DNA of 64,000 nucleotides from a virus (lineage: Duplodnaviria; Caudoviricetes): the IMG/VR virus record IMGVR_UViG_3300045243_000058, positions 1,153 through 65,152 of that record; one strand, 5' to 3'. The notes under the pieces were generated by a model. That model had not been told where the DNA came from. It did no database searches and saw nothing but the letters and a program-made list of their open reading frames with translations. Positions 1 to 64,000 of the stretch are shown in pieces. How positions within the stretch are numbered: the stretch's first letter is position 1; every line of letters begins with the position of its first letter. A program made the translations under genes and the position numbers.

Positions 1-162
1 CTCCTATCGGGAAAGGCAACCGACCCCCGCTGCTTCCAACAGTCGCCCGCGAAGGAGACGACGAGCAGCACAGCATGGCATTGCGCGAAGTGCAAGAAGC
101 CGATGCAGTTCTTTGACGGAATCTGTTTCTCCTGCAGTGGAGGCAAAGACCCAGGTGACTAA
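1..162 (+). CDS. Partial (5'-truncated) Zn-finger protein
   Basis: Frame 1 reads ...WHCAKCKKPMQFFDGICFSCSGGKDPGD* (two CxxC pairs). The stop overlaps the next GTG. Confidence 0.5.
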   Translation, partial: LLSGKATDPRCFQQSPAKETTSSTAWHCAKCKKPMQFFDGICFSCSGGKDPGD

Positions 163-385
163 GAAGCGGCTAGTCGAGGGTTGGGCTTGGATGGTAGACG
201 GGCATTTGCAAAGTTCCATTGACGGAGCGTTCGTGGCAGGCAAGAAGAAACCGGCAGCGCGCGTTATTACCGGAGAGGAAGGCGAACAATATCGGGCCGC
301 CGGAAAGTGGGTGCGCGTCGCGGGGTTCGTCATGGAGCGCGGTCATGCGTTGTCGCCCACGAAGGCGGGAGGGGAGGGAACTTGA
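155..385 (+). CDS. Hypothetical protein
   Basis: GTG start overlapping the upstream gene end, with GGAGG upstream (VTKKRLVEGWAW...). Confidence 0.5.
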   Translation: MTKKRLVEGWAWMVDGHLQSSIDGAFVAGKKKPAARVITGEEGEQYRAAGKWVRVAGFVMERGHALSPTKAGGEGT

Positions 386-390
386 GCGAG

Positions 391-504
391 ATGAATGTAC
401 TTGAGGCGATCATATTCGTCCTCGCCGTTCCAATAGCCATTAACCTCTGCGTGATCGTCTCGCTCCTGTCGAAAATCCTTGCCGCGCTGAAGGTCCGCCC
501 ATGA
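391..504 (+). CDS. Small single-TM membrane protein
   Basis: MNVLEAIIFVLAVPIAINLCVIVSLLSKILAALKVRP; hydrophobic; purine-rich SD; stop overlaps next ATG. Confidence 0.55.
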   Translation: MNVLEAIIFVLAVPIAINLCVIVSLLSKILAALKVRP

Positions 505-716
505 CTTCTCTCTGGCGCAGGCTCGTGTGCTTCGTGGGGCTCGCGGCGATGGTGGGGTGCGGGCAGACGACCAATGCGACGAGGATGATGGATCCTGATC
601 GCGTGTGCTGGTCGGAAAGGGAACTCCGCCGCGACTGCTGCTTCCCAATCAAGTGGGAGAATGGCATGCCGATCGCAATCGGCAACGCTTCTTGCACAGC
701 ATGGAGCTCCCGATGA
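501..716 (+). CDS. Small Cys-rich lipoprotein (paralog of 1301-1489)
   Basis: Signal peptide with lipobox-like MVG-C; CW...CC.P...C..W pattern shared with the paralog. Confidence 0.7.
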   Translation: MTSLWRRLVCFVGLAAMVGCGQTTNATRMMDPDRVCWSERELRRDCCFPIKWENGMPIAIGNASCTAWSSR

Positions 717-928
717 CCCGCCTCCGTCTCGCTCAGAAGTATCGCGCGGCGCTCGTTGGCCTTCTGTGGGGAGACGGCTGGGGCGGCAAACTATGCTTCA
801 GCCCCGGCGAGTGTGGCCCGAAGTATTGGCACCGGCCAGCGTGTAGGGCTGCGCTCAAGGCGATCAATGCACGCCGAATGGAGCAGCGAGCCAGACGACG
901 GAATGGACGCGCCAAGGTGACACCATGA
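713..928 (+). CDS. Hypothetical basic protein
   Basis: ATGA overlap with the upstream gene (MTRLRLAQKY...). Confidence 0.5.
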   Translation: MTRLRLAQKYRAALVGLLWGDGWGGKLCFSPGECGPKYWHRPACRAALKAINARRMEQRARRRNGRAKVTP

Positions 929-1046
929 TCCGTCTCGCTCTCTGCGCCGTGGGGCCGTCATGAAGCGCGGAGAGGATTTCTTCATCGGTTGTGAACCACC
1001 ACCATTGCGAGTCGAGCAGATTCTAGGCCGACTCAAGGAGGCTCAA

Positions 1047-1304
1047 ATGAGCGCAATTATCAGGCTGAAAATGTCGGTCCAGAGCGTCAAGTCGGTCTCG
1101 GACAATCTCGGCAACAAGACATCGGAGGAGATCGCGCTTCTCGCCGTCTACGGCCCGGACGGCTCTGCGAACAAGCAGTGGTCGAAGTGGACGCCGACCG
1201 GCAGCCTCAATTTCACGGTCAACAACCCGGAGGCGTTCGACAAGATTCGGCCGGGCCAGTTCATCTTCGTTGACCTCTCCGTCACCGACAAGGATTCAAT
1301 TTGA
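1047..1304 (+). CDS. Conserved small phage protein of unknown function
   Basis: AAGGAGG SD; AVYG...NKQWSKWTPTGSLNFTVNNPEA motif resembles a widespread phage family; high GC3. Confidence 0.75.
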   Translation: MSAIIRLKMSVQSVKSVSDNLGNKTSEEIALLAVYGPDGSANKQWSKWTPTGSLNFTVNNPEAFDKIRPGQFIFVDLSVTDKDSI

Positions 1305-1489
1305 CGCGCCTTCTCCTCTGCGCCGTGGGGCTGGTGGCGATGGTGGGGTGTGGAGACAACGCGCACATCTCATGCTGGAACGATGTCGAGAAGGAGCGCA
1401 CCTGCTGTCAGCCGATGGTAGGATACGAACTATCGAGTCCGTCCGGCCCGGCGACCTGCACGAAGTGGAAGATGGAGCCATCCCGATGA
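1301..1489 (+). CDS. Small Cys-rich lipoprotein (paralog of 501-716)
   Basis: TTG start; LLLCAVGLVAMVG-C lipobox; same Cys/Trp spacing as 501-716. Confidence 0.7.
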   Translation: MTRLLLCAVGLVAMVGCGDNAHISCWNDVEKERTCCQPMVGYELSSPSGPATCTKWKMEPSR

Positions 1490-1511
1490 CCCCGACCCTC
1501 GCGGCGCGGCG

Positions 1512-2042
1512 ATGAGCTCGACGAACCGTGGTTCCGTCAGGCGTCCCGGCGACAGCTACATGACGCGGCCCCAGGATATCGAGGCGCTGCTCCGGCACGT
1601 CAAGCCGTTCGGATCGTTCCTTGAGCCGTGCGTCGGGACTGGGAACATCATGAAGGCGGTCCTGCCATTCGTGGGGCCAACTTCTTGGGCTGAGATCACA
1701 CAGGGCCGCGACTTCCTGGCCGATGATGCCTTCGTCCTATCGTGGGACTGGATCATCACGAATCCACCCTTCTCGTTAGCGCGTGAGTTCATCGAGAAGT
1801 CCCTGCGGATCTCCTGTCACGTCGCCATGCTCCTGCCGATGGGCTTCTACGCCAGCGCGGAGCGGTTCGAGTGGTGGCAGGACAAGCTGCCGACGGCGCA
1901 GTACGTCCTGCACCAGCGGCCCTGGTTCCTCGACTGGGACGGGAAGCGCGTGCTCGGGAAGAACGGCAAGCCGGGAACCGACTCGGCGACCTACGCCTGG
2001 CTGGTATGGTCGCGGTTGTACTCTGGGATTCACGTCATCTGA
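1512..2042 (+). CDS. Phage DNA amino-methyltransferase (N6-A/N4-C type)
   Basis: Motif I LEPCVGTG, catalytic ITNPPF, N-terminal DSYMT and C-terminal TDSATYAWLVW. Confidence 0.85.
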   Translation: MSSTNRGSVRRPGDSYMTRPQDIEALLRHVKPFGSFLEPCVGTGNIMKAVLPFVGPTSWAEITQGRDFLADDAFVLSWDWIITNPPFSLAREFIEKSLRISCHVAMLLPMGFYASAERFEWWQDKLPTAQYVLHQRPWFLDWDGKRVLGKNGKPGTDSATYAWLVWSRLYSGIHVI

Positions 2043-2053
2043 AAGGAGACTCA

Positions 2054-2344
2054 ATGTCCACGATGGAAGCGGTGCGCCGCGTAGTCCTGTCGACCCTGGA
2101 ACACGGCCACAGGAAGGCGACGATCTACTTGGCGCGTGACCTGACGGTGAAGGCGACTCGGCGGCACAAGCGTCGGGAGAACGAGCGGCAGGCCGAGATC
2201 CTCGTGACGATCGGGAGGCCAAACTACGAGGAAAGAAAGTTCATCGAGTCCCGCACTCAGAAATCGGCGCGGCCGTTCCCGTCGAACATCGAGGTCAAGG
2301 GGTGGAAGCGTGTGGACCGTCGCCGACCCGCGACTCGTCGGTGA
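2054..2344 (+). CDS. Hypothetical protein
   Basis: AAAGGAG SD then ATG; high-GC3 codon usage. Confidence 0.7.
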   Translation: MSTMEAVRRVVLSTLEHGHRKATIYLARDLTVKATRRHKRRENERQAEILVTIGRPNYEERKFIESRTQKSARPFPSNIEVKGWKRVDRRRPATRR

Positions 2345-2579
2345 CGGTCCGTACTTCGGGTTCACCGATTCGCGGTACGTTCCGAGACCGAACGAAGTCG
2401 AGCGCGTGAAGTGGAAACACTGGCACCTCGGGACCGAGCGACTCGCCGTGTACGACGCGATCGCCAATCGAGCTCGCCGGTTCCGGCGCACGCCGGCGGG
2501 CTGGGACGAAACGACCGGGCACGAGTCGGGCGCCTTCGGGCGCGTGGAGTTCATCGAGTGCTTGAGGGAGGGACAGTGA
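2310..2579 (+). CDS. Hypothetical protein
   Basis: Fills the gap in a co-directional operon; start uncertain. Confidence 0.45.
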   Translation: MWTVADPRLVGDGPYFGFTDSRYVPRPNEVERVKWKHWHLGTERLAVYDAIANRARRFRRTPAGWDETTGHESGAFGRVEFIECLREGQ

Positions 2580-2673
2580 GAAACCTACTGCGCTGGTTTT
2601 CGTGCGAACGCTGTCGGTTCACGCGATGCCTCAACCGCGTGTGCCTGTGCCACTGTCACGATGAGGAGCCGGA

Positions 2674-3156
2674 GTGACGCTCGCGCCCAAGGCGGTCTTG
2701 GCAATCGACCCGGGCTCGAGCTGCGGGTGGGCGATCGGCGACGAGAACGGAATCGCGGCCTCCGGCGTCTGGCAACTCAAGCCGCGCCCCGGCGACTCGC
2801 CCGGGATGCGCTACATCATGCTGCTCGGCCGACTCGAGGACGTCTTGCGCGCGTACCCGACACTTGACCTTGTCGTGTATGAACAGGCGCACCAGCGCGG
2901 ACGCGCCGCGACCGAGTACGCGCTCGGAGTCGCGACCCACGTTCAGAGCTTCTGCGCGCGGCACCGGATCGAGCACGCGAAGGTTCACTCGGCATCGGTC
3001 AAGAAAAACGCCACCGGAATCGGTAACTGCGGCAAGGAGGCGATGGTCACGGAGGCGAAACTACGGTTCGGCCGCGAGAGCCTCACCGACGACGAGGCCG
3101 ACGCGCTCTGGATCCTCGACTACGCGCGCAAGGTGATGCTCGGGTGGCGGGAATGA
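2674..3156 (+). CDS. RuvC-like Holliday junction resolvase
   Basis: RNase H-fold catalytic motifs LAIDPG, VVYEQ, VKKNATG.G...K and DDEADAL. Confidence 0.85.
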   Translation: MTLAPKAVLAIDPGSSCGWAIGDENGIAASGVWQLKPRPGDSPGMRYIMLLGRLEDVLRAYPTLDLVVYEQAHQRGRAATEYALGVATHVQSFCARHRIEHAKVHSASVKKNATGIGNCGKEAMVTEAKLRFGRESLTDDEADALWILDYARKVMLGWRE

Positions 3157-3341
3157 TCGATTTCGTGCCGCCGCCACTCTCGTTCGCCGATGGGAAATTG
3201 CGCTACCACCTTCGACAGGCCATGAAGGAGATCGAACGCCGCTGTGCTATTCCCCCTGAACTCCTCAAAGAGCTCGAACAGAGCACCGCCAAGACGGAGC
3301 GCCTCTATCGGATGTTCTTTGGGCCGAGGGAACGGGAATGA
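3153..3341 (+). CDS. Hypothetical protein
   Basis: ATGA overlap with the resolvase stop. Confidence 0.5.
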   Translation: MIDFVPPPLSFADGKLRYHLRQAMKEIERRCAIPPELLKELEQSTAKTERLYRMFFGPRERE

Positions 3342-3505
3342 TCCGCCCCTGGCACCTTGTCTGCCTGGGCGCCCTCGTTGGTGCGCTCGTCGTCCTCAAG
3401 GTCGGGCCCCACGGGCCGCAGTTGCTTCGCGCCGTCGTTCTCGGGGCCGTCGGCGGCGTGCTCGGAACTATCCTTTCGATGCTGTTCAGGAGGGTCAAGC
3501 GTTGA
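3338..3505 (+). CDS. Small 2-TM membrane protein (not in the supplied ORF track)
   Basis: MIRPWHLVCLGALVGALVVLKVGPHGPQLLRAVVLGAVGGVLGTILSMLFRRVKR*; 4-nt overlaps at both ends. Confidence 0.6.
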   Translation: MIRPWHLVCLGALVGALVVLKVGPHGPQLLRAVVLGAVGGVLGTILSMLFRRVKR

Positions 3506-3714
3506 CCGAGCCGCCGAACTACCCGCCCGCGCTCCGCTGTCCCGGCTGTCCGCTCGTCTGGCCCGTGCCGGACTGGTCCGACAGCGCCGCTGCGGCCGTC
3601 TCGATCGCGGCCCTTCGCAACCACCTCGAAGCCACCGGGCACCTCGCCCGCCTCGGGCACGTCACCGTCGACCAGATCGTCGAGGCCATCAAGGCGGCGA
3701 CCGTCGAACAGTAA
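3502..3714 (+). CDS. C2H2-like Zn-finger protein
   Basis: AGGAGG SD, TTG start; CPGC...HLEATGH. Confidence 0.6.
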   Translation: MTEPPNYPPALRCPGCPLVWPVPDWSDSAAAAVSIAALRNHLEATGHLARLGHVTVDQIVEAIKAATVEQ

Positions 3715-3744
3715 AAGACCCCGGCCGATGCCTTGGCCGGGGTC
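3713..3744. terminator. Intrinsic terminator between convergent operons
   Basis: GACCCCGGCC/GGCCGGGGTC stem; AAAA on the left gives a U-tract on the minus strand. Confidence 0.7.
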
Positions 3745-4044
3745 ACGGGGACGCGACGCGCGCCACGATCCAACCCTTGCAGCTACGACACGCGCCGGCC
3801 TTCTAAGGGCTCCCGCTTGGCCCCAGGTTGCCGCCCCGCTGTGGGTGATACTCTCGCACTGGCCCGGCAGGCGCGCTCCATGCCTCCAGGGGCGCAGATT
3901 GGGCCGAGGTGGGCTGCTGAGTGCTGCGGCCGGGGCGTACTCGCCGCCTGAGCCAGTGGAGCGCCACGGGCGGCCGTTTTCCGGTTCATCTCAGGCTCAG
4001 GTACAGGAGCAGGCCCAGAGCGACGAGGACCGCGCGCAGGCGTC

Positions 4045-4254
4045 TCACGGCTTGAGTCCCGCGAGCCGGCACCCGTACCAGGCCCCGACCAGGAACACCA
4101 CGCAGAGGACGACGAACGCGACGGGCACGGCCCACGACGGCCACGGCTTGTCCGCCAGGCACCACCCGCAGCGGATGCAGTGGGTGTCGCCGCACTCGCA
4201 GTTCATCGGCTCCAGGCAGAGCGGGCAAGGCTCGCCGTGGCGCGGGGGTCTCAC
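4045..4254 (-). CDS. Zn-finger protein with C-terminal TM helix
   Basis: CPLC...CEC...CIRC followed by WAVPVAFVVLCVVFLVGAW. Confidence 0.55.
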   Translation of the reverse strand: MRPPRHGEPCPLCLEPMNCECGDTHCIRCGWCLADKPWPSWAVPVAFVVLCVVFLVGAWYGCRLAGLKP

Positions 4255-4421
4255 TCGAGCACCGCCGGAGACGGCGCGATCTCGATGCGGCCGTCGGCCC
4301 AGACGCGCAGCTCGGTCGACCGCCCCTCCCGCGCGAACGTCACGACGATGTAGGAATCCGCGGCGACGGTGACGCCTTGTCCTCCCCGGTCGGTTCGCAT
4401 CCAGCCGGTGATCTTGGTCAT
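4251..4421 (-). CDS. Hypothetical protein
   Basis: MTKITGWMRTDRGG...; coupled to neighbouring genes. Confidence 0.55.
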   Translation of the reverse strand: MTKITGWMRTDRGGQGVTVAADSYIVVTFAREGRSTELRVWADGRIEIAPSPAVLE

Positions 4422-4426
4422 GGGCC

Positions 4427-4816
4427 TCAGTCCTCGTCCGGGAGCATCACGGTAATGACCGGCTCGGCATCGTCGCCAGGCCCGCACACCGATCGGAGCG
4501 TGACCAACTCCTGATGCTCCGGCCTCGTGACCACGGACAACTGATAGGTCAACTCGGAGCCTTTCGGCGAATTGCGGATCGCGTGGCGCAGCATCCACAC
4601 GATGTCCCAGAGTCGCCCCGCTTCGTTCTGGATGCCTTCGCAGCCCTCCGGGACCGCGACGTAGGATTCCCAGACGCCGCGCGTCACGACGACAGGGAAC
4701 TTGATGCCGGCCTCCTTTGCCGTCGCGCTCACATCGACAAGGACGCCATCCTCGATCGCTTGCGCGCGGCTGTACGAACTGATGACCTCTCCGAATACCT
4801 CATACGTCTGATTCAC
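4427..4816 (-). CDS. DUF6573-like protein
   Basis: YSRAQAIEDGVLVDVS, GRLWDIVWM and GPGDDAEPVITVMLPDED are the characteristic motifs; AAAGGGGAG SD. Confidence 0.85.
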   Translation of the reverse strand: MNQTYEVFGEVISSYSRAQAIEDGVLVDVSATAKEAGIKFPVVVTRGVWESYVAVPEGCEGIQNEAGRLWDIVWMLRHAIRNSPKGSELTYQLSVVTRPEHQELVTLRSVCGPGDDAEPVITVMLPDED

Positions 4817-4894
4817 GGCTCCCCTTTCTCCCCTGCGTGTAGCGCAGGCCAGAACCGCCCCGGTATATATACGCGGGGCGGTTCGTCGTCTGCG

Positions 4895-5188
4895 TTACTT
4901 CCCATCATTGAGGCGGCAGGAGTCATAGCAATCCGCAGGGGCCACGGCGGGCGGCTGCGGGGCGGACTTATAGCATTCCGGGCACAGGTGATTGGTGTGC
5001 AGCGGCAAGTCACGCCGCCCACACTTCTGGCAAGGTATGTGATTGGGTGGTACGCGCTGCGGCGGTGGCTCGTCCGGCGGGCAGCCGTGAAAATGCGGCA
5101 GGATGTGATCGCACGGGCTACCGGGCGCGACGGCTTTCAGCCTCCGCACTTCGTCGGAGCGGTGATGCTTCGAGTTGTAGGGTCGCAT
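4895..5188 (-). CDS. Cys/His-rich hypothetical protein
   Basis: GGAGG SD; CQKC...CPEC. Confidence 0.5.
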   Translation of the reverse strand: MRPYNSKHHRSDEVRRLKAVAPGSPCDHILPHFHGCPPDEPPPQRVPPNHIPCQKCGRRDLPLHTNHLCPECYKSAPQPPAVAPADCYDSCRLNDGK

Positions 5189-5361
5189 TAGCGCGCCTCC
5201 GGACAAACGCGATTCAATTCGTTGATGATCCAGCCGGCTGCGGCAGCAAAGTCGGACTGGTCGAGAATCCTGGCCAACCACTCCGCGACCCGAAAGCAGG
5301 TCGGGCACGTAATGGCGCTGTGCCTTGCTCGGCGTGTCTGCGGCTTCGTCGTCTGTGTCAT
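5188..5361 (-). CDS. Hypothetical protein
   Basis: AAGGAGAG SD; MTQTTKPQ...CPTC. Confidence 0.55.
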   Translation of the reverse strand: MTQTTKPQTRRARHSAITCPTCFRVAEWLARILDQSDFAAAAGWIINELNRVCPEAR

Positions 5362-5549
5362 GGTCTCTCCTTGACCTCGTGTCCCTGGACAAGATGCAGT
5401 TCCACCATCCCCGGTAACAACCGGAGCGGCACGTACCGCCGCGCCTGACACGCCGCGTCGTGCCCGTCCCCGCGCACGTACCCACAGTCGTGACAGATCC
5501 CGCACGACACGCACACCGGACGGGGGTCGGGGGTCACGGGAAAATCCAT
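5358..5549 (-). CDS. Cys-rich hypothetical protein
   Basis: MDFPVTPD...CVSCGICHDCG; overlaps both neighbours. Confidence 0.45.
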   Translation of the reverse strand: MDFPVTPDPRPVCVSCGICHDCGYVRGDGHDAACQARRYVPLRLLPGMVELHLVQGHEVKERP

Positions 5550-6184
5550 TCGCGGCGTCCGGCGTGACGGAACTCGTTGACCATCTGATCGAGTTGCGTT
5601 GACTGAGCGGCCCTCGCGGCGTCCCTCGCGGCGTCCCACGCGGCGTCCCTCGCGGCGTCCCTCGCGGCGTCCCTCGCGGCGTCCCTCGCGGCGTCCCTCG
5701 CGGCGGCCCTCGCGGCGGCCCTCGCGGCGTCCAACGCGGCGGCCCTCGCGGCGTCCCACGCGGCGTCCAACGCGGCGTCCAACGCGGCGTCCCTCGCGGC
5801 GGCCCGATCGACTTCCATCCCTTCGCGGAGGTACTTGAGGACGATCGGCGGCGGGCTCCACTTGTCGATGACGGAGAGCGCGCACCAACGCGCGAAAGCC
5901 CGCAGCACGGGCCCGATGTCGTCCACCCAGAGCGTTTCTCGCACGGAGCAAATGCTCTTGTCGGTGGCGGTGAGGATTTGCCCTCCTGCTTCGACCTCAC
6001 GCAGGACCGGGCCGGGCGCGTACGGCAAGGCATCGATGATACGGGGCGAGAAGTGCAGGCCCGAGCTACACATCGTCATCGGACCACGGTGGCGCTCAAC
6101 GACTCCGGCTTCGATGAGCGTGCCGGTCCTCGGGACCATGCGGTCGGCGGGCAGGAAGTTCCATCCCTTGACTGGCTTGTTCAC
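5534..6184 (-). CDS. Phage protein with MCSSGLH domain and C-terminal AARD/AAWD tetrapeptide repeats
   Basis: N-terminal CSSGLHFS...DAL.YA.G...EVE domain, LRAFARWCA motif, then about 16 AA(R/W/L)(D/A) units. Confidence 0.8.
   Translation of the reverse strand: MNKPVKGWNFLPADRMVPRTGTLIEAGVVERHRGPMTMCSSGLHFSPRIIDALPYAPGPVLREVEAGGQILTATDKSICSVRETLWVDDIGPVLRAFARWCALSVIDKWSPPPIVLKYLREGMEVDRAAARDAALDAALDAAWDAARAAALDAARAAARAAARDAARDAARDAARDAARDAAWDAARDAARAAQSTQLDQMVNEFRHAGRREWIFP
5607..5803. repeat. Tandem 12-bp repeat (about 16 units, CGGCGTCCCTCG consensus)
   Basis: Directly visible; in-frame coding repeat within 5534-6184. Confidence 0.95.
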
Positions 6185-6372
6185 CTGTTCTCCCTTCGTG
6201 GAAAGTGGGGCGTGACGGGTTCGGGCTTCACGAACAACGGCGCGTCCTCGTGCGACGCGGGCGCGACGCTCCGGAACTTCCGCTCGTACGCTTGGCGCTC
6301 CAACTCCCGCCGGCGGGCATCCAGCATGCGCGCCGTCGCGTGCGGGTCGTCTCCCCGAAGCGTGCGGCTCAT
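6181..6372 (-). CDS. Hypothetical protein
   Basis: MSRTLRGDD...; 4-nt overlaps on both sides. Confidence 0.55.
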   Translation of the reverse strand: MSRTLRGDDPHATARMLDARRRELERQAYERKFRSVAPASHEDAPLFVKPEPVTPHFPRRENR

Positions 6373-6992
6373 GGATTCACCTCGAAGAAGGCGCGCGCGA
6401 ATCCCGGCGGTGTGACGGACCGCGCACGCTTGGTCCGCTCCGACTTCCCGCCATACATTTGCACCCAACTCCCTTGCGTTGTCGTCCTGATGGGCGTCAC
6501 GGGGCGCGGCTTCGGCAGATTGAACCGCCCCCACAGCAGCGTGCGCTTTGTATACGGGTCGCCGTAGTCGCACGGGTCGAAGATCAACCGCACGTCGCCC
6601 AGCTCCGCGCCGCGCATCCTGCGGAGCCGACCGACCGGGTTTTCTAGCGCCCACCAGTCCGGCCCAACCATGAACACGATGTCGAGACACGCATCGACCA
6701 CGGCCAGCGCCTCGGCGGTGCGCCCATCCGCGTCCTTAGCCTTCCAATACTGTGCCCCGCTCACGGAGAAGTGGTCACAGGGCGGCGCGGCAAGAACGCC
6801 GTGGAAGCATGGCGCGCACGACTCGCGCCGCAACTCGGCATAGAACTCGGCCACCGTCCCGTGATACGCCTGACCGTGCGGCAGGTCGGGCGCCTTCGGG
6901 TCGACCACGAGTGTTGTATATCCCGCCTCGCGGTACGGCGCCGACCACGCGCCGGTGCCCCCGCACAGGTCGAGGATGATACGGTCCTTCAT
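6369..6992 (-). CDS. DNA cytosine-5 methyltransferase-like protein (compact phage type)
   Basis: DLCGGTG motif I, catalytic PPC, ALENPVGRL, YTKRTLLWG, RSVTPPGFA. Confidence 0.85.
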   Translation of the reverse strand: MKDRIILDLCGGTGAWSAPYREAGYTTLVVDPKAPDLPHGQAYHGTVAEFYAELRRESCAPCFHGVLAAPPCDHFSVSGAQYWKAKDADGRTAEALAVVDACLDIVFMVGPDWWALENPVGRLRRMRGAELGDVRLIFDPCDYGDPYTKRTLLWGRFNLPKPRPVTPIRTTTQGSWVQMYGGKSERTKRARSVTPPGFARAFFEVNP

Positions 6993-7171
6993 CGAACGTC
7001 CGCCGTGGACAACGCCTCCTCGACGTGCTCATCACACGCCGTCTCCGTCCAGTCGGTCCACTCCGTTACGGTGTGCAGCAGATAGAACGTCGCCCCGCTC
7101 GGCACGCGGTCCTGACAGTCCAGCGTCACGGGACACGGGTTCGCGTTCGTCAGCGCGGTCTTGGTCGTCAT
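6989..7171 (-). CDS. Hypothetical protein, first gene of the leftward operon
   Basis: AAAGGGGAG SD, directly downstream of a promoter. Confidence 0.6.
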   Translation of the reverse strand: MTTKTALTNANPCPVTLDCQDRVPSGATFYLLHTVTEWTDWTETACDEHVEEALSTADVR

Positions 7172-7216
7172 GCTCTCTCCCCTTTCGTGTCGCAGGTGTG
7201 CAGCCTGCTGCCTCCC

Positions 7217-7245
7217 TATATACGTGAGCCTGCCCGAGAGTGCAA
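7217..7245 (-). promoter_or_regulatory. Sigma70-type promoter TTGCAC-17-TATATA
   Basis: Near-consensus hexamers with 17-bp spacer and an AT-rich upstream tract, ahead of the leftward operon. Confidence 0.7.
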
Positions 7246-7282
7246 GGGTTATTTGTGGGAAATTATCGTGCCAGCGCACGAG

Positions 7283-7314
7283 AGTCTCACGGACAGTCTC
7301 ACGGTAGTCTCACG
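7283..7314. repeat. Three direct repeats of AGTCTCACG
   Basis: Copies start at 7283, 7295 and 7306. Confidence 0.85.
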
Positions 7315-7749
7315 TCAGGCTTTCGGCGCAGGCAGGTCCAAGGAAATGGACGGCGCGGGCGGTGGCGACCCGTCTCGCCGTTCGCTCGTCCTCGCGCCCT
7401 TCCACGTCGCCCTGAGTCGAACGATTTCGTCCTGTCCCATGTCCTGATGCCCGCCGGCCTGTCGGTCGCGCCGCCTGAGCCAGCGTAGCGCGTCGCGCTC
7501 CGGTCCATGCTGTAGGTCCCCGACCGCCAAACCGACAGGTCGGCGGCTTGGTGGGTCGCGCGGTGAGGACGGCAAGGCAGGTCGGCGGGGACGGTGACCA
7601 TCCCGAGTCGGGGCATGGCGGAGGCGGGGCGTACGGTTCATTGGACGGGCACTGGCACCCCGGGGCGGATGGAGCGAGGTGGGGGGCGAGAGCACGGGAA
7701 GGGGTACCCTCCCGCCGTCGACTTGGACGTACACTCCGGACGCGCAACC

Positions 7750-7980
7750 GAAACATCAGTCAACATTCACAAAATCCCATTTTCGGACACAGTTGGAGAA
7801 AAGTGTCCGGTTATGGGATTTTCACCAATTCGTTTTGATATGCGATTTTCGGGCCCTGTTGGGGTCAAGGGTTCAAGGTTCACCCCCTACGGGGGTGTGA
7901 ACCCTTTGAACCCAACCCGACCCTCGAACAGGGTTCATCGGGGTCAATGGTCCAATGAACCAATGAACCTTTGAACCCAA
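7750..7980. other. Putative replication origin (AT-rich tract plus GGTTCA/TGAACC inverted iteron-like repeats)
   Basis: About a dozen GG(T)TCA/TGAACC-type hexamers in two inverted clusters just downstream of the primase-helicase. Confidence 0.5.
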
Positions 7981-7998
7981 CGCAATTCTTGCGCGAGA

Positions 7999-9804
7999 CT
8001 ACTTGGCCTCGTTCCAGGCCCTTTTCGCGGTCGAAGAGGATAGTCCGGCAGCGACGCAGTACTTGATGGCCTCGGCGTAGGTGAGGTCGGGTTTCCGTAC
8101 CTTCTCGTTGCCGATGATGTTGCGGGCCTGGTCGAGTCGGTTGGTCTTGCGGGGCTTGATGAACTGGCCGGCGGGTTCCTCGACCTCCTCGAACTCGGTG
8201 GACGTGACGTTCCCCTGACTCGAGTCGCGGAGGCGCATGTAGAGGGGCTCGTCGCGTTCTGGAGCGAGGCGGCACTTTCCGGTCGAAAGGGAGGCGACCC
8301 GGCCGCCATCGGTCTCGAGACTCTCGACGTTGAGGACGACGTCGGCGGCGGCGGACTTCTCTCCGGAGCCGCGCATCGACTCCTTGCGGCTGCGGACGAC
8401 CCCGGCCATCGGCTTGGCCGGGTGCTCGAGGAGGAGGACGTTGTGGCCGGCGTTGCGGAGCGGGAGGAAGGCGGAGTCCGCCAAGGTGCTCATGTCTTCG
8501 GCGTGGTTCTCGTTCAGGCTGGTGACGCGGCGGAGGGAGTCGATGAACACCCAGGTCGCGGCGTGCTCGTTGGCGAGCGCCATGACGTGCGCGGCCTGCT
8601 TCTCGTCCTCGAGCCGGAGGGCCCGGCCGTCCGGGACGACGAACCGGAGGGCCTCGAGCGTGTCGTTGAGCGTGACACCGTACGCGGCGCAGAGCTTCGG
8701 GAGGCGCTGGAGGATCTGGACGTTCGACTCGCACTCGACGAACAGGATGCGCTGCTCCCCGTAGGTCTGCTGGCGGATGAACGGCTTCTGCGACACCATG
8801 GCGACCGCCCACGACAGCATCAGCCAGGTCTTGAACGAGCCCGAGGAGCCGGACAGGTAGGTGAACGTCTTGTCCCACAGGAAGTCGTCGAGGACCGGCT
8901 TCGGCTCCCAACCGCCTTTCTCGAGGAGCCCGACGACGTCGAGGTCGACGAGACTCGAGCCGGGGACGATCCCCGGGGTGGATGCGACGATGGGGGCCGG
9001 CTTCTTCTCGGGAGGGGGTTCCCTGTCCGCCTCCGTCGGCTTCCAGAGCGGCGTCGCCCCGATGAGTTCCTTCAACTCGTCCGCAGTGTGCCCCGCGTCG
9101 AGCCAGTCCGACACGTCGCCCTTCGGCGGCAGCCCGGGGATCTCGAGAATCCGTATCGACGCCGCGTTGAGCCGGCACGCACGCGCGAGGTCGAGCATGT
9201 GCTTCCGGCCCGGCTCGTCGTTGTCCGGGAGCGGGATGATGTGCCGGCCATCGAAGTGGTGCGTCCAGGCTGGATCCCACTTCGCCCCGGCGCCGCCAAC
9301 GGTCGTCGTGACGACGAACCCGAGGGCGGCGAGCCGGTCGGCGTCCTTCTCCCCCTCGACGAGGAGGACCGCCCGGTTCTTGGGAGCGGCGATGAGCTCC
9401 GGGTATCGGTACAGGAGCTTGCGGCAGCCGTTGAGATTGTTCACCCACTCGCCGTCGGGGCCGCGGCGGCGCTGCGAGAAACCCTTCGGCTCGTAGCGGA
9501 GGACCTGGTGGACTACCTCACCCGCCTCGTCCCGGTAGTCGTAGGTTGCGACGAGGCGCCGGCGCGGTTTCGTCTCACGCGCCGGGGCGATCGTGTCGAA
9601 GAACAGGTCCTTCGGTTCACATTGGACCGCGGTGCAGATGGCCGCGAGCTCACACCCGGCGTGGTCCTTCAGGAGGATCCCCTTGTCGCCAAGGGTGATG
9701 GAGAGGGAGGCTTGCTGATCGTCGTGCGCCGGACACTTCGCGTACCAGTGGTCGCCGGACTGTCGTACTCCCTGGAGCCGCGGCAGGAGGTCGTCGACGG
9801 TCAC
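7999..9804 (-). CDS. Primase-helicase fusion (Zn-binding domain + TOPRIM + AAA_25/RepA-like helicase)
   Basis: CPAHDD...SLSI...HAGC; VEGEKDADRL, PDNDEPG, KGDVSDW; Walker A GSSGSFKT, Walker B FIDSL, RGSG. The likely GTG start at 9804 overlaps the upstream stop. Confidence 0.9.
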   Translation of the reverse strand: MTVDDLLPRLQGVRQSGDHWYAKCPAHDDQQASLSITLGDKGILLKDHAGCELAAICTAVQCEPKDLFFDTIAPARETKPRRRLVATYDYRDEAGEVVHQVLRYEPKGFSQRRRGPDGEWVNNLNGCRKLLYRYPELIAAPKNRAVLLVEGEKDADRLAALGFVVTTTVGGAGAKWDPAWTHHFDGRHIIPLPDNDEPGRKHMLDLARACRLNAASIRILEIPGLPPKGDVSDWLDAGHTADELKELIGATPLWKPTEADREPPPEKKPAPIVASTPGIVPGSSLVDLDVVGLLEKGGWEPKPVLDDFLWDKTFTYLSGSSGSFKTWLMLSWAVAMVSQKPFIRQQTYGEQRILFVECESNVQILQRLPKLCAAYGVTLNDTLEALRFVVPDGRALRLEDEKQAAHVMALANEHAATWVFIDSLRRVTSLNENHAEDMSTLADSAFLPLRNAGHNVLLLEHPAKPMAGVVRSRKESMRGSGEKSAAADVVLNVESLETDGGRVASLSTGKCRLAPERDEPLYMRLRDSSQGNVTSTEFEEVEEPAGQFIKPRKTNRLDQARNIIGNEKVRKPDLTYAEAIKYCVAAGLSSSTAKRAWNEAK

Positions 9805-10016
9805 AAGGCGCCTCTCAGGTCTGCGAGGCAAACTCCGGAAACGTGTTCGCCGGATGTCCCGCAGCACTCGCACCAGTCGCCGGACTCGCCGTCGATGCAG
9901 TCCGGACATTCCTCGTCGTCGTCGATATAGCCGTCGCCGTAGCAGGAGGGGCACTCGCGGAAGTCGCTCGGTTTTCCGTTGCAGAGTCGGCAGGTGAAGA
10001 CTGTTGGCAGCGTCAC
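9801..10016 (-). CDS. Cys-rich Zn-finger protein (DnaJ-like CxxCxGxG repeats)
   Basis: CRLCNG, CPSCYGDG, CPDCIDG, CECCGTSG. Confidence 0.6.
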   Translation of the reverse strand: MTLPTVFTCRLCNGKPSDFRECPSCYGDGYIDDDEECPDCIDGESGDWCECCGTSGEHVSGVCLADLRGAL

Positions 10017-10154
10017 GGATGACGCTCCGATCGCGCCTGTCTCACTGGGGTTCCCCTTTCCCGGCACTGGCGGGGCCCTCTCTCGACCCGGGGGGATTCC
10101 AGGACGCGGGGCCCCGCCGCGCACCGACGCGACCGTCGTCGCGCACGGCGCCGA

Positions 10155-10289
10155 CTTGTACGCCTGTGTCGGAATCGTGTCAACGTCACACCCTCGGGAA
10201 AGATCCGTGCCGCGGCATGGCGCGACCGTTGCACGCGGAAAAAAATCTCGCCGACTCTCTTGACACGGCGGAACGAACGGCGCGAGAGT
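10155..10289. promoter_or_regulatory. Divergent promoter pair
   Basis: Minus strand TTGACA(10183-10178)-17-TACAAG; plus strand TTGACA(10260-10265)-18-GAGAGT with an upstream A-tract; sits at the strand switch. Confidence 0.55.
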
Positions 10290-10339
10290 CCGTGGCGCAA
10301 CGGTCGCCGGCCGCACCGGCGTACACGGAGGGAACGAAC

Positions 10340-10585
10340 ATGAAAGCCGATTTCAAGATCGCCGCCGACCTCACGATCTCCATGCAGCCCGACAAGCCGA
10401 ACGAACTCGTCACCCTGACAATCCGCTCCGGGGTGTGCGACGGCACCCACCACCCCGCCGCGGACGTGCGCGAAGGGCTGCTCGGGCCGATGTGTACGCA
10501 CATGGCCGAGGAGCACATCTCCCTGTCGAAGTCCACCGCCCGCGCCATCGCCTCGGCAATGATGGGCTGCGCGGCGGAGTTGTAG
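10340..10585 (+). CDS. Hypothetical protein
   Basis: GGAGGG SD; high GC3. Confidence 0.7.
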   Translation: MKADFKIAADLTISMQPDKPNELVTLTIRSGVCDGTHHPAADVREGLLGPMCTHMAEEHISLSKSTARAIASAMMGCAAEL

Positions 10586-10586
10586 G

Positions 10587-10817
10587 GTGAGCGGCGAAGT
10601 TGTTCATCTCGAAGATCGCGACCCGCGTCTCCTGTGGTGGACCGGACCCGTCATGTGCGTCCGCTGCGGAAAGCGTATTCAACTCGTGGCCCCATTCGAG
10701 AAGGAGAAGTGCTCCTGCGAGATCATCAATGGAGACTGCGACTGCGGCGGTCTGCTCGTGAAGATGGTTCCGTGCGAGCGCCCCTGGGTCACGAGGGAAG
10801 GAGGCCACAGGGCATGA
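10587..10817 (+). CDS. Zn-ribbon protein
   Basis: CVRCG...CDCGG. Confidence 0.6.
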   Translation: MSGEVVHLEDRDPRLLWWTGPVMCVRCGKRIQLVAPFEKEKCSCEIINGDCDCGGLLVKMVPCERPWVTREGGHRA

Positions 10818-10993
10818 CCCTCCGCGACCTCCTGAGAATCCCGGGGCACAAGGTCCGCCTGCGCTGGTCGGAGACGGGGACGATCTACCGCAGAGAGGAC
10901 GCGCACCGGCATCAGCTCACCAAGGCCCAGAAGAAGCGGATGCGGCGCACGCGGACGAGGGCGCGGCTCCTCGCGAACGGGAGGCTCTCCTAA
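10814..10993 (+). CDS. Small basic protein
   Basis: AAGGAGG SD; ATGA overlap. Confidence 0.55.
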   Translation: MTLRDLLRIPGHKVRLRWSETGTIYRREDAHRHQLTKAQKKRMRRTRTRARLLANGRLS

Positions 10994-11430
10994 TGGGTTA
11001 CTTCGTCCACCCGGACGGCCGCATCGAGGCGGCGACAGTCGAAGAAGCCGTCGAACTCGCGCGTCATTTGTCGGGGCAGGCGCCCGCCCCGAAGCGCGCC
11101 TACGCGAAGCGCACCGTAGCCTCCATGCCGTCCAACGGCGGCGCCCCGAAGACCTCTGTGCTCCGCAGCGCGCACGATGGAGTCCAGGTGCCGCGCACCG
11201 CCGAGACGCTGACCGGGGCGGACCTGGTCGCGTACCGCCAGCGATGGAAGATCGCGCAGAACAAGGCCGCTACGCTCATGGGCTTCAGCAACTCCGGTTG
11301 GGTGTCGCAGGCGGAGAGTAACGCGAAGGGGCCGTTGCCGCCGAGGATGGCGGCGTGGCTGCGCGTGCAGATCAAGGCGGAGAAGGAAGGAACGGGGCCG
11401 AGTCCCGTCCGGCAGGGAGCAATCCCATGA
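10993..11430 (+). CDS. XRE-like helix-turn-helix regulator
   Basis: LTGADLVAYRQRWKIAQNKAATLMGFS...VSQAES. Confidence 0.7.
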   Translation: MGYFVHPDGRIEAATVEEAVELARHLSGQAPAPKRAYAKRTVASMPSNGGAPKTSVLRSAHDGVQVPRTAETLTGADLVAYRQRWKIAQNKAATLMGFSNSGWVSQAESNAKGPLPPRMAAWLRVQIKAEKEGTGPSPVRQGAIP

Positions 11431-12026
11431 ACCTCCTCGACCTCACCGAAGCCTGGACCGACATCCGCGGGCACCTGCCGCTCCTCTACGCGATCGCGCG
11501 CTTCCTTCCCGTGCGCCTCGGGCTCGAGATCGGCGTGCGCGACGGCAACTCGACGCTCGCGATACTCATGGGCCTAGCGGCACAGGAGGATCCCGGGACG
11601 CTCATCAGCGTCGATCCGGACGAGTGCGCCAAGGCGAAGGAACGCATCCTCGGAACGATTCTCGCGCGCCACTGGATCTTCCGGCAGCAGAGGAGCGCTG
11701 CGTGTCGGCACTCGGACCTGACGCTCTCCGGGCCGATCGACCTCCTCCTCATCGACGGCTCGCACGACCTCGCCGACGTGAACGCCGACTGGCTCCTCTG
11801 GGGGCCGCTCGTCCGGAACGGCGGTCTCATCCTGTTCCACGACACCGAGACGTACGACGGGCCGCGGGAAGTCGTCGCGCGGATCCCGCGCGGCCCGGAT
11901 CTGTTCGAGGTGTGCACGCTCCCGTACGACCACGGCATGACGATCGCGCGGAAGCGGTGCGACTACTGGTTCGAGGGTGATTTCTACAAGACGTGGAAAC
12001 CGATAGGAGCATCCGATGGAAATTAG
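11427..12026 (+). CDS. Class I SAM-dependent methyltransferase (Methyltransf_24-like)
   Basis: LEIGVRDGNST, ISVD, IDLLLIDGSH, GGLILFHD. Confidence 0.85.
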   Translation: MNLLDLTEAWTDIRGHLPLLYAIARFLPVRLGLEIGVRDGNSTLAILMGLAAQEDPGTLISVDPDECAKAKERILGTILARHWIFRQQRSAACRHSDLTLSGPIDLLLIDGSHDLADVNADWLLWGPLVRNGGLILFHDTETYDGPREVVARIPRGPDLFEVCTLPYDHGMTIARKRCDYWFEGDFYKTWKPIGASDGN

Positions 12027-12237
12027 AACCTGCGCCGAGCCGACGTGCGCGAAGCAGTTCGTCCTGCTCAGGTCCGTCCGCCAGCCAGGGAAGTTCGTCC
12101 CCGTCGATATCGACACCGCGACGAGCGACGAGATCAACGCGGAGGACACGGAGTACGATGGCGGCCGGGGCCACAAGAACCATTACCTCACCTGCACCAA
12201 CCCGGGGCGATTCAAATCGCAGATGCACGGGCGATGA
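12016..12237 (+). CDS. Small Cys/His protein
   Basis: C....C ... GKFVPVD ... HYLTC, resembling a common phage family; AGGAG SD. Confidence 0.65.
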   Translation: MEIRTCAEPTCAKQFVLLRSVRQPGKFVPVDIDTATSDEINAEDTEYDGGRGHKNHYLTCTNPGRFKSQMHGR

Positions 12238-12437
12238 CGATTCGATCCGTCCTTGAGGCCCACGACTTCTTCTTCAACCTCCGCGCCGACGCGGTGCACT
12301 TCAACATCGTCCGCCCGTTCGACGGTTCGCGCCCCTGCGTCGTCTGCGGCACCGAGTACGACCCGTCGGAAGTGAAACGTGACATGCGACTGTGCCCGGC
12401 CCACAGAGCCGTGGCGAGAAGGGAGAAGGAATCGTGA
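12234..12437 (+). CDS. Zn-finger protein
   Basis: CVVCG...CPAH; ATGA overlap. Confidence 0.55.
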   Translation: MTIRSVLEAHDFFFNLRADAVHFNIVRPFDGSRPCVVCGTEYDPSEVKRDMRLCPAHRAVARREKES

Positions 12438-12886
12438 TGGTACGAGGGTGGACCTGTCCGAAGTGCGGCCGTATCTGGTCTCCGCTTATCGACGGATGCC
12501 AGGTCTGCAACGGCGCCGCGGAATTGAGAGCAGCGGTACGCCTGGCGAACGACGGCGCCGCGATTGACGCGACCGGGTTCATGACGGCGAAGGCTCCGCT
12601 CGGGTGCGGCGGAATCATCCCCCCGCAGCCCTTCCAGTACGACTTTCAACAGGTGAGGTCCACCGACGACTGCTGCGCCTTCTCCGGAGCGTTCACCTGT
12701 CGCGTGCACGGTCTCGTCGAGGAGGCCCGCCACTTCACCGCTCCGGACTCGTACATCCCCCACTGTCCCGCGTGCCACAACTGGTACGGGCAAGTCCCTG
12801 GGATCGTGAGTTACAGTGGCGCGCTCCCGATCTTCGTTCACCCGCCCGAGGACATCGCCAAGGGCCGGAAGGCGTGGCCGGGATGA
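12437..12886 (+). CDS. Cys-rich hypothetical protein
   Basis: GWTCPKCGRIWSP...C..C N-terminal module plus CPAC. Confidence 0.6.
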   Translation: MVRGWTCPKCGRIWSPLIDGCQVCNGAAELRAAVRLANDGAAIDATGFMTAKAPLGCGGIIPPQPFQYDFQQVRSTDDCCAFSGAFTCRVHGLVEEARHFTAPDSYIPHCPACHNWYGQVPGIVSYSGALPIFVHPPEDIAKGRKAWPG

Positions 12887-13158
12887 GTCGTGGAAAACGT
12901 GGCACCTCGCGCCCGCACCCGCGCTACAACGGGAAGGTGCTCGTCGGGTTCTACATTCCGGTCGACATGTACTCCTGGCTCGTCGCCCAAGCCGGGCTGC
13001 GCGGCTGCTCGCTCGTGCAGATCGTCCGCGACGTGATCCGCATCCGCATGGACGAGGTCGAGAAGAACAAGGCGCGCGGCGTCACCTCGACGATCTCGCG
13101 CGGCGTCCAGTCCGTAACCGCCCGGCTCGACGCGCCAATCCCGGAGGAGCTCCCGTGA
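12883..13158 (+). CDS. Ribbon-helix-helix DNA-binding protein
   Basis: KVLVGFYIPVDMYSWLVAQAGLRGCSLVQIVRDVI fits the RHH strand-helix-helix pattern. Confidence 0.65.
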   Translation: MSRGKRGTSRPHPRYNGKVLVGFYIPVDMYSWLVAQAGLRGCSLVQIVRDVIRIRMDEVEKNKARGVTSTISRGVQSVTARLDAPIPEELP

Positions 13159-13400
13159 TGCCCGACAAGACCGAAGAGGAGGAAGCGCCCGAACGCCTGA
13201 TCTTCGGCGACGATCACCTCCTGAAGGCGTCGGTGTACTTCCTCTGCTGGATTTGCTCAGAGGAGCACAACATCGAGATCATGTTCCATCCGATCGTCGG
13301 CGGGTGCGCGCTCCGAAAGACGAAGCCGATCGTCTTCCCATGTGGACGAAAGAGCGTTATGCTCATCGGCGTGAGCGACGGGACGTCGGGCGTCCACTGA
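13158..13400 (+). CDS. Hypothetical protein
   Basis: GGAGGAG SD; CWIC. Confidence 0.55.
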   Translation: MPDKTEEEEAPERLIFGDDHLLKASVYFLCWICSEEHNIEIMFHPIVGGCALRKTKPIVFPCGRKSVMLIGVSDGTSGVH

Positions 13401-13574
13401 TGCGACTCGCCAATCAGACCCAGGAGGCCGCCCGCAGGCGCCCCAAGGGGAACGACGGACACCGCATGACCTTCTCGACCCGCATGGCCCGTGGCCCGAA
13501 AGAGCCCGCCGTCTTCCGCTGCGTCGGCTGCCGCGCCCTCGTCGACGCCGGGATGTACTGCGAGTCCTGCCTCA

Positions 13575-15284
13575 ATGGCCCGGTCAGCCGCTAGCCAGGC
13601 CGCGCGCGAGCGACTCTCCCCGCAAGAGCAGGCGGACAAGACCCTCTTCGACAAGGACCCGTGGTGGGCCATCGAGCAGGGACTCGTCTGGACCGAGGAC
13701 GAGCACGCCGCCGCCGGCGAGTCCGCGCGCAAGCAGTTCCCGAAGGACGACTACCTGCGCACGATCGTCGAAATCTACATGAAGAGCGACATCGGCATCG
13801 TGATGAAAGCCCGCCAGTTGAAGATGACGTGGCTCTTCTGCTGGCTGTGGCTTCACGAGGCGATCACGAAGCCCGGATCCCTGTGCGTCCTCCAGGGGAA
13901 GCGGGAAGAGGACATCGTCGCGAAGGGGACGAAGGGGCTCATGGGCCGGGTTAAGTTCATGCGCCGGAACCTGCCGCCCCACCTGCAACCGCACATCCTC
14001 GACGAGCCGTCGAAGTCGACGGAGGTCTACTCGCACGACTTCGGCATGAGCTCGACCCTGATGGCGATCCCGCAGGGGGAAGACATCATCCGGTCGCTCA
14101 CCGCGAGCCGGGTGTTCATGGACGAGCTGGCGTTCCACCCGAACGGCGAGCGCGCGTGGACCGCGGCGCTCCCGACCGTCCGGGGCGGCGGCAAGTTGTG
14201 GGGCGTGACCACCCCGAACGGTCGCGAGTTCTGCTACCTCCAGGCCGACGACCGGCTGAAGTGGGAAAACTGGCGCGAGTGGCCGATGGCGATGGAAGGG
14301 CTCTACGGGTACACGAACACGAACAGCGTGCAGTTGCTCGCGCTCCACTACACGGCGGACGCGGCGAAGCGTTCGTACGACTACCAGGACAACCTTCGGC
14401 GCGGGTACACGAACGTCAAGTACTACCGGCAGGAGAACGAGCTCGACTTCTCCGTCGAGGCGGGCGACCCCGTGTTCCCGGAGTTCACGCGCACGAGTCA
14501 CCTCCTCAAGTCGCGGTACGTCGTCAACCCGATGGCGCCTATCTACCGCGGGTGGGACTTCGGGTACAACGGCCAGGCGTGCGTTTTCCTTCAGCACAAC
14601 TCCCGCGGCCAACTCGTCTGGTTCGACACCGTGTTCTTCCAGGGCAAGGCGCTCTCCCTCGTCTGCCAGGAAGTCATCCGGCGCACGCTTCAGCACGCCG
14701 GACTCGCTCACGAGAAGGGGTACATGGAGGTCATCCCGCAGCCGCTTCGGGATCTCGAGGGGCACCCGATCGACAACATCCGCTTGGCGACGCCGGTCAT
14801 CGGCGGGAGCGGGCTCCTCGTGTTTGACTACGGCGACCCGGCGGCCGACGCGAAGAACCGGGAGGGCACGACCGACCGCGACACGCTGTCACGGTTCGGG
14901 ATGCAGTTGATGACGAAGCCGACCCAGAACCGGAAGCGCGACATCATCGAACAGGTGCGCGACCTCCTCCTCCTCCGGAGCGACGGAGCGCCGGGTCTCC
15001 TCGTGTGCGAGGGCCCGAACGTCGAGCAGCGGTACTCGGTCTCCGGGTTCGAGGGCGGCTACCACTACCCGGAGAAGTACCAGGGCCGGGCCGACAAGAT
15101 GCTGCCGCAGAAGGACGGGTTCTACGATCACATCTTCGACGCGCTCCAGTACTGCATCGACCACGTCAAGCCGATTCGCCCGGGCGTCGCCGGCGACGAG
15201 TCGGGAGACGGCGGCTGGAAGGCGACGGAGTGGTTCGACAACCCGCTCCAAGGTGGCGGTGACGGCGACGGGGTGATCCGGTGA
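13575..15284 (+). CDS. terL: Terminase large subunit
   Basis: KARQLKMTW Walker A, FMDELAF Walker B, VTTPNG coupling motif, nuclease motifs GWDFG, GDPA and DHIFDALQY. Confidence 0.92.
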   Translation: MARSAASQAARERLSPQEQADKTLFDKDPWWAIEQGLVWTEDEHAAAGESARKQFPKDDYLRTIVEIYMKSDIGIVMKARQLKMTWLFCWLWLHEAITKPGSLCVLQGKREEDIVAKGTKGLMGRVKFMRRNLPPHLQPHILDEPSKSTEVYSHDFGMSSTLMAIPQGEDIIRSLTASRVFMDELAFHPNGERAWTAALPTVRGGGKLWGVTTPNGREFCYLQADDRLKWENWREWPMAMEGLYGYTNTNSVQLLALHYTADAAKRSYDYQDNLRRGYTNVKYYRQENELDFSVEAGDPVFPEFTRTSHLLKSRYVVNPMAPIYRGWDFGYNGQACVFLQHNSRGQLVWFDTVFFQGKALSLVCQEVIRRTLQHAGLAHEKGYMEVIPQPLRDLEGHPIDNIRLATPVIGGSGLLVFDYGDPAADAKNREGTTDRDTLSRFGMQLMTKPTQNRKRDIIEQVRDLLLLRSDGAPGLLVCEGPNVEQRYSVSGFEGGYHYPEKYQGRADKMLPQKDGFYDHIFDALQYCIDHVKPIRPGVAGDESGDGGWKATEWFDNPLQGGGDGDGVIR

Positions 15285-15634
15285 GGAAGATGACCGCGGC
15301 CGCGCGCAACCGCAACGACGGCAAGGTGACGTCCGAGAGATACCGCACCGGGAAGCGGTGGCGGATGGCGGCGGGCGGAGGCACGAAGAAAGCGGTCGCT
15401 CGCAGGAGCGCCGAATGGAACCGCCTTAAGCGCCTCATCGCCGCGACGGACCACATCGCGCCGTACATTCCGGTGAGCCACTTCCGCGACTACACGAAGT
15501 ACCGGGACGCCGTCGCCGTCGTGCGCGCCTACGTCAAGGGCGTCATCATGACGCTCGACCGGGACCTCCTCGTCCGGCCCGCGACGGACAAGTACAGGAA
15601 GCACGACAACGGGTTTCGCCCGAAGGCGGCTTGA
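15281..15634 (+). CDS. Hypothetical basic protein
   Basis: GTGA overlap with terL; high GC3. Confidence 0.6.
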   Translation: MRKMTAAARNRNDGKVTSERYRTGKRWRMAAGGGTKKAVARRSAEWNRLKRLIAATDHIAPYIPVSHFRDYTKYRDAVAVVRAYVKGVIMTLDRDLLVRPATDKYRKHDNGFRPKAA

Positions 15635-15659
15635 CACCGCGCCCGCCCGGGTCTACGTT
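15631..15659 (+). promoter_or_regulatory. Promoter TTGACA-17-TACGTT
   Basis: Consensus -35 and 17-bp spacer, upstream of a GGAGG-ATG gene start. Confidence 0.75.
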
Positions 15660-15704
15660 CCACCACGCAAAGGGTCATCGACCCACGACACGGAGGATTC
15701 CAAC

Positions 15705-15962
15705 ATGCCCGCAGGATCGAAGATCGCCGACGCGACCAGCCCGAACACGGGTCCCTACGAGGCGCCCTCCGTCGAAGGTTCCGGCGAAGGTGCCCTGCCA
15801 GGCGTGGAACTGGGCGCGCGCCCTTCCTCGAACAACGGCACGTTCGAGAACGGCGTCGCGAGCATCGGGAACTATCCGCACAGTCCGGCGGACCCGGAAC
15901 TCGGCGGCCCCCCGCTCGCGTCCCCGGCCACCCAGGCGACCGCGGCAGGCCAGCAGAAGTAG
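15705..15962 (+). CDS. Low-complexity Gly/Pro-rich protein
   Basis: GGAGG SD; first gene after the promoter. Confidence 0.7.
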   Translation: MPAGSKIADATSPNTGPYEAPSVEGSGEGALPGVELGARPSSNNGTFENGVASIGNYPHSPADPELGGPPLASPATQATAAGQQK

Positions 15963-15968
15963 GTCGCC

Positions 15969-16340
15969 ATGGCGAAGGACAGACCCAACCCAGGGCAGGG
16001 ACCGGACCCCGCGTCTCGCGGGGCGATGGAGCAGCCGGGCGAGATGGAGCGTCTCGACCCGGAGCTCGCCGCGCTCGCGAACGTCCAACGGCCGGTCGAC
16101 GACGTCTACACGAACGACCAATACAACGAGTCCTGTGACCAGATGGGCTATGGGACCGTGAGCGTCGCCGGCGGGATGAACGACCCGCCCAAGGACCCGC
16201 CCGTCAGCGAGGCGCAGCGCCGGGCGATGTTCGCCGCGAAGGCCGGACACTCGACGCTCGGCATCCCGCAGAAGGTCGGAGCCGAGTTCGCCGACGCGGA
16301 CAAGGGCGGCCACCTGCCGGCGCGGAAGGGAAAGAAGTGA
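15969..16340 (+). CDS. Head-module protein with [11 protein letters not shown]...[10 protein letters not shown] domain
   Basis: The C-terminal motif resembles a small family often found near terminase/portal genes of podophages. Confidence 0.7.
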
Positions 16341-16561
16341 AAGACGTCTGCGTCTGCTACCGCACCGGGAACGTCGTAGTCCCGGCGCAGCGGTGTCCGG
16401 TGCACGGCGGTCTCACGCGCGTCGGCGACCCGCACTTCTATCTCGCGACCTGCATCGACTGCGGACGCCAGGGAGGCGTGCACTACCTGACGTGTCGCTT
16501 CGTCCCCGTTCAGGAGATCATCGACTCCGCGTGCGCTCCCGAGGTGCACGCCACTCCGTAG
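16337..16561 (+). CDS. Cys/His-rich small protein
   Basis: CVC...CPVHG, CIDCG...H...C. Confidence 0.5.
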
Positions 16562-16572
16562 AAAGGGCCTCC

Positions 16573-17106
16573 ATGCCCCGCTGGAAAATCGAGTTCGAGC
16601 ACAACTGGGAGCCGCGCAAGCGCGACATGGGCAACGCCCAGATCCGCAAGTGGCTCGCGAACATGGGCGGCGTGAGCGGCATCGACAAGGTCCAGATGAT
16701 CCTCATGGACCCGCTCGAGAACGAGGCGACCCCGAAGCGCAAGCTCCTCCGCCTGACGTGCAACTTCTTCCCGAAGAAGACTCTCGCCCGCTGCGGTCAC
16801 GTCTGGGAGTCGGAGACCTTCTCGGACTGCCCGGTCGGCGGCAAGGCGCACCGCACCGGCGTCGTGAAACTCGCCGTCGAGGAGTACGCCAGTCATCCTC
16901 TGTCCGAAGGGCCTCTGCCGCAGAAGGCAGAGCCGGCCACGCCGAAGTCGGCGCCGCCGCCGCCCGTCACGGTCATCGAGCCGGAACACCGCGTCGAACC
17001 GACTCCCGAGACAGCACCCGGGACCCCCGAGGATGCGCTGCCGCCCGCCGTCGTCAGTCAGCGCCGGCAAGAGTTCGAGGATAGCGGGTCGCTGCCGAAT
17101 TACTGA
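16573..17106 (+). CDS. Hypothetical protein
   Basis: High GC3; stop overlaps the portal ATG. Confidence 0.7.
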   Translation: MPRWKIEFEHNWEPRKRDMGNAQIRKWLANMGGVSGIDKVQMILMDPLENEATPKRKLLRLTCNFFPKKTLARCGHVWESETFSDCPVGGKAHRTGVVKLAVEEYASHPLSEGPLPQKAEPATPKSAPPPPVTVIEPEHRVEPTPETAPGTPEDALPPAVVSQRRQEFEDSGSLPNY

Positions 17107-19214
17107 TGGCCCTGGAAGAAATCGGTCTCAGTCCGCAGGAAGCCACCTCCAGTCTGCCGACCTTCTCCGCGGCGCGGTCGTGGCAGAAGTTCCCCCTCGT
17201 CGGGCCGCTCAACGACCGTCTCGCGACGCTCGTCTCGACGCGCGCGAAGGACTCGCTCAACTACTGCCAGTCCCGGTTCGAGCGGTTCGCCAGGTACGAC
17301 AAGATCCTCCAGATGATGTCGAAGCGGAAGCCGTACGAGTGGAAGGCGAACGTCTTCCTGCCCTACGCGCTCATGGCCGCCGAGCAGAGCGCCGCGATCA
17401 AGTTCAAGCGCATGATGCAGCAGCAGCCCATCGTGCCGATCGACCCGCACAAGGGCGGCATCCCGGAGGTCGCCGACCACCGCGAGGCGCTCCTCGGCTG
17501 GCACTTCGACAACGACCTCGCCTTGAACATCACGCTCCCGGACATCCTGAGAAGCTGCGAGCGGTACGGGAAGGCCGTCGCGCTCATCGCCCCCGACTGG
17601 GACCTCAAGACCATCCGCTACCGCGAGAAGGTGAACATCCCGACGTCCTTCGGGCCGATCGCGCGCATGGAGTGGAAGACGACGACGGAGCGCGCCTACC
17701 GCCTGCGCCTCCAGTCTCTCGACCTCGTGGGCCTCCGTCCGCAGCCCGGGCGCCAGACGATCAACGGTCCCGACGGGATGGACTGGTTCTGCCGCGAGTA
17801 CTACCAGCCGCTCGAAGACATCGAGTCGATGGAGCAGGACGGACTCTGGGGCCCGATGGTCGGCGGCCAGCCCTCGCAGGCCATCACGACGAGCCAGGAG
17901 CAGCCGGTCAACGAGTGGGTGCAGCGACGCCTGATGCTCCTGAACCGGACGACCATCGACTTTGCGTCGGACCAGTTTGATCGGTACGTGAAGATCGTCG
18001 AGTACCAGGGCTTCGTGCCGGAGGAGTGCATCGACCCGACTCTGGCGCAGATGGAATTGCAGGCCGGCCTCGACCCGCGCTATCGCCTTATCACCTGCGT
18101 CAACGAGAAGGTCATCGGCATCAACCAGGCGCTCCCGTGGGACCACGGGTACAAGTCGTTCGTCGAGATGGACTGCATCCCGAACGTCGGCGACTTCTGG
18201 AGCGTCGGCAAGGTCGAGCCCATCGAGCACCTCGTCTACGCCGGGAACGAGATCCTGAACATGCGCATCGACAACGTGAAGGCCGCGATCAACGGCCTCA
18301 TCGGGGTCGACGGGACGCGGATGCCGCCCGGGTGGAAGAAGAAACTCATCAGCCAGCCGTTCGGTGTGCACGAGGTTCTCGGGATCCCGAGCGAGATCAT
18401 GCAGCGTCTCCAGCTCGGGGACGTGACGGCGAGCTCCTACAAGGAGCAGGACCAGATTTTCGGCCTCATCCAGGAAGCCGACTCGGTGAACGAGACGCTC
18501 CTCGGATCCCCGGGTGGGGCCGTGCGCACGCTCGGCGAGCAGCAGTTGAAAGCCGGCGCCGCCGGAACGCGGCTCGACTTCGAGTTGTCGCGCCAGTCGG
18601 CGCAGTTCCTCTCCGCGTCGCGCCAGCGCCCCGGGCTTATCTACATGACCCTGATGCTCGACCGCCAGTACATGCCGCTCGGGCAACTGTTCAGCATCAT
18701 GGACCCGGACGTCCCGGACGCGATGACGCAGTTCTCGCTCGAGCCGGCCGACCTGTCCGACGACCTCGAAAAGTACTCGTTCATGTACCCGGGTACGCCG
18801 CAGGCCCAGGCGGTCGCCGATCGGCGCATGGAGTTGATGAACCTGATGCAGATCCTCGCGCCGTTCATCCCTATGCTCGCGAGCGGTGGCGTCGACCTTC
18901 TCGACCTCATCAAGCAGATCATGAGAGCGCACAACGTCGACACGAGCCGGATCTTCCGCGGCGCGCAGATGCCGCAGTTGCCGCCCGGGATGCCGGGCGA
19001 GGCGCCGGGCGGACAGCCGGGAATGCCGATGCTCCCGCCACCGCCGGGCGGCGGGAACGTGACGCCGATGCGCGGCCGCGGCGTCGCCGGCGGCCCGATG
19101 CGCCCCGACCAGCGCGCGCGCCCCGGCGCCATCGTCGCGCCGCCGTGGGCCGGGTCGGGCATGGGTCCGGGCGGGTTCCAGCGCATCTCGAACGGAGGAC
19201 CGAATGTCGGATAG
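17106..19214 (+). CDS. Portal protein (P22/SU10-like)
   Basis: 702 aa between TerL and scaffold; WKANVFLP, RYGKAV, FWSVG..E....L...N...NMRIDNV, Pro/Gly/Met-rich tail. Confidence 0.88.
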   Translation: MALEEIGLSPQEATSSLPTFSAARSWQKFPLVGPLNDRLATLVSTRAKDSLNYCQSRFERFARYDKILQMMSKRKPYEWKANVFLPYALMAAEQSAAIKFKRMMQQQPIVPIDPHKGGIPEVADHREALLGWHFDNDLALNITLPDILRSCERYGKAVALIAPDWDLKTIRYREKVNIPTSFGPIARMEWKTTTERAYRLRLQSLDLVGLRPQPGRQTINGPDGMDWFCREYYQPLEDIESMEQDGLWGPMVGGQPSQAITTSQEQPVNEWVQRRLMLLNRTTIDFASDQFDRYVKIVEYQGFVPEECIDPTLAQMELQAGLDPRYRLITCVNEKVIGINQALPWDHGYKSFVEMDCIPNVGDFWSVGKVEPIEHLVYAGNEILNMRIDNVKAAINGLIGVDGTRMPPGWKKKLISQPFGVHEVLGIPSEIMQRLQLGDVTASSYKEQDQIFGLIQEADSVNETLLGSPGGAVRTLGEQQLKAGAAGTRLDFELSRQSAQFLSASRQRPGLIYMTLMLDRQYMPLGQLFSIMDPDVPDAMTQFSLEPADLSDDLEKYSFMYPGTPQAQAVADRRMELMNLMQILAPFIPMLASGGVDLLDLIKQIMRAHNVDTSRIFRGAQMPQLPPGMPGEAPGGQPGMPMLPPPPGGGNVTPMRGRGVAGGPMRPDQRARPGAIVAPPWAGSGMGPGGFQRISNGGPNVG

Positions 19215-19518
19215 CGCGGAAGACCTCGACGACCTGCGCGAGGAGTACTTCATGCTCCAGACGCCGGGGTATCAGCGCCGCGCCGCACGGATGCTGGCGC
19301 GCTACCAGGACTACTCTGATAAGTTGACCCTCGGTCTCGTCGAGCCGCACGACCCGGAGGCCCTGAGGCTCCAGGGTCGCTGCAAGGAAATCAAGGAACT
19401 GTTCGAGGTGGACAAAGCAGTCGAGGCGGCGTGGGAAGCGCACGTCAGGCCGCCCGAGGAAGAGAACCTCCCCGACGAGGGAGGCCCGGTCGCCCCCGCG
19501 TACGAAGCGGCGGGATAG
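19204..19518 (+). CDS. Small helical protein downstream of portal
   Basis: LQTPGY...RLQGRCKEI pattern in the typical post-portal position. Confidence 0.7.
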   Translation: MSDSAEDLDDLREEYFMLQTPGYQRRAARMLARYQDYSDKLTLGLVEPHDPEALRLQGRCKEIKELFEVDKAVEAAWEAHVRPPEEENLPDEGGPVAPAYEAAG

Positions 19519-19526
19519 GAGACGAC

Positions 19527-19844
19527 ATGACGGACCTGATGCACCGAATCCAGGTGGGCCGAGAGGGTCAGCAGATCCGCCAGATTGTCCACGGCAACCT
19601 GACCATCAACACCGGCGGCGTCGCGGCCGGAGCCGTCGCCTCCGCGAGCGCCGCGGCGGCCGGCCTGCGTACCGACATGAGGATATTCCACACGACGCGC
19701 GGCCAGCAGCAGAGCCCGTACGTCGCCGTGACCGGGACGCAGTGTGACGCCGACGACACGATCACGATCTGGATGGTCAACTCGACGACCGCGAACGCGA
19801 CCGCATCCTCGGCGCTCTCTCTGGACTACCTGGCGCTGCGGTGA
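19527..19844 (+). CDS. Putative capsid decoration protein, paralog A
   Basis: AGGAG SD; Ala/Thr/Ser-rich; ends ...VNSTTA...YLALR like the three genes at 22992-24162. Confidence 0.65.
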   Translation: MTDLMHRIQVGREGQQIRQIVHGNLTINTGGVAAGAVASASAAAAGLRTDMRIFHTTRGQQQSPYVAVTGTQCDADDTITIWMVNSTTANATASSALSLDYLALR

Positions 19845-20035
19845 ACGAGGACCTGACTTGCGCTATCTGGGACGACGAGCCGGAGCGTCTCTCCATCGAG
19901 GAGGAGCGGGCGCGAGCGGCCGTCGAAGATGCGCAGGACGCGCACGACGAGCGTATCAGTCGGATGCTCTTCGAGAGGTTCGGAGCGCACTTCGACAGGC
20001 GCGGGAACGTCGTCATTCCGTTCAAGGTCTATTGA
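19841..20035 (+). CDS. Small acidic protein
   Basis: GTGA overlap with paralog A. Confidence 0.5.
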   Translation: MNEDLTCAIWDDEPERLSIEEERARAAVEDAQDAHDERISRMLFERFGAHFDRRGNVVIPFKVY

Positions 20036-20060
20036 CACGCGGAAATTGCGTGAGTAGGTT
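20032..20060 (+). promoter_or_regulatory. Promoter TTGACA-17-TAGGTT for scaffold/capsid
   Basis: Consensus -35 and 17-bp spacer; overlapping CACGC-N7-GCGTG palindrome. Confidence 0.75.
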
Positions 20061-20113
20061 GACCCCGAAGTCCTGAGCCCCCGGCGTAGCCGGACACGGC
20101 GAAAGGAATCTGG

Positions 20114-21298
20114 ATGCCCCAGGGAAACGTCAGACCCTCAAGTTTCAACGAGCTCCCCGAACTCGGACAGGGTGAAATCGCAAGGCTCGAGACGAGCGCG
20201 CCGGGGGTCGACCTCGAGGCGCTCGCCGACGCCTTCAGCATGGGCGGTCACAAGCCCATGGACAATCCCATCTTCGGGGGACAGCGTCCGCAGGCAGTCC
20301 AACCGCAGGAACAGCCGCAGCCGCAGCCCGTCGCCACGGCCCCGGCTCCTGCACCTCAGCAGCCGCCAGCCGCGCAGGCCCCGGTCCAACCGGACACGCC
20401 CGCCGCCGCTCCGGCGTGGGGAGTGGCACCTCCATCTCCCGGAGTCCTCACTCCGGAAGAGATGCAGCAGCGGGTCAACACCGTGCTCCAGAAGTACGGC
20501 GGCGATCCGCAGGCGACCGCAAGAGCGTACGTCGAGGTCACACGCAAGGCCACCGAGCTCGGGCAGAACAACGCCGCGCTCGTGGGGGCTCTCGGCCCCC
20601 TGTACCAGGAGATCACCAATCTCCGGGACATGGTCGCGCGCGTGACGGCTCCGGTGGCACCGGCCGGTGTTCCCGGCTACCAGCCGCCGCAGCGCCCGCC
20701 CTCCGACCCCAACATGCCAGGGGCCGACAGCGCGAGCGCCGACGAGTTCCTCCGCGATCCGCGGGGCAACGTCGCTCAAGTGGTCCGCGAGGTGTTCCGC
20801 ACAGAGATGGCGACATTCACGCAGGCGCAGAGACAGGCCGAGGCCGAGCGCAAGGCGACCGACGACTACTACGCGGTGTACAACCAGAACCGCGCGGAAG
20901 CGGAGGCCCTTCGTCCGGTCATGGACCAAATCTACGCCCAGAACGCAACGGCCTTCCAGAGAATCCCTCCCGCCGAACGGCTCACCATGCTCATTCAGAT
21001 GGCGCGCGACCGCGTGGACGGGTGGAACGGCCGGCAGGCGATCCAGGAAGTGCAGGGCATCTTCAGCGCGAACGGCGGGGCCGCCACGGCTCCCCCGGGA
21101 ACGTCGGGAGCCCTCCCGTCCGGGATGCCGGCGCGTGGCGTGCCAGGCGCACAAGCACCGCGTCCCGGGGACCTGTCCAGAACGCCGGCCATGCAGCGGC
21201 TCTGGAGAGCGCCCGGGAACAGTCTCGAGGAGGACCGTGCCGTCATGGACGTCTTCCGCGAGCGCGGGCACTTCGCCAATCTCGCTCCACGTTACTGA
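20114..21298 (+). CDS. Capsid scaffolding protein
   Basis: Pro/Gln-rich N-terminus, KY...ARAY.E..RK and EFLRDP motifs, directly upstream of the capsid gene. Confidence 0.75.
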   Translation: MPQGNVRPSSFNELPELGQGEIARLETSAPGVDLEALADAFSMGGHKPMDNPIFGGQRPQAVQPQEQPQPQPVATAPAPAPQQPPAAQAPVQPDTPAAAPAWGVAPPSPGVLTPEEMQQRVNTVLQKYGGDPQATARAYVEVTRKATELGQNNAALVGALGPLYQEITNLRDMVARVTAPVAPAGVPGYQPPQRPPSDPNMPGADSASADEFLRDPRGNVAQVVREVFRTEMATFTQAQRQAEAERKATDDYYAVYNQNRAEAEALRPVMDQIYAQNATAFQRIPPAERLTMLIQMARDRVDGWNGRQAIQEVQGIFSANGGAATAPPGTSGALPSGMPARGVPGAQAPRPGDLSRTPAMQRLWRAPGNSLEEDRAVMDVFRERGHFANLAPRY

Positions 21299-21310
21299 GG
21301 AGTACACCCC

Positions 21311-22324
21311 ATGGGTGCCGTTGCCGACTCCTATACCTTGGGAGTATCGGGAGGGGCCTACATCGGCGCAGCGGTCCACGAGGACCTGCTCGACGTCGTC
21401 ACCCTCCTGAGTCCGACCGACACGCCGCTCTTCACCATGATGCGCAAGACGAAGGTGAAGAACGCCGAAGTCTCCTGGCTGGTCGACAAACTCCAGACCG
21501 CGTCCTCGAACGCGGTCGTCGAAGGATCGACCGCCGCCTTCAACACGATCCAGGCCCGTGCCCGACTCACGAATTACGTCCAGACCTCGCGCCACGCCTA
21601 CGAGGTCACGGACACCATGCGCGCGATCGACCCCGCCGGTATCCAGGACGAGTTCCTGTACCAGATGGGGAAGGCCGCGAAGCAATGGAAGCGCGACGTC
21701 GAGTACGACATCGTGAACCAGAGCGCCTTCTCCGGCATCGGCGTCACCGGCGCCGGCACCGGGCAGGCGCGCTCCATCCAGGGCATCTACAACTGGCTGG
21801 TCCTCACCGCCGGCTCCGGGAACTCCAGCGGCGTCACCGGCTCGAACACCGCGAACCTGATCCAGGAGGCGGACTTCAACGCCCGTCTCCAGGCTCTCTG
21901 GGTGAACGGCGGGATGGCCGACTACGTCGTCTGCACCCCGAACACCAAGGGGCAGGTGAGCTCCAACTTCTCCGGCTCGGCCAACAGCCGGCGCAACATC
22001 CCGATGACCGAGAACACGGTCATCAACGTGATCGACTACTACTTCTCGGACTTCGGGAACGTCAAGCTGCTCCCGCATCGCTGGTTCAGCTCGGCGGCTC
22101 CGACCGGGTCCGTGAACATCCAGAGGGCGACGCTCTTCCTCCAGTCGGACATGTGGATGATCGGCATCCTCCGACCGCCGAAGAACGTCCCGCTCGCCAA
22201 GCTCGGGTCGTCCGAGCGGGCGATGATCGAGGGGGACTGGACGCTCATCTGCCGGCACCCCTCGGCCAACGCGGCACTGACCGGACACGCTTCGGGCGTG
22301 GGGCCGAATCTCTCGACCTCGTAG
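21311..22324 (+). CDS. Major capsid protein (SU10/DUF5309-like)
   Basis: EDLLDVVTLLSPTDTPL, WLVDKL, NYVQ, KRDVEY, YFSDFGNV, LAKLGSSERAMIEGDWTL. Confidence 0.92.
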   Translation: MGAVADSYTLGVSGGAYIGAAVHEDLLDVVTLLSPTDTPLFTMMRKTKVKNAEVSWLVDKLQTASSNAVVEGSTAAFNTIQARARLTNYVQTSRHAYEVTDTMRAIDPAGIQDEFLYQMGKAAKQWKRDVEYDIVNQSAFSGIGVTGAGTGQARSIQGIYNWLVLTAGSGNSSGVTGSNTANLIQEADFNARLQALWVNGGMADYVVCTPNTKGQVSSNFSGSANSRRNIPMTENTVINVIDYYFSDFGNVKLLPHRWFSSAAPTGSVNIQRATLFLQSDMWMIGILRPPKNVPLAKLGSSERAMIEGDWTLICRHPSANAALTGHASGVGPNLSTS

Positions 22325-22346
22325 CCTGAGCAGTACCCCGACCAGT

Positions 22347-22380
22347 ACCCCGGAGGGGGCGCGACCCCTCCGGGGTCTTC
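22347..22380 (+). terminator. Terminator hairpin after the capsid gene
   Basis: ACCCCGGAGGGG/CCCCTCCGGGGT stem with a weak U-tract. Confidence 0.7.
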
Positions 22381-22393
22381 ACCGGGAGGCCCG

Positions 22394-22984
22394 ATGTCGA
22401 CCGAGAACCGCAGCCCGAGTTACAACGCCCTTCGCGACTTCGTGCGCAAGTGGACCTCGACCACGAAGGAAGGCGACTTCGCGCGCCAGAACGCGCGCCT
22501 GTGGTCGCGCCGCGGCGACGCCTCCCATGTGTTCGACGACGATCACTGGACGAACTGGAAGGACTGGTGGCTGGAGAACCGGAACAATCTCGCCGTCGCC
22601 AGGGAGAACGTGGCGTGCCAGGAAGCCTTCCGCACCGGCGTCGCCCCCGAGGGCCTGCGGTTCCAGAGATTCTGCCGGATCCCCACCGGATACCACTTCC
22701 GGCGCATCGCGGAGACCGGCAACCCGGAGTACTGGAACGACCGCGTGACCGTGCTGCGGGAGGTCATGGAGAACCCGTGGTTCGCGACAGTCCCGCTCGA
22801 TCGCATCCGGGCGGAACTGGAGAACGTGATGCCCAAGGGGAAGACGATCGCTGTCTACGACGCGATGGGGAACCCGGTCAAGACGGCCGAGGAGAGCGCC
22901 GCCGACGAGCCCGTGGCCGTCATTCCGGTGCCGATGAACGTGACCGACTTGAGTGCTGCGTCCGATTCCATTTCGGCCGCGTGA
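22394..22984 (+). CDS. Hypothetical head-module protein
   Basis: GGAGG SD; high GC3. Confidence 0.75.
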   Translation: MSTENRSPSYNALRDFVRKWTSTTKEGDFARQNARLWSRRGDASHVFDDDHWTNWKDWWLENRNNLAVARENVACQEAFRTGVAPEGLRFQRFCRIPTGYHFRRIAETGNPEYWNDRVTVLREVMENPWFATVPLDRIRAELENVMPKGKTIAVYDAMGNPVKTAEESAADEPVAVIPVPMNVTDLSAASDSISAA

Positions 22985-22991
22985 GGAGAAC

Positions 22992-23357
22992 ATGCCCAAC
23001 TTCCCAGAGGGACTCATGGTCATGCCGCCGGGGACGCTCATTGTGGGCGACCGCGACGAGTCGACGAAGATCCTCGAGATCGTCTGGGGACAGGTGACGC
23101 TTGCATTCCCGATTGCCGCCCCGTTCGGAGTGGTCAGCGCGACCGCTGCTCTTGCCGCGATCGACACCGGCAAGTCCGGGACCTGGGAGGTCTTCGCCTC
23201 GTGGATGGGCGGCTACGCGGACGGCATGTTCACGGACATCGTCGCGGCCATCGCAACGGCCGGCGGCATCCTCGCGAGCGGACTGAATCTCTCGACGTCG
23301 GTGACGGCGTCGGCGACCACGGCCAGGACGGCGATGGTTCTCGCCATCCGGCACTGA
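22992..23357 (+). CDS. Putative capsid decoration protein, paralog B
   Basis: GAGGAG SD; ends ...NLSTS...LAIRH. Confidence 0.65.
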   Translation: MPNFPEGLMVMPPGTLIVGDRDESTKILEIVWGQVTLAFPIAAPFGVVSATAALAAIDTGKSGTWEVFASWMGGYADGMFTDIVAAIATAGGILASGLNLSTSVTASATTARTAMVLAIRH

Positions 23358-23367
23358 GGAGCCAGCC

Positions 23368-23754
23368 ATGAAAATCGACGAAGACGTCATCATCGAGCCC
23401 CCCGGGTGCATCCGGTTCGCCGAGAACGAACTCGCCTACGAGATCCACGAGATCCTCTGCGGCCAGGCGGCGCTCACCTACGGATCGATCGCGGCGAACG
23501 GGGCCTCGGCGACGGCGACGGCGAGCCTTCCGGCGGCTACCCTGACGACCCGAGGGAACCAGGTCGCCAACCTCGCGTGGGACGTCTGGCTCTCTCCGAT
23601 CACGCAGGCCGACCAGGTGTCCATCGAGTGCGGGGCGATTTCGAGCGAGGGAGTCCTCATGGCGACGGCGGTGAATCACAGCACGGCCGCGGTCAACACG
23701 GGCGCCCGGACCGTCTCGTACCTCGCCATCCGCTCGAAGCGAGCGGCGGACTGA
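23368..23754 (+). CDS. Putative capsid decoration protein, paralog C
   Basis: GAGGAG SD; ends ...VNHSTA...YLAIRS. Confidence 0.65.
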   Translation: MKIDEDVIIEPPGCIRFAENELAYEIHEILCGQAALTYGSIAANGASATATASLPAATLTTRGNQVANLAWDVWLSPITQADQVSIECGAISSEGVLMATAVNHSTAAVNTGARTVSYLAIRSKRAAD

Positions 23755-23763
23755 GGAGGAACG

Positions 23764-24162
23764 ATGCCCACGATCATCCGGGAGAAGCTCATCCTGAACG
23801 GCGGTGATGGAGGCGACCGGGTTCGCCTTCGTGTCGGACCGGCGGACGATGCCCACGACATCCGCGGTCTGATGCTGCACCGCGAGGTCAACAATGCCAG
23901 GAATCTCGGCTTCGGAAACATGACCCCGGGGGCCGGGGCGACCGCCGCGTCGGCCGCGGTGCAGTCTGGCCCATCGTGGAACGCCGGCCTATCGCTACTC
24001 CTGCGTCCCTCCCCGCAGGCGAACCCGTTCTCTATCTACGGCGTGGCCCGATTCGTGGCCGTCGTCCCGAACGCGACCGGGATTCTCGCCACCGCTTTCA
24101 ACCCGAACACGGCCTCTAAGACCCTCACTCTTCCGGGATTGATGTCCCTCGCCATTCGCTGA
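23764..24162 (+). CDS. Putative capsid decoration protein, paralog D
   Basis: GAGGAGG SD; ends ...FNPNTA...SLAIR. Confidence 0.65.
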   Translation: MPTIIREKLILNGGDGGDRVRLRVGPADDAHDIRGLMLHREVNNARNLGFGNMTPGAGATAASAAVQSGPSWNAGLSLLLRPSPQANPFSIYGVARFVAVVPNATGILATAFNPNTASKTLTLPGLMSLAIR

Positions 24163-24171
24163 AAGGAGCCC

Positions 24172-26178
24172 ATGAACGCAGGAGACAAGGTCTCGGTCGT
24201 CATCCCCACCCGCGGTCTCTCCGACATGCTCGCGAACTGCCTTCGGAGCCTCGCGGCCTTCTGGCCGTCGCTCGAAGTCATCGTCGTCGAGCACGACACC
24301 CATGACGCGAAGGAGCTGCTCGAGGAGACGTTCCCGAACGGGATCTACGTGCAGGCGCTCGACGAGGACGCCCCGAAGCGTGGCGAAGGGAAACCGGCGG
24401 GTCACTCCTACTCGACCCTGAACAACCTCGGGGTGGCGAAGGCGACGCGGCCGTACGTTCTCCTGATGAACAACGACGTCACGGCGCGCAAGGGCGCGCT
24501 CGACGCGATGGTCGAGGTGCTCGACTCCAAGGCGGATGTCGGCATCGTCGGCGCGAAGCTCCTGACCCCGAAGAACAAGATCCAGCACATCGGCGTCGTG
24601 TTCGACCACTTCGGCGTCCCGGGGCACCTCGCCTACGGGCAGGAGCACGAGCGCACCTATCTGCCGGCGTGGCGCAGCGAGTACTACGACGCCGTCACGT
24701 TCGCCGCGGCCATGGTGCGAAAGGATCTGTGGGACGAGATCGGCGGCCTCGACGACGTCTACTTCTTCAACTACGAGGACATCGACTTCTGCCTCAAGGC
24801 GGCGCAGAAGAAGAAGCGGTGCTACGTCACCCAGGTCGCCATCTTCACGCACCTCGAGGGTGGCAGCGCCGAGCACCGTAGGACCGGGCACCACTCGATC
24901 GTGCGAAACCTGACCATCTTCCGCGACCGCTGGATCGAGACCGGGCTCATCGAGGACATCACCGGCCTGAAGCTCAGGACCGGGCAGGGCCCGCTCGCGA
25001 TGGAGAACATGAACCTCATGATGATGCCGAGCGGCCGTGGCGCCGGCGTGTCGTGGTGGCGCATGGACCTCATCGGCCAGAAGATCGCCAAGAAGAAGCT
25101 CGCGAACGTGATGTTCGCCTACTCCAGCGATCCGCGCGAGGTGCTTATGGAGGGCTTCTCGCGCGCCGACGTCGTCATCATCCAGGGCCACCACGGCGGC
25201 GATCTCATCAAGGCGCTGCGGGACCCCGGGCGTCCGTTCAAGGCGGTGTTCGACCACGACGACCACCCGGTCCACTTGAGCCCCTACGCCGAGGTCTACC
25301 GCAGCCTCGGGACGCAGGAGATCCAGCTCGCCGGGAACGACGGCTCCGAGGTCTGGCTCTGGCGCGACGGGCAGAGCGGCTTCGACCTCGCGAAGAACCG
25401 CACGCAGAAGGCCAGCCTCCTCGAAACGATGGCCGCCTGCGACGCCATGACGACGACGACCGTCCCCCTGGCCGATTACTTCCGCTCCATCAATCCCCGG
25501 GTGTTCGTCCTCCCCAACTGCATCGACTTCGACTTCTACCCGCCCGTGTACGACCGTTTCAGACGCGCGCCCGACGATGGCGTGCGGATCGGCTGGTGGG
25601 GCGGTGACAATCACTGGCACGACATGGTCGAGATGGGGCCTTGGACCAAGGACTACGTCAACGGGAGCGACACGGCGAAACTCGTCCTCATCGGCGCCTT
25701 CTACAAGGGGCCGTTCCGCGGCATCGACATGAGCAAGGTCGAGGACCAGACTTGGGTGCACGTCGAGGCGTGGCCGTACAAGCTCGCGACCGCCGGTCTC
25801 GACATCGCCGTCATCCCGCTCGCGAACCCGGCGCAGCCGTTCATGGCGTTCAACCACTTCAAGAGCGACATCAAGTGGCTGGAGGCGGCGGCCTACAAGA
25901 TCCCGTGTCTCGTTCAGGCCGGCGTCGCGCCGTACGAGAGCTGTCTCGACGGAGTCAACGCGCTCACGTTCGCGTCGAAGGACGAGTACCTCGAGAAGCT
26001 CGACCGCCTCGCGAAGGACCCGCTCCTCCGGAAGCGTCTCGGCCAGGCGGCCTACGACTACGCGCGCGAGCACCGCAACCTCGACAAGAACATCGACCTC
26101 TGGATGGAGGCGTACCACCAGCTCGCCAAGGGGCAGCCAGAGGACAGCGCGGCGGCCCCTGAAGCCAAGGTCCCGTGA
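24172..26178 (+). CDS. Two-domain glycosyltransferase (N-terminal GT2 + C-terminal GT-B/GT4-like)
   Basis: VSVVIPT, LLMNND, IVGAKL, YEDIDFCL; then FDHDD, VLPNCID, RIGWWGG, DIAVIPL...FN..KSDIKWLE. Confidence 0.9.
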   Translation: MNAGDKVSVVIPTRGLSDMLANCLRSLAAFWPSLEVIVVEHDTHDAKELLEETFPNGIYVQALDEDAPKRGEGKPAGHSYSTLNNLGVAKATRPYVLLMNNDVTARKGALDAMVEVLDSKADVGIVGAKLLTPKNKIQHIGVVFDHFGVPGHLAYGQEHERTYLPAWRSEYYDAVTFAAAMVRKDLWDEIGGLDDVYFFNYEDIDFCLKAAQKKKRCYVTQVAIFTHLEGGSAEHRRTGHHSIVRNLTIFRDRWIETGLIEDITGLKLRTGQGPLAMENMNLMMMPSGRGAGVSWWRMDLIGQKIAKKKLANVMFAYSSDPREVLMEGFSRADVVIIQGHHGGDLIKALRDPGRPFKAVFDHDDHPVHLSPYAEVYRSLGTQEIQLAGNDGSEVWLWRDGQSGFDLAKNRTQKASLLETMAACDAMTTTTVPLADYFRSINPRVFVLPNCIDFDFYPPVYDRFRRAPDDGVRIGWWGGDNHWHDMVEMGPWTKDYVNGSDTAKLVLIGAFYKGPFRGIDMSKVEDQTWVHVEAWPYKLATAGLDIAVIPLANPAQPFMAFNHFKSDIKWLEAAAYKIPCLVQAGVAPYESCLDGVNALTFASKDEYLEKLDRLAKDPLLRKRLGQAAYDYAREHRNLDKNIDLWMEAYHQLAKGQPEDSAAAPEAKVP

Positions 26179-26924
26179 GCCTGACGATCGCGCTCGCGAC
26201 GGCCTCCCCGACGCCGTCCGCCGGCGACGATTCCTACGGCTCCATGAAGCGCCAGATCGCCGCCATCGCAGGGCGCCAGCGCGACCCGAAGGGGCTCGAC
26301 CTCGCCGGCTCCTTCATCCGCGACCGCATCGACGACCTGAACCGGATGCAGGTCTGGGACTTCAACATCGTCACATCCCCGGACATCACGACGAGCGTCG
26401 GGGTCGCGACCTACGCCATCCCCGGCGACTTCTGGAAGATCTACAACACGCGCAAGACGGACATCATCGACTTCCAGTTGAGCACCATGCGCCAGCGCAC
26501 CTTCGACACGCTGTTCGTTTCCCAGAGGAACATCCAAGGGTATCCGTACATCCTCGTCATCAAGAATACGTTCCGCGGCGGGACCGTGACGCTGTTCCCG
26601 ACGCCGTCGGGCGCGTACACGATCAGCATCAACTACTACAAGCTGATCGCGAAACCGTCTCAGGACGACGACGTGCTCGACATCCCGCAACCGTACCAGG
26701 GCGCCGTGAAGTACCACGCGATGATGCGCATGGCCGCGCTCGCCGGCGACCAGGTCAGCCTCGGAATGTACCGGGACCTTGCGAACGGCGCGTACGCACA
26801 GATGAACAGGGCGGACGACGAGATCCCCGATGAGATGCTGCGATTTGTCCAGGCGGAGGAACTGTCGTACCGAAGTGCCTATATGGACGTGAACGTGAGG
26901 CCGCGCAGCTATGATCTGTGGTGA
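26175..26924 (+). CDS. Head-tail adaptor protein
   Basis: WDF...T...GVATYAIP.DF, LFPTP...YTI...YY and D...IP..Y pattern of podophage adaptors. Confidence 0.75.
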   Translation: MSLTIALATASPTPSAGDDSYGSMKRQIAAIAGRQRDPKGLDLAGSFIRDRIDDLNRMQVWDFNIVTSPDITTSVGVATYAIPGDFWKIYNTRKTDIIDFQLSTMRQRTFDTLFVSQRNIQGYPYILVIKNTFRGGTVTLFPTPSGAYTISINYYKLIAKPSQDDDVLDIPQPYQGAVKYHAMMRMAALAGDQVSLGMYRDLANGAYAQMNRADDEIPDEMLRFVQAEELSYRSAYMDVNVRPRSYDLW

Positions 26925-26933
26925 GGTGATCTG

Positions 26934-28226
26934 ATGGCCCAACTCGGAAGATTCAACTTCCTCCTCACCGACGCCGCCGGCAACGCGCTCCAGGGGATCT
27001 CGATCGAGATCCGCAAGCAGGCCGCGATGGTCAACGGCGCTCAGGTCGTGTCGAGTGGCGGGAGCATCCTGTGTTACCACGTCGGAGGTCTCGCGTCTGG
27101 CGACACCTGCGTCGTGAACGCCGCCGCAACCGCCTACACGGGAACGGTCGTCGACGCGACGCACGTCCAGCTCTCAGGATTCGCGGGCACCCTGAGTCTC
27201 AACGACGGGGACCGGATTCACGCTTCCGTGCCGCTCATCTCGGCCTATCAGAACCCGGTTGCCAGCGGGTCGCCCCTGACCTTCCCGCTCGTCACGGACC
27301 AGTACGGCAAGGCGTCGTGCGATGCCCTCGTGCGCCCGTACACGATCTACATGTACGGTGGCGCCCTGGCGGCCCCTGACATCAGGTACGACGAGGTTCC
27401 CGTCGGCGTCGAGTCGATGGTCAGCGAGGTCTACACGACTGGGACCGCCGTCGCCTACAAGCGCGACACGCGCCGCTCCCTATCCGCGGGCGACATCCAC
27501 ACGCAGTTCTCGGTCGCCGGGTCCGACGTCCTGAACATCGGGTACAACGGTGCCCTCACCGGAGCGGCCGGCGGCGCGCTCCTCCTCGGAGCCGGGCTCA
27601 CACTGGCGGGCGCCCTGACCGGAGCGACGACCGGGGCCTTCAGCGGCAACGTGACCGTCGGTGGCACCCTCGGAGTCTCCGGCGCGTCGACCCTGGCGGC
27701 AGCGACGTGCTCCGGGCTGCTCACCGCGTCCGCCGGCCTGACGGTCGTCGGGGCGGTGACGCTCCCGGCCGCGTCTCTTTCTGGCTCCGAACTCGCCGCT
27801 AACGCCGTGACGATCAGCAGCACCGTTAACGGCAACGTCGGGTCCGACCAGACGGTCACGACGGAGGCGGTCGTCTCCGGATTGACCACGAGTTACACGG
27901 GCCAGACGGGTAACGCGGGCGCCCTCGTGGAAGTGAACGTCCCGTGCGACGTAACGGGCGGCACCAACACGGCCGGAGTCATGCAAGTGCGCCTCTACTA
28001 CGACAGCGTCCTCAAGGGGTTCGGGGCGCTCGGTGGCTCTACAGGAGCGAACGAGATATTCGACAATGCGTCGACGGTAAACTTCTCCGTCTTCATTCCG
28101 AATCTGGCAGCCTCGGCGAAGACGCTCGAAGTCAGGGCGATCCGGTTCACCGGCACCGCGACATGCAAGGTTACCGCGGCCACCGTTGGACAGCCGACAA
28201 TGAGAATCACCGAGTTCAAGAAGTGA
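26934..28226 (+). CDS. Tail fibre-like protein
   Basis: Gly/Ala/Thr-rich shaft (GALTGA, GNVTVGGTLGVSGASTL) and a beta-rich C-terminal domain. Confidence 0.7.
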   Translation: MAQLGRFNFLLTDAAGNALQGISIEIRKQAAMVNGAQVVSSGGSILCYHVGGLASGDTCVVNAAATAYTGTVVDATHVQLSGFAGTLSLNDGDRIHASVPLISAYQNPVASGSPLTFPLVTDQYGKASCDALVRPYTIYMYGGALAAPDIRYDEVPVGVESMVSEVYTTGTAVAYKRDTRRSLSAGDIHTQFSVAGSDVLNIGYNGALTGAAGGALLLGAGLTLAGALTGATTGAFSGNVTVGGTLGVSGASTLAAATCSGLLTASAGLTVVGAVTLPAASLSGSELAANAVTISSTVNGNVGSDQTVTTEAVVSGLTTSYTGQTGNAGALVEVNVPCDVTGGTNTAGVMQVRLYYDSVLKGFGALGGSTGANEIFDNASTVNFSVFIPNLAASAKTLEVRAIRFTGTATCKVTAATVGQPTMRITEFKK

Positions 28227-29236
28227 CGCACTTCGCCGTGAAGTTGGCGGCCCCGACGGTCTACGACTCGGTGGCCGTGGACGGCGGGCTCATCCTCTAC
28301 TGCGTGGGGGACCGGCTCTGGCACGAGTACCGCTTCATCGAGGACCCGAATAGGGCCTGGAGTTTCATCGTGCAGGACGCGCGCCGACACGAGTCGGTCC
28401 CGGCTGGCATACCGATCGTCGACTCGCTTGCCCCGAAGAACCTCTGGATCGGAGATACCTACCGCGTGCGACGATTCAGCAAGATCGGGGTTTCCGCCGG
28501 TCAGTTCATCGAGAGGAGCGCGGCTTGGGACCTGCCGCAGCCGATGACGGAGTACGCGGGCGGCCTCGCCGTGCGCGCCGGAGTCTATCTCCCGCAGGAC
28601 GACGGCCTGTACCACCTCGTCGTCCCGGTCCTGCAAAACGGGCCCGTCGTCGACCCGGGCGACTGGACCTGGGTGACGGACGACACCGATTCGGATCTCA
28701 TCGAGGCCGGGAGCGTTCAGTCCAAGAGGATGCTCCCCGTCTCGTCTCCCGGGAACTCCGGAACGTTCAACTTCAACGTCTCGGCCAACTCGACCGTCAT
28801 CGCCTACTTCTTCTCGGGGCCAGGCTCTCCCGGGAGCGACCTGTGGTCGTCGCTCGCGACAGTCGTGCAGAACGCCTTCGTGACGACGGCAAACAGCCGC
28901 ATCGAACTGGCGGTGCAGCTCGCGCGCGTCTCTGCAAACGGCATGTTCCGCCAGTCCTACGCCTCTTTTCAGGGGACGCTCAACCTCGGCGGCACCGGGT
29001 CGAAGGTCTTCGCCATGACCCCGGTCCAGCAAATCGGCGTCGAGGAGACGGACAGGCTCCGCGTCGGTCTTGTATTCACCCGTGGCCTGAGCCTCGGGAC
29101 GGGTGCCGTTTCGATCAGTTTCGGTGACGTCTCGCACGATACGCTTGTCACGCCGATCTCCTACCCGACGACCGCGATCGTCGCGCTCGAAGACATCGGC
29201 GCGAAGAATTACGTTCCGTTCTCAGGGGCCGCGTGA
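28223..29236 (+). CDS. Putative tail protein
   Basis: GTGA overlap; beta-rich; tail-module position. Confidence 0.6.
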   Translation: MTHFAVKLAAPTVYDSVAVDGGLILYCVGDRLWHEYRFIEDPNRAWSFIVQDARRHESVPAGIPIVDSLAPKNLWIGDTYRVRRFSKIGVSAGQFIERSAAWDLPQPMTEYAGGLAVRAGVYLPQDDGLYHLVVPVLQNGPVVDPGDWTWVTDDTDSDLIEAGSVQSKRMLPVSSPGNSGTFNFNVSANSTVIAYFFSGPGSPGSDLWSSLATVVQNAFVTTANSRIELAVQLARVSANGMFRQSYASFQGTLNLGGTGSKVFAMTPVQQIGVEETDRLRVGLVFTRGLSLGTGAVSISFGDVSHDTLVTPISYPTTAIVALEDIGAKNYVPFSGAA

Positions 29237-29261
29237 CCAACCGCACATAGAAAGGGAGACC

Positions 29262-29501
29262 ATGGAGATTCAGGACGACGTGTTCCGCGAGATACTTCAA
29301 GCCGCAGGCTCCATCGCGATCGACCGGGAGCGCCTGAACGTGCGCCTTGTGTCGGCTCTCAACGATCTGGCCGCCGCGGCGAAGACGATCGAGGATCTCA
29401 AGGCCGAGCAGGAGAAGATCAGGGCCTCGATCGCCGAGACGACGCACGCTTACCAGGTGGAGACTTCACACCTTGAGGCCGTACCCGATCCCGGTCAGTG
29501 A
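29262..29501 (+). CDS. Small coiled-coil protein (possible fibre chaperone)
   Basis: AAAGGGAG SD; heptad pattern. Confidence 0.6.
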   Translation: MEIQDDVFREILQAAGSIAIDRERLNVRLVSALNDLAAAAKTIEDLKAEQEKIRASIAETTHAYQVETSHLEAVPDPGQ

Positions 29502-31467
29502 AGGTTGCGAGTACGGCAAGCCGCCCGACACCATCAGCCGCGGCGCGCTGCGCATCGCTCGCAACTACTTCTACGAGCCGGAGAACCCCACCCTCGTCCA
29601 GTACCCGTGGCGCAGTCTGTTCGGCACCATGCAGAGCGGGAAGACGCCCGCCGGCCTGTCGGTCGTCCGCTTTCGGAGCGGGTCCCGGTTCCTCATGGGC
29701 GCCGCCGGCACGAAAATCGTACAGGCCCCGCTCGGCACCACGGGCACCTTTCAGGTGCTCAAGACCCTCACGCAGCAAGTCGGCCGGATGGACTTCGCGT
29801 ACTACAACCTGACCGACCGGCTCTACATGACCGACGGCGTGAACCCTCCCCAGGTCTGGAACGGCGTCTCCGGGTCGACGCGCGACATGGGCCTCAACGC
29901 TCCCACGACCGCGATGACCTCGGCCCTCGTGAGCAACGCAGACACGACCTATCAGGTCGGCGACACGTTCTCCTACGTCATGTCGGAGTACGACTCCGTG
30001 AACGTCGTCGAGAGCGGCCCCGGCCCGGTCATCGTCGTGTCGCTCACGACCAACGGGCAGACCGTCCGCCTGAACCTCCCCGCGGCGCTCAACGTCGAGA
30101 CGACCCACCTGAACATCTACCGGACGCAGGCGGGCGGGACCGTCTGGTACTTCCTCGCGCGCGTGCCCATCGGAACGCTGCGCTACTACGACGGCCAGGA
30201 CACCGAGGCGCTCGGAAACGGCAGCGACAACCTGACGCAGTACGGATTCGCGACTATGGACGACCTGTTCATCTCCGGGCGCCAGGTCATGCCCATGATC
30301 GGCGAGCCGCTCCAGAACAACTACGTCACCCAGAACGGCGTCCCGCCGTTGGGCGACATGGCGACGATCTTCCAGGATTGCCTCTGCATCTCCGGAGTCC
30401 CGGCGTTCCCGCAGCACATCTACTACAGCCTGCCGTTCCTGCCGGAGTCCTTCTCTCCGGTCTACTTCCTCGCCGAGGAGAACGACCAGGGAGACCCGGT
30501 CACCGGCATGTGCGTCGCGAACGACCGCTTCCTCGCCTTCTGCAACAACAGCGTGTGGCGCCACGACCGCCTGCCATTCGTGAACGACCCCGGGTTCGGT
30601 ACCGGGTCGGCGACCCGGAGCCGCGTCGCGAACGACCACGGCTCCATCGCCAAGCGCGCCGTCTGCTCCTACAGCGTCGGGTTTCCCAACGACCGGGCGT
30701 TCTACCTGAGCAACCGCGGGCCGTACTCGACGGACGGCTACGTCACGGTGCCGCTCGGCGGAGACCTCAACTGGGACAAGGCGAAGATCAACTTCTCGGC
30801 CATCTCAGGGGCGGTCGCGGTCGCGTGGCCGAAGTACCGCATCGTCATCCTGTGCCTGCCGAGTCCGTCGTCTTCGGTCAACGACTTCGCGCTCATCTAC
30901 CACTACGACCCACGGCACGCGAAGCGCGGCACGGGCGTCGGTAAGTGGACGGGGCCGATCGACTTGCGCGCCGTCGCCATGGCGGTCAGCCACGACGCGG
31001 ACACCGAGACGCGCCTCTACACCGCCGACAGCCGGGCGAATGGTCAGGTCTACCTCGAGGACAACGGAGACCACGACGCGGCGCAGACGCTCAACTCCGC
31101 GGGCGACATCCTTGCCGAGTGGGAAACCGGCGACCAAGTCGTCGGCGGCCGTAGCAGCCAGAACTTCCTCGGCAACGTCTACGTCAGCATGGCGGACACG
31201 AACGACACGAATCCGACTCTCCTCGCGACGGTGAACCGGAACGACGACGAGTGGGAACTCCCGATGGAGAACCTGACGCCGAACCAGGCGTCCCTTGAGG
31301 GCCTCGGGACGTCGTCGGTCTCGCGTGACAAGGGGCGCACGCTCGTCGCTGGAATCTGGGAAATGGCGTCGGAAGTCCGGCTGCACATGAAGGAAACGAG
31401 CCACGGCACGCGGCGCCGCGTCGTTGACGTCGAGTGCGAGGCGGAGCCTCGGGGGCGGCGGAAGTGA
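29473..31467 (+). CDS. Tail nozzle/stabilisation protein (P22 gp10 / T7 gp12-like)
   Basis: About 660 aa beta-propeller-like (YMTDGVN, IYYS...PESF, HGSIA, FYLSNRGPY). The TTG start is inferred from a GGTGGAG SD. Confidence 0.75.
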   Translation: MRPYPIPVSEGCEYGKPPDTISRGALRIARNYFYEPENPTLVQYPWRSLFGTMQSGKTPAGLSVVRFRSGSRFLMGAAGTKIVQAPLGTTGTFQVLKTLTQQVGRMDFAYYNLTDRLYMTDGVNPPQVWNGVSGSTRDMGLNAPTTAMTSALVSNADTTYQVGDTFSYVMSEYDSVNVVESGPGPVIVVSLTTNGQTVRLNLPAALNVETTHLNIYRTQAGGTVWYFLARVPIGTLRYYDGQDTEALGNGSDNLTQYGFATMDDLFISGRQVMPMIGEPLQNNYVTQNGVPPLGDMATIFQDCLCISGVPAFPQHIYYSLPFLPESFSPVYFLAEENDQGDPVTGMCVANDRFLAFCNNSVWRHDRLPFVNDPGFGTGSATRSRVANDHGSIAKRAVCSYSVGFPNDRAFYLSNRGPYSTDGYVTVPLGGDLNWDKAKINFSAISGAVAVAWPKYRIVILCLPSPSSSVNDFALIYHYDPRHAKRGTGVGKWTGPIDLRAVAMAVSHDADTETRLYTADSRANGQVYLEDNGDHDAAQTLNSAGDILAEWETGDQVVGGRSSQNFLGNVYVSMADTNDTNPTLLATVNRNDDEWELPMENLTPNQASLEGLGTSSVSRDKGRTLVAGIWEMASEVRLHMKETSHGTRRRVVDVECEAEPRGRRK

Positions 31468-32093
31468 CAGTCAAACGGCTGCGCGGCTACAAGCGGGCCT
31501 CCACGGGCGCACAGAACCTCAACGAGTTGAACCGGCAGATGAGCGAGGTCGATCTCGCGATTCACGACATCGAGCGCGTCATCGGTGAACTCACGACCGA
31601 GGTGAACAAGATCCTGAACGGAACGATCGACGTCGTCCCAAGGCACGCATTGACTCATCTGCCGGACGGTTCGGACCCGCTCACGACGGTCGCGCCGACT
31701 TTCTCGTTCTCGACCGCCGCCGCCGCGGGGGTCGCGTTGTCATTCATCCGCTCGGACGCCACGCTTGCGCTGTTCGATGCGACGGTGCCGAGCATCCTGA
31801 GTAACGCCGCGGCCGTCGGCGCGGCAGGCAAGGCGGCGCGTCGCGATCACACGCACAAGTCGGAGACCTCGGGAGACTGGTACGCGGACACGAACGGGAA
31901 AGGGCTCGTGACGGTGGACGCCCAGGGGACGCCGCGGTACTGGCGAGTCAGCGTCACGAATGGAGCCGGGAATCCTACCGGCGGCGCGACCCTATCGATA
32001 TCGAACCTCGGCGTCCTGACCGCCGCCCGCGACGCGCTCGCAACAGGAACGCTCCAGATACGGATCGACGATCTCGGGACGACTCCTCCATGA
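31464..32093 (+). CDS. Tail needle/short fibre-like protein
   Basis: N-terminal coiled coil, then HALTH..DGSDPL and AARRDHTH fibre-type His motifs. Confidence 0.6.
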   Translation: MTVKRLRGYKRASTGAQNLNELNRQMSEVDLAIHDIERVIGELTTEVNKILNGTIDVVPRHALTHLPDGSDPLTTVAPTFSFSTAAAAGVALSFIRSDATLALFDATVPSILSNAAAVGAAGKAARRDHTHKSETSGDWYADTNGKGLVTVDAQGTPRYWRVSVTNGAGNPTGGATLSISNLGVLTAARDALATGTLQIRIDDLGTTPP

Positions 32094-32098
32094 CGATA

Positions 32099-32127
32099 TT
32101 GCGAAGCCATTGCGATTCCGGTACGTT
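32099..32127 (+). promoter_or_regulatory. Promoter TTGCGA-17-TACGTT
   Basis: Same -10 as the 15654 promoter; precedes the ejection genes. Confidence 0.55.
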
Positions 32128-32179
32128 ACCGGCCAGAAGGTCCCCATGAGGGGATGCCCGAGCGGCGGAGGTACCTGAG

Positions 32180-33346
32180 ATGTGGGAAATCGACCCGACG
32201 TCCGGACAGCTCGTCTTCGTCTCGAGCCCGGGAGGCGGCTCCGGCGGGGGCGGCAGCACCTTCAACGATCCCTACGGCATCGGTGGCGACCCCCACGTCG
32301 GCGGCGGGGGAATGTCGGGCTCCGGCTACTACTGGGATCCGGCGCAGAACAAGTACGTCTCTCTCCCGAGTCCGTACCCGTCGAACGCTCCTCCGGGCTA
32401 CATGATCTGGAACGGATCCCAGTGGGTCCAGAACCCTAACTTCGCTTCAAGCGGCGCCGGAGGAACGCTCGGTGGACAGGGCGACACCGGACATCAGGGT
32501 CAGCCCGGACAGGGTGGCGGGGCCGGCGGCCTCGTTCCCCTTCCGTCGCATCCCGGGTTCATGATGAATCCGTCTACCGGGCAGGTGTTCTTCAGCAACG
32601 GCCAGCCGTTCGTGAATCAGGGACAGCAGGTCTACTACAACAGCGGGATGAATCAGTTCAGCACGACTCCTCCGGGCCCGATGACCCAGCAGCCGCAGAC
32701 GAACAATCCGGCCGATCCCACGGTCCCGGGCGGCACGGGTCCGACGGCCGGAGGTGGAACCGGGTCGTGGGCGAAGTACGCGCCGTTCGTCTACGGCGGT
32801 CTCAACGCGATCCAGGGGTTTCTGGGTTCGAGGAATGCGGCGGCAGCGTACAAGGCGGCGGCGAACGCTCAGAACGCAACGCGCGCGCAGAGCATGGCGC
32901 TCGCGTCGCCCGGGAACCTCCAGGCCGACATCACGGGCCAGATCCCGTTCTACCAGCAGCTCTACAAGCCCGGCGTGCTGAACCAAGGGCAGGCGATCTC
33001 GCTCGCGCGCGAGGGGAACCTCCAGTCCTTCGACGCCGACGTGGCGCGCCGTGGCCTCGGCGGTAGCGGAATCCAGGCGTCTGGAGAGAATGCCATTCGC
33101 GGCGGGGCGACGGCGGCCTACAGCGACGCGCTCCGGAAGTACAACGAGGACGTCTACACCGGCGCCGTGAACACCGGCAGCGACATCTATCACACGCAGG
33201 TCGGGGCGTCCCAGGGGACGCCGATTGCTTCAACCTTCACTCCCTCGGCCGGGAGCGATGCGCTCAACGCGCTCATCTCGGGCGGCGGGGCCTACGCGCT
33301 CGCCAAGACGCTCAAGAACTACCCGTACCTCTACCCGGGTCAGTGA
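32180..33346 (+). CDS. DNA ejection/pilot protein
   Basis: GGAGG SD; Gly-rich, amphipathic GGLNAIQGFLGS, ARRGLGGSGI motif. Confidence 0.65.
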   Translation: MWEIDPTSGQLVFVSSPGGGSGGGGSTFNDPYGIGGDPHVGGGGMSGSGYYWDPAQNKYVSLPSPYPSNAPPGYMIWNGSQWVQNPNFASSGAGGTLGGQGDTGHQGQPGQGGGAGGLVPLPSHPGFMMNPSTGQVFFSNGQPFVNQGQQVYYNSGMNQFSTTPPGPMTQQPQTNNPADPTVPGGTGPTAGGGTGSWAKYAPFVYGGLNAIQGFLGSRNAAAAYKAAANAQNATRAQSMALASPGNLQADITGQIPFYQQLYKPGVLNQGQAISLAREGNLQSFDADVARRGLGGSGIQASGENAIRGGATAAYSDALRKYNEDVYTGAVNTGSDIYHTQVGASQGTPIASTFTPSAGSDALNALISGGGAYALAKTLKNYPYLYPGQ

Positions 33347-33355
33347 GGTGACGCG

Positions 33356-33646
33356 ATGCCGACCGATCCGTACGGTCTGAATTACCAGTACGGCGGCCCT
33401 CCGCCGGCTCCATCGCCGGGCGCTCCCTCGCCGTACTACCCGGGTGCACCTACTGGCGGACCCACCGGCGGTTCCGGCTATCAGTACGGCGGTCCGCCTC
33501 CGTCGCCGTATCGTGGAGTCGCGGGAGGAGCCAAGACTCCGTGGGCCGCGTGGGGACCGCAAGACCACATGTCGTACTGGAATCATGTGATGGGGCACTA
33601 CATGGCTGCGCTCGCCGGGCGAGGGCAGATCAAATACCCCTACTGA
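33356..33646 (+). CDS. Pro/Gly/Tyr-rich low-complexity protein
   Basis: GAGGTG SD; YQYGGPPP occurs twice. Confidence 0.65.
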   Translation: MPTDPYGLNYQYGGPPPAPSPGAPSPYYPGAPTGGPTGGSGYQYGGPPPSPYRGVAGGAKTPWAAWGPQDHMSYWNHVMGHYMAALAGRGQIKYPY

Positions 33647-33655
33647 GGCATCGCC

Positions 33656-34840
33656 ATGGCCTTGAGGCCCGTCGCTCCTCCGCCCTACGCCGCGCCGCCG
33701 CCGGTCGACCCGATGAACGCCGGGATGAACGCGCCGCCGCAGGGGCCGCCTCCGCCTCCCTATATGCCCGGGAGCGGCCAGCCCCCGTGGGCGCCGAACG
33801 TGAACGTCGCTCCGCCTCCTCCGCCGCCTTCCCCGGGCGGGGCAGCCCCCGACTACTCACAGCCGGGCGGTGAGGCACCGTTCGGCGGCACGCCGTACTG
33901 GTCGGGCGTGATGCGCAACTACATCGACATGATCACGAAGCCGCAGGCGACCCCGCGGCCCGCGCCGCTCGACAACTCCCAGATCGCCGCGTACATGCTC
34001 AACCCTGGGATGCGCGGCGAGCTGATGAACATGTACAACACGCCGTACCAGGCGGCCATCGCGCAGGCGCGCAGCCATGAGGAGATGATCGGCCACGGGC
34101 TCACCGGGGCCGCCCACATGCTCTCGGCCGCCGGCGAGTACGAGCAGCGCCAGCACGAGGACGCGCGCGAGACGGCGCAGCGAAACTACTCCTCGGCGAA
34201 GACGGCCGCGGAGTCCGGGGACGTCACGTTCGACTACAAGGCGGCGGGCGCGCCGGAACTCTATTCGGTCGCGCAACAGCGGGCCCAGATGTTCGGGACC
34301 ATCCACAACCCGGAGACCAAGCCGCAGGTCGAGGAGCGGAACCGGAAGGAGTGGTACGGGCGCCTCGACAAACTCCAGTCCCAGTTGAACGACATCCAAG
34401 CGGCGCGCGACAAGCTCCAGTCGAACCCGAACCTGGCGTTCCTCCTCGACCCCGAGAAGCGCAAGGGCAACGCGGGCTACGGGACGGCGAGCAACCTTGA
34501 GAAGTCGATCAACGACCGGAGCGCCCAGCTCGACCAGCAGGAAGCCGACATCCGTAAGGAGATGGACGCGCTCAGGACGATGTCTCCGGCGCTCGGCCCG
34601 CACGGCGAGCCGTCGACCTTCGAGCGGTACAACAAGATGTCGGGGCCGGAGCAGGAGCAATACGTTCAGAAGCGCGCGACCGTGATCCAGACGCTCAAGG
34701 CGCGCCCGCAGCGTCCCGGCCAGCCCTCCGACTACGAATTGTTCTCCAAGCTGTCGCCCGACCAGCAGGACGCCTTCGTCGAGCAGTTCGTGAAGGGACA
34801 GGAGGCGCGCCGGTCCTACGCCACGGCAGCGAGCCCCTGA
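33656..34840 (+). CDS. Putative ejection/internal virion protein
   Basis: Pro-rich N-terminus, then helical/coiled-coil; lies between the pilot and giant proteins. Confidence 0.65.
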   Translation: MALRPVAPPPYAAPPPVDPMNAGMNAPPQGPPPPPYMPGSGQPPWAPNVNVAPPPPPPSPGGAAPDYSQPGGEAPFGGTPYWSGVMRNYIDMITKPQATPRPAPLDNSQIAAYMLNPGMRGELMNMYNTPYQAAIAQARSHEEMIGHGLTGAAHMLSAAGEYEQRQHEDARETAQRNYSSAKTAAESGDVTFDYKAAGAPELYSVAQQRAQMFGTIHNPETKPQVEERNRKEWYGRLDKLQSQLNDIQAARDKLQSNPNLAFLLDPEKRKGNAGYGTASNLEKSINDRSAQLDQQEADIRKEMDALRTMSPALGPHGEPSTFERYNKMSGPEQEQYVQKRATVIQTLKARPQRPGQPSDYELFSKLSPDQQDAFVEQFVKGQEARRSYATAASP

Positions 34841-37800
34841 TGCCGCCGGAGGCGCCGAGCGCGTACGACGAGCTCCTCCGCCGGTACGGAATGGACCAGC
34901 CGTCGTCATCGGCGCCGTCCGCCGGGCCCGGCCCGGCCGATCACTCCTCCCTAGAAGCGCAGAACGGCCTGCCGCCCGGCCTCCTGGACGCAGTAGCGCA
35001 ACAGGAGTCCGGAGGGAACCCGAACGCCGTGTCGAAGGCCGGCGCTGTCGGCAAGTTCCAGTTCATGCCCGCCACAGCGCGCGCCTACGGGCTGCGGGTC
35101 GACGCCGGCGCCGACGAGCGCCGAGACCCCGTCAAGAGCGCCGCCGCTGCGGCCCTCCTCCTCGGTGACCTGCACCGTCGGTTCAGCGGGCGCACCGACC
35201 TCGCGCTCGCGGCCTACAACGCCGGGCCGGGCGCCGTGAAGGACGCCGGGAACGCCGTGCCCGACTTCCCCGAGACCCAGAACTACGTCCGGTCGATCAT
35301 GGGGAAGATGGGCGCGAGCGCGGCACCCGCCGACACCGGGGCGATGGACGAACTCATGCGCCGCTACGGTCTCTCCGGCGACCAGGATATGCCAGCGCCG
35401 GCGGCGCCCGACACGACTGGCGCTCCCGCGCCGCCTCCGAGCGCCGCGCCGGCCGCTCCGGCGCCGCAGATACCCGGCACCGGCGGCTACCAGTTCCCGG
35501 CCGCGGGCATGGTGGCGCAGGGGCCGGGCGGCGACATCGCCTTCCCGCCGTCCGCGCGCGCTCCGCAAGGCGAGGTCCAGGTGCCCCCGAAGTCGGCGAC
35601 CGACGCAGAGGAACGGCAGCGACAACTGGCCGACTGGTGGGAGGGCGGCGGTAAGGCCATGAGCCCGCAGCAGATCGCCGCGCTCGGCCCAGAGTACCAG
35701 GCGTTCTACGAGGAAACGACCGGGAAACGACCGACGATGGGCGCGCCGCCATCCGAGTTCCAGATGACCGGCGCGCAGCTTGCGCAGTCGACCGGAGAGC
35801 AGGCGTACGCCGGGTTCGCCGGCGCCGTGGCACCGTACGTCCCGAACATCCCCGGGGCCGACGTCGTGAAGTGGCAGCGCGAGGTCGGCGCGTCCGGGCC
35901 GATCGGGGTCGCCGCCGGCGCCGCGGGGGCCATCGCCGGGTACTCGACGCCGACTCCGCTCCCGGTTGCGGCGCGGACGGTCGGGAAACTCGCCTCCGAG
36001 ATGCTCATCGGCCGCGGCGCTATCGAGATGGCCGACAAGGCGAAGCAGGCGCTCTTCGAGGACTCCCTCGACGCGCTCCTCAACGGAGAGCACGGTCCGA
36101 AGGTGGTCCGTGCCGCGCAGGCGGCGCGCGCCGCAGCGATGGACGCCGGGGCCTCCGTGGAGGACGCGGCGACTGCCGGGACCAACGCCGCCCACGACTA
36201 CATCACCGCCAACGTCGCCCCCACGGCCCAGAGGTTCGCCGACGCGATGGGCGACCAGCTCCTCAAGGGGATGTCCGGAAGCGCCCGCGTGTGGGCGGCC
36301 CGCAATCTCCTCGACCCGGCCGCGGCCGGCCTGACCGCCGGAGGCATTGAGTCGGCGACCGGCCTCGCGACCGGAGAGGTGAAGCCGGAAGACCTCCCGG
36401 ACCACCTCGTCGGGACGTCGCTCGGGTTCCTCGTCGCGCACCTCGGATGGAAGGGCGTCAGCGCCGCCATGCGCAATCTCGGGCTCACAGAGGGTGACGT
36501 GATCTGGAAGGCGCGCAACGGCAAGGAGTTGAGCGACGACGAGAAGGACATGCTCAACCGCCTCGTCCAGCGGGTGCGCGCCGGAAGCCAAGGCCCGGGC
36601 CGGTCGGAGTACCCGCAGGCGGCCATCGCCGGCACGCCGCCGCAGGCGCCGGGCGGCCCGGTGGCGCCCGGCGAGGCGCTCGAGCGCAGCGGTCAGGCGC
36701 AGGCGCTCGCTGACATTCTCCAGCCGGCCCGGGACGCTCGCGCGGCCGAAGCGTCCGATGCCGCCGCGCGCGCGGCGCGCGCCGCCGACAAGCAGGCCCG
36801 GGAAGCCTCCGTCGCCGCGGCACGGGCGCAGGACGTCTCGGGCGCGATGGCCCCCCTCCAGGAGCGCGCGAAGTTCTACGTGGAACAGGGGTTGCTCTCT
36901 GCGGAGGAAGTGCAGAGCATGGGGTCTCCTGACGCCCTGTCGCGCCTCCTCGACGTAGCGCAGAACCGTCGGGCCGAGGAGGAGCAACGGAAGCTCGCCA
37001 CGTTGGCTCAGGGCGCGCGATTGTCCGGAACGGGACTCGTGACTCGCATCCCCGCCACGGAGCCGCAGGCCGCCCCCGTAGCGCCACAGCCGGAGCCGCC
37101 TCCGCCGGCGCCGGCGCCGCCGGAATCGGTCCCGGAGCGGTACATCCCCGGACAGCGGGATCGGTTCTGGGTGCAGAGCATCCTCGCGCGCGCGCCGAAC
37201 GTGAACGAGGCGGTCAAGATGGCGCAGGAGCGCATCGGTGCGCAGCCGGGGCTCGACGACTACGTCCGGGCGCGCTGGAACGACAAGTTCCAGGCCGGCC
37301 AGAAGGAGCAGGCGACTCGAGACCTGATTCGGCAGGCGAATCAGTCCGAGCAGGCGCGCCTCCAGCGCGGCGAGAACCGGGCGAAGGTCGCGCGCGACAT
37401 CGCCGACCGCCTGGCGAGCGACCAGAAGATCAAGGAGAAGCAGCAGTTGGCGAACGCGGGGCGTGAGGTCCCCACTGAGATCGGCCACGCGCAAGACGTG
37501 TCGGCCTTCCACGACCTCCTCGGCCCGGAGACACCACCTGCCGCCACACCGGCCCCTGCCCCGACGGAACCGACCGTCGCGGCACCTTCCCCCGCGGCGT
37601 CCACGGGGCAGGAGCCGGCGAACGCCGCGCCAGTCGCTCCATCGACTGGATCCATAAATGCGGGGAAAAAGTCCTTGACTCCGAAGCGCACGAAGGAGCA
37701 GCAGTCCTATGTCGACGCTCTCGGGGACGCCATCGGCCACTGGGGGAAGATGCTCATCGACCACGTCGGCGCGGTGCGCATCGACACCCAGAAGGCCATC

Positions 37801-40800
37801 GCGAAGACCGGCCCGCGCGACACCACGACGTTCGACCTGCACCCCGACACCATCAAGGTCCTGAACGACACGCGTCTCGGGATGGTCAAGGGCCTCATCG
37901 TGAACAGCGACGGCGTCCCGATCGACGAGGCGGCGGACGCGATGGCGCGCCTCGGGTTCGCCGGCGGCGACCGGGCACACGCGAAGAAGGAACTCCTCGG
38001 CCTGATCCAGAAGATCGCCGGAGACGCGAGCGCCGGTCGCTACAGCGACGTGAAGGACCGGATGAAGTGGGGCAAGGCGATGGAAGACGTCGGCGGGGCG
38101 ATGATCCAGCCGGTCGCCGGCGGAGACCTGAAAGTCGGCCAGGAGTTCACGACGCACGACGGCACCAACTGGACCGTCACGAGCACGAAGCCCGGGGCCA
38201 TCACCGTCGAGAGCACGACGGGCGGGAAGAAGGTCAAGGTCGACGAGTTCGACAAGATCCCGACCATCGGCGGGGTGAGCGGGCCGTCCTCGTTCGGTGA
38301 ACAGCGCGGCGCCTACGTCGCTGGCGGGAAGACGATTCAGGCGTTGCAGGCGCGCTCCTACCTCGTGCGCGAGCCGGCCGGCGCAGACTGGAAGACGGCG
38401 AGCGACAAGTTGAAGGGCGTGCTGATTCGCATCGGCGCGTACCACATGCGCCGCGGCGCCGTGGACCTCGCCGGTCTCGAGAAGGCGATGGTCGGGGAAC
38501 TCGGCCCGCGAGCGCAGGCTTTCGTCCCGGGCGTCTTTGGTGTACTGTCCAAGATGCCGGCCTTCGCAAAGCCGGCGGCGCAGGCGGCGGGTGCCCCGGC
38601 GGTCAGCGTGTCGTCTCCAGGCGGCGCGGGCTCAACGGTGGCGGCTCCCTCCCCACCGGCAGTCACCGGGGCACCCGCCGCGAAGCCAGGAGGCACCGAT
38701 GTCGGAACTCAGCCTGTACGACCTGTCGCAGGCGTCGGAAGACCCGGAGGAGCAGAAGCAGGGCAAGGTGTACATGCCCCCGGGCCCGGAGGACGAACGA
38801 GTCCTCGGGGAGATGTTGCGGCGCCTCCGGCCGAAACTCCTCCAGCGAAAGCGCCAAAGGCCGCCAAGCCCGAGGAAGTAGCACCGACCCGCACCCTCCG
38901 CCCCGGCGGCGTCGCGACCATCTCAAAGGAACTCCTGCCCCGACTCGAACCCGAGTGGAAGTCACTCTACGACCGTCTCGCCGCGCCCGAAGGGCTCGAC
39001 AAGATGGCGAAGATGTTCGGGATGCGCCCGCTCGAGCACCAGGTCGAGAACCTCGTGCGCATCCTCCGGTCGCTCAAGGCCGACCGCGCGCCCGTGCTCG
39101 CGGACGGGACGGGCACCGGGAAGACCCTCTCGGCCGTCATGGTCATCAACGAGCACCTGCTCGCCAACCCGCACAGCCGGCAACTCGTCGTCCTGCCGAA
39201 CGCGGAGATCAAGAGACAGTGGGAGAAGACGCTCAAGCGGGCCGGCATCAATTCGCACTACGTCGAGGAAGCCTTCTCGACGAAGCCGATGACGGTCAAC
39301 TTCATGACCTACCATCGCCTCGGGATCTGGGGACGCGAGAAGCGGATCGGTCTCATCGAGGGGTTCAACCCCGACCTCATCACCTTCGACGAGGCGCACC
39401 GGCTCCGGAACTTCTTCACGGGTGACACGGCCTGGGCACGCATCGGCGAGGAAATCTCCCGCGCGCCCTACTCGAAGAAGGCGCTCTTCCTATCCGCGAC
39501 GCCGTTCCAGTCCTTCCTGCACACCAAGTACCTGACGCGCACGCAACTCTGGGATCCGAAGCAGGCGTGGCCCGACTGGCTGTACCAGAACTTCGGCATC
39601 TACAAGGACAAGGACGGGTCGTGGAACGGCGCGTCGCCGAAGTCGCTGCGGAAGATTCACGAGTCGATGTACCGCTCCGGCGTGCTCCTGAAACACGAGG
39701 TCGACTTCAAGGGCCTCAAGAACTCGAAGGGCGAGACGATCACGTACGCCTCGGAGAACCGCATGGTCTCGGGGTCGCAGGAGCACGTCGCGCAGCAGGC
39801 GAAGTACACGAACCTGTTCCAGACGGTCATCGCGGGCCTGATGGAAGACCCTGCGAAGAACCGCCGGAACATCATGATCGTCAAGGGCGTCCAGCACCTC
39901 TTCAACCGATCGATGGACGAGATCGAGAAGGTGCGCGGCGTCATCGACACGGCGCGCGCCGACCTGGCCGCCGGCAAGAGCGTCATCTTCATGCTCCTGC
40001 GGAAGAACGAGACGTCCGCGGAACAGTGGTACGCCGACTGGGAGGCCGGGAAGCGCGAGTACAAGAAGGGCTCGTACATGCCGGACCTCCTGAAGGTCAT
40101 GCGCGACCACGAGGTTTCCGTGCCGAGCCCCATGGAGACGCTGCGGACGGCCTTCCCGCAGGCGACGTTCATCACGGGTGACCAACCGAGCGGTGGCGGC
40201 GCGCGCGCGTCGAGCATCGACGAGTTCCAGTCCGGGCGCGCAAAGGTCGCCGTCGTCACGATGGCCGCCGGCGCCGAGGGGCTCGACCTCCAGGACCGCA
40301 TCGGCGCGCACCCGCGGTCGATGTACGTCCTGAGCGTCCCGTACACGGCAGGGGAGACGGCGCAGGTCGCCGGGCGCCCGTTCCGCCTCGGGAGCGAGTC
40401 GAGCGCGAGCGTCACCTGGCTCTATACCGACTCGGCGCAGGACGTGAGACAGGCGAAGCTCGTCGCCAACCGCATCCGCGAGATGGGCGCGCTCATCAAG
40501 GGCGAGGTCGAGAGCCCGGGCGCGGACGAGATCGAAAAGTTCAACTTCCCCGAGCTCGACCAGCAGCGCATGAAGCAGGTCGACTCCACGGTCGGCCCGA
40601 ACCACGTCCCGGTCACGCTCGAGGACATGCAGTACCTCGACATGGAGCCGGACGGCGACTTCAACGTCGGCGAGAACCGGCAGCGGTACAAGACGACCGC
40701 GGGCGAGCAGGGCACTCTGTTTCAGACGCCGCAACAGGTCCGGTACGCGAGCGAGAGCGCCAAGCGCGCAGGCGCCATCCTGTCGCAGGACAGCGCCCTC

Positions 40801-43800
40801 TGGAACCGGCTCAAGGCGACGGGCGAGACGCTCCCGATCTACGGAGCGACGCTCGAAAGCCCGGCCGACGTCGCGAAGATGTTTCAGTTCCTCGAGGACC
40901 GCGGGCAGGAGAACGTCTACCTCCTGCTCACCAAGGGCGACACTCCCATTGGTGTCGTGCACCACGCCATCGGTGGCAAGAGCCACGCGACCGTCATCCC
41001 GCCGATCCTCTTGGCGCAGGTCAAGGCAAGCGGCGCCGACGGCCTGCACCTCGTCCACAATCACCCGAGCCAAGACCCGACCCTGAGCGACGACGACGTC
41101 AGGCTCGCGGAGAACTTGGCGGGCCTCCTTCGCGAAATCGGCGTGACCGTGCGGAGCGCCATAGCCACGGACATCGATCGCTTCGGGTACGTGAACACCG
41201 GGAACGGTGAGTTCCGCAAGCAGATACTCCACCGCGGAGAGATGGGCAGCCCCGTCGGGCAGGTCGCCATGATGGCGCTCCACACTGAGCGTGCGCGACC
41301 GGAGAAGGGCGACTACCTGAGCAACCCGCCGAAGGCCGTCATGGCGTGGCACGCCATCGTCACCGACCGCGCGTCACCGAAGACGGCGTTCCTCCTCCTC
41401 AACAAGGACCGGCGGGTCACCGGCCACGTCCTCGTTGCAGGCGATTTCAAGGAACTCATCGAGTCGCCAGACAACCGCGAGACCATCGCGGCTCTGAGCA
41501 ACTTTCTGGCGGCGGCGGCGCACAACGAGGTGGCCGTCGTCAGCAACTCCATCGCCGGCCGTCGCTGGAGCGCGGAAGAGGCGCGCGCGGGCGCATCCGA
41601 CACGCTGCGCGCCTACGGAGAACTGGCGCGGTCGTATCTCGGGAATCGCTCCGACATGCTCGACTTCATCCACGTCCTCAAGAACGAGGCGGGGGATGTC
41701 GCGGCGTTCTCCTACCGCGGCGACATGGCGGTCGAGAAGGCCAAGGCGAAGAAGTTCGAGGTCTCGGAGAACAAGCCCGGGCGCGGCCTCGGTGGCCTCC
41801 CGGCCCGCAGCGAAATCGTCAAGCAGGCGGAAGAGATCCTCGGGACGGCGATCCGGTACAAGCGCATGGGCAAGACGCCGAAGGCGGTGCGCGGGTTCTA
41901 CCAGCCGGTCGGCGGGAACATCAGGATTCGGCGCCCGCTCCAGATGGACACGATCTTCCACGAACTCGGGCACCGTCTCGACCACCTTGTCTTCGGCCAG
42001 CAGGGACCGAATCTCGGAAGCGTACAGGCGCTCCGCCGGTTCCGCGCCGAACTGCTCCCGCTTGCGACGATCCCGGGCCCGGGTCAGGACGCGCTCCCCG
42101 AGGCGTTCGCCGAGTTCATGAAGCACTACGTCATGGACCCCGCGAAGGCCGCGCGCGTCGCGCCGACGTTCTACCCGTACTTCGAGACCTTCATGCAGAG
42201 CGCCAAGGACACCAAGGTCCTGCACGAAGGCATCCTCGCGCTCCGGGACCTGATGGGCGAGTGGCGCACGGGCGACAAGTGGGACCGGATGGGAAGCAGC
42301 ATCGTGAGCGGCGAGATGCCGTTCCACCACTTCCAGCACGAGGCGACCTGGCGCCACCTCTACTCGTACACGTTCGACCAACTCCACTTCCTCCGGTGGG
42401 CGCAAGGGAAGATTGAGGCGCTCGCGGACGGCGCGCCGCTCCGCCCGGACCAGAACCTCAAGGTCCTCGCGACCACGATCACCGGCCGCATGGGGATCGC
42501 CGAGGTCATGGTCAACCACGGGATGACGACGTTCGGGAACCCGGAGCGCCGCGTCGGTCCCTCTCTGCGCGAGATCGCCGAGTCGGTCGGGAGCAAGTGG
42601 CCGAAGTACGAGTCGTACGTCAAGGCGCTCAGGACGCTCTACCTGATGAACCGCGACAAGATGGGCGCGAAGGAGTTCATCGGCGACTACGTCACCGACG
42701 ACGACGTGCGCGGCATCGTGCGGGACGGAAAGGCCGACTTCCTCCATACCTACGGTCTCCAGAAGCAGTACAGCACGGGGCTGCTGCGCTACTACTTCGG
42801 GGCGGGGATGCTCACCGAGAAGGGCATCGCGGACATTGAGGCGCACAACCTCGTCTACTCGCCGTTCCAGCGGCTCATGGACCCGGAGGAGTTGTCGCGC
42901 CCGGGCGGCGGCGCCGGCACGGGCGGCCGGATGGCGAGCCTGTACCGGGGGCTCTACAAGTTGACCGGGAGCCAGAGGGAGACGTTCCCGGCGCTCGAAT
43001 CGCTCCTTCGCATGACGCACACGATGGTCGACCGGGCGGAGAAGAACGCGGTCGTCGTCGCGCTTCTCGATCAGTCCAAGAACCTCAAGGACGCCGGCGT
43101 GCACCTCGCCGAGTGGGTCCCCGAGGAGAAGGTGCCTATCGAACTGCGCGTCGGGACGATCGCCTCGCGGCTCCGTCAGGAACTGGGCATCAAGATCCCC
43201 GGCCTGACCCAGGATCAGATGGACGAGTACCTGACCCTGTTCATGCCGTCGACGAGCTTGCCGAAGCCGCCCTACGTCTGGGCGTGGAAGAACGGGGTCC
43301 GCCGGTACGCCTGGATCAACCCGGACGTCTACGACGCCCTCATGAGCCTCGAGCGCGACCAGCTCCCATGGTTCCTGTCGTGGATGAAGGCCGGCCCGAC
43401 TCTCGTGCGTGGCGGTGCCGTCGTGCTCAACCCGGGGTTCTGGGGATGGAACGAGGCCCGCAAACTCGCGACGGTCATTGTGCAGAGCCACCAGCCGTGG
43501 AAGAACCTCATGTACGTCCCGACCTCGTTCATCGACGGGCTCCTGAAGACCGAGCGGTATCACAAGTACATGGTGACCGGGGCGGCCTACGCGACATTCG
43601 TGCGCCAGACCCAGGACGGGGTCGCCGAGGCCGTGCGCCGGATGGTGGCCGCGCGCGCTCACCCGGTCGCCTTCTACTCGAATCCGGTGAACGCCATCCG
43701 TGGCATCTACTCGCTCGCCGGTCGCGTGCTCGCCGCGTCGGACATGGCGCCGCGCATCGCAGAGGCGCGCGTCCTCGGCCTCGACCAGGCGCAGGGGCGC

Positions 43801-44907
43801 GCCGATCTTCTGCCGATCGGCGCCGCCGCGGCGGACGTGACGCTCGATTACCGGCGGGTCGGGTCGAAGCTGAAGACGCTCTCCGGGGTGACCGCCTTCC
43901 TGACCGCGCACATGCAGGCCATCGACCGGCCGGTGCGCTTCGCGAAGGACCATCCGGCGCGCGCCGCTGGCGTCGCCGTCGCCGCGTTCCTCCTCGGGAT
44001 CACGTACTACATGATGAACCGGGAGAAGAAGCAGTACCAGGACGAGGCGCAGGAGAACAAGGATCTCTACTGGTATTTCTATCCCAGCGACGAGGCGGAC
44101 GACGCCGGCTTCCGGCTCCCGAAGCCCTACGCTTACGGCTGGTTCGCGACCGCGGCGGAGCGGACGATGGAGTCGATGGAGAAGCACCAGCCGGAGATGT
44201 TCCGCCAGTTCGCCGAGGACTTCGGGCGCGGCATGACACCCAACTTCGTGCCGACGATGCTCCAGCCACCCCTCGAAGTCCTGATGAACCGGAGCCTGAA
44301 CACCGGCCGGAAGGTGCAACCCGACACGGGGCTTCCGCAGGAGCGCCGCTGGCCGTGGACGACAGAGAGCGCGGTCGACATCGCCCGCGCGATATCGAGC
44401 GAGGGCGCCGGCGTCAGCGGCCCGGTCATCGAACACCTCGCCGGCGGCCTGACCGGCGGCCTCGGGATGGACGCGCTCCGACTGTCCGACAAGTACATCC
44501 TCGGGGTCCAACCGAAGCGTCCGTCGTACCTGGCGGACGAGCCGGTCATCGGGCGCTTCTTCTCGCGGCAGCCGAACTTCTCGACGGACGCGGTACGCCG
44601 GTTCTACGAGGCGTGGGGGCCCGCGTCCGACGCCTACGCGAGCCAGTCCCAGGCGCGCGCCGAAGGGACGCAGGCGGTCATGGACTTCGAGAAGGCGTAC
44701 GGGCACACCGGCGGCCATCTGCTACAGCGGTACTTCGAGATGCAGGGAGCGCACGCGGCGCTCGCGGCGGCGTGGAAGGAACTCGACCACCTCGACCAGG
44801 AGAACCTGAGCGACGAACAAAGGAAGGATCGGGAAGCGGCGATTGCCCGTAGAATTACGTGGGCAGCGAACATGGGTCTCGCGGCGATACGAAAGGCGCC
44901 GCAGTAG
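34840..44907 (+). CDS. Giant polyvalent ejection protein: SLT + SF2 helicase + JAB/RadC + zincin + LPD38-like
   Basis: SLT: QESGG..AVSKAGAVGKFQFMP, AAYNAG, ETQNYV. Helicase: ADGTGTGKT, FDEAH, LSATP, AGAEGLDL, QVAGR. JAB: HNHPSQDPTLSDDD. Zincin: FHELGH...EAFAEF. C-terminal RLPKPY...PLEVLMN. Confidence 0.9.
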   Translation: MPPEAPSAYDELLRRYGMDQPSSSAPSAGPGPADHSSLEAQNGLPPGLLDAVAQQESGGNPNAVSKAGAVGKFQFMPATARAYGLRVDAGADERRDPVKSAAAAALLLGDLHRRFSGRTDLALAAYNAGPGAVKDAGNAVPDFPETQNYVRSIMGKMGASAAPADTGAMDELMRRYGLSGDQDMPAPAAPDTTGAPAPPPSAAPAAPAPQIPGTGGYQFPAAGMVAQGPGGDIAFPPSARAPQGEVQVPPKSATDAEERQRQLADWWEGGGKAMSPQQIAALGPEYQAFYEETTGKRPTMGAPPSEFQMTGAQLAQSTGEQAYAGFAGAVAPYVPNIPGADVVKWQREVGASGPIGVAAGAAGAIAGYSTPTPLPVAARTVGKLASEMLIGRGAIEMADKAKQALFEDSLDALLNGEHGPKVVRAAQAARAAAMDAGASVEDAATAGTNAAHDYITANVAPTAQRFADAMGDQLLKGMSGSARVWAARNLLDPAAAGLTAGGIESATGLATGEVKPEDLPDHLVGTSLGFLVAHLGWKGVSAAMRNLGLTEGDVIWKARNGKELSDDEKDMLNRLVQRVRAGSQGPGRSEYPQAAIAGTPPQAPGGPVAPGEALERSGQAQALADILQPARDARAAEASDAAARAARAADKQAREASVAAARAQDVSGAMAPLQERAKFYVEQGLLSAEEVQSMGSPDALSRLLDVAQNRRAEEEQRKLATLAQGARLSGTGLVTRIPATEPQAAPVAPQPEPPPPAPAPPESVPERYIPGQRDRFWVQSILARAPNVNEAVKMAQERIGAQPGLDDYVRARWNDKFQAGQKEQATRDLIRQANQSEQARLQRGENRAKVARDIADRLASDQKIKEKQQLANAGREVPTEIGHAQDVSAFHDLLGPETPPAATPAPAPTEPTVAAPSPAASTGQEPANAAPVAPSTGSINAGKKSLTPKRTKEQQSYVDALGDAIGHWGKMLIDHVGAVRIDTQKAIAKTGPRDTTTFDLHPDTIKVLNDTRLGMVKGLIVNSDGVPIDEAADAMARLGFAGGDRAHAKKELLGLIQKIAGDASAGRYSDVKDRMKWGKAMEDVGGAMIQPVAGGDLKVGQEFTTHDGTNWTVTSTKPGAITVESTTGGKKVKVDEFDKIPTIGGVSGPSSFGEQRGAYVAGGKTIQALQARSYLVREPAGADWKTASDKLKGVLIRIGAYHMRRGAVDLAGLEKAMVGELGPRAQAFVPGVFGVLSKMPAFAKPAAQAAGAPAVSVSSPGGAGSTVAAPSPPAVTGAPAAKPGGTDVGTQPVRPVAGVGRPGGAEAGQGVHAPGPGGRTSPRGDVAAPPAETPPAKAPKAAKPEEVAPTRTLRPGGVATISKELLPRLEPEWKSLYDRLAAPEGLDKMAKMFGMRPLEHQVENLVRILRSLKADRAPVLADGTGTGKTLSAVMVINEHLLANPHSRQLVVLPNAEIKRQWEKTLKRAGINSHYVEEAFSTKPMTVNFMTYHRLGIWGREKRIGLIEGFNPDLITFDEAHRLRNFFTGDTAWARIGEEISRAPYSKKALFLSATPFQSFLHTKYLTRTQLWDPKQAWPDWLYQNFGIYKDKDGSWNGASPKSLRKIHESMYRSGVLLKHEVDFKGLKNSKGETITYASENRMVSGSQEHVAQQAKYTNLFQTVIAGLMEDPAKNRRNIMIVKGVQHLFNRSMDEIEKVRGVIDTARADLAAGKSVIFMLLRKNETSAEQWYADWEAGKREYKKGSYMPDLLKVMRDHEVSVPSPMETLRTAFPQATFITGDQPSGGGARASSIDEFQSGRAKVAVVTMAAGAEGLDLQDRIGAHPRSMYVLSVPYTAGETAQVAGRPFRLGSESSASVTWLYTDSAQDVRQAKLVANRIREMGALIKGEVESPGADEIEKFNFPELDQQRMKQVDSTVGPNHVPVTLEDMQYLDMEPDGDFNVGENRQRYKTTAGEQGTLFQTPQQVRYASESAKRAGAILSQDSALWNRLKATGETLPIYGATLESPADVAKMFQFLEDRGQENVYLLLTKGDTPIGVVHHAIGGKSHATVIPPILLAQVKASGADGLHLVHNHPSQDPTLSDDDVRLAENLAGLLREIGVTVRSAIATDIDRFGYVNTGNGEFRKQILHRGEMGSPVGQVAMMALHTERARPEKGDYLSNPPKAVMAWHAIVTDRASPKTAFLLLNKDRRVTGHVLVAGDFKELIESPDNRETIAALSNFLAAAAHNEVAVVSNSIAGRRWSAEEARAGASDTLRAYGELARSYLGNRSDMLDFIHVLKNEAGDVAAFSYRGDMAVEKAKAKKFEVSENKPGRGLGGLPARSEIVKQAEEILGTAIRYKRMGKTPKAVRGFYQPVGGNIRIRRPLQMDTIFHELGHRLDHLVFGQQGPNLGSVQALRRFRAELLPLATIPGPGQDALPEAFAEFMKHYVMDPAKAARVAPTFYPYFETFMQSAKDTKVLHEGILALRDLMGEWRTGDKWDRMGSSIVSGEMPFHHFQHEATWRHLYSYTFDQLHFLRWAQGKIEALADGAPLRPDQNLKVLATTITGRMGIAEVMVNHGMTTFGNPERRVGPSLREIAESVGSKWPKYESYVKALRTLYLMNRDKMGAKEFIGDYVTDDDVRGIVRDGKADFLHTYGLQKQYSTGLLRYYFGAGMLTEKGIADIEAHNLVYSPFQRLMDPEELSRPGGGAGTGGRMASLYRGLYKLTGSQRETFPALESLLRMTHTMVDRAEKNAVVVALLDQSKNLKDAGVHLAEWVPEEKVPIELRVGTIASRLRQELGIKIPGLTQDQMDEYLTLFMPSTSLPKPPYVWAWKNGVRRYAWINPDVYDALMSLERDQLPWFLSWMKAGPTLVRGGAVVLNPGFWGWNEARKLATVIVQSHQPWKNLMYVPTSFIDGLLKTERYHKYMVTGAAYATFVRQTQDGVAEAVRRMVAARAHPVAFYSNPVNAIRGIYSLAGRVLAASDMAPRIAEARVLGLDQAQGRADLLPIGAAAADVTLDYRRVGSKLKTLSGVTAFLTAHMQAIDRPVRFAKDHPARAAGVAVAAFLLGITYYMMNREKKQYQDEAQENKDLYWYFYPSDEADDAGFRLPKPYAYGWFATAAERTMESMEKHQPEMFRQFAEDFGRGMTPNFVPTMLQPPLEVLMNRSLNTGRKVQPDTGLPQERRWPWTTESAVDIARAISSEGAGVSGPVIEHLAGGLTGGLGMDALRLSDKYILGVQPKRPSYLADEPVIGRFFSRQPNFSTDAVRRFYEAWGPASDAYASQSQARAEGTQAVMDFEKAYGHTGGHLLQRYFEMQGAHAALAAAWKELDHLDQENLSDEQRKDREAAIARRITWAANMGLAAIRKAPQ
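38699..38881 (+). CDS. Nested, overprinted 60-aa ORF (+1 frame) inside the giant gene
   Basis: AGGAGG-5nt-ATG; GC3 bias switches into this frame. Confidence 0.6.
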   Translation: MSELSLYDLSQASEDPEEQKQGKVYMPPGPEDERVLGEMLRRLRPKLLQRKRQRPPSPRK

Positions 44908-44917
44908 GGGGCCACGA

Positions 44918-45454
44918 ATGACCGACGAGGAAGTCGCCGCAGCCTTCGAGAAGGCTATCGCGGACCACGCGAAGGACCTGCACGCCCCGGCCAGCATCGA
45001 CCCGCAAGCCCTCCTGCGCGCCATCGCCATGAAGGAATCGACCCGGCTGTCCCGGTGGCAAGCGCCGCGCCATGAACAGTCCTACTGTTATGGCGGCAGC
45101 AACCACATGAAGAACGACCCCGGACAGAAGATGGTCGACTGGAAGTGGGGCTGCGCTGCTCACTCCTCGTGGAGCCCGTGGCAGATCATGTTCCGCACGG
45201 CCGTCGAACTTGGCTTCGACCCGACCCGCGACCCAGCGGATCTCAAGAACCCGCTCGTGGCCGTGGACTGGGTCGTGCTCTACCTCAACCGGCGCCTGTT
45301 CGATACGACGCCGACGCCGACGCTCGCCGATGCCTTCGATGCCTGGAACTCCGGCACCGCCAGCGACCGCAACGTTCCCGAGGAGTACATCAAGGAGGCG
45401 ACCGCACTCTACGACATCATCGTCGCCAACGGGGGAAAGGGGTGGACGACGTAA
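44918..45454 (+). CDS. Endolysin (lysozyme-like/SLT fold)
   Basis: AIAMKES catalytic Glu, SSWSPWQIM..TA..LGF, AFDAWNSG...Y. Confidence 0.75.
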   Translation: MTDEEVAAAFEKAIADHAKDLHAPASIDPQALLRAIAMKESTRLSRWQAPRHEQSYCYGGSNHMKNDPGQKMVDWKWGCAAHSSWSPWQIMFRTAVELGFDPTRDPADLKNPLVAVDWVVLYLNRRLFDTTPTPTLADAFDAWNSGTASDRNVPEEYIKEATALYDIIVANGGKGWTT

Positions 45455-45846
45455 CCGGGGACGAGGATCGTCGCTTCATCTGTCCTGCGTGTAGTAGCAG
45501 GCACATCGAGATTTCAGGAGAGCCCCTACGCCTGCTCGCCGGGAAATCACTACAATGTCTCGAGTGTCGCTGTTTCATCGAGATCCGCGTCGACCCGACG
45601 GGGCGCGTCGAGACCTACCTGGTGCCGATTGGCGGGAAGCAGCACATGGAGGTGGCTCATGCCACGCAACGCGAAGAGGTCAGGCGCATCGCTCGAGCAG
45701 AAGTCGTCACAGTGCCTCACGTCCCTGGAGAAGACCGAGGAGCTGCTCGGCAGTCTCGTGGCCGCCGTACAGTCGGGCGCTACTTTGCCGGCCGTGACGG
45801 TCGACAAGATCGTAGCCAGAGTGATCCGCTTGGGAGCGTCCCTTGA
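45442..45846 (+). CDS. Zn-ribbon protein (3' part overlaps the next gene)
   Basis: CPAC...CLEC. Confidence 0.4.
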   Translation: MDDVTGDEDRRFICPACSSRHIEISGEPLRLLAGKSLQCLECRCFIEIRVDPTGRVETYLVPIGGKQHMEVAHATQREEVRRIARAEVVTVPHVPGEDRGAARQSRGRRTVGRYFAGRDGRQDRSQSDPLGSVP

Positions 45847-45925
45847 GTCACTGACGCATCCCGCGGAGACCAAGCCGCCCGTGCCGGGGGCGACGCCGGA
45901 GGATGGCAACGGAGACGCGGCGTGA
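45659..45925 (+). CDS. Hypothetical protein
   Basis: GGAGGT SD; helical. Confidence 0.55.
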   Translation: MPRNAKRSGASLEQKSSQCLTSLEKTEELLGSLVAAVQSGATLPAVTVDKIVARVIRLGASLESLTHPAETKPPVPGATPEDGNGDAA

Positions 45926-46293
45926 TCCCGCTCGTCGCCGCGCTCGCCCTGACTGCCTGTCCCTACTTCTACTCGGCGCCGGAGAAGGCGGTGCCGGCGT
46001 GGATTCAGGCCATCACCAAGCACAAGATGAACGTCGTCGTCCTCGATCCGGCGCAGCGGTTCAACTGGATCGTGCCGCTCCGGTGGGACGGCAAAGTCAG
46101 CCCGGACAACGTCGACATCCTCTCGCAGCATGACGTGTCGCAGAAACTGAAGGCCGAGGAGGCGCTCGCGGTCTGCATGTGCGGGGGCAATACCAAGGTG
46201 GAGACAGCGGCGAAAGCGATCGTGCAGTGGCGCCACCACCTCAGTCGGGAGGCACCGTTCAACGGGCCCGGCGGGTGTCCCGTTTCACCGTGA
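45922..46293 (+). CDS. Putative lipoprotein/secreted protein
   Basis: MIPLVAALALTA-C lipobox-like signal. Confidence 0.55.
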   Translation: MIPLVAALALTACPYFYSAPEKAVPAWIQAITKHKMNVVVLDPAQRFNWIVPLRWDGKVSPDNVDILSQHDVSQKLKAEEALAVCMCGGNTKVETAAKAIVQWRHHLSREAPFNGPGGCPVSP

Positions 46294-46391
46294 ACGACCC
46301 GGGCCCCGGGTGGGTCAACCTGATCTTTGGGGCCGTACTCCTGGTGGTGCTCGTCGTGCTGATCTGGGCCTACAGGAGGGATAGAGAGTGA
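46290..46391 (+). CDS. Single-TM peptide
   Basis: WVNLIFGAVLLVVLVVLIWAYRR. Confidence 0.5.
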   Translation: MNDPGPGWVNLIFGAVLLVVLVVLIWAYRRDRE

Positions 46392-46455
46392 CATGGCTGC
46401 GCGACATGGCCGTTCTCGGGATCATCTTCTACCTGTTCCTGAAGGCGCAGAAGCG

Positions 46456-47031
46456 ATGAACGGGAAAGAGTGGACCCTCCTAGAGATCGATGTCCGAGCC
46501 TTCATCGAGCGTGTGCTGAAGGAGCGGCACGATCTATACATGGAGAAGTTTCAGTCCAGCAAGGAAGCCGTGACTACGGCCCTGGCTGCGGCGAAGGAGC
46601 AGACCGCTTCCGCCTTCGCATCTTCTGAGAAGGCAGTTGGCAAGTCCGAGGAGAATCAGAAGGAACTGAACCAGAAGAACAACGAGTTCCGCCAGCAGTT
46701 GAAAGACCAGGCTGAAGCGGCGAGCCGCGACTTAATGCCGCGCCTTGAGGTTCAGGCAATCGTCAAGAACCAGGATGAGAAGATCGATGCACACGGAGTC
46801 GCCATCGGGAAACTTCGTGAGGAGTTGAGCATGACGGCCGGGCGGGCAACACTAGCCGATCCTCAGTTGGCTCAACTTCTGATCGAGGTGAAGGCGTTGA
46901 ACAGCGGCAGGTCCCAGGCGACCGGCGCGAGCAACATCGTCGGGCCGCTGATAATCGGTCTGTCGGTCATGGCCGCCGGAACAATCTTTGCTGTTGCCTG
47001 GGCCTTCGTCCAGAGCCGCGGCGGACAATAG
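46456..47031 (+). CDS. Coiled-coil protein with C-terminal TM (lysis region)
   Basis: KEAVTTALAAAKE...SEKAVGKSE...NEFRQQL.DQ motif and a C-terminal hydrophobic helix. Confidence 0.7.
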   Translation: MNGKEWTLLEIDVRAFIERVLKERHDLYMEKFQSSKEAVTTALAAAKEQTASAFASSEKAVGKSEENQKELNQKNNEFRQQLKDQAEAASRDLMPRLEVQAIVKNQDEKIDAHGVAIGKLREELSMTAGRATLADPQLAQLLIEVKALNSGRSQATGASNIVGPLIIGLSVMAAGTIFAVAWAFVQSRGGQ

Positions 47032-47041
47032 GAGGTCGGAA

Positions 47042-47242
47042 ATGCTCTCTCTCGTCATTACACTGGTTGTGATCGGTATCTGTCTGGGACTCCTGAACAA
47101 ATACGGCCCCACGTTCGGTCTCGACGGCAAGATCCTCACGATCATCAACGTCGTCGTGCTCATCTGCGTCATCGTCTGGCTGCTCTCCGTGTTCGGACTG
47201 TTCAACGGGTTCCACGATGTACCCGTGCCGCGGGTGCATTAA
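47042..47242 (+). CDS. 2-TM membrane protein (Thivi_2564-like; holin candidate)
   Basis: AGGAGGT SD; LVITLVVIGICLGLLNKY...IINVVVLICVIVWLL. Confidence 0.7.
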   Translation: MLSLVITLVVIGICLGLLNKYGPTFGLDGKILTIINVVVLICVIVWLLSVFGLFNGFHDVPVPRVH

Positions 47243-47427
47243 TGGACGACCGCAACCAGCCAGAGGAGCATCGCCATACCAAGCACATCACCGTGAAGAT
47301 CGACGGTCCGATTCGGATCGTCCTCGAGCAGGCACCGCCACAGACCAGTTCGGCTCCCGTGACCATGAGGGCCACGATCGGGCCGTTCGTTCCGAAAGGC
47401 AGTTCAACCCCAGGAGGCACGATTCTC

Positions 47428-47775
47428 ATGGCCCACGACGTCACCAAGATCAACGACGACCAGAAGACCACGATCCACATCACCGAGATCGACACCGCCG
47501 ACAACAAGCCGGCGAAGATCGACGGCCCGATCGCCTGGAGTTCGAGCGACACGAGCCTCGCCACGGTCGTGCCGTCCGCGGATGGCATGTCCTGTGACGT
47601 GATCACGGGCGTGTCGACCGTGCAGGACGCGCCCGTGGACATCATCGCCACGGCCGACGCGGACCTGACGGCGGGCGTCTCGACGTTCCAGGACGTGTTC
47701 CCGTTCCAGGTCAGCCCGGCGGCCGGTCGCGCGGCGCAGTTCATCGCGACGATCGATCCGCCGAGTCCGAAGTAG
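47428..47775 (+). CDS. Ig-like domain protein (ORF open from 47242)
   Basis: AGGAGG SD at 47412; WSSSDTSLATV Big_2-like motif. Confidence 0.7.
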   Translation: MAHDVTKINDDQKTTIHITEIDTADNKPAKIDGPIAWSSSDTSLATVVPSADGMSCDVITGVSTVQDAPVDIIATADADLTAGVSTFQDVFPFQVSPAAGRAAQFIATIDPPSPK

Positions 47776-47788
47776 GCCACGTTCACTC

Positions 47789-47829
47789 GGGAGCCCGGTC
47801 GCGTCCTCATCCCGCGCGTCCGGGCTCCC
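47789..47829 (+). terminator. Hairpin, possible terminator
   Basis: GGGAGCCCGG/CCGGGCTCCC stem; weak U-tract. Confidence 0.5.
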
Positions 47830-47847
47830 ATTCCGGGAGGTGCCGCG

Positions 47848-48282
47848 ATGGGCGAAGGCAGGCGACAATATACGAGCTGGCCCGTCGCCACCTTTGCAGC
47901 CGTGCTCGTGGCGTGTGGCAGTTTCCTGGTGTGGTACGGGACACGCGAGAGGGCCCACCAGTCGGAGACCGACCGCATCGCGTCTTTGGAGTCAGCGAAC
48001 AAGAAGCTCGAGGAGCGGCAGGGAGCCTCTGAAGTGCGGCAGGAAAATAGCGACTCCCTCCAGACGTGGACCGTCGTAGTGCTCTCCATGATCGCGGACA
48101 GACAGGGGATCAAGAATCTCCCGCCAATCCCCCTGATGCGTCCCGTCCCGCGCGTAACGAGTTGGGTGGCGCCGCAGCCCGTCAAGACGGGGAGCGACAG
48201 CGTGATGGGCCTCATATTCCGGCTCGAGGAGGCACGGCGACAAGAGGACCAGCCGGCAAACGCAACAGGAGGTCAGCGATGA
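47848..48282 (+). CDS. N-terminal TM + coiled-coil protein (i-spanin-like topology)
   Basis: GGAGGT SD; WPVATFAAVLVACGSFLVWYG followed by heptads. Confidence 0.55.
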   Translation: MGEGRRQYTSWPVATFAAVLVACGSFLVWYGTRERAHQSETDRIASLESANKKLEERQGASEVRQENSDSLQTWTVVVLSMIADRQGIKNLPPIPLMRPVPRVTSWVAPQPVKTGSDSVMGLIFRLEEARRQEDQPANATGGQR

Positions 48283-48872
48283 CGATCGACGACAACAAGA
48301 TGACGAAGGGCGAAAAGTGGGTGGCCGCGGCGATCGTGACGTTCCTGGTGGGCGGTGGCGCCCTGATGCTCACAAAGGCGCACAACGCGCCGCCCCCGAG
48401 CGAGGCGCCGCAGGGGAGACTCCACGATGGCGTCATCAGCGAGCAGACGTTCCCGGCCGGGTTCGACGTGACCGGGGAGCCGGACACGGGCCACCTGTGC
48501 CACGGCCTCGAGCACATGCTCCCGGGCGGGAAGACGGAGACGTTCAAGTTCCACCGCATCATGGACCGCGACTTCCGTGACGGGACGGTGGCGGACAAGG
48601 AGCGTTGGATCACCGCCGACGTGAGCGATGACGCTTCCGAGGTTGGGATCGCGTGCGGAGGAGGTGGCGGCGAGGAGTCGCCGTTCTTTTCCCCGGCCTA
48701 CGCTGACACGCGCAGGTGTGATGATTGCGGCGGTGACGGGTGCATCGCCTGGACCTGTCCCGCGACCTTCCACGAGAACACCACGCCGCCCTGCTCACTG
48801 AACGGGTCGACGTGCGCGATCACCTATCTCTGTTGCCCCGGACCTGGATTGACCTGCGTGCCCTCGTGCTGA
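48279..48872 (+). CDS. Membrane-anchored protein with a C-terminal 10-Cys domain
   Basis: AGGAGGT SD; N-terminal TM; C-terminus CDDC...C...C...C...C...CC...C...C. Confidence 0.7.
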   Translation: MTIDDNKMTKGEKWVAAAIVTFLVGGGALMLTKAHNAPPPSEAPQGRLHDGVISEQTFPAGFDVTGEPDTGHLCHGLEHMLPGGKTETFKFHRIMDRDFRDGTVADKERWITADVSDDASEVGIACGGGGGEESPFFSPAYADTRRCDDCGGDGCIAWTCPATFHENTTPPCSLNGSTCAITYLCCPGPGLTCVPSC

Positions 48873-49300
48873 ACTCCCCGCCGCTCTGGCTGTTCGCGGT
48901 CGGAATTATCTGCGGCGAGTTGTATCAGCAATGGCAGTGGATCGTCCGCCACCCCGGAGCGAAGTGGCGCGGCTACTGGAAGGTCGGGGTCCCGCACCTT
49001 CTCGGCAACAGCATCGTCATCGTCGGGACGTACGTCCTATGGTCCGCCGGGCTGCTCGACAAGGCGATCAACGCCGTCATCCCAGAGAAGATCGCTGGTG
49101 TCTGGTCGAACGTCGGCATCCCATTCACGCCCCAGGTCGGGTTCTTCGTCGGCGCCGGAGCGGATGTCTTTGGCGATCAAGTCGCCTACATGATCCGGCT
49201 CCTGATTGGGAGGTGGTGGCCCTCGACCGCCTCGACCATCGCCCCTGCGTCGACCCCGGCCGCACCGCAGCCCCCTGTTCCTGCGCCGCCCGGACCGTGA
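48866..49300 (+). CDS. Multi-TM membrane protein (holin candidate)
   Basis: About 3 hydrophobic segments and a Pro-rich tail. Confidence 0.6.
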   Translation: MLNSPPLWLFAVGIICGELYQQWQWIVRHPGAKWRGYWKVGVPHLLGNSIVIVGTYVLWSAGLLDKAINAVIPEKIAGVWSNVGIPFTPQVGFFVGAGADVFGDQVAYMIRLLIGRWWPSTASTIAPASTPAAPQPPVPAPPGP

Positions 49301-49318
49301 TAGCCTTCCGTGCCGTGA

Positions 49319-49393
49319 ACCTGGGTGGAGCAATGGTAGCTCGTCGCGTTCATACCGCGAAGGCTGCGGGTTCAAGTCCCGCCCCAGGCACCA
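49319..49393 (+). tRNA. tRNA-Met(CAT), initiator-like but non-canonical
   Basis: Full cloverleaf: acceptor aCCTGGG/CCCAGGc, D-stem GAGC/GCTC, anticodon stem TCGCG/CGCGA with loop TTCATAC, T-arm GCGGG-TTCAAGT-CCCGC, encoded CCA. Confidence 0.9.
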
Positions 49394-49421
49394 TCCTCCC
49401 CACCAACCAAAAGGAGACCGC

Positions 49422-49991
49422 ATGAAGATCCGATCCGCTCTGTTCGCCGTCCTGCTCATCGCCGTCGCCGTCCCTGCATTCGCGCAGACCACCGTCCCGC
49501 CGCCTCCGGCCCCGTGGCAGCACAAGACGCAGGAGATCATCGGCTCGCTCGACATCGCCAACGACCAGGCGTCGAACCACACCGTCGTCTCGATCGAGAC
49601 GAGCTGGGCCTACTACACCAGCGACAAGACCGAGGTGGGCGCGGTCGTCTCCGTCATCAAGGGCCGCGTCGACGCGCAGGGAAACGCCGTAGACGGCTAC
49701 GGAGCGGGTCCGTTCTACATGTACAACCTGCCGAAGCTCAAGAAGGGCAACTTCTACATCGGCGGGTACAGCCAGGCGCTCACGGGAGACCTACTCGACG
49801 CCGCGAAACTACAGGCCGCGACGATCGGTGGCTACCGGCTTTACATCGGGAAGTCGAGCGCGATCAGGATCGAGGCGTTCCATACGGCCGCGCTCGCCTC
49901 GAACAACCCTGACGGTGGGCAGCCGCTCAACTCGAACGGCGTCCGCGTCGGCTTTTCGTTAGGTGTGGGACCCGGAACCGTGGTCAACTGA
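49422..49991 (+). CDS. Outer-membrane beta-barrel-like protein
   Basis: AAGGAG SD; Sec signal ending PAFA; about 8 alternating amphipathic strands with aromatic ends (SWAYY, GPFYMYNL, GGYRLY, GVRVGFSL). Confidence 0.7.
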   Translation: MKIRSALFAVLLIAVAVPAFAQTTVPPPPAPWQHKTQEIIGSLDIANDQASNHTVVSIETSWAYYTSDKTEVGAVVSVIKGRVDAQGNAVDGYGAGPFYMYNLPKLKKGNFYIGGYSQALTGDLLDAAKLQAATIGGYRLYIGKSSAIRIEAFHTAALASNNPDGGQPLNSNGVRVGFSLGVGPGTVVN

Positions 49992-50695
49992 TGGGCTTCG
50001 CGGACCTCATGGAGAAAGCCGACGGCCCCGGCGCAATCGGTACCGCGCCCGTCATCCCGGCGACGCCGCCTCCTCCGCAGCGCCTCGTCGTCCTGATTCC
50101 CGGCATCCACGAGGGGAGGGAGAAGGCGCTGCGCTGGATGCAGCCGTTCGCCGACTTCCTCGCGTCGCCCGGAACCGAGGTTCTGATCTACACCCACGCC
50201 TGGCTCTCGGCGCTCGCCACCTTCCTACCGGGCATCGGGAACGTCGTCAGGGAGCATCAGGTCCGGAAGTTTCAGGTCTGGCTCGCGGCCACGCTCGTGA
50301 CGCGCCCAGGGGCTGTTGTGGACGCCGTAGGCCACTCCTTTGGGGGCTATATCCCTTTCGCGGCCATGACCGCCGAGGGAGGCCCTGGAGCGGTCTACAG
50401 GCGCTTGGCGCTGATGGCAGCGACCGTCTCGAGCCGGGAGGACTTCAAGAGCGCGGTGGGGCACTTCCAGGCCATCCTGAACCTCTACAGCACGACCGAC
50501 ACGGTGGTGCTCCTGTCGACCATCGGACAGGCCGGGCGCATCGGCTTCGCCAACGGCATCCCGTTCGACCGGAAACTCGGCAAGCACGACACCGACCCGA
50601 TGGTCCGGAACCTCGACTGCACGCCGTACCGCCACCGGGACTACGAAAACCCCGGCGAGGCGTGGGACGCCGTGCGGGCGTTCCTGGCGACCTGA
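49991..50695 (+). CDS. Alpha/beta hydrolase (lipase/esterase-like)
   Basis: LIPGI oxyanion motif, GHSFG nucleophile elbow, NLYSTTDTV acid, HRDY His. Confidence 0.8.
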   Translation: MGFADLMEKADGPGAIGTAPVIPATPPPPQRLVVLIPGIHEGREKALRWMQPFADFLASPGTEVLIYTHAWLSALATFLPGIGNVVREHQVRKFQVWLAATLVTRPGAVVDAVGHSFGGYIPFAAMTAEGGPGAVYRRLALMAATVSSREDFKSAVGHFQAILNLYSTTDTVVLLSTIGQAGRIGFANGIPFDRKLGKHDTDPMVRNLDCTPYRHRDYENPGEAWDAVRAFLAT

Positions 50696-50730
50696 AGTTC
50701 GTGTAAGTTGCCGCCGTAAAGGAGAACCCC

Positions 50731-51102
50731 ATGTTCAAGAGAAACATCTTCCCGTTCTTGTCGCTCATCGCCATCGTGGCCCTCGGGGCTGTCTTTCTCA
50801 TGGGGGCAAGTTCGAGCACGGTGCGCGGACAGTCCCCGACGAACGTGGCCGTGACGTTGACGACCGGAGGAACAGAATACTGCTCGACCATGACCTCCGA
50901 GACGGTCGCGTTCGTGGCCCACAATCGCCAAGGGCACGACATGAAGCTCGCTTTCGCGACCGGGGGCACGAACACCTCCAACTACCTGACTCTCGTCGGA
51001 GGCACCTACTGGGGCGGCGACATCTTCCTCAAGAACGGCGAAGTCATCTGCTTCCAGTCCGCGGCGAGCGGCGACGTAGCCGAACTCGTTCTTCTCCATT
51101 AG
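50731..51102 (+). CDS. Secreted small beta-sandwich protein
   Basis: AAGGAG SD; signal peptide ending FLMGA; beta-rich mature part with 2 Cys. Confidence 0.7.
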   Translation: MFKRNIFPFLSLIAIVALGAVFLMGASSSTVRGQSPTNVAVTLTTGGTEYCSTMTSETVAFVAHNRQGHDMKLAFATGGTNTSNYLTLVGGTYWGGDIFLKNGEVICFQSAASGDVAELVLLH

Positions 51103-51111
51103 GAGGCCACC

Positions 51112-51360
51112 ATGACGCGCCGTGAACTGATCCTCTGGGTGCTCCTGATCAGCGTGTTCACGATGGGGGCCTTCTGGGGCAACTCCATCACGATGTACAA
51201 GTCCGGTCGCATCTCGTTCACTCCCGGAGCGAACCGCATGTCGATCCCGCAGTGCCCTGCGGGATACGCCGGGATGGAGAATGGGACGATATGCTTTGAC
51301 TACACCGCCGTGAAGCCGGTCTTCGTCATCAAGGACGCGAACGGCCCGAGGTCACTCTGA
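51112..51360 (+). CDS. Secreted small protein
   Basis: AGGAGG SD; signal peptide ending FTMGA; 2 Cys. Confidence 0.65.
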   Translation: MTRRELILWVLLISVFTMGAFWGNSITMYKSGRISFTPGANRMSIPQCPAGYAGMENGTICFDYTAVKPVFVIKDANGPRSL

Positions 51361-53603
51361 TGCGCCACGCGCTCGCGGTCCTCGGGCTGCTCGTCCTCGC
51401 AAGCCTGCCGGCCTCGGCGGCCTCCTACTACTTCTCCGACTGCGGCTGTGACCCCGCTGGCACCGCGAAGCAGGCCGATGCCTGCAACCGTCCGACTCTC
51501 GCCGACGCCTACTGTGCTGGCGACTTCAGCGACTCCGGGACGTTCTACTGCGGCAAAACGTGCGGCGGCTTTCCACCGATCTGTCTCGATGCCTGCACCG
51601 GAGCGACCGCCGTCGCCACCTTCAACTGTGGCGGGGCGATCCCGAATGGCGGCCAACTGGCGAACCCATGGTGCCTCGCCCCGGAATCGTTGCCGAACGG
51701 AACCGTCGTCTCGACCCGTAACTCCTTCGCCGCGATGCAGGATGGTGGTGCTGGATCGAACCTGACTACCGAGCTCGCCGCCGGCGACACGGTGAACCTC
51801 TGCGCCGGTTACTGCGATGGGCAGGGCTCGGCGACTTGGTATATCCAGCCAGGAGTCAAGACGTGCGTTGGGGGGAGCAATGCCGGGGCGACGTGCTCTA
51901 CCGGCGGCGATTGCAACAGCGGATCCTGCGTCCTCACAACGTTCCTCGGCGTTCGCAACGCCGGCACCGATTCCTCGCATCAGATCACGATCCAGCCCTA
52001 CCCCGGCGAAACGGTCGCGCTCGTTGGCGACAGTAACCATAACGGCATATGGGATTCGGGCGAGGTGGTGTCGTGGATGAAGGGCAACACCACGGCCCCG
52101 AATGTCATTCCGAATTGGTGGAAGTTCGAGGGCGACCCGAACAATACCGGTACCACTCACTTGAGCTTCGGCAAGGTCAACGGCAGCACCACCCCGGCTA
52201 TGTTCGATGTGGCTGGAAACTTCGCTGGGCTGGGAAACTTCACCATGCACGGCGTCGAGGTCTATGGCGACGTGCCGGCGATTTGGAACGGAGCGGACTT
52301 TGGCGGGGTGCAGGGATCATGCAACAGCGGCGACGGCGCCTACACCCTCCACTTCGACAACATGAATACCGGCACGGTCAGCATCACCAACAACTACTTT
52401 CACGACATCTGCGGCATCCTCAACCGACTGAATCGCAACAACACGATTGCGATGCCAACGGCTTCGGTGTTCAAGTTCGACAACAACCGGGTCGTCAACG
52501 TCGGGTCGGTGTCATCGAGCAATGTGTTCTCGATTCGTGGGCAGTACGACGCCTCCACGACCGCCGAGGTCATTGGCAATACGATCACCGACTCTGGCGG
52601 CATCACCTTCCGCGACAACTACCAGCATGTGACCGTGACCGACAATACGATTAAGATGACCGGGCGCATCATCAACGGCACGAACGAGGTCGCCATCGCC
52701 TTTCGCAATGAGGACGCCGGCCCGAACTGCACACAGACCTGCTCGATCAGTGGAGATGATTGCGGCAATATCGGCGCTTGCGCGGGAGGCGCCGGGTCTT
52801 GCACCGGCCCCGCCGACTGCTCGATGGACGACATCTACGTCGCTCGGAATCTCATTCTCGGAGCCGCGCATGTGGCTTACGCGCAGCCCGCGTTACCCAA
52901 TCCCGGCGACATCATCACGGGGATCAACATCACGGGTTACTATAACCACGGCGGCGCGACCGCCTATCCCACCCGTTTCGTCATCGAGAACAACATGATC
53001 GGCTACCAGCAGGAGCGGGTCGATGGATCGCAGTGCGGTTCTCTCGGTGGGGCGGGGATCTACTGGCAGTCGCCGACGACGGGGGGCGTCATCCGCAACA
53101 ACACGCTCTACAAGAACTCGCACCCAGCCATCCTCTGCAACGGCCCGGTTGCCTTCACTGACAACATCGTCGCCGCTGGTGGCAACCCTGTCATCCTGAA
53201 CGCCGGGGCGACCGCATCGACAATTCAGTACAACGACCTATACGGGCCCTCGACGATCCTCAATAACAATGGTACGACGTACGCCTGCGCCGCTGCCGCT
53301 ACAATCGGCACGGGCGACATCTGCTCCGCGCCGATCTTCGCTACCTGCGACAACACGACTTACTGCTCGACGATCTCGGGGGCGCCTTCGACTTGGGATC
53401 TCCATCTCTCTGGCGCGCAGGCGTGTGTCGATGCGGGGGCTTCCTGCTCGTGCTTAGATTTCGAGTCTCAGGCACGTCCAGGCGTCTGCACAACGACGGT
53501 GCCGACTTGTGACATCGGCGCCGACGAGTGGTTCTCGTCTTTCACCGCGAATCCGAGCTTCATCCTTCTCCCCCTGCCGCCGCCCTCATCGGCGGCGCGC
53601 TAA
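51360..53603 (+). CDS. Secreted Cys-rich parallel beta-helix protein
   Basis: Signal peptide ending ASA; ITIQPYPGETV, ITNNYFHD, IRNNTLYKN repeats; C-terminal CVDAG...CDIGADE. Confidence 0.8.
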   Translation: MRHALAVLGLLVLASLPASAASYYFSDCGCDPAGTAKQADACNRPTLADAYCAGDFSDSGTFYCGKTCGGFPPICLDACTGATAVATFNCGGAIPNGGQLANPWCLAPESLPNGTVVSTRNSFAAMQDGGAGSNLTTELAAGDTVNLCAGYCDGQGSATWYIQPGVKTCVGGSNAGATCSTGGDCNSGSCVLTTFLGVRNAGTDSSHQITIQPYPGETVALVGDSNHNGIWDSGEVVSWMKGNTTAPNVIPNWWKFEGDPNNTGTTHLSFGKVNGSTTPAMFDVAGNFAGLGNFTMHGVEVYGDVPAIWNGADFGGVQGSCNSGDGAYTLHFDNMNTGTVSITNNYFHDICGILNRLNRNNTIAMPTASVFKFDNNRVVNVGSVSSSNVFSIRGQYDASTTAEVIGNTITDSGGITFRDNYQHVTVTDNTIKMTGRIINGTNEVAIAFRNEDAGPNCTQTCSISGDDCGNIGACAGGAGSCTGPADCSMDDIYVARNLILGAAHVAYAQPALPNPGDIITGINITGYYNHGGATAYPTRFVIENNMIGYQQERVDGSQCGSLGGAGIYWQSPTTGGVIRNNTLYKNSHPAILCNGPVAFTDNIVAAGGNPVILNAGATASTIQYNDLYGPSTILNNNGTTYACAAAATIGTGDICSAPIFATCDNTTYCSTISGAPSTWDLHLSGAQACVDAGASCSCLDFESQARPGVCTTTVPTCDIGADEWFSSFTANPSFILLPLPPPSSAAR

Positions 53604-53613
53604 GGTGACGACG

Positions 53614-56322
53614 ATGCGACGACTACTCCTCTCCCTCGTGCTCCTGATTGGCTCCGCTGTGGTCGCTCAGGCCGCCACCTGCACCCTCAATGCGACATGC
53701 GTCGCCGATGCCACGCACGCCCCCTGCGAGTGCAATAGCGCCGGTAGTTGGACCGACTGCGGCCACGTCCCGACTCAGGCGACGTCGGACGTATGGAGCG
53801 TACCGGCCGGGAAGCAATGCTTCTGGAAGACCGACCCGAACACCCTCGGGGGCACCGGCACGATCAGCGGGACGATGGAGTTCGACGAGACGACCTCCGG
53901 CCGTGACGCCTCCGGGTTCCGCAACCTGACCGTTACGGGGGTCGCTGGTGCCGACATCACCATCGCCTCGGGCGGCAAGCTCGTCATGCGCCGCGGCGAT
54001 CGGCTCAAGTGTGACTCGACGACCGATGTATGCGAGATCGTCGTCAACGACGGGGGACTCCTCGATGTCGAGGGCGACACGTTCGATACGACCATCGCAG
54101 CGGGCGGTGTCGCCACCTCCACGCCGGGCGGTGCCTGCGGTGCTGGACCGCAATACGTCCTCACTCTAACCGACCCACTCGTCCTCCCGGCCTCCGCGAC
54201 CGCCGCTACTCAACTCATCGGCCGCCGCCTTCTCTTCAAGTCGGGGCAGATGGTGGACCGCCAGTTCGAGATCACCACTGCCGCGCTACAGGCTGCCCCG
54301 CTCCCGACGACCCCGCCGCGTGTCGTCAGCGTCACGATCTGCCCCGACGCCACCGACACGGCGAACGGTATCTTACAGCGGCTCACTCCGCACGCGACCT
54401 TGGCGGCTCGCACCAAACCGGCGGCGCACCACCTCCAGCCGTCCATTGGCGCGAACGCGGCCTGCACAGGCGCGGACGCCCCGGCGACCTTTGGTTGCTG
54501 CACCGGGGCCGGGGCTGGCTACTGCTCCCTCGTCGCTCCACTTGCCGGTGACGCCATCACCATCATCCGCGATGCCCACATCGTCGAGAGCGCGGGCGGG
54601 AAGGGGATCTGGATTCACACCGCGACCGGCGGCACCACGACGCCCCCGGTGTTCAGCGCGGTCAATTTCGCCCTCCGCGATGCCGACACCAACACCGACG
54701 CGGTGGTGCGGATCAGCGCGAAGCAGAACGGTGTCGCGACGAAGCCGTACACCTATATCAACCTCCACGACTCGAACGCCTCCAACGGATTCAAGGTCGA
54801 GGGCTTCCAGAACGTCGTCTGGATGTGGGGGGTGTGTCACGATGAGCAGGCGAACGCCGGCACGACGCAGGGCTGCTTCTACCTCGACGGCCTCCAAGCC
54901 GGGACGAATGGCTGCTCCGCCGGCTGCCCCTACGACAGCTCGATCTTCTCCCACAACGAGGGCTTCCGCTGCAAGCAGAATTGCCTCGCCTACGGCTCAA
55001 GTGACGCGACCGCTTCCCTCGGCGCGGCCGGCGACTACAACCTCGTCTACCAGGGCTGCGCCGCCGGTTCGGCTGAGTGTCACGGCTTTGAGATGGCGCA
55101 GGCTGGTTCGGCGGCAGGGAGGGTCTCCCACGCTACCGGCAACGTGACGTACGACCTGTACGTCAACGGGATCAACAGCGAAGGCGCTCACTCTGGCGGC
55201 TCCGCTCTCGGTGCGGCCGTCGTCAACGACTCCTTTACTGTCAACGTCACCGGCCCGGGCGTCGGACTCGGCCCGAACGATGTCGGCACACGCAACTACG
55301 TCAGCCATACGAAAGTCTCCTCCGCCGCCGGCACGCAGAGTTCCATCGCCGGCAAGCACTACAGCGGCATCTACAAGAACGCCAATCTCGGCAACGTGAC
55401 CCCCGGTGCGATGATCTTCGATCCCGTCGCGGTCTACGGGACCTACTTCATGCCGCTCGATGATGTGCTCGTCGGCGGGACCGACTGTCCTGGTACGGAC
55501 AATCAATGCACCAACTCGACGCTGCAATTCATCAACGTCGCCTCGCCACCGCCGCTCGTCTTTATCCTCGACAACATCCTCGGCCCGCTCGCGCTGACGG
55601 GCGCCTCGGGTGATGCCTGCGGCTCCATCGGACTCACCTGCTCGGGCAGCGGCTCGCCGGTCAACTTCGGTCTCACTATCGGCCACAACGTCTACGACGA
55701 CCGCAACCGGATGGTCGTCGAGTCAAACGGTCGCCATCGCTTCATCTTCGAGGGCTTCGGTGGCGGTTCAGGCAGCGGCAACACCTTCACCCTCTACGAC
55801 AACGCCTACATGGGCGGGGCCACGGGGGTCAACTCCATCGCACCTTCCGGCCCCGGCACCTGGAACGTCACGAACACTTGGGTCAAGAACACGACCACAA
55901 GCGGCGTCGATGCGTGGAGCGACCCGAATGGCGCCCTCACCACGAACACCCTTTACACCCGCGTCCCGTCGCTCGACTACTTCGGCGCCGCCTACTCCAA
56001 TTTCACTCTCCCCGCCGGCGCTCCGATGCTGACCTCCGGCACCAACCCTGCCGGGTCCGCTGTCGGCCCGCGAGGCTTCCTCTACAACCGCAACGCGATC
56101 AACTCCCCGTGGGGATACGGCCTCCCGTTCGATGGCGAGATGCCGACCAACTTCTCCAACGGTTCCTGCACCGTGACGCTCAACGGCATACCGACGGTCG
56201 AGCCCTGCGGCACCGATACCGACGGCGACGGCGTTCTCGATATTCACGACGACTGCCCCACGGACTTCGACCCGGGGCAGTTCGACGCCAACAGTGACGG
56301 CGTCGGGGACGCCTGTCAGTGA
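53614..56322 (+). CDS. Secreted Cys-rich beta-helix protein with C-terminal thrombospondin type-3 repeat
   Basis: Signal peptide ending AQA; beta-helix-like repeats; DTDGDGVLDIHDDCP...DANSDGVGDAC. Confidence 0.8.
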   Translation: MRRLLLSLVLLIGSAVVAQAATCTLNATCVADATHAPCECNSAGSWTDCGHVPTQATSDVWSVPAGKQCFWKTDPNTLGGTGTISGTMEFDETTSGRDASGFRNLTVTGVAGADITIASGGKLVMRRGDRLKCDSTTDVCEIVVNDGGLLDVEGDTFDTTIAAGGVATSTPGGACGAGPQYVLTLTDPLVLPASATAATQLIGRRLLFKSGQMVDRQFEITTAALQAAPLPTTPPRVVSVTICPDATDTANGILQRLTPHATLAARTKPAAHHLQPSIGANAACTGADAPATFGCCTGAGAGYCSLVAPLAGDAITIIRDAHIVESAGGKGIWIHTATGGTTTPPVFSAVNFALRDADTNTDAVVRISAKQNGVATKPYTYINLHDSNASNGFKVEGFQNVVWMWGVCHDEQANAGTTQGCFYLDGLQAGTNGCSAGCPYDSSIFSHNEGFRCKQNCLAYGSSDATASLGAAGDYNLVYQGCAAGSAECHGFEMAQAGSAAGRVSHATGNVTYDLYVNGINSEGAHSGGSALGAAVVNDSFTVNVTGPGVGLGPNDVGTRNYVSHTKVSSAAGTQSSIAGKHYSGIYKNANLGNVTPGAMIFDPVAVYGTYFMPLDDVLVGGTDCPGTDNQCTNSTLQFINVASPPPLVFILDNILGPLALTGASGDACGSIGLTCSGSGSPVNFGLTIGHNVYDDRNRMVVESNGRHRFIFEGFGGGSGSGNTFTLYDNAYMGGATGVNSIAPSGPGTWNVTNTWVKNTTTSGVDAWSDPNGALTTNTLYTRVPSLDYFGAAYSNFTLPAGAPMLTSGTNPAGSAVGPRGFLYNRNAINSPWGYGLPFDGEMPTNFSNGSCTVTLNGIPTVEPCGTDTDGDGVLDIHDDCPTDFDPGQFDANSDGVGDACQ

Positions 56323-56363
56323 GCATAGAGAACATCTAGCCACAACCCAACCCCGCGAGTGAG

Positions 56364-56396
56364 CCCGGCCGGTCTAGACGGCCGGGATTTTTCTTT
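56364..56396 (+). terminator. Rho-independent terminator ending the late region
   Basis: CCCGGCCG/CGGCCGGG stem followed by ATTTTTCTTT. Confidence 0.85.
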
Positions 56397-56425
56397 GGCA
56401 CGAACATCGCATGCCGAAATAAACC

Positions 56426-56454
56426 TTGACACGCGGGCAGACTGACGGCAGTAT
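56426..56454 (+). promoter_or_regulatory. Promoter TTGACA-17-CAGTAT
   Basis: A-rich upstream tract; ATG 7 nt after the -10. Confidence 0.7.
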
Positions 56455-56461
56455 CCGTCGC

Positions 56462-56731
56462 ATGACAAGAACAGCGGGCACCGACAGGGAGTACGAGGCG
56501 GCCTACCACGCGGCGTACAAGCGCAAGATCGCCAGGAAGAAGTGGCTGGCGCGCATCGCGTTCGCCGAGGCGAGACTGAAGGGCGAGAAGACACCCGCCA
56601 TCCGCGACAAGATCCGGGCCGTCATCGCCGAGTACAAGGCGAAGCTCGACGTCATCGAGACGATCGAGCGGCACTCCGGATTCGTGCCTCGCGGGAATCG
56701 CTGGTACAACCACAGTAAGAAGGGCGCGTGA
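56462..56731 (+). CDS. Basic helical protein (probably leaderless mRNA)
   Basis: High GC3, no SD, directly after the promoter. Confidence 0.65.
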   Translation: MTRTAGTDREYEAAYHAAYKRKIARKKWLARIAFAEARLKGEKTPAIRDKIRAVIAEYKAKLDVIETIERHSGFVPRGNRWYNHSKKGA

Positions 56732-57117
56732 CCGCCGAGCGCCTTGGACCGCGCGCGCCCCGCTCTCGTCGCGGGGATCCTTACCGCCCGCGGTCGGCGG
56801 GTTCGCCGACGGGACCCCGGGTGCCCCCGCCTTCTGGAATCAAGCCGGGGGCGCTCGGGGTGGTCCCGGTGCGCCTCATGGTCATCTCGAAAATTCTTGA
56901 GGCGGTGTCCGATCTGACGATGTGGCAACTCGCGCATCTGGATCGCCTAGTAATCACGAAAAGGTCGGGTCGCTTTGTCGTCAGTTCCAAGATGAAGAAG
57001 AAGTTCCGTAACCCGTACAGGAAAAATGGCGCCGGATGCACCCTCCCAGAACGCGGAAGGATCGATAGGTCGGAAGGTATCTTTTGCGCAACGCATGATC
57101 TCAAGGAGCCGAAATGA
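56728..57117 (+). CDS. Hypothetical basic protein
   Basis: 4-nt overlaps with both neighbours; atypical codon usage. Confidence 0.4.
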   Translation: MTAERLGPRAPRSRRGDPYRPRSAGSPTGPRVPPPSGIKPGALGVVPVRLMVISKILEAVSDLTMWQLAHLDRLVITKRSGRFVVSSKMKKKFRNPYRKNGAGCTLPERGRIDRSEGIFCATHDLKEPK

Positions 57118-58307
57118 TCGAAGGATTCCTCCGCCAGTCCGCCCTGCCGCCGCGCATCGCGAAGATCCGTCTCGGCGTCAAGCGCACGAACCAGTCCGGC
57201 AAGGAGTACCCGTCGGACACGGATCACTTCGTCCTGACCGACTGCCCCGAGGTCGGCAAGCGGTACGGTGACAAGCCCCAGGCCCTCGTCGTGCTCTTCG
57301 CCTCGGACGCGATCGAGTACAACTTCCCGACCCGACTCGAGGCGTGGAAGGGCGCCGGTGCGCAGGCGGGGCAGCCGTCGAAGGCGTCGCTCTTCTGTTG
57401 GAGCAACGGCCGGGACGCGCACCGCATCTACGTCGGCGACAAGGACCCCACGGGCCACGGGTGGGTGCAGGCGATGGACGCCGACGACCGCCCCGACGTC
57501 GGCGAGATGTTCGACATGCCGTGCCCGTATCGCGAGTGCCCCTACTACGAGAAGAACCAGTGCAAGGAGGTCGGGCGCCTCAATGTCGTGCTCCCGGAGG
57601 TCACGCTCGGCGGCATCTACCAGATCGAGACGTCGTCGGCCTACGGGGCGTCGAACCTCCTCGACATGATCGACTCGACGCTCGACGAGAAGAACGAGCC
57701 GCGCGGGTGGGCGATGAAGATGACCCGGTCGATGGAGCACCCGCTCGGTCACATCGCCTGGACGGTGCCGTTCATCCTCGAGCGCGTCCCGCAGAATATG
57801 CAGCACGACGGTAAGGCGATGATCAAGCACGTCCTTCGGCTCCGGCCGCTCGACGACCCGGAGAAACTCGCCGGGCTCAAGATTCACGTTCCGGCGTGGA
57901 TGACCGGGCGCAACGTCTTTGCCCAGTTCGGGCCGCCGCCCGAGGACCACCCGCAGGACCTCTTCCCGCCCGTCGCGACCGACGCGCCGCCGCAGTTGCC
58001 GCCGGCCCGGGTCGTCATCGAGACCGCCCCGGTCGCGCCCGCGGCGCCGGCACCCGTGGACGAAGTGACGGAGTGGGCGAAGAAGGCAGGCATCACGACC
58101 GCGGGGCTCGAAGGACTCAAGCTCGCGATGCGCGGCGACGTCGGGAAGATCGTCGCCGAGCTCAAGGGGCGCGTCGAGAGGAAGACGAAGAAGGATGCGC
58201 CGAAGCCCGCGCCCGCGACCGCCGCTCCACCGAAGCCGCTGCCCGCCACGAAACCGCAGCCCGACGAGCCGGAGGGTCCGGGCGGCCAGACGGACCTGGT
58301 GTTCTGA
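57114..58307 (+). CDS. Gp3-like / recombination-directionality-factor-like protein (probable annealing/recombination factor)
   Basis: PRIAKIRLGVK...YPSDTDHF, CPYREC..Y....CK..GRL.V.LPE, G.YQIETSS. Confidence 0.75.
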   Translation: MIEGFLRQSALPPRIAKIRLGVKRTNQSGKEYPSDTDHFVLTDCPEVGKRYGDKPQALVVLFASDAIEYNFPTRLEAWKGAGAQAGQPSKASLFCWSNGRDAHRIYVGDKDPTGHGWVQAMDADDRPDVGEMFDMPCPYRECPYYEKNQCKEVGRLNVVLPEVTLGGIYQIETSSAYGASNLLDMIDSTLDEKNEPRGWAMKMTRSMEHPLGHIAWTVPFILERVPQNMQHDGKAMIKHVLRLRPLDDPEKLAGLKIHVPAWMTGRNVFAQFGPPPEDHPQDLFPPVATDAPPQLPPARVVIETAPVAPAAPAPVDEVTEWAKKAGITTAGLEGLKLAMRGDVGKIVAELKGRVERKTKKDAPKPAPATAAPPKPLPATKPQPDEPEGPGGQTDLVF

Positions 58308-58828
58308 TGATGGCGAGATGCAGCGTCTACATGTGCATGGAGGAGGCGATCAGCGTTTACTGCACAAACGAGGAGGGTCGCACCTTCGGGGTCTGCGCCA
58401 AGCACGTTCGTGAGGCTAACCAGCACATGCGCGCCGTCGAGGGGGACGTGGACAGAAAGTACAGGCTCGGGGTGTGCGCGTCCGAGGGATGCGACAACAG
58501 GCAGTCGTCCTACAACATCTGGTGCCTGAGCCACCAGCCGCGAATGTCGATGCCCATCCCGCTCAAGACCCTCATCGAGCACAACAGGGACGTACAGCGC
58601 GACGTGGGCATCGACCTATCGGCCGGTGTCCGGTGCGTAGCCTGCGGCATGGAACTGATCTACTCCCATTCGGCGTGGAAGAACGCAACAGCCGTGCCGA
58701 CTGCTCCGCTGATACGCAAGAGCGTGACGTGCCCGTGGTGCGATTGGGAGGGAACGAAGCTCGACCCGAATCCAGACTACAAGTCGAAAGGAGCACATGC
58801 GCCAAGCCCTGTCCCACAGCCGGATTGA
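58307..58828 (+). CDS. Multi-Zn-finger protein
   Basis: Several CxxxxC, CxxH and CxxC pairs. Confidence 0.6.
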   Translation: MMARCSVYMCMEEAISVYCTNEEGRTFGVCAKHVREANQHMRAVEGDVDRKYRLGVCASEGCDNRQSSYNIWCLSHQPRMSMPIPLKTLIEHNRDVQRDVGIDLSAGVRCVACGMELIYSHSAWKNATAVPTAPLIRKSVTCPWCDWEGTKLDPNPDYKSKGAHAPSPVPQPD

Positions 58829-59969
58829 ACTGTTCGAGACCTGCCCCCGGAAGTACCGCGCCATCACGATCGACAAGATGCCGTGGAAGAAAGGCATCCC
58901 GCTCTACGCCGGCGGGTTCCTCCACGACCTCGCCGACGGGTACATCAAGGCCATCGGAGAGGAGGGCCGCCAGACCGACCTCGAAGGCGGGATGAAGTTG
59001 TTCGCCGACCGCTGGCTGGCGCGCCACGAGCACGAGGAGTTCAAGAACATCCCGGAGCAGGAGGCGAACCAGCTCCTCGAGGCGTGGACCGGGTTCCTGG
59101 AGAACCACGTCTTCGACTTCGAGACCGTCGTCGGGTCGGAAATGGAAGTCGCCCTGACGGAGACGTGGGAGCCGACCGACTGGTTCGCGAAGGACGTCTT
59201 CTTCCGCGCCAAGATGGACCTCGTCACCCTCCCGGACGACAAGCCGACGATCACCGACTTCAAGTCGTCCTACGCCGTGCCGGGGAAGGACGAGGCCGAG
59301 AACAGCCCGCAGTTGCGCCGCTACGTCATGGCGCTCCTGTCGACCCCCGGGAAGCTCGGCGCCGCGGAGGAGTACCGGGTCGTCCTCGACTTCATCCGGC
59401 CGAACGTGCAGCGCGAGGTGATCCTGCCGCGGGGCGTCGGGATGGAGGAGCGCGAGCGCACGATGGCGATCAGCGACGCGATGGAGAAGATGATCGCCAA
59501 GAACAGCAAGGACGCCTGGCCGGCGCGCCCTGGGAACGAGTGCGGCGACTGTCCGCTGTTCGCGAACGGGTGCCCGGCGCAGAACCTCGCCGAGCCGGAG
59601 CGCGGGATTCAGGACCCCGAGTCGGCCGAGACCCAGTTCGCCCGGCTCATCATGCTCAACGAGGAGGCGAAGCGGATCCGGGGCGCCCTGGAGTCGTACA
59701 CGGCGAACGCAGGGACCGTGAGGGGCGGCGGCGTCGAGTTCGGCCCGAAGGTGACGGAGGACTACGAGTGGGACGTCCTGACGCTCCGTGAGTGGGCCAA
59801 CCGGAACGGCATCAGTATCGAGGACATCGTGCGCACCCGCTCGCGCACCGACCTTGAGAAACTCGCCAAGAAGTCGGCCGACAAATCGAAGGCGATGGCC
59901 GAGTTGCTTGGCATCGCGACCATCAAACGCGGGACGGAGTACCGCATCAGGAAGGCGGCCATCGAGTGA
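58797..59969 (+). CDS. PD-(D/E)XK exonuclease (RecB/AddB-like, 4-Cys)
   Basis: LSHSRI...CPRKY, G...H, KMDLV, TDFKS, QLRRY, C..CP....CP. Confidence 0.85.
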   Translation: MRQALSHSRIELFETCPRKYRAITIDKMPWKKGIPLYAGGFLHDLADGYIKAIGEEGRQTDLEGGMKLFADRWLARHEHEEFKNIPEQEANQLLEAWTGFLENHVFDFETVVGSEMEVALTETWEPTDWFAKDVFFRAKMDLVTLPDDKPTITDFKSSYAVPGKDEAENSPQLRRYVMALLSTPGKLGAAEEYRVVLDFIRPNVQREVILPRGVGMEERERTMAISDAMEKMIAKNSKDAWPARPGNECGDCPLFANGCPAQNLAEPERGIQDPESAETQFARLIMLNEEAKRIRGALESYTANAGTVRGGGVEFGPKVTEDYEWDVLTLREWANRNGISIEDIVRTRSRTDLEKLAKKSADKSKAMAELLGIATIKRGTEYRIRKAAIE

Positions 59970-61816
59970 AGATCGACTCCCTCTCCATCGAACGCCTCCG
60001 CAGCCACGTCAAGACCGACCTCCAGGGACTCGCCAACGTCGTCTTCTTCCTCGGCCAGAACGCCGCCGGGAAGTCGACGATTGTCGACGCCGTGTCCATC
60101 GCCCTCCGGGGGACCTGCCGCGGCTTGAACGAGGCCGGCGCCGGGGTCGAGCACCTCGTCACGAACATCGGCCCGATGCAGGAGACCTCCTGTCGGGTGA
60201 CCCTACAGACAGACCTCGGGGTCATCACGAGGGAACTCCCGGGTCAAGGAGTCAAGAGCGCCGTCCAGGCGCAGATCGACGGGATGTTCGCCGGCGACCG
60301 GACCGTCCCGCTCGACCTCCGGGTCCTCACCGAGACGCCCCGGTTCCTTGAGTGGCCCGCCAGAGACCAGCAGGTGTGGCTCCAGAAGGTCATGACGCCC
60401 CGACTGCCGGCGGGGTGGGCCCAAGGGATGATGGGAGACGATTTCGCGTTCTTGGAGCCCCTCAGGCTCGACTGGACCGATCCTGCGACGCTCGACCGGG
60501 CGGAGAAGTTCACCCGGGAGCGCCGCGCCCAACTCAAGAACGCCCTCGAAGGGGTCGAGACGGTCAACCTCGATCAGTTCCCGGAGTCGTGGAAGAAACT
60601 CACGATCCCCGAGGCCGAGACGCAGGTCGCCAACGCCGAGCGGTCCCTCGGAGCCCTCCGCCAGCAGGTGAACGCCGGGTCACCCGACCTCGACGCCCTG
60701 CAACGGATGGCGACGCTCGCGACCGACGCCATGGGCCAGGCCGCCACCCTCCACCGCGCCGCCCAGGAGGAGCCGGAAGTCGACCTGAAGGCGCTCAAGG
60801 CCAAGGTCAAGAAGGCGGGCGAGAGTCTCGAACGGGCCCGGGACCTCCTGTCGACCGCCAAGGCCGAGGCCCGGGGGCTCGCGGCGGTCGAGGGGGAACT
60901 CGAGACCCTCAAGGCGAACGACGTCTCGGTCTGCCAGGCGTGCAAGCGCCCACTCGATACGGACAGCAGACGCGAGCGTATCGAGCAACTCGAGGCGGCG
61001 GTCGCGGTTGGGCGCGCCGCGGCCGAACGCGAGAGGAACCTCGGGCCGGACATCGAGCGCCTGTCGAAGGAGTCGGCCGAACTCGGCTCCGCGCTCCTGA
61101 AGGCGACGGGGCGCATGGAGCGCATCGCGAAGACGAAGGCCGACTGCGACCGCGCGGAGTACGCGGCCGGCGAGGCGTCGAAGATTTACGACGAGGCCAA
61201 GGCGAAGGCGCTTCCGCAGGAGGAGCGTGACGCCCTCCACGCCCGCATCACGAAGGGGGAAGGCATCGTCGCCCAGATGCGCTCCTACATCTCGTCCCGC
61301 TCGGCCCAGGAGAAGCTCGACCGCACGCTCGCCCTGAGCCGTCGGGAACTCGCGGTCGCCGAGCGGCTCGTCGAGAAACTCGGCCCCGGCGGTATCCGCA
61401 ACGAGGCCCCCGGGTCGGCGTTCGCGCAGTTCCAGTCCGAGTTCCAGCAGATCGCCGACTCCTACGGGCTCGCGGCGAACCTGACGCTCGACCCGTACGC
61501 GCTCATGGTGAACGGGCGGCCGACGTCACTCCTGTCGTCCTCCGAGCGGCTCATGGTCGGGTTCGCCTTCCAGGCCGCCGCGGCGCGCGTGACCGGTGTG
61601 CGGTGGATGGCGTTCGACAACGCCGACGTCCTCGACGACGCGCACCGGCGCGTCCTGCACCAGCTCCTCGCGGGAGAGATCGTCGACCAGGTGTTCGTGT
61701 GCGCAACCCTGAAGATGCCCGACGACAAGTTCGTCGTCCCGAAGCCGATTCCCAACTGGCAGTTCTACCTCGTCCAAGCCAAAGACGGCGTGTCGAACGT
61801 CCGTCTTATCGCGTGA
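59966..61816 (+). CDS. SMC/Rad50(SbcC)-like ATPase
   Basis: GQNAAGKST Walker A, long coiled coil with CQAC hook, LSSSER signature, AFDNADVLD Walker B/D-loop. Confidence 0.85.
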   Translation: MKIDSLSIERLRSHVKTDLQGLANVVFFLGQNAAGKSTIVDAVSIALRGTCRGLNEAGAGVEHLVTNIGPMQETSCRVTLQTDLGVITRELPGQGVKSAVQAQIDGMFAGDRTVPLDLRVLTETPRFLEWPARDQQVWLQKVMTPRLPAGWAQGMMGDDFAFLEPLRLDWTDPATLDRAEKFTRERRAQLKNALEGVETVNLDQFPESWKKLTIPEAETQVANAERSLGALRQQVNAGSPDLDALQRMATLATDAMGQAATLHRAAQEEPEVDLKALKAKVKKAGESLERARDLLSTAKAEARGLAAVEGELETLKANDVSVCQACKRPLDTDSRRERIEQLEAAVAVGRAAAERERNLGPDIERLSKESAELGSALLKATGRMERIAKTKADCDRAEYAAGEASKIYDEAKAKALPQEERDALHARITKGEGIVAQMRSYISSRSAQEKLDRTLALSRRELAVAERLVEKLGPGGIRNEAPGSAFAQFQSEFQQIADSYGLAANLTLDPYALMVNGRPTSLLSSSERLMVGFAFQAAAARVTGVRWMAFDNADVLDDAHRRVLHQLLAGEIVDQVFVCATLKMPDDKFVVPKPIPNWQFYLVQAKDGVSNVRLIA

Positions 61817-61827
61817 AAGGAGAGTCA

Positions 61828-62250
61828 ATGGACTCAGGCACCGGAGCGTTTATTTCCTTGGCGGTCATGCTGCTCATTGTCGTTGCGCTCCTCGGGATGT
61901 GGGGTTGTCCGCAGTACGCGGTCTACCAGCAGCGCCTCGAAGGGGAAGCGGAATTGGCGAAGGCCAACTACTCGCGCCAAGTCGCGGTCGTCGAGAGCGA
62001 AGCGAAGAAAAACAGCGCCGAGAACCTCGGGCAGGCCGAGGTCATACGTGCCAAGTATTTGGCACAGGCGAACACGATCGTCGGCGACAGTCTGCGCGGA
62101 CGCGAGGAATACCTGCGCTACCTGTGGATCCAGGGCATCGACCACGTCACCGGGCAGATCATCTACGTGCCTACCGAGGCGAACCTCCCAGTTCTCGAAG
62201 CGAGCCGGTACATGATGCCCCAACCTTCACGGCCGGCGAGAGGGAGGTGA
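61828..62250 (+). CDS. SPFH/band-7-like membrane coiled-coil protein
   Basis: TM, then PQYAVYQQRLEGEAELA...YLRYLWI...IYVPTEANLPVLEA. Confidence 0.75.
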   Translation: MDSGTGAFISLAVMLLIVVALLGMWGCPQYAVYQQRLEGEAELAKANYSRQVAVVESEAKKNSAENLGQAEVIRAKYLAQANTIVGDSLRGREEYLRYLWIQGIDHVTGQIIYVPTEANLPVLEASRYMMPQPSRPARGR

Positions 62251-62252
62251 CC

Positions 62253-62642
62253 ATGCGCACCAACGAATCCCGAGAACTGAAGGTCGAGCTCACCGAGAAG
62301 GAAAAGCTCGAGTACGGCCAGAAGGTCGCCCGCGAGTGCCAGCTCCTCGCCGGCTGCGAGGAGGAGAAGGCCGAAGCGTCGAGCGGGTTCACCGCGCGGA
62401 TCAAGGTCCACAAGGCCGAGATCAACTCCCTGTCGACCGTCCTGCAACAGGGCTACGAGTACCGCCAGGTGAAGTGCGAGCGGATCATCGACTACAAGAA
62501 GGGCACGCTCGTCGTCATCCGCCTCGACACCGGCGAGGTCGTCCAGGAGCGCGAGCTCAACGAGGCCGAGAAGCAGCGCAACCTGCCGATCGAGCCGACG
62601 GCGACGGCGGGGCCGGAAGACAAACCGACGATCGAGGTGTGA
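62253..62642 (+). CDS. Conserved phage hypothetical protein
   Basis: GGAGGT SD; L.V.LT..E...GYEYRQVKC...RLDTGEVV..R. Confidence 0.75.
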   Translation: MRTNESRELKVELTEKEKLEYGQKVARECQLLAGCEEEKAEASSGFTARIKVHKAEINSLSTVLQQGYEYRQVKCERIIDYKKGTLVVIRLDTGEVVQERELNEAEKQRNLPIEPTATAGPEDKPTIEV

Positions 62643-62643
62643 C

Positions 62644-62913
62644 GTGGCGAGCATCGCACAGAAACACGCCGAGCACATGAAGGGCCTGCGGGCGTACTCG
62701 CGGGTGCTCAACGACAAGACGCGCGAGGCGCAGGTCCGCGTCGAGAGTCCGACCAACCCCGGCCGCATTCTCGCGTTCGTCCTCGAGGACGGCAGCGTCT
62801 ACACCCTGGAGTTCAAGCTCGACCCGGTCGAGTGCCAGGCGCTCGCGACGTGGCTCCTCGTCGTGACCGCCGGGCACGAGTACCTCAAGATGAACGAGCC
62901 GGAGGCGGACTGA
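62644..62913 (+). CDS. Hypothetical protein
   Basis: GAGGT SD; high GC3. Confidence 0.65.
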   Translation: MASIAQKHAEHMKGLRAYSRVLNDKTREAQVRVESPTNPGRILAFVLEDGSVYTLEFKLDPVECQALATWLLVVTAGHEYLKMNEPEAD

Positions 62914-63101
62914 TGGCGAAGCGCGCGACGAGGGGGAAGGCGAGGGAGTGGTGGCTTAACATCGGCGGCCAGAACTGCGCCCTAGGTCCGGCATGGGGTG
63001 AGAAGCGCAATGCCGCCGCTTATCGAAAACTCCTGGGAGTAAAACTGGTGGAACTGGTGAAGGTCCGCGAAGTGCGGCCAAAGGTGAAGCGGCGTGGCTG
63101 A
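62913..63101 (+). CDS. Small basic protein
   Basis: GGAGG SD; C-terminal VKVREV motif. Confidence 0.55.
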   Translation: MAKRATRGKAREWWLNIGGQNCALGPAWGEKRNAAAYRKLLGVKLVELVKVREVRPKVKRRG

Positions 63102-63378
63102 CAAGGTGAGTGACGCGACGGGGCGAATCAGCGACGAGGAACTGGACGCCATCGGGAAGCAGTATGGCTTCTACTCCCACTTCTATCCGGCGGCATCCAA
63201 GAGCGGGAGGCACGAGTACCCTCACCGCGACATGATGCGAGACCTGCTCGCCAGGGAGGGGGAACACCTAATCCGTGCCGCCGACGTTCTAAATACCGAG
63301 ACGGGTGGGCGCGCGGTATCCATCGCAACCATCGAGCGCCTGCTCGGCGTTCCGGCCAGAGAGGAGACGAGGGGATGA
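63094..63378 (+). CDS. Hypothetical protein
   Basis: Overlaps both neighbours. Confidence 0.5.
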   Translation: MADKVSDATGRISDEELDAIGKQYGFYSHFYPAASKSGRHEYPHRDMMRDLLAREGEHLIRAADVLNTETGGRAVSIATIERLLGVPAREETRG

Positions 63379-63569
63379 GCGTCAGGGACCTGGAGCGACA
63401 AATCGTGGCCGAACTGCGGGAGGTGACCGGGCTGCGCCATCTCCGTCTCAAAGACCTGATGGAATGGTCGAGCGGCCCAATCACGGCCCACGTGGGCGAG
63501 ACGGTAGTCCGGCTCCCTGGCCTCAAGTTGAACGCCTGCTATGTCGATCCGAAGGCGAAAGCCCAATGA
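63375..63569 (+). CDS. Hypothetical protein
   Basis: ATGA overlaps; purine-rich SD. Confidence 0.55.
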   Translation: MSVRDLERQIVAELREVTGLRHLRLKDLMEWSSGPITAHVGETVVRLPGLKLNACYVDPKAKAQ

Positions 63570-64000
63570 CCACCAAGCCGAAGGTCTGCCCGACGTGCGG
63601 GAGCGATGATCCATGGCGCTGGAATGCAGCGTGTCTCGACCTGCGCGCACAGACGGGGAAGAGCGACGACTTCCACGACTCCACGCCCGTCGAGGAGCGG
63701 GCGAGCGAAGAACCGGCACCGCCATGCGGAGGTTGCGACGGCCCATATCAGTTCGACACGACCATCCCGAGTCCGCTGTGGAACCGGGTCGTTCGTGCAC
63801 GCGGCCTGTCGGACTATCTGTGCCTCAACTGCATTATGCGGGTATTCGGCGAGGCGCTGGAGTCATTCACGGCGACCCTGTGGGGTGGATCATTCAGTGG
63901 CATGCAGATCATTGTGAACATCGCAGATCCGGGTAGTGAAAGCAGATCCGATGCTGGTCCTTCCATCGGTGCGCCGGCTATTCGGAGCCAAGACGGGGGG
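63566..64000 (+). CDS. Partial (3'-truncated) Zn-finger protein
   Basis: MTTKPKVCPTCGSD...CGGC...LWNRV...LCLNC; frame open to the window end. Confidence 0.55.
   Translation, partial: MTTKPKVCPTCGSDDPWRWNAACLDLRAQTGKSDDFHDSTPVEERASEEPAPPCGGCDGPYQFDTTIPSPLWNRVVRARGLSDYLCLNCIMRVFGEALESFTATLWGGSFSGMQIIVNIADPGSESRSDAGPSIGAPAIRSQDGG

What the first reader, a model, noticed from the sequence alone, without database searches (positions are those of the whole stretch)
38688..38881. Overprinted gene hidden in the linker of the giant ejection protein, just before the helicase
Seen: perfect AGGAGG (38688-93), 5 nt, then ATG (38699) opens a +1-frame 60-aa ORF, MSELSLYDLSQASEDPEEQKQGKVYMPPGPEDERVLGEMLRRLRPKLLQRKRQRPPSPRK. 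By hand count, 44 of its first 49 codons end in G/C, while about two-thirds of host-frame codons over the same stretch end in A/T, the reverse of the rest of the 10-kb gene. The host frame here is a low-complexity G/P/A linker, so selection appears to act on the nested frame. A possible internal -10 (TACTGT, 38543) lies upstream. Inference: a separately translated small protein, perhaps an inhibitor or chaperone that keeps the adjacent helicase/JAB domains quiet during late expression. This would be a built-in effector-antidote arrangement that standard gene callers would miss.
Basis: partly seen in the sequence, partly recalled or inferred. Interest (0 to 1): 0.72.

Follow-up and report, generated by a model that had tools for sequence, protein, structure and literature searches.

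The report
Small gene nested in giant phage gene
A 60-codon gene with its own ribosome-binding site appears to sit, in a different reading frame, inside the flexible linker of a 3355-residue phage virion protein gene, and it is the nested frame that natural selection seems to be preserving there.

Summary
In it, 44 of the first 49 nested codons end in G/C, while 32 of 49 host codons end in A/T. For the whole gene the A/T figure is 345 of 3355.

This inversion is the only one in 1241 windows across 35 gene-like ORFs. Codon usage marks the +1 frame as the coding frame from the ATG to about codon 49.

The only distant relative (57% identical host protein) keeps AGGAGG, the 5-nt spacer, the ATG, an ungapped ORF (34/60 identical) and the same inversion. 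A near relative (one metagenome contig) has 4 changes in the 183-nt ORF. Three are synonymous in the nested frame and all four are non-synonymous in the host frame. Directly downstream, 7 of 9 changes fall on host third positions.

Best reading (about 0.75): a real, separately initiated small protein with an acidic disordered N-terminus and a basic amphipathic helix. It has no homologues, and its gene is overprinted with the linker of a polyvalent virion protein.

The proposed internal promoter is unsupported, and the inhibitor/antidote role is untested. Support rests on three sequences and no expression data. This is a new variant of the known embedded-gene (Rz1-in-Rz) architecture.

The parts
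34840..44907 (+). Host gene: 3355-aa polyvalent virion (probably ejected) protein. Domains: SLT transglycosylase (aa 39-142), ResIII/SNF2/Sno-type helicase (aa 1396-1903), RadC-like JAB (aa 2006-2104), LPD38 (aa 3064-3218).
   Evidence: ORF, translation, Pfam. It lies downstream of genes matching tail and internal-virion-protein PHROGs. The reading frame stays continuous across the linker in the window, in L001 (3387-aa protein P0003) and in the near relative (indels net +3).
38569..38687 (+). Upstream part of the inter-domain linker (Ala/Pro/Gly/Ser-rich), coding in the host frame only. It is fast-evolving and rich in indels.
   Evidence: The near relative shows 9 substitutions and 4 small indels in 38606-38665. 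There are gaps against L001. The +1-frame log-odds profile is flat or falling here.
38688..38693 (+). Shine-Dalgarno sequence AGGAGG of the nested gene, 5 nt before the ATG.
   Evidence: The same hexamer and the same 5-nt spacing are present in L001 (3876-3881, ATG at 3887). It is unchanged in the near relative. Other genes in the window also have AGGAGG 4-10 nt before their starts.
38699..38881 (+). Nested +1-frame gene: 60 codons plus TAG. The product is 7.1 kDa with pI 9.6.
   Evidence: The orthologue in L001 (3887-4102, 71 codons) is 34/60 identical and 45/60 similar with no gaps. The near relative has 4 changes in 183 nt: 3 synonymous here and 1 L>I.
38699..38845 (+). Core of the nested gene (codons 1-49), where the +1 frame carries the coding signature and the host frame looks non-coding.
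   Evidence: The maximum-scoring +1-coding segment scores 56.0 nats (window) and 54.3 nats (L001), against at most 6.2 in 3 other 2-kb blocks. The cumulative rise begins at the SD/ATG and ends near codon 49-53 in both genomes.
38846..38881 (+). Tail of the nested gene (RKRQRPPSPRK plus stop), where the host frame (…AKAPKAAKPEE…) resumes its normal coding signature. Both frames are conserved here, but the stop position is not.
   Evidence: One search shows the log-odds falling. In one search, for codons 46-60, pNN is .107 against pSN .364 and pNS .328. In L001 the ORF runs 11 codons further (71 aa against 60).
38786..38854 (+). Segment encoding the predicted basic amphipathic helix (residues 30-52) of the nested protein.
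   Evidence: AlphaFold2 model: helix 30-52, with block pLDDT 92 for residues 31-50. The hydrophobic positions L36, L40, L/V43 and L47 are conserved. The C-terminal half carries net charge +7 in both orthologues.
38663..38965 (-). Antisense 'shadow' ORF (100 aa, Leu/Arg-rich) in the codon-complement frame of the nested gene. Judged not to be a gene.
   Evidence: In L001 it is only 53 aa with different ends and an internal stop. Its GC by codon position (.88/.38/.74) fits the genome pattern less well than that of the sense +1 frame (.74/.38/.88).

Best explanation
38699-38881 is a real protein-coding gene embedded in the +1 frame of the linker between an uncharacterised domain and the helicase of a 3355-aa polyvalent virion protein gene.

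Ribosomes most likely start independently at ATG 38699, using the AGGAGG 5 nt upstream, on the same late mRNA that encodes the giant protein. No separate promoter is needed. The product is a 60-aa protein. Its first ~29 residues are acidic, proline-rich and probably disordered. Residues 30-52 form a strongly basic amphipathic helix with a conserved Leu stripe.

Across codons 1-49 the nested frame is the constrained frame. The host frame there only has to stay open and supply a flexible Gly/Pro/Ala/Arg tether.

What is shown: the ORF, the SD and ATG and their conservation, the frame-specific composition and codon usage, and the substitution pattern.

What is inferred: translation itself and initiation at the ATG.

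More weakly inferred: the helix docks on a macromolecular partner. My guesses are the giant protein or virion assembly (about 35%), nucleic acid (about 25%), and a host target (about 25%).
For: (1) Composition. Host-frame GC3 falls from a mean of .90 to .36-.40 only here. This is the minimum of 330 windows in the gene and accounts for the only 5 flagged windows of 1241 in 35 ORFs. In a genome whose unconstrained sites drift to G/C, A/T-rich host third positions behave like second codon positions of another frame.

(2) Codon usage. The nested frame scores +.483 (window) and +.472 (L001), above all 1067 +1-frame control windows (maximum -.222) and at the 11th-12th percentile of true in-frame windows. 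The host frame over the same stretch scores -.661 and -.563, below every in-frame window (minimum -.492).

(3) Boundaries. The +1 signal (56.0 and 54.3 nats, against at most 6.2 elsewhere) starts at the SD/ATG in both genomes.

(4) Distant relative L001. Its host protein is 57% identical (413/719). AGGAGG, the 5-nt spacer and the ATG are conserved, and the ORF is ungapped. The nested peptide is 34/60 identical, against about 27/60 (my hand count from the alignment) for the host frame over the same stretch. The N-terminal -4/-5 and C-terminal +7/+7 charge split is also conserved.

(5) Near relative (run X2, record 7). It has 4 differences in the 183-nt ORF against 19 in 276 nt of inner flanks (Fisher p=.028). 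Three of the 4 are synonymous in the nested frame, the fourth is L>I, and all 4 are non-synonymous in the host frame. None of the 4 falls on a host third position, against 7 of 9 just downstream (p=.021). The SD, ATG and TAG are unchanged.

(6) Site-class counts, window against L001: pNN .257, pNS .444, pSN .360. This gives a nested-frame ratio of about .58 and a host-frame ratio of about .71. For codons 2-45 the ratios are .65 and .875.

(7) Three independent assemblies share the same frame layout, so a sequencing error is excluded.
Against: - Only three sequences exist, and no other relative was found in any collection.
- In the distant pair, differences spread almost evenly over nested codon positions (15/15/19 in the first 45 codons), and the dN/dS-like ratio of .58 is weak at this level of saturation. 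Low host-pos3 divergence (.29-.33) also occurs in a few other stretches of the gene.
- The near relative is one contig at depth 3.76 with only 4 informative changes. 12 of its 35 differences were not listed. I infer they lie near its ends, where other contigs overlap, but I did not see them.
- The stop codon is not conserved (60 against 71 codons).
- ORF length and the AGGAGG motif are unremarkable on their own.
- The start region is not unusually unstructured: MFE -13.6 against a mean of -15.7 in the window, and -19.4 against -16.4 in L001.
- No homologue, family or fold match exists.
- There are no RNA, ribosome or peptide data.
Confidence: 0.75

Rival explanations
1. Frameshift product. A fraction of ribosomes translating the giant gene slip into the +1 frame just upstream of 38699. 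They make a truncated ~1290-aa N-terminal protein that ends with the nested peptide and stops before the helicase. The ATG is then just a methionine and AGGAGG a stimulator or a coincidence.
For: The +1 frame is open upstream of the ATG in both genomes (from 38426 in the window and 3647 in L001). Runs such as GGG-G and CCC-G followed by rarer codons lie within about 30 nt upstream in both genomes. Purifying selection on the +1 frame would fit this reading equally well.
Against: The +1 coding signal starts at the SD/ATG, and the profile is flat or falling upstream. The upstream +1 peptide is not conserved between the window and L001. In the near relative the upstream +1 frame takes 6 non-synonymous changes among the 9 substitutions at 38606-38660, plus frame-breaking indels at 38648-38665. 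I saw no canonical slippery motif with a correctly placed stimulator; in the classic prfB case, recalled and not tested here, the SD lies upstream of the slip site, whereas here it lies downstream of the candidate runs. The exact AGGAGG-5 nt-ATG geometry is conserved.
Confidence: 0.08
2. No second product. The A/T-ending host codons are a selected rare-codon cluster that slows translation at a domain boundary. Alternatively they are a fading relic of an old out-of-frame remodelling of the linker. In either case the open +1 frame, SD and ATG are coincidences.
For: The stretch lies at a domain boundary in a low-complexity linker. A 60-codon open +1 frame has P of about .28 and AGGAGG is common. 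Out-of-frame remodelling of genes is described in the literature (PMC8788219; I saw only the search listing and the start of the abstract).
Against: A rare-codon cluster does not predict genome-typical codon usage in the +1 frame. Nor does it predict a signal that begins exactly at a conserved SD-ATG in two genomes, or changes that are 3 of 4 synonymous in the +1 frame with none at host third positions. A relic should have decayed between genomes whose host proteins are only 57% identical and whose third positions differ at 43% of sites, yet L001 shows the same inversion (.94/.76/.40).
Confidence: 0.1
3. The constrained frame is on the opposite strand. The antisense ORF 38663-38965 (100 aa) would be the real nested gene, and the sense +1 ORF its codon-complement shadow.
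For: Its second codon positions also coincide with the A/T-rich host third positions, and it is open for 100 codons in the window.
Against: In L001 it is cut to 53 aa, with different start and stop positions and an internal stop. Its GC by codon position (.88/.38/.74) fits the genome's .68/.48/.90 less well than the sense frame does (.74/.38/.88). Its Leu/Arg-rich product resembles the long antisense shadow ORFs opposite the rest of the giant gene (1164 and 1114 aa). I examined no SD or conserved start for it.
Confidence: 0.03

Closest known systems
Lambda Rz/Rz1 'embedded' two-component spanin genes
   Same: A small phage gene lies wholly inside a larger gene of the same strand in the +1 frame, has its own start, and is usually missed by gene callers. 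Source: PMC6139136, passages read. That survey counted 182 embedded systems and noted that o-spanin genes were often not annotated. The paper also sketches a stop-loss route to embedding, like the one proposed here.
   Different: Rz1 is an outer-membrane lipoprotein with a lipoylation signal. The nested protein here has no Cys, no signal sequence and no hydrophobic segment. The host gene is a 3355-aa virion polyvalent protein, not an i-spanin, and the overlap sits in an inter-domain linker. No sequence similarity was found in PHROGs.
   Same: Two proteins are read from one DNA stretch in different frames. [quoted passage not shown]
   Different: Here the embedded small ORF has the genome-like codon usage and the large host gene has the deviant usage. 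Under that rule the small gene would be the older frame and the linker the overprint, the reverse of the usual picture. With no relatives that carry separate genes, this could not be tested.
Phage-type polyvalent proteins (Iyer et al. 2017) and DarB-like injected anti-restriction proteins
   Same: The host gene is a very large multi-domain protein in a virion module, combining SLT, an SNF2/Sno-type helicase, a RadC JAB domain and LPD38. A tblastn hit falls on a gene annotated 'DarB-like antirestriction' in Pseudomonas phage Skulduggery: 32% identity over 18% of the query.
   Different: A word search of that paper for 'overlapping', 'frameshift' and 'linker' returned 0 occurrences each, so no embedded gene is described there. 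The paper lists RadC only in conjugative-element proteins and LPD38 only in phage-type ones, but this protein has both.

Membership tests
Same-strand embedded (+1 frame) overlapping gene of a phage | ORF lies wholly inside a longer ORF of the same strand, in another frame | tested here: met
   38699-38881 lies inside 34840-44907, and (38699-34840) mod 3 = 1. The same layout holds in L001.
Same-strand embedded (+1 frame) overlapping gene of a phage | Own ribosome-binding site and start codon, conserved in relatives | tested here: met
   AGGAGG, a 5-nt spacer and ATG are present in the window and in L001 and unchanged in the near relative. That is 3 of 3 sequences.
Same-strand embedded (+1 frame) overlapping gene of a phage | Coding signature (codon-position composition and codon usage) in the embedded frame | tested here: met
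   The signal is unique in the 64-kb window and is present in both genomes.
Same-strand embedded (+1 frame) overlapping gene of a phage | Purifying selection on the embedded frame | tested here: met
   Met, but on small numbers. In the near relative 3 of 4 changes are synonymous in the nested frame and 0 of 4 in the host frame (p about .02-.04). In the distant pair pNN/pNS is about .58, which is weak.
Same-strand embedded (+1 frame) overlapping gene of a phage | The product is actually made (footprints, peptide, phenotype) | not testable with these tools
   No RNA holder was listed for this stretch. The phage is known only from metagenome assemblies.
o-spanin (Rz1-like) | N-terminal lipoprotein signal with a lipobox Cys | tested here: not met
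   The peptide has no Cys and no hydrophobic N-terminus. There is no PHROG match.
Programmed ribosomal frameshift product | Conserved slippery site with a correctly placed stimulator, and conservation of the shifted frame from that site onward | tested here: inconclusive
   I saw no canonical motif. GGG-G and CCC-G runs exist upstream in both genomes but at different distances from the SD. The +1 signal begins only at the SD/ATG.
Polyvalent protein (host gene) | Several unrelated effector or enzymatic domains in one polypeptide of a phage or conjugative element | tested here: met
   SLT, ResIII/SNF2/Helicase_C_4, RadC and LPD38 all score above the Pfam cut-offs. The gene sits in a virion module.
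Toxin-antitoxin / effector-antidote pair | The small protein binds and neutralises the neighbouring activity | not testable with these tools
   No family match for the small protein. No usable result on binding.

The most novel reading that the evidence does not exclude
The linker, not the small gene, is the overprint. On this reading the giant polyvalent gene was built by stop-loss fusion of two virion or anti-defence genes straight across a still-functional small gene that once lay between them. The small gene survives embedded in the new linker. Its product, made in cis from the same mRNA, acts on the giant protein as an assembly or packaging chaperone, or as a brake on the helicase/JAB half until ejection. 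That would be a new way for polyvalent proteins to grow, and a built-in partner that no annotation shows.
Probability: 0.2. Interest if true: 0.75.

Novelty: new variant of a known kind. Interest (0 to 1): 0.58.

Why it matters
Giant polyvalent proteins are thought to be injected with phage DNA to disarm host defences. How they are folded, packaged and kept inactive is largely unknown.

A conserved orphan gene hidden inside the linker of one such protein would be co-expressed with it and is invisible to gene callers. If it is real, it is a candidate partner or regulator, and it shows that low-complexity linkers in giant phage genes can hide coding capacity.

It is also a clean example of using codon-position composition in a high-GC genome to find overlapping genes. 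If the small gene is the older frame, it would additionally document gene fusion by read-through across an intervening gene.

The limits are that only three sequences exist, the host is unknown, and nothing is known about function.

Tried and rejected
More relatives. Five scans of viral contigs, two of genome contigs and one of metagenome contigs returned only one related contig, recorded as L001=L002=L003=L004=L006. One remote 28% helicase hit (L005) also came back. blastn against cultured phages found nothing. tblastn found 4 records with only remote helicase similarity. The 5.8-billion-protein search found only the window's protein and P0003, whose sampled segments match the L001-contig (L004) translation exactly. 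I did not run the 'shorter' or 'longer' length options, so split or fused forms of the giant gene and of the peptide were not searched for.

Homologues of the nested peptide. All searches were empty: word-indexed profile search at 33-125 aa, full hmmsearch of 1.84 billion representatives, tblastn against phages, Pfam, PHROGs, ESM Atlas, Foldseek against the PDB, and a paralogue search within the window.

Complex prediction. The nested peptide was folded together with the upstream domain (aa 1001-1250) and the helicase (aa 1345-1960). The verdict was 'no answer', with run scores of .53.00 and .00. I do not use this for or against binding.

Expression. No RNA holder was listed for this stretch.

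Promoter.

mRNA accessibility at the start is unremarkable and counts as neutral.

Rejected readings:
- Sequencing or assembly frameshift: three assemblies agree.
- Double frameshift back into the host frame: the +1 stop codons lie at different places.
- Termination-reinitiation to make a separate helicase protein: reading, I saw no ATG, GTG or TTG in the host frame until about 120 nt after the nested stop.

I did not open supplementary files of any paper; the tables of the spanin survey (PMC6139136) might bear on how common embedded genes are.

'Not in print' rests only.
Full report
**What is there**

The window is a 66% G+C virus record (one search states it is a virus record). A 10,068-nt ORF at 34840-44907 encodes a 3355-aa protein. 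Its Pfam domains are an N-terminal SLT lytic transglycosylase (aa 39-142), a ResIII/SNF2/Strawberry-notch-type helicase (aa 1396-1903), a RadC-like JAB domain (aa 2006-2104) and LPD38 (aa 3064-3218). It follows genes that match tail-protein and internal-virion-protein PHROGs. This fits the 'polyvalent protein' class of Iyer et al. 2017 (PMC5512222; passages read). 'Giant ejection protein' is a reasonable label but remains inferred.

Between an uncharacterised domain ending near aa 1245 and the helicase lies a low-complexity Ala/Pro/Gly linker.

**Is it more than chance?**

The ORF and the motif alone are not. The +1 frame of this gene has .021 stops per codon, so a 60-codon open run has P of about .28. 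AGGAGG occurs 39 times on the + strand, and 17 of those are followed by a start codon within 3-12 nt.

The composition is exceptional.
- In 150-nt windows, host GC3 has mean .899 and sd .084 over 330 windows, with its minimum of .36 at 38701.
- Over 35 gene-like ORFs of the window (1241 windows), only five windows were flagged (host GC3 below .6 and another codon position above .8), all at 38620-38740.
- I trained a codon-usage log-odds score on the window's + strand genes with this locus masked. The nested frame scores +.483. That is above all 1067 +1-frame control windows (maximum -.222) and at the 12th percentile of genuine in-frame windows. The host frame over the same stretch scores -.661, below every in-frame window (minimum -.492).
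- The maximum-scoring '+1 is coding' segment reaches 56.0 nats, against at most 6.2 in three other 2-kb blocks of the gene.
- The cumulative profile is flat or falling upstream. It begins to rise at the SD/ATG, stops rising near codon 49, and then falls where the host frame (…AKAPKAAKPEE…) regains its normal signature.

**Relatives**

Five viral-contig scans, two genome-contig scans and one metagenome scan returned a single related contig, L001, which also came back as L002-L004 and L006. The 5.8-billion-protein collection holds only the window's protein and a 3387-aa protein (P0003) whose sampled segments are identical to the translation of L004, the same contig as L001. The family is therefore very small.

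L001's host protein is 57% identical (413/719). Third codon positions differ at 43% of 2649 aligned codons. Despite this divergence, L001 has:
- AGGAGG at 3876-81, a 5-nt spacer and ATG at 3887;
- an ungapped +1 ORF whose product is 34/60 identical and 45/60 similar to the window's, against about 27/60 for the host frame over the same columns (my count from the alignment);
- the same inversion.94/.76/.40;
- a nested-frame codon score of +.472 against -.563 for the host frame;
- a 54.3-nat segment starting at its SD/ATG.

The stop is not conserved: L001's ORF runs to 71 codons.

Pairwise substitution statistics are only weakly informative at this distance.
- Differences fall 15/15/19 on nested codon positions 1/2/3 in the first 45 codons.
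- Site-class counts give pNN .257, pNS .444 and pSN .360. The nested-frame ratio is about .58 and the host-frame ratio about .71. For codons 2-45 the ratios are .65 and .875.
- Host third-position divergence of .29-.33 here is low for such a poorly conserved stretch, but it is not unique in the gene.

**A near relative**

Eleven public runs hold at least part of the stretch, and I laid four of them. One 591-nt contig of run X2 (record 7, 38441-39028, 35 differences, 5 gaps, depth 3.76) spans the locus. A 151-nt contig of run X5 is identical over 38720-38866.

Within the 183-nt ORF, record 7 shows 4 listed differences:
- 38708 C>A: nested L4I, host T>N.
- 38740 A>G: nested-synonymous, host R>G.
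- 38746 G>C: nested-synonymous, host G>R.
- 38836 A>G: nested-synonymous, host T>A.

The inner flanks show at least 10 substitutions in 38506-38698, plus four small indels at 38648-38665 that net to +3. They show 9 substitutions in 38882-38964, of which 7 are at host third positions and 8 are host-synonymous. The rate contrast (4/183 against 19/276) gives Fisher p=.028. The share of changes at host third positions (0/4 against 7/9) gives p=.021. The SD, ATG and TAG carry no listed difference.

Two caveats apply. The table omitted 45 places, 12 of them belonging to this contig. I infer these lie towards its ends, where other contigs overlap and lower their share, because the contig is the only cover over most of the ORF (bins 38702-38809 and 38864-38971 in table 2); a little other cover lies in 38810-38863. 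I did not see them. Also, a single contig at depth under 5 can carry errors.

**Interpretation**

In a genome where unconstrained sites are about 90% G/C, host third positions held at about 40% G/C in two lineages with saturated synonymous sites must be constrained. They behave as second codon positions of the +1 frame. The onset of the signal at a conserved SD-ATG, the nested-synonymous changes in the near relative, and the drop in substitution rate inside what should be the fastest-evolving part of the protein all point to a translated, selected +1-frame product. All three sequences also keep the host frame continuous despite several linker indels, so the giant protein is read through as one polypeptide. 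The stretch is therefore dual-coding, with the linker as the weakly constrained partner over codons 1-49.

**Rivals**

(a) A +1 frameshift giving a truncated N-terminal protein with this tail. This cannot be excluded from sequence alone. But the signal starts at the ATG, the upstream +1 peptide is neither conserved nor spared by indels, and the SD-spacer-ATG geometry is preserved. I give it about .08.

(b) A rare-codon pause site or a remodelling relic with no second product. This fails to explain the genome-typical codon usage in the +1 frame, the conserved start, and the persistence of the inversion across divergent genomes. I give it about .10.

(c) The antisense codon-complement ORF (38663-38965). 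In L001 it is truncated with different ends. Its GC pattern is less typical and its product is Leu/Arg-rich, like the 1164-aa and 1114-aa shadow ORFs opposite the rest of the gene. I give it about .03.

**The protein**

- It is 7.1 kDa with pI 9.6. Residues 1-29 have net charge -4 (-5 in L001) and are proline-rich. The C-terminal half has net charge +7 in both orthologues.
- AlphaFold2 on the two-sequence alignment gives mean pLDDT 78, with a confident helix at residues 30-52 (block pLDDT 92) and a low-confidence N-terminus.
- Conserved residues include G22, V24, Y25, P27-P28, the run P30-E-D-E-R34, and the hydrophobic stripe L36, L40, L/V43, L47.
- No Pfam, PHROG, sequence, language-model or fold relative was found.

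Function is therefore inferred from anatomy alone: a small partner-binding helix with an acidic tail, produced from the same late mRNA as the giant protein. The internal -10 is unsupported and unnecessary.

**Comparison with known systems**

The architecture is that of lambda Rz1 within Rz: fully embedded, +1 frame, own start, and usually missed by gene callers (PMC6139136; passages read). However, the product is not a lipoprotein and the host gene is unrelated, so this is not a spanin.

By the rule of Pavesi et al. (PMC3744397; abstract read), the frame with genome-like codon usage tends to be the ancestral one. Here that is the small ORF. This suggests that the linker overprinted a pre-existing small gene when two genes fused by read-through, a route also sketched for embedded spanins. 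It is a hypothesis only. Current selection alone could produce the same codon pattern, and no relative with separate genes was found.

Full-text searches for 'polyvalent protein' with 'overlapping gene', and for 'internal virion protein' with 'embedded gene' and 'phage', found nothing relevant. The words 'overlapping', 'frameshift' and 'linker' do not occur in Iyer et al..

**Verdict**

- Observation: confirmed.
- The promoter: not supported.
- The functional story: untested.
- Novelty: a new variant of a known kind, namely an orphan embedded gene in the linker of a polyvalent virion protein.
- Interest: .58. The case is well supported for a computational finding and opens a concrete experiment. 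It rests on three sequences, an unknown host and no functional clue.

Noticed in passing
window 40855-41151 and 44029-44493: The giant protein carries both a RadC-like JAB domain and LPD38. Iyer et al. [quoted passage not shown] This phage protein combines the two.
   Followed up: partly
window 34838-34842: The upstream gene (33656-34840, 394 aa, no PHROG match) ends on the same base at which the giant gene starts. This 1-nt stop/start overlap suggests translational coupling.
   Followed up: no
window 34951-38445 (-) and 41374-44718 (-): Very long antisense ORFs (1164 and 1114 aa) lie opposite the giant gene in the codon-complement frame. These are the usual shadow ORFs of a high-GC gene, not genes, and they served as the yardstick for the antisense rival.
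   Followed up: partly
window 37500-37660: The second-lowest GC3 dip of the giant gene (.66-.78) lies in another Ala/Pro-rich linker. There, third positions differ from L001 at .80-.87 of aligned codons. This is probably a misaligned or non-homologous low-complexity stretch, and no alternative-frame signal was flagged.
   Followed up: no
window 38720-38866 (run X5, record 26) and 38441-39028 (run X2, record 7): An identical 147-nt stretch and a roughly 94% identical 591-nt contig occur in soil-metagenome runs of studies other than the likely source. This phage lineage therefore recurs in soil samples. The many 35-45-nt pieces from the other runs look like chance matches in G+C-rich DNA.
   Followed up: partly
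L005 1767-2075: A 9.6-kb viral contig encodes a 28% identical match to the helicase N-lobe only. Among cultured phages, the nearest hits are SNF2 helicases of two Lysinibacillus phages and a 'DarB-like antirestriction' gene of Pseudomonas phage Skulduggery. The giant gene family is otherwise nearly unique in the collections searched.
   Followed up: no
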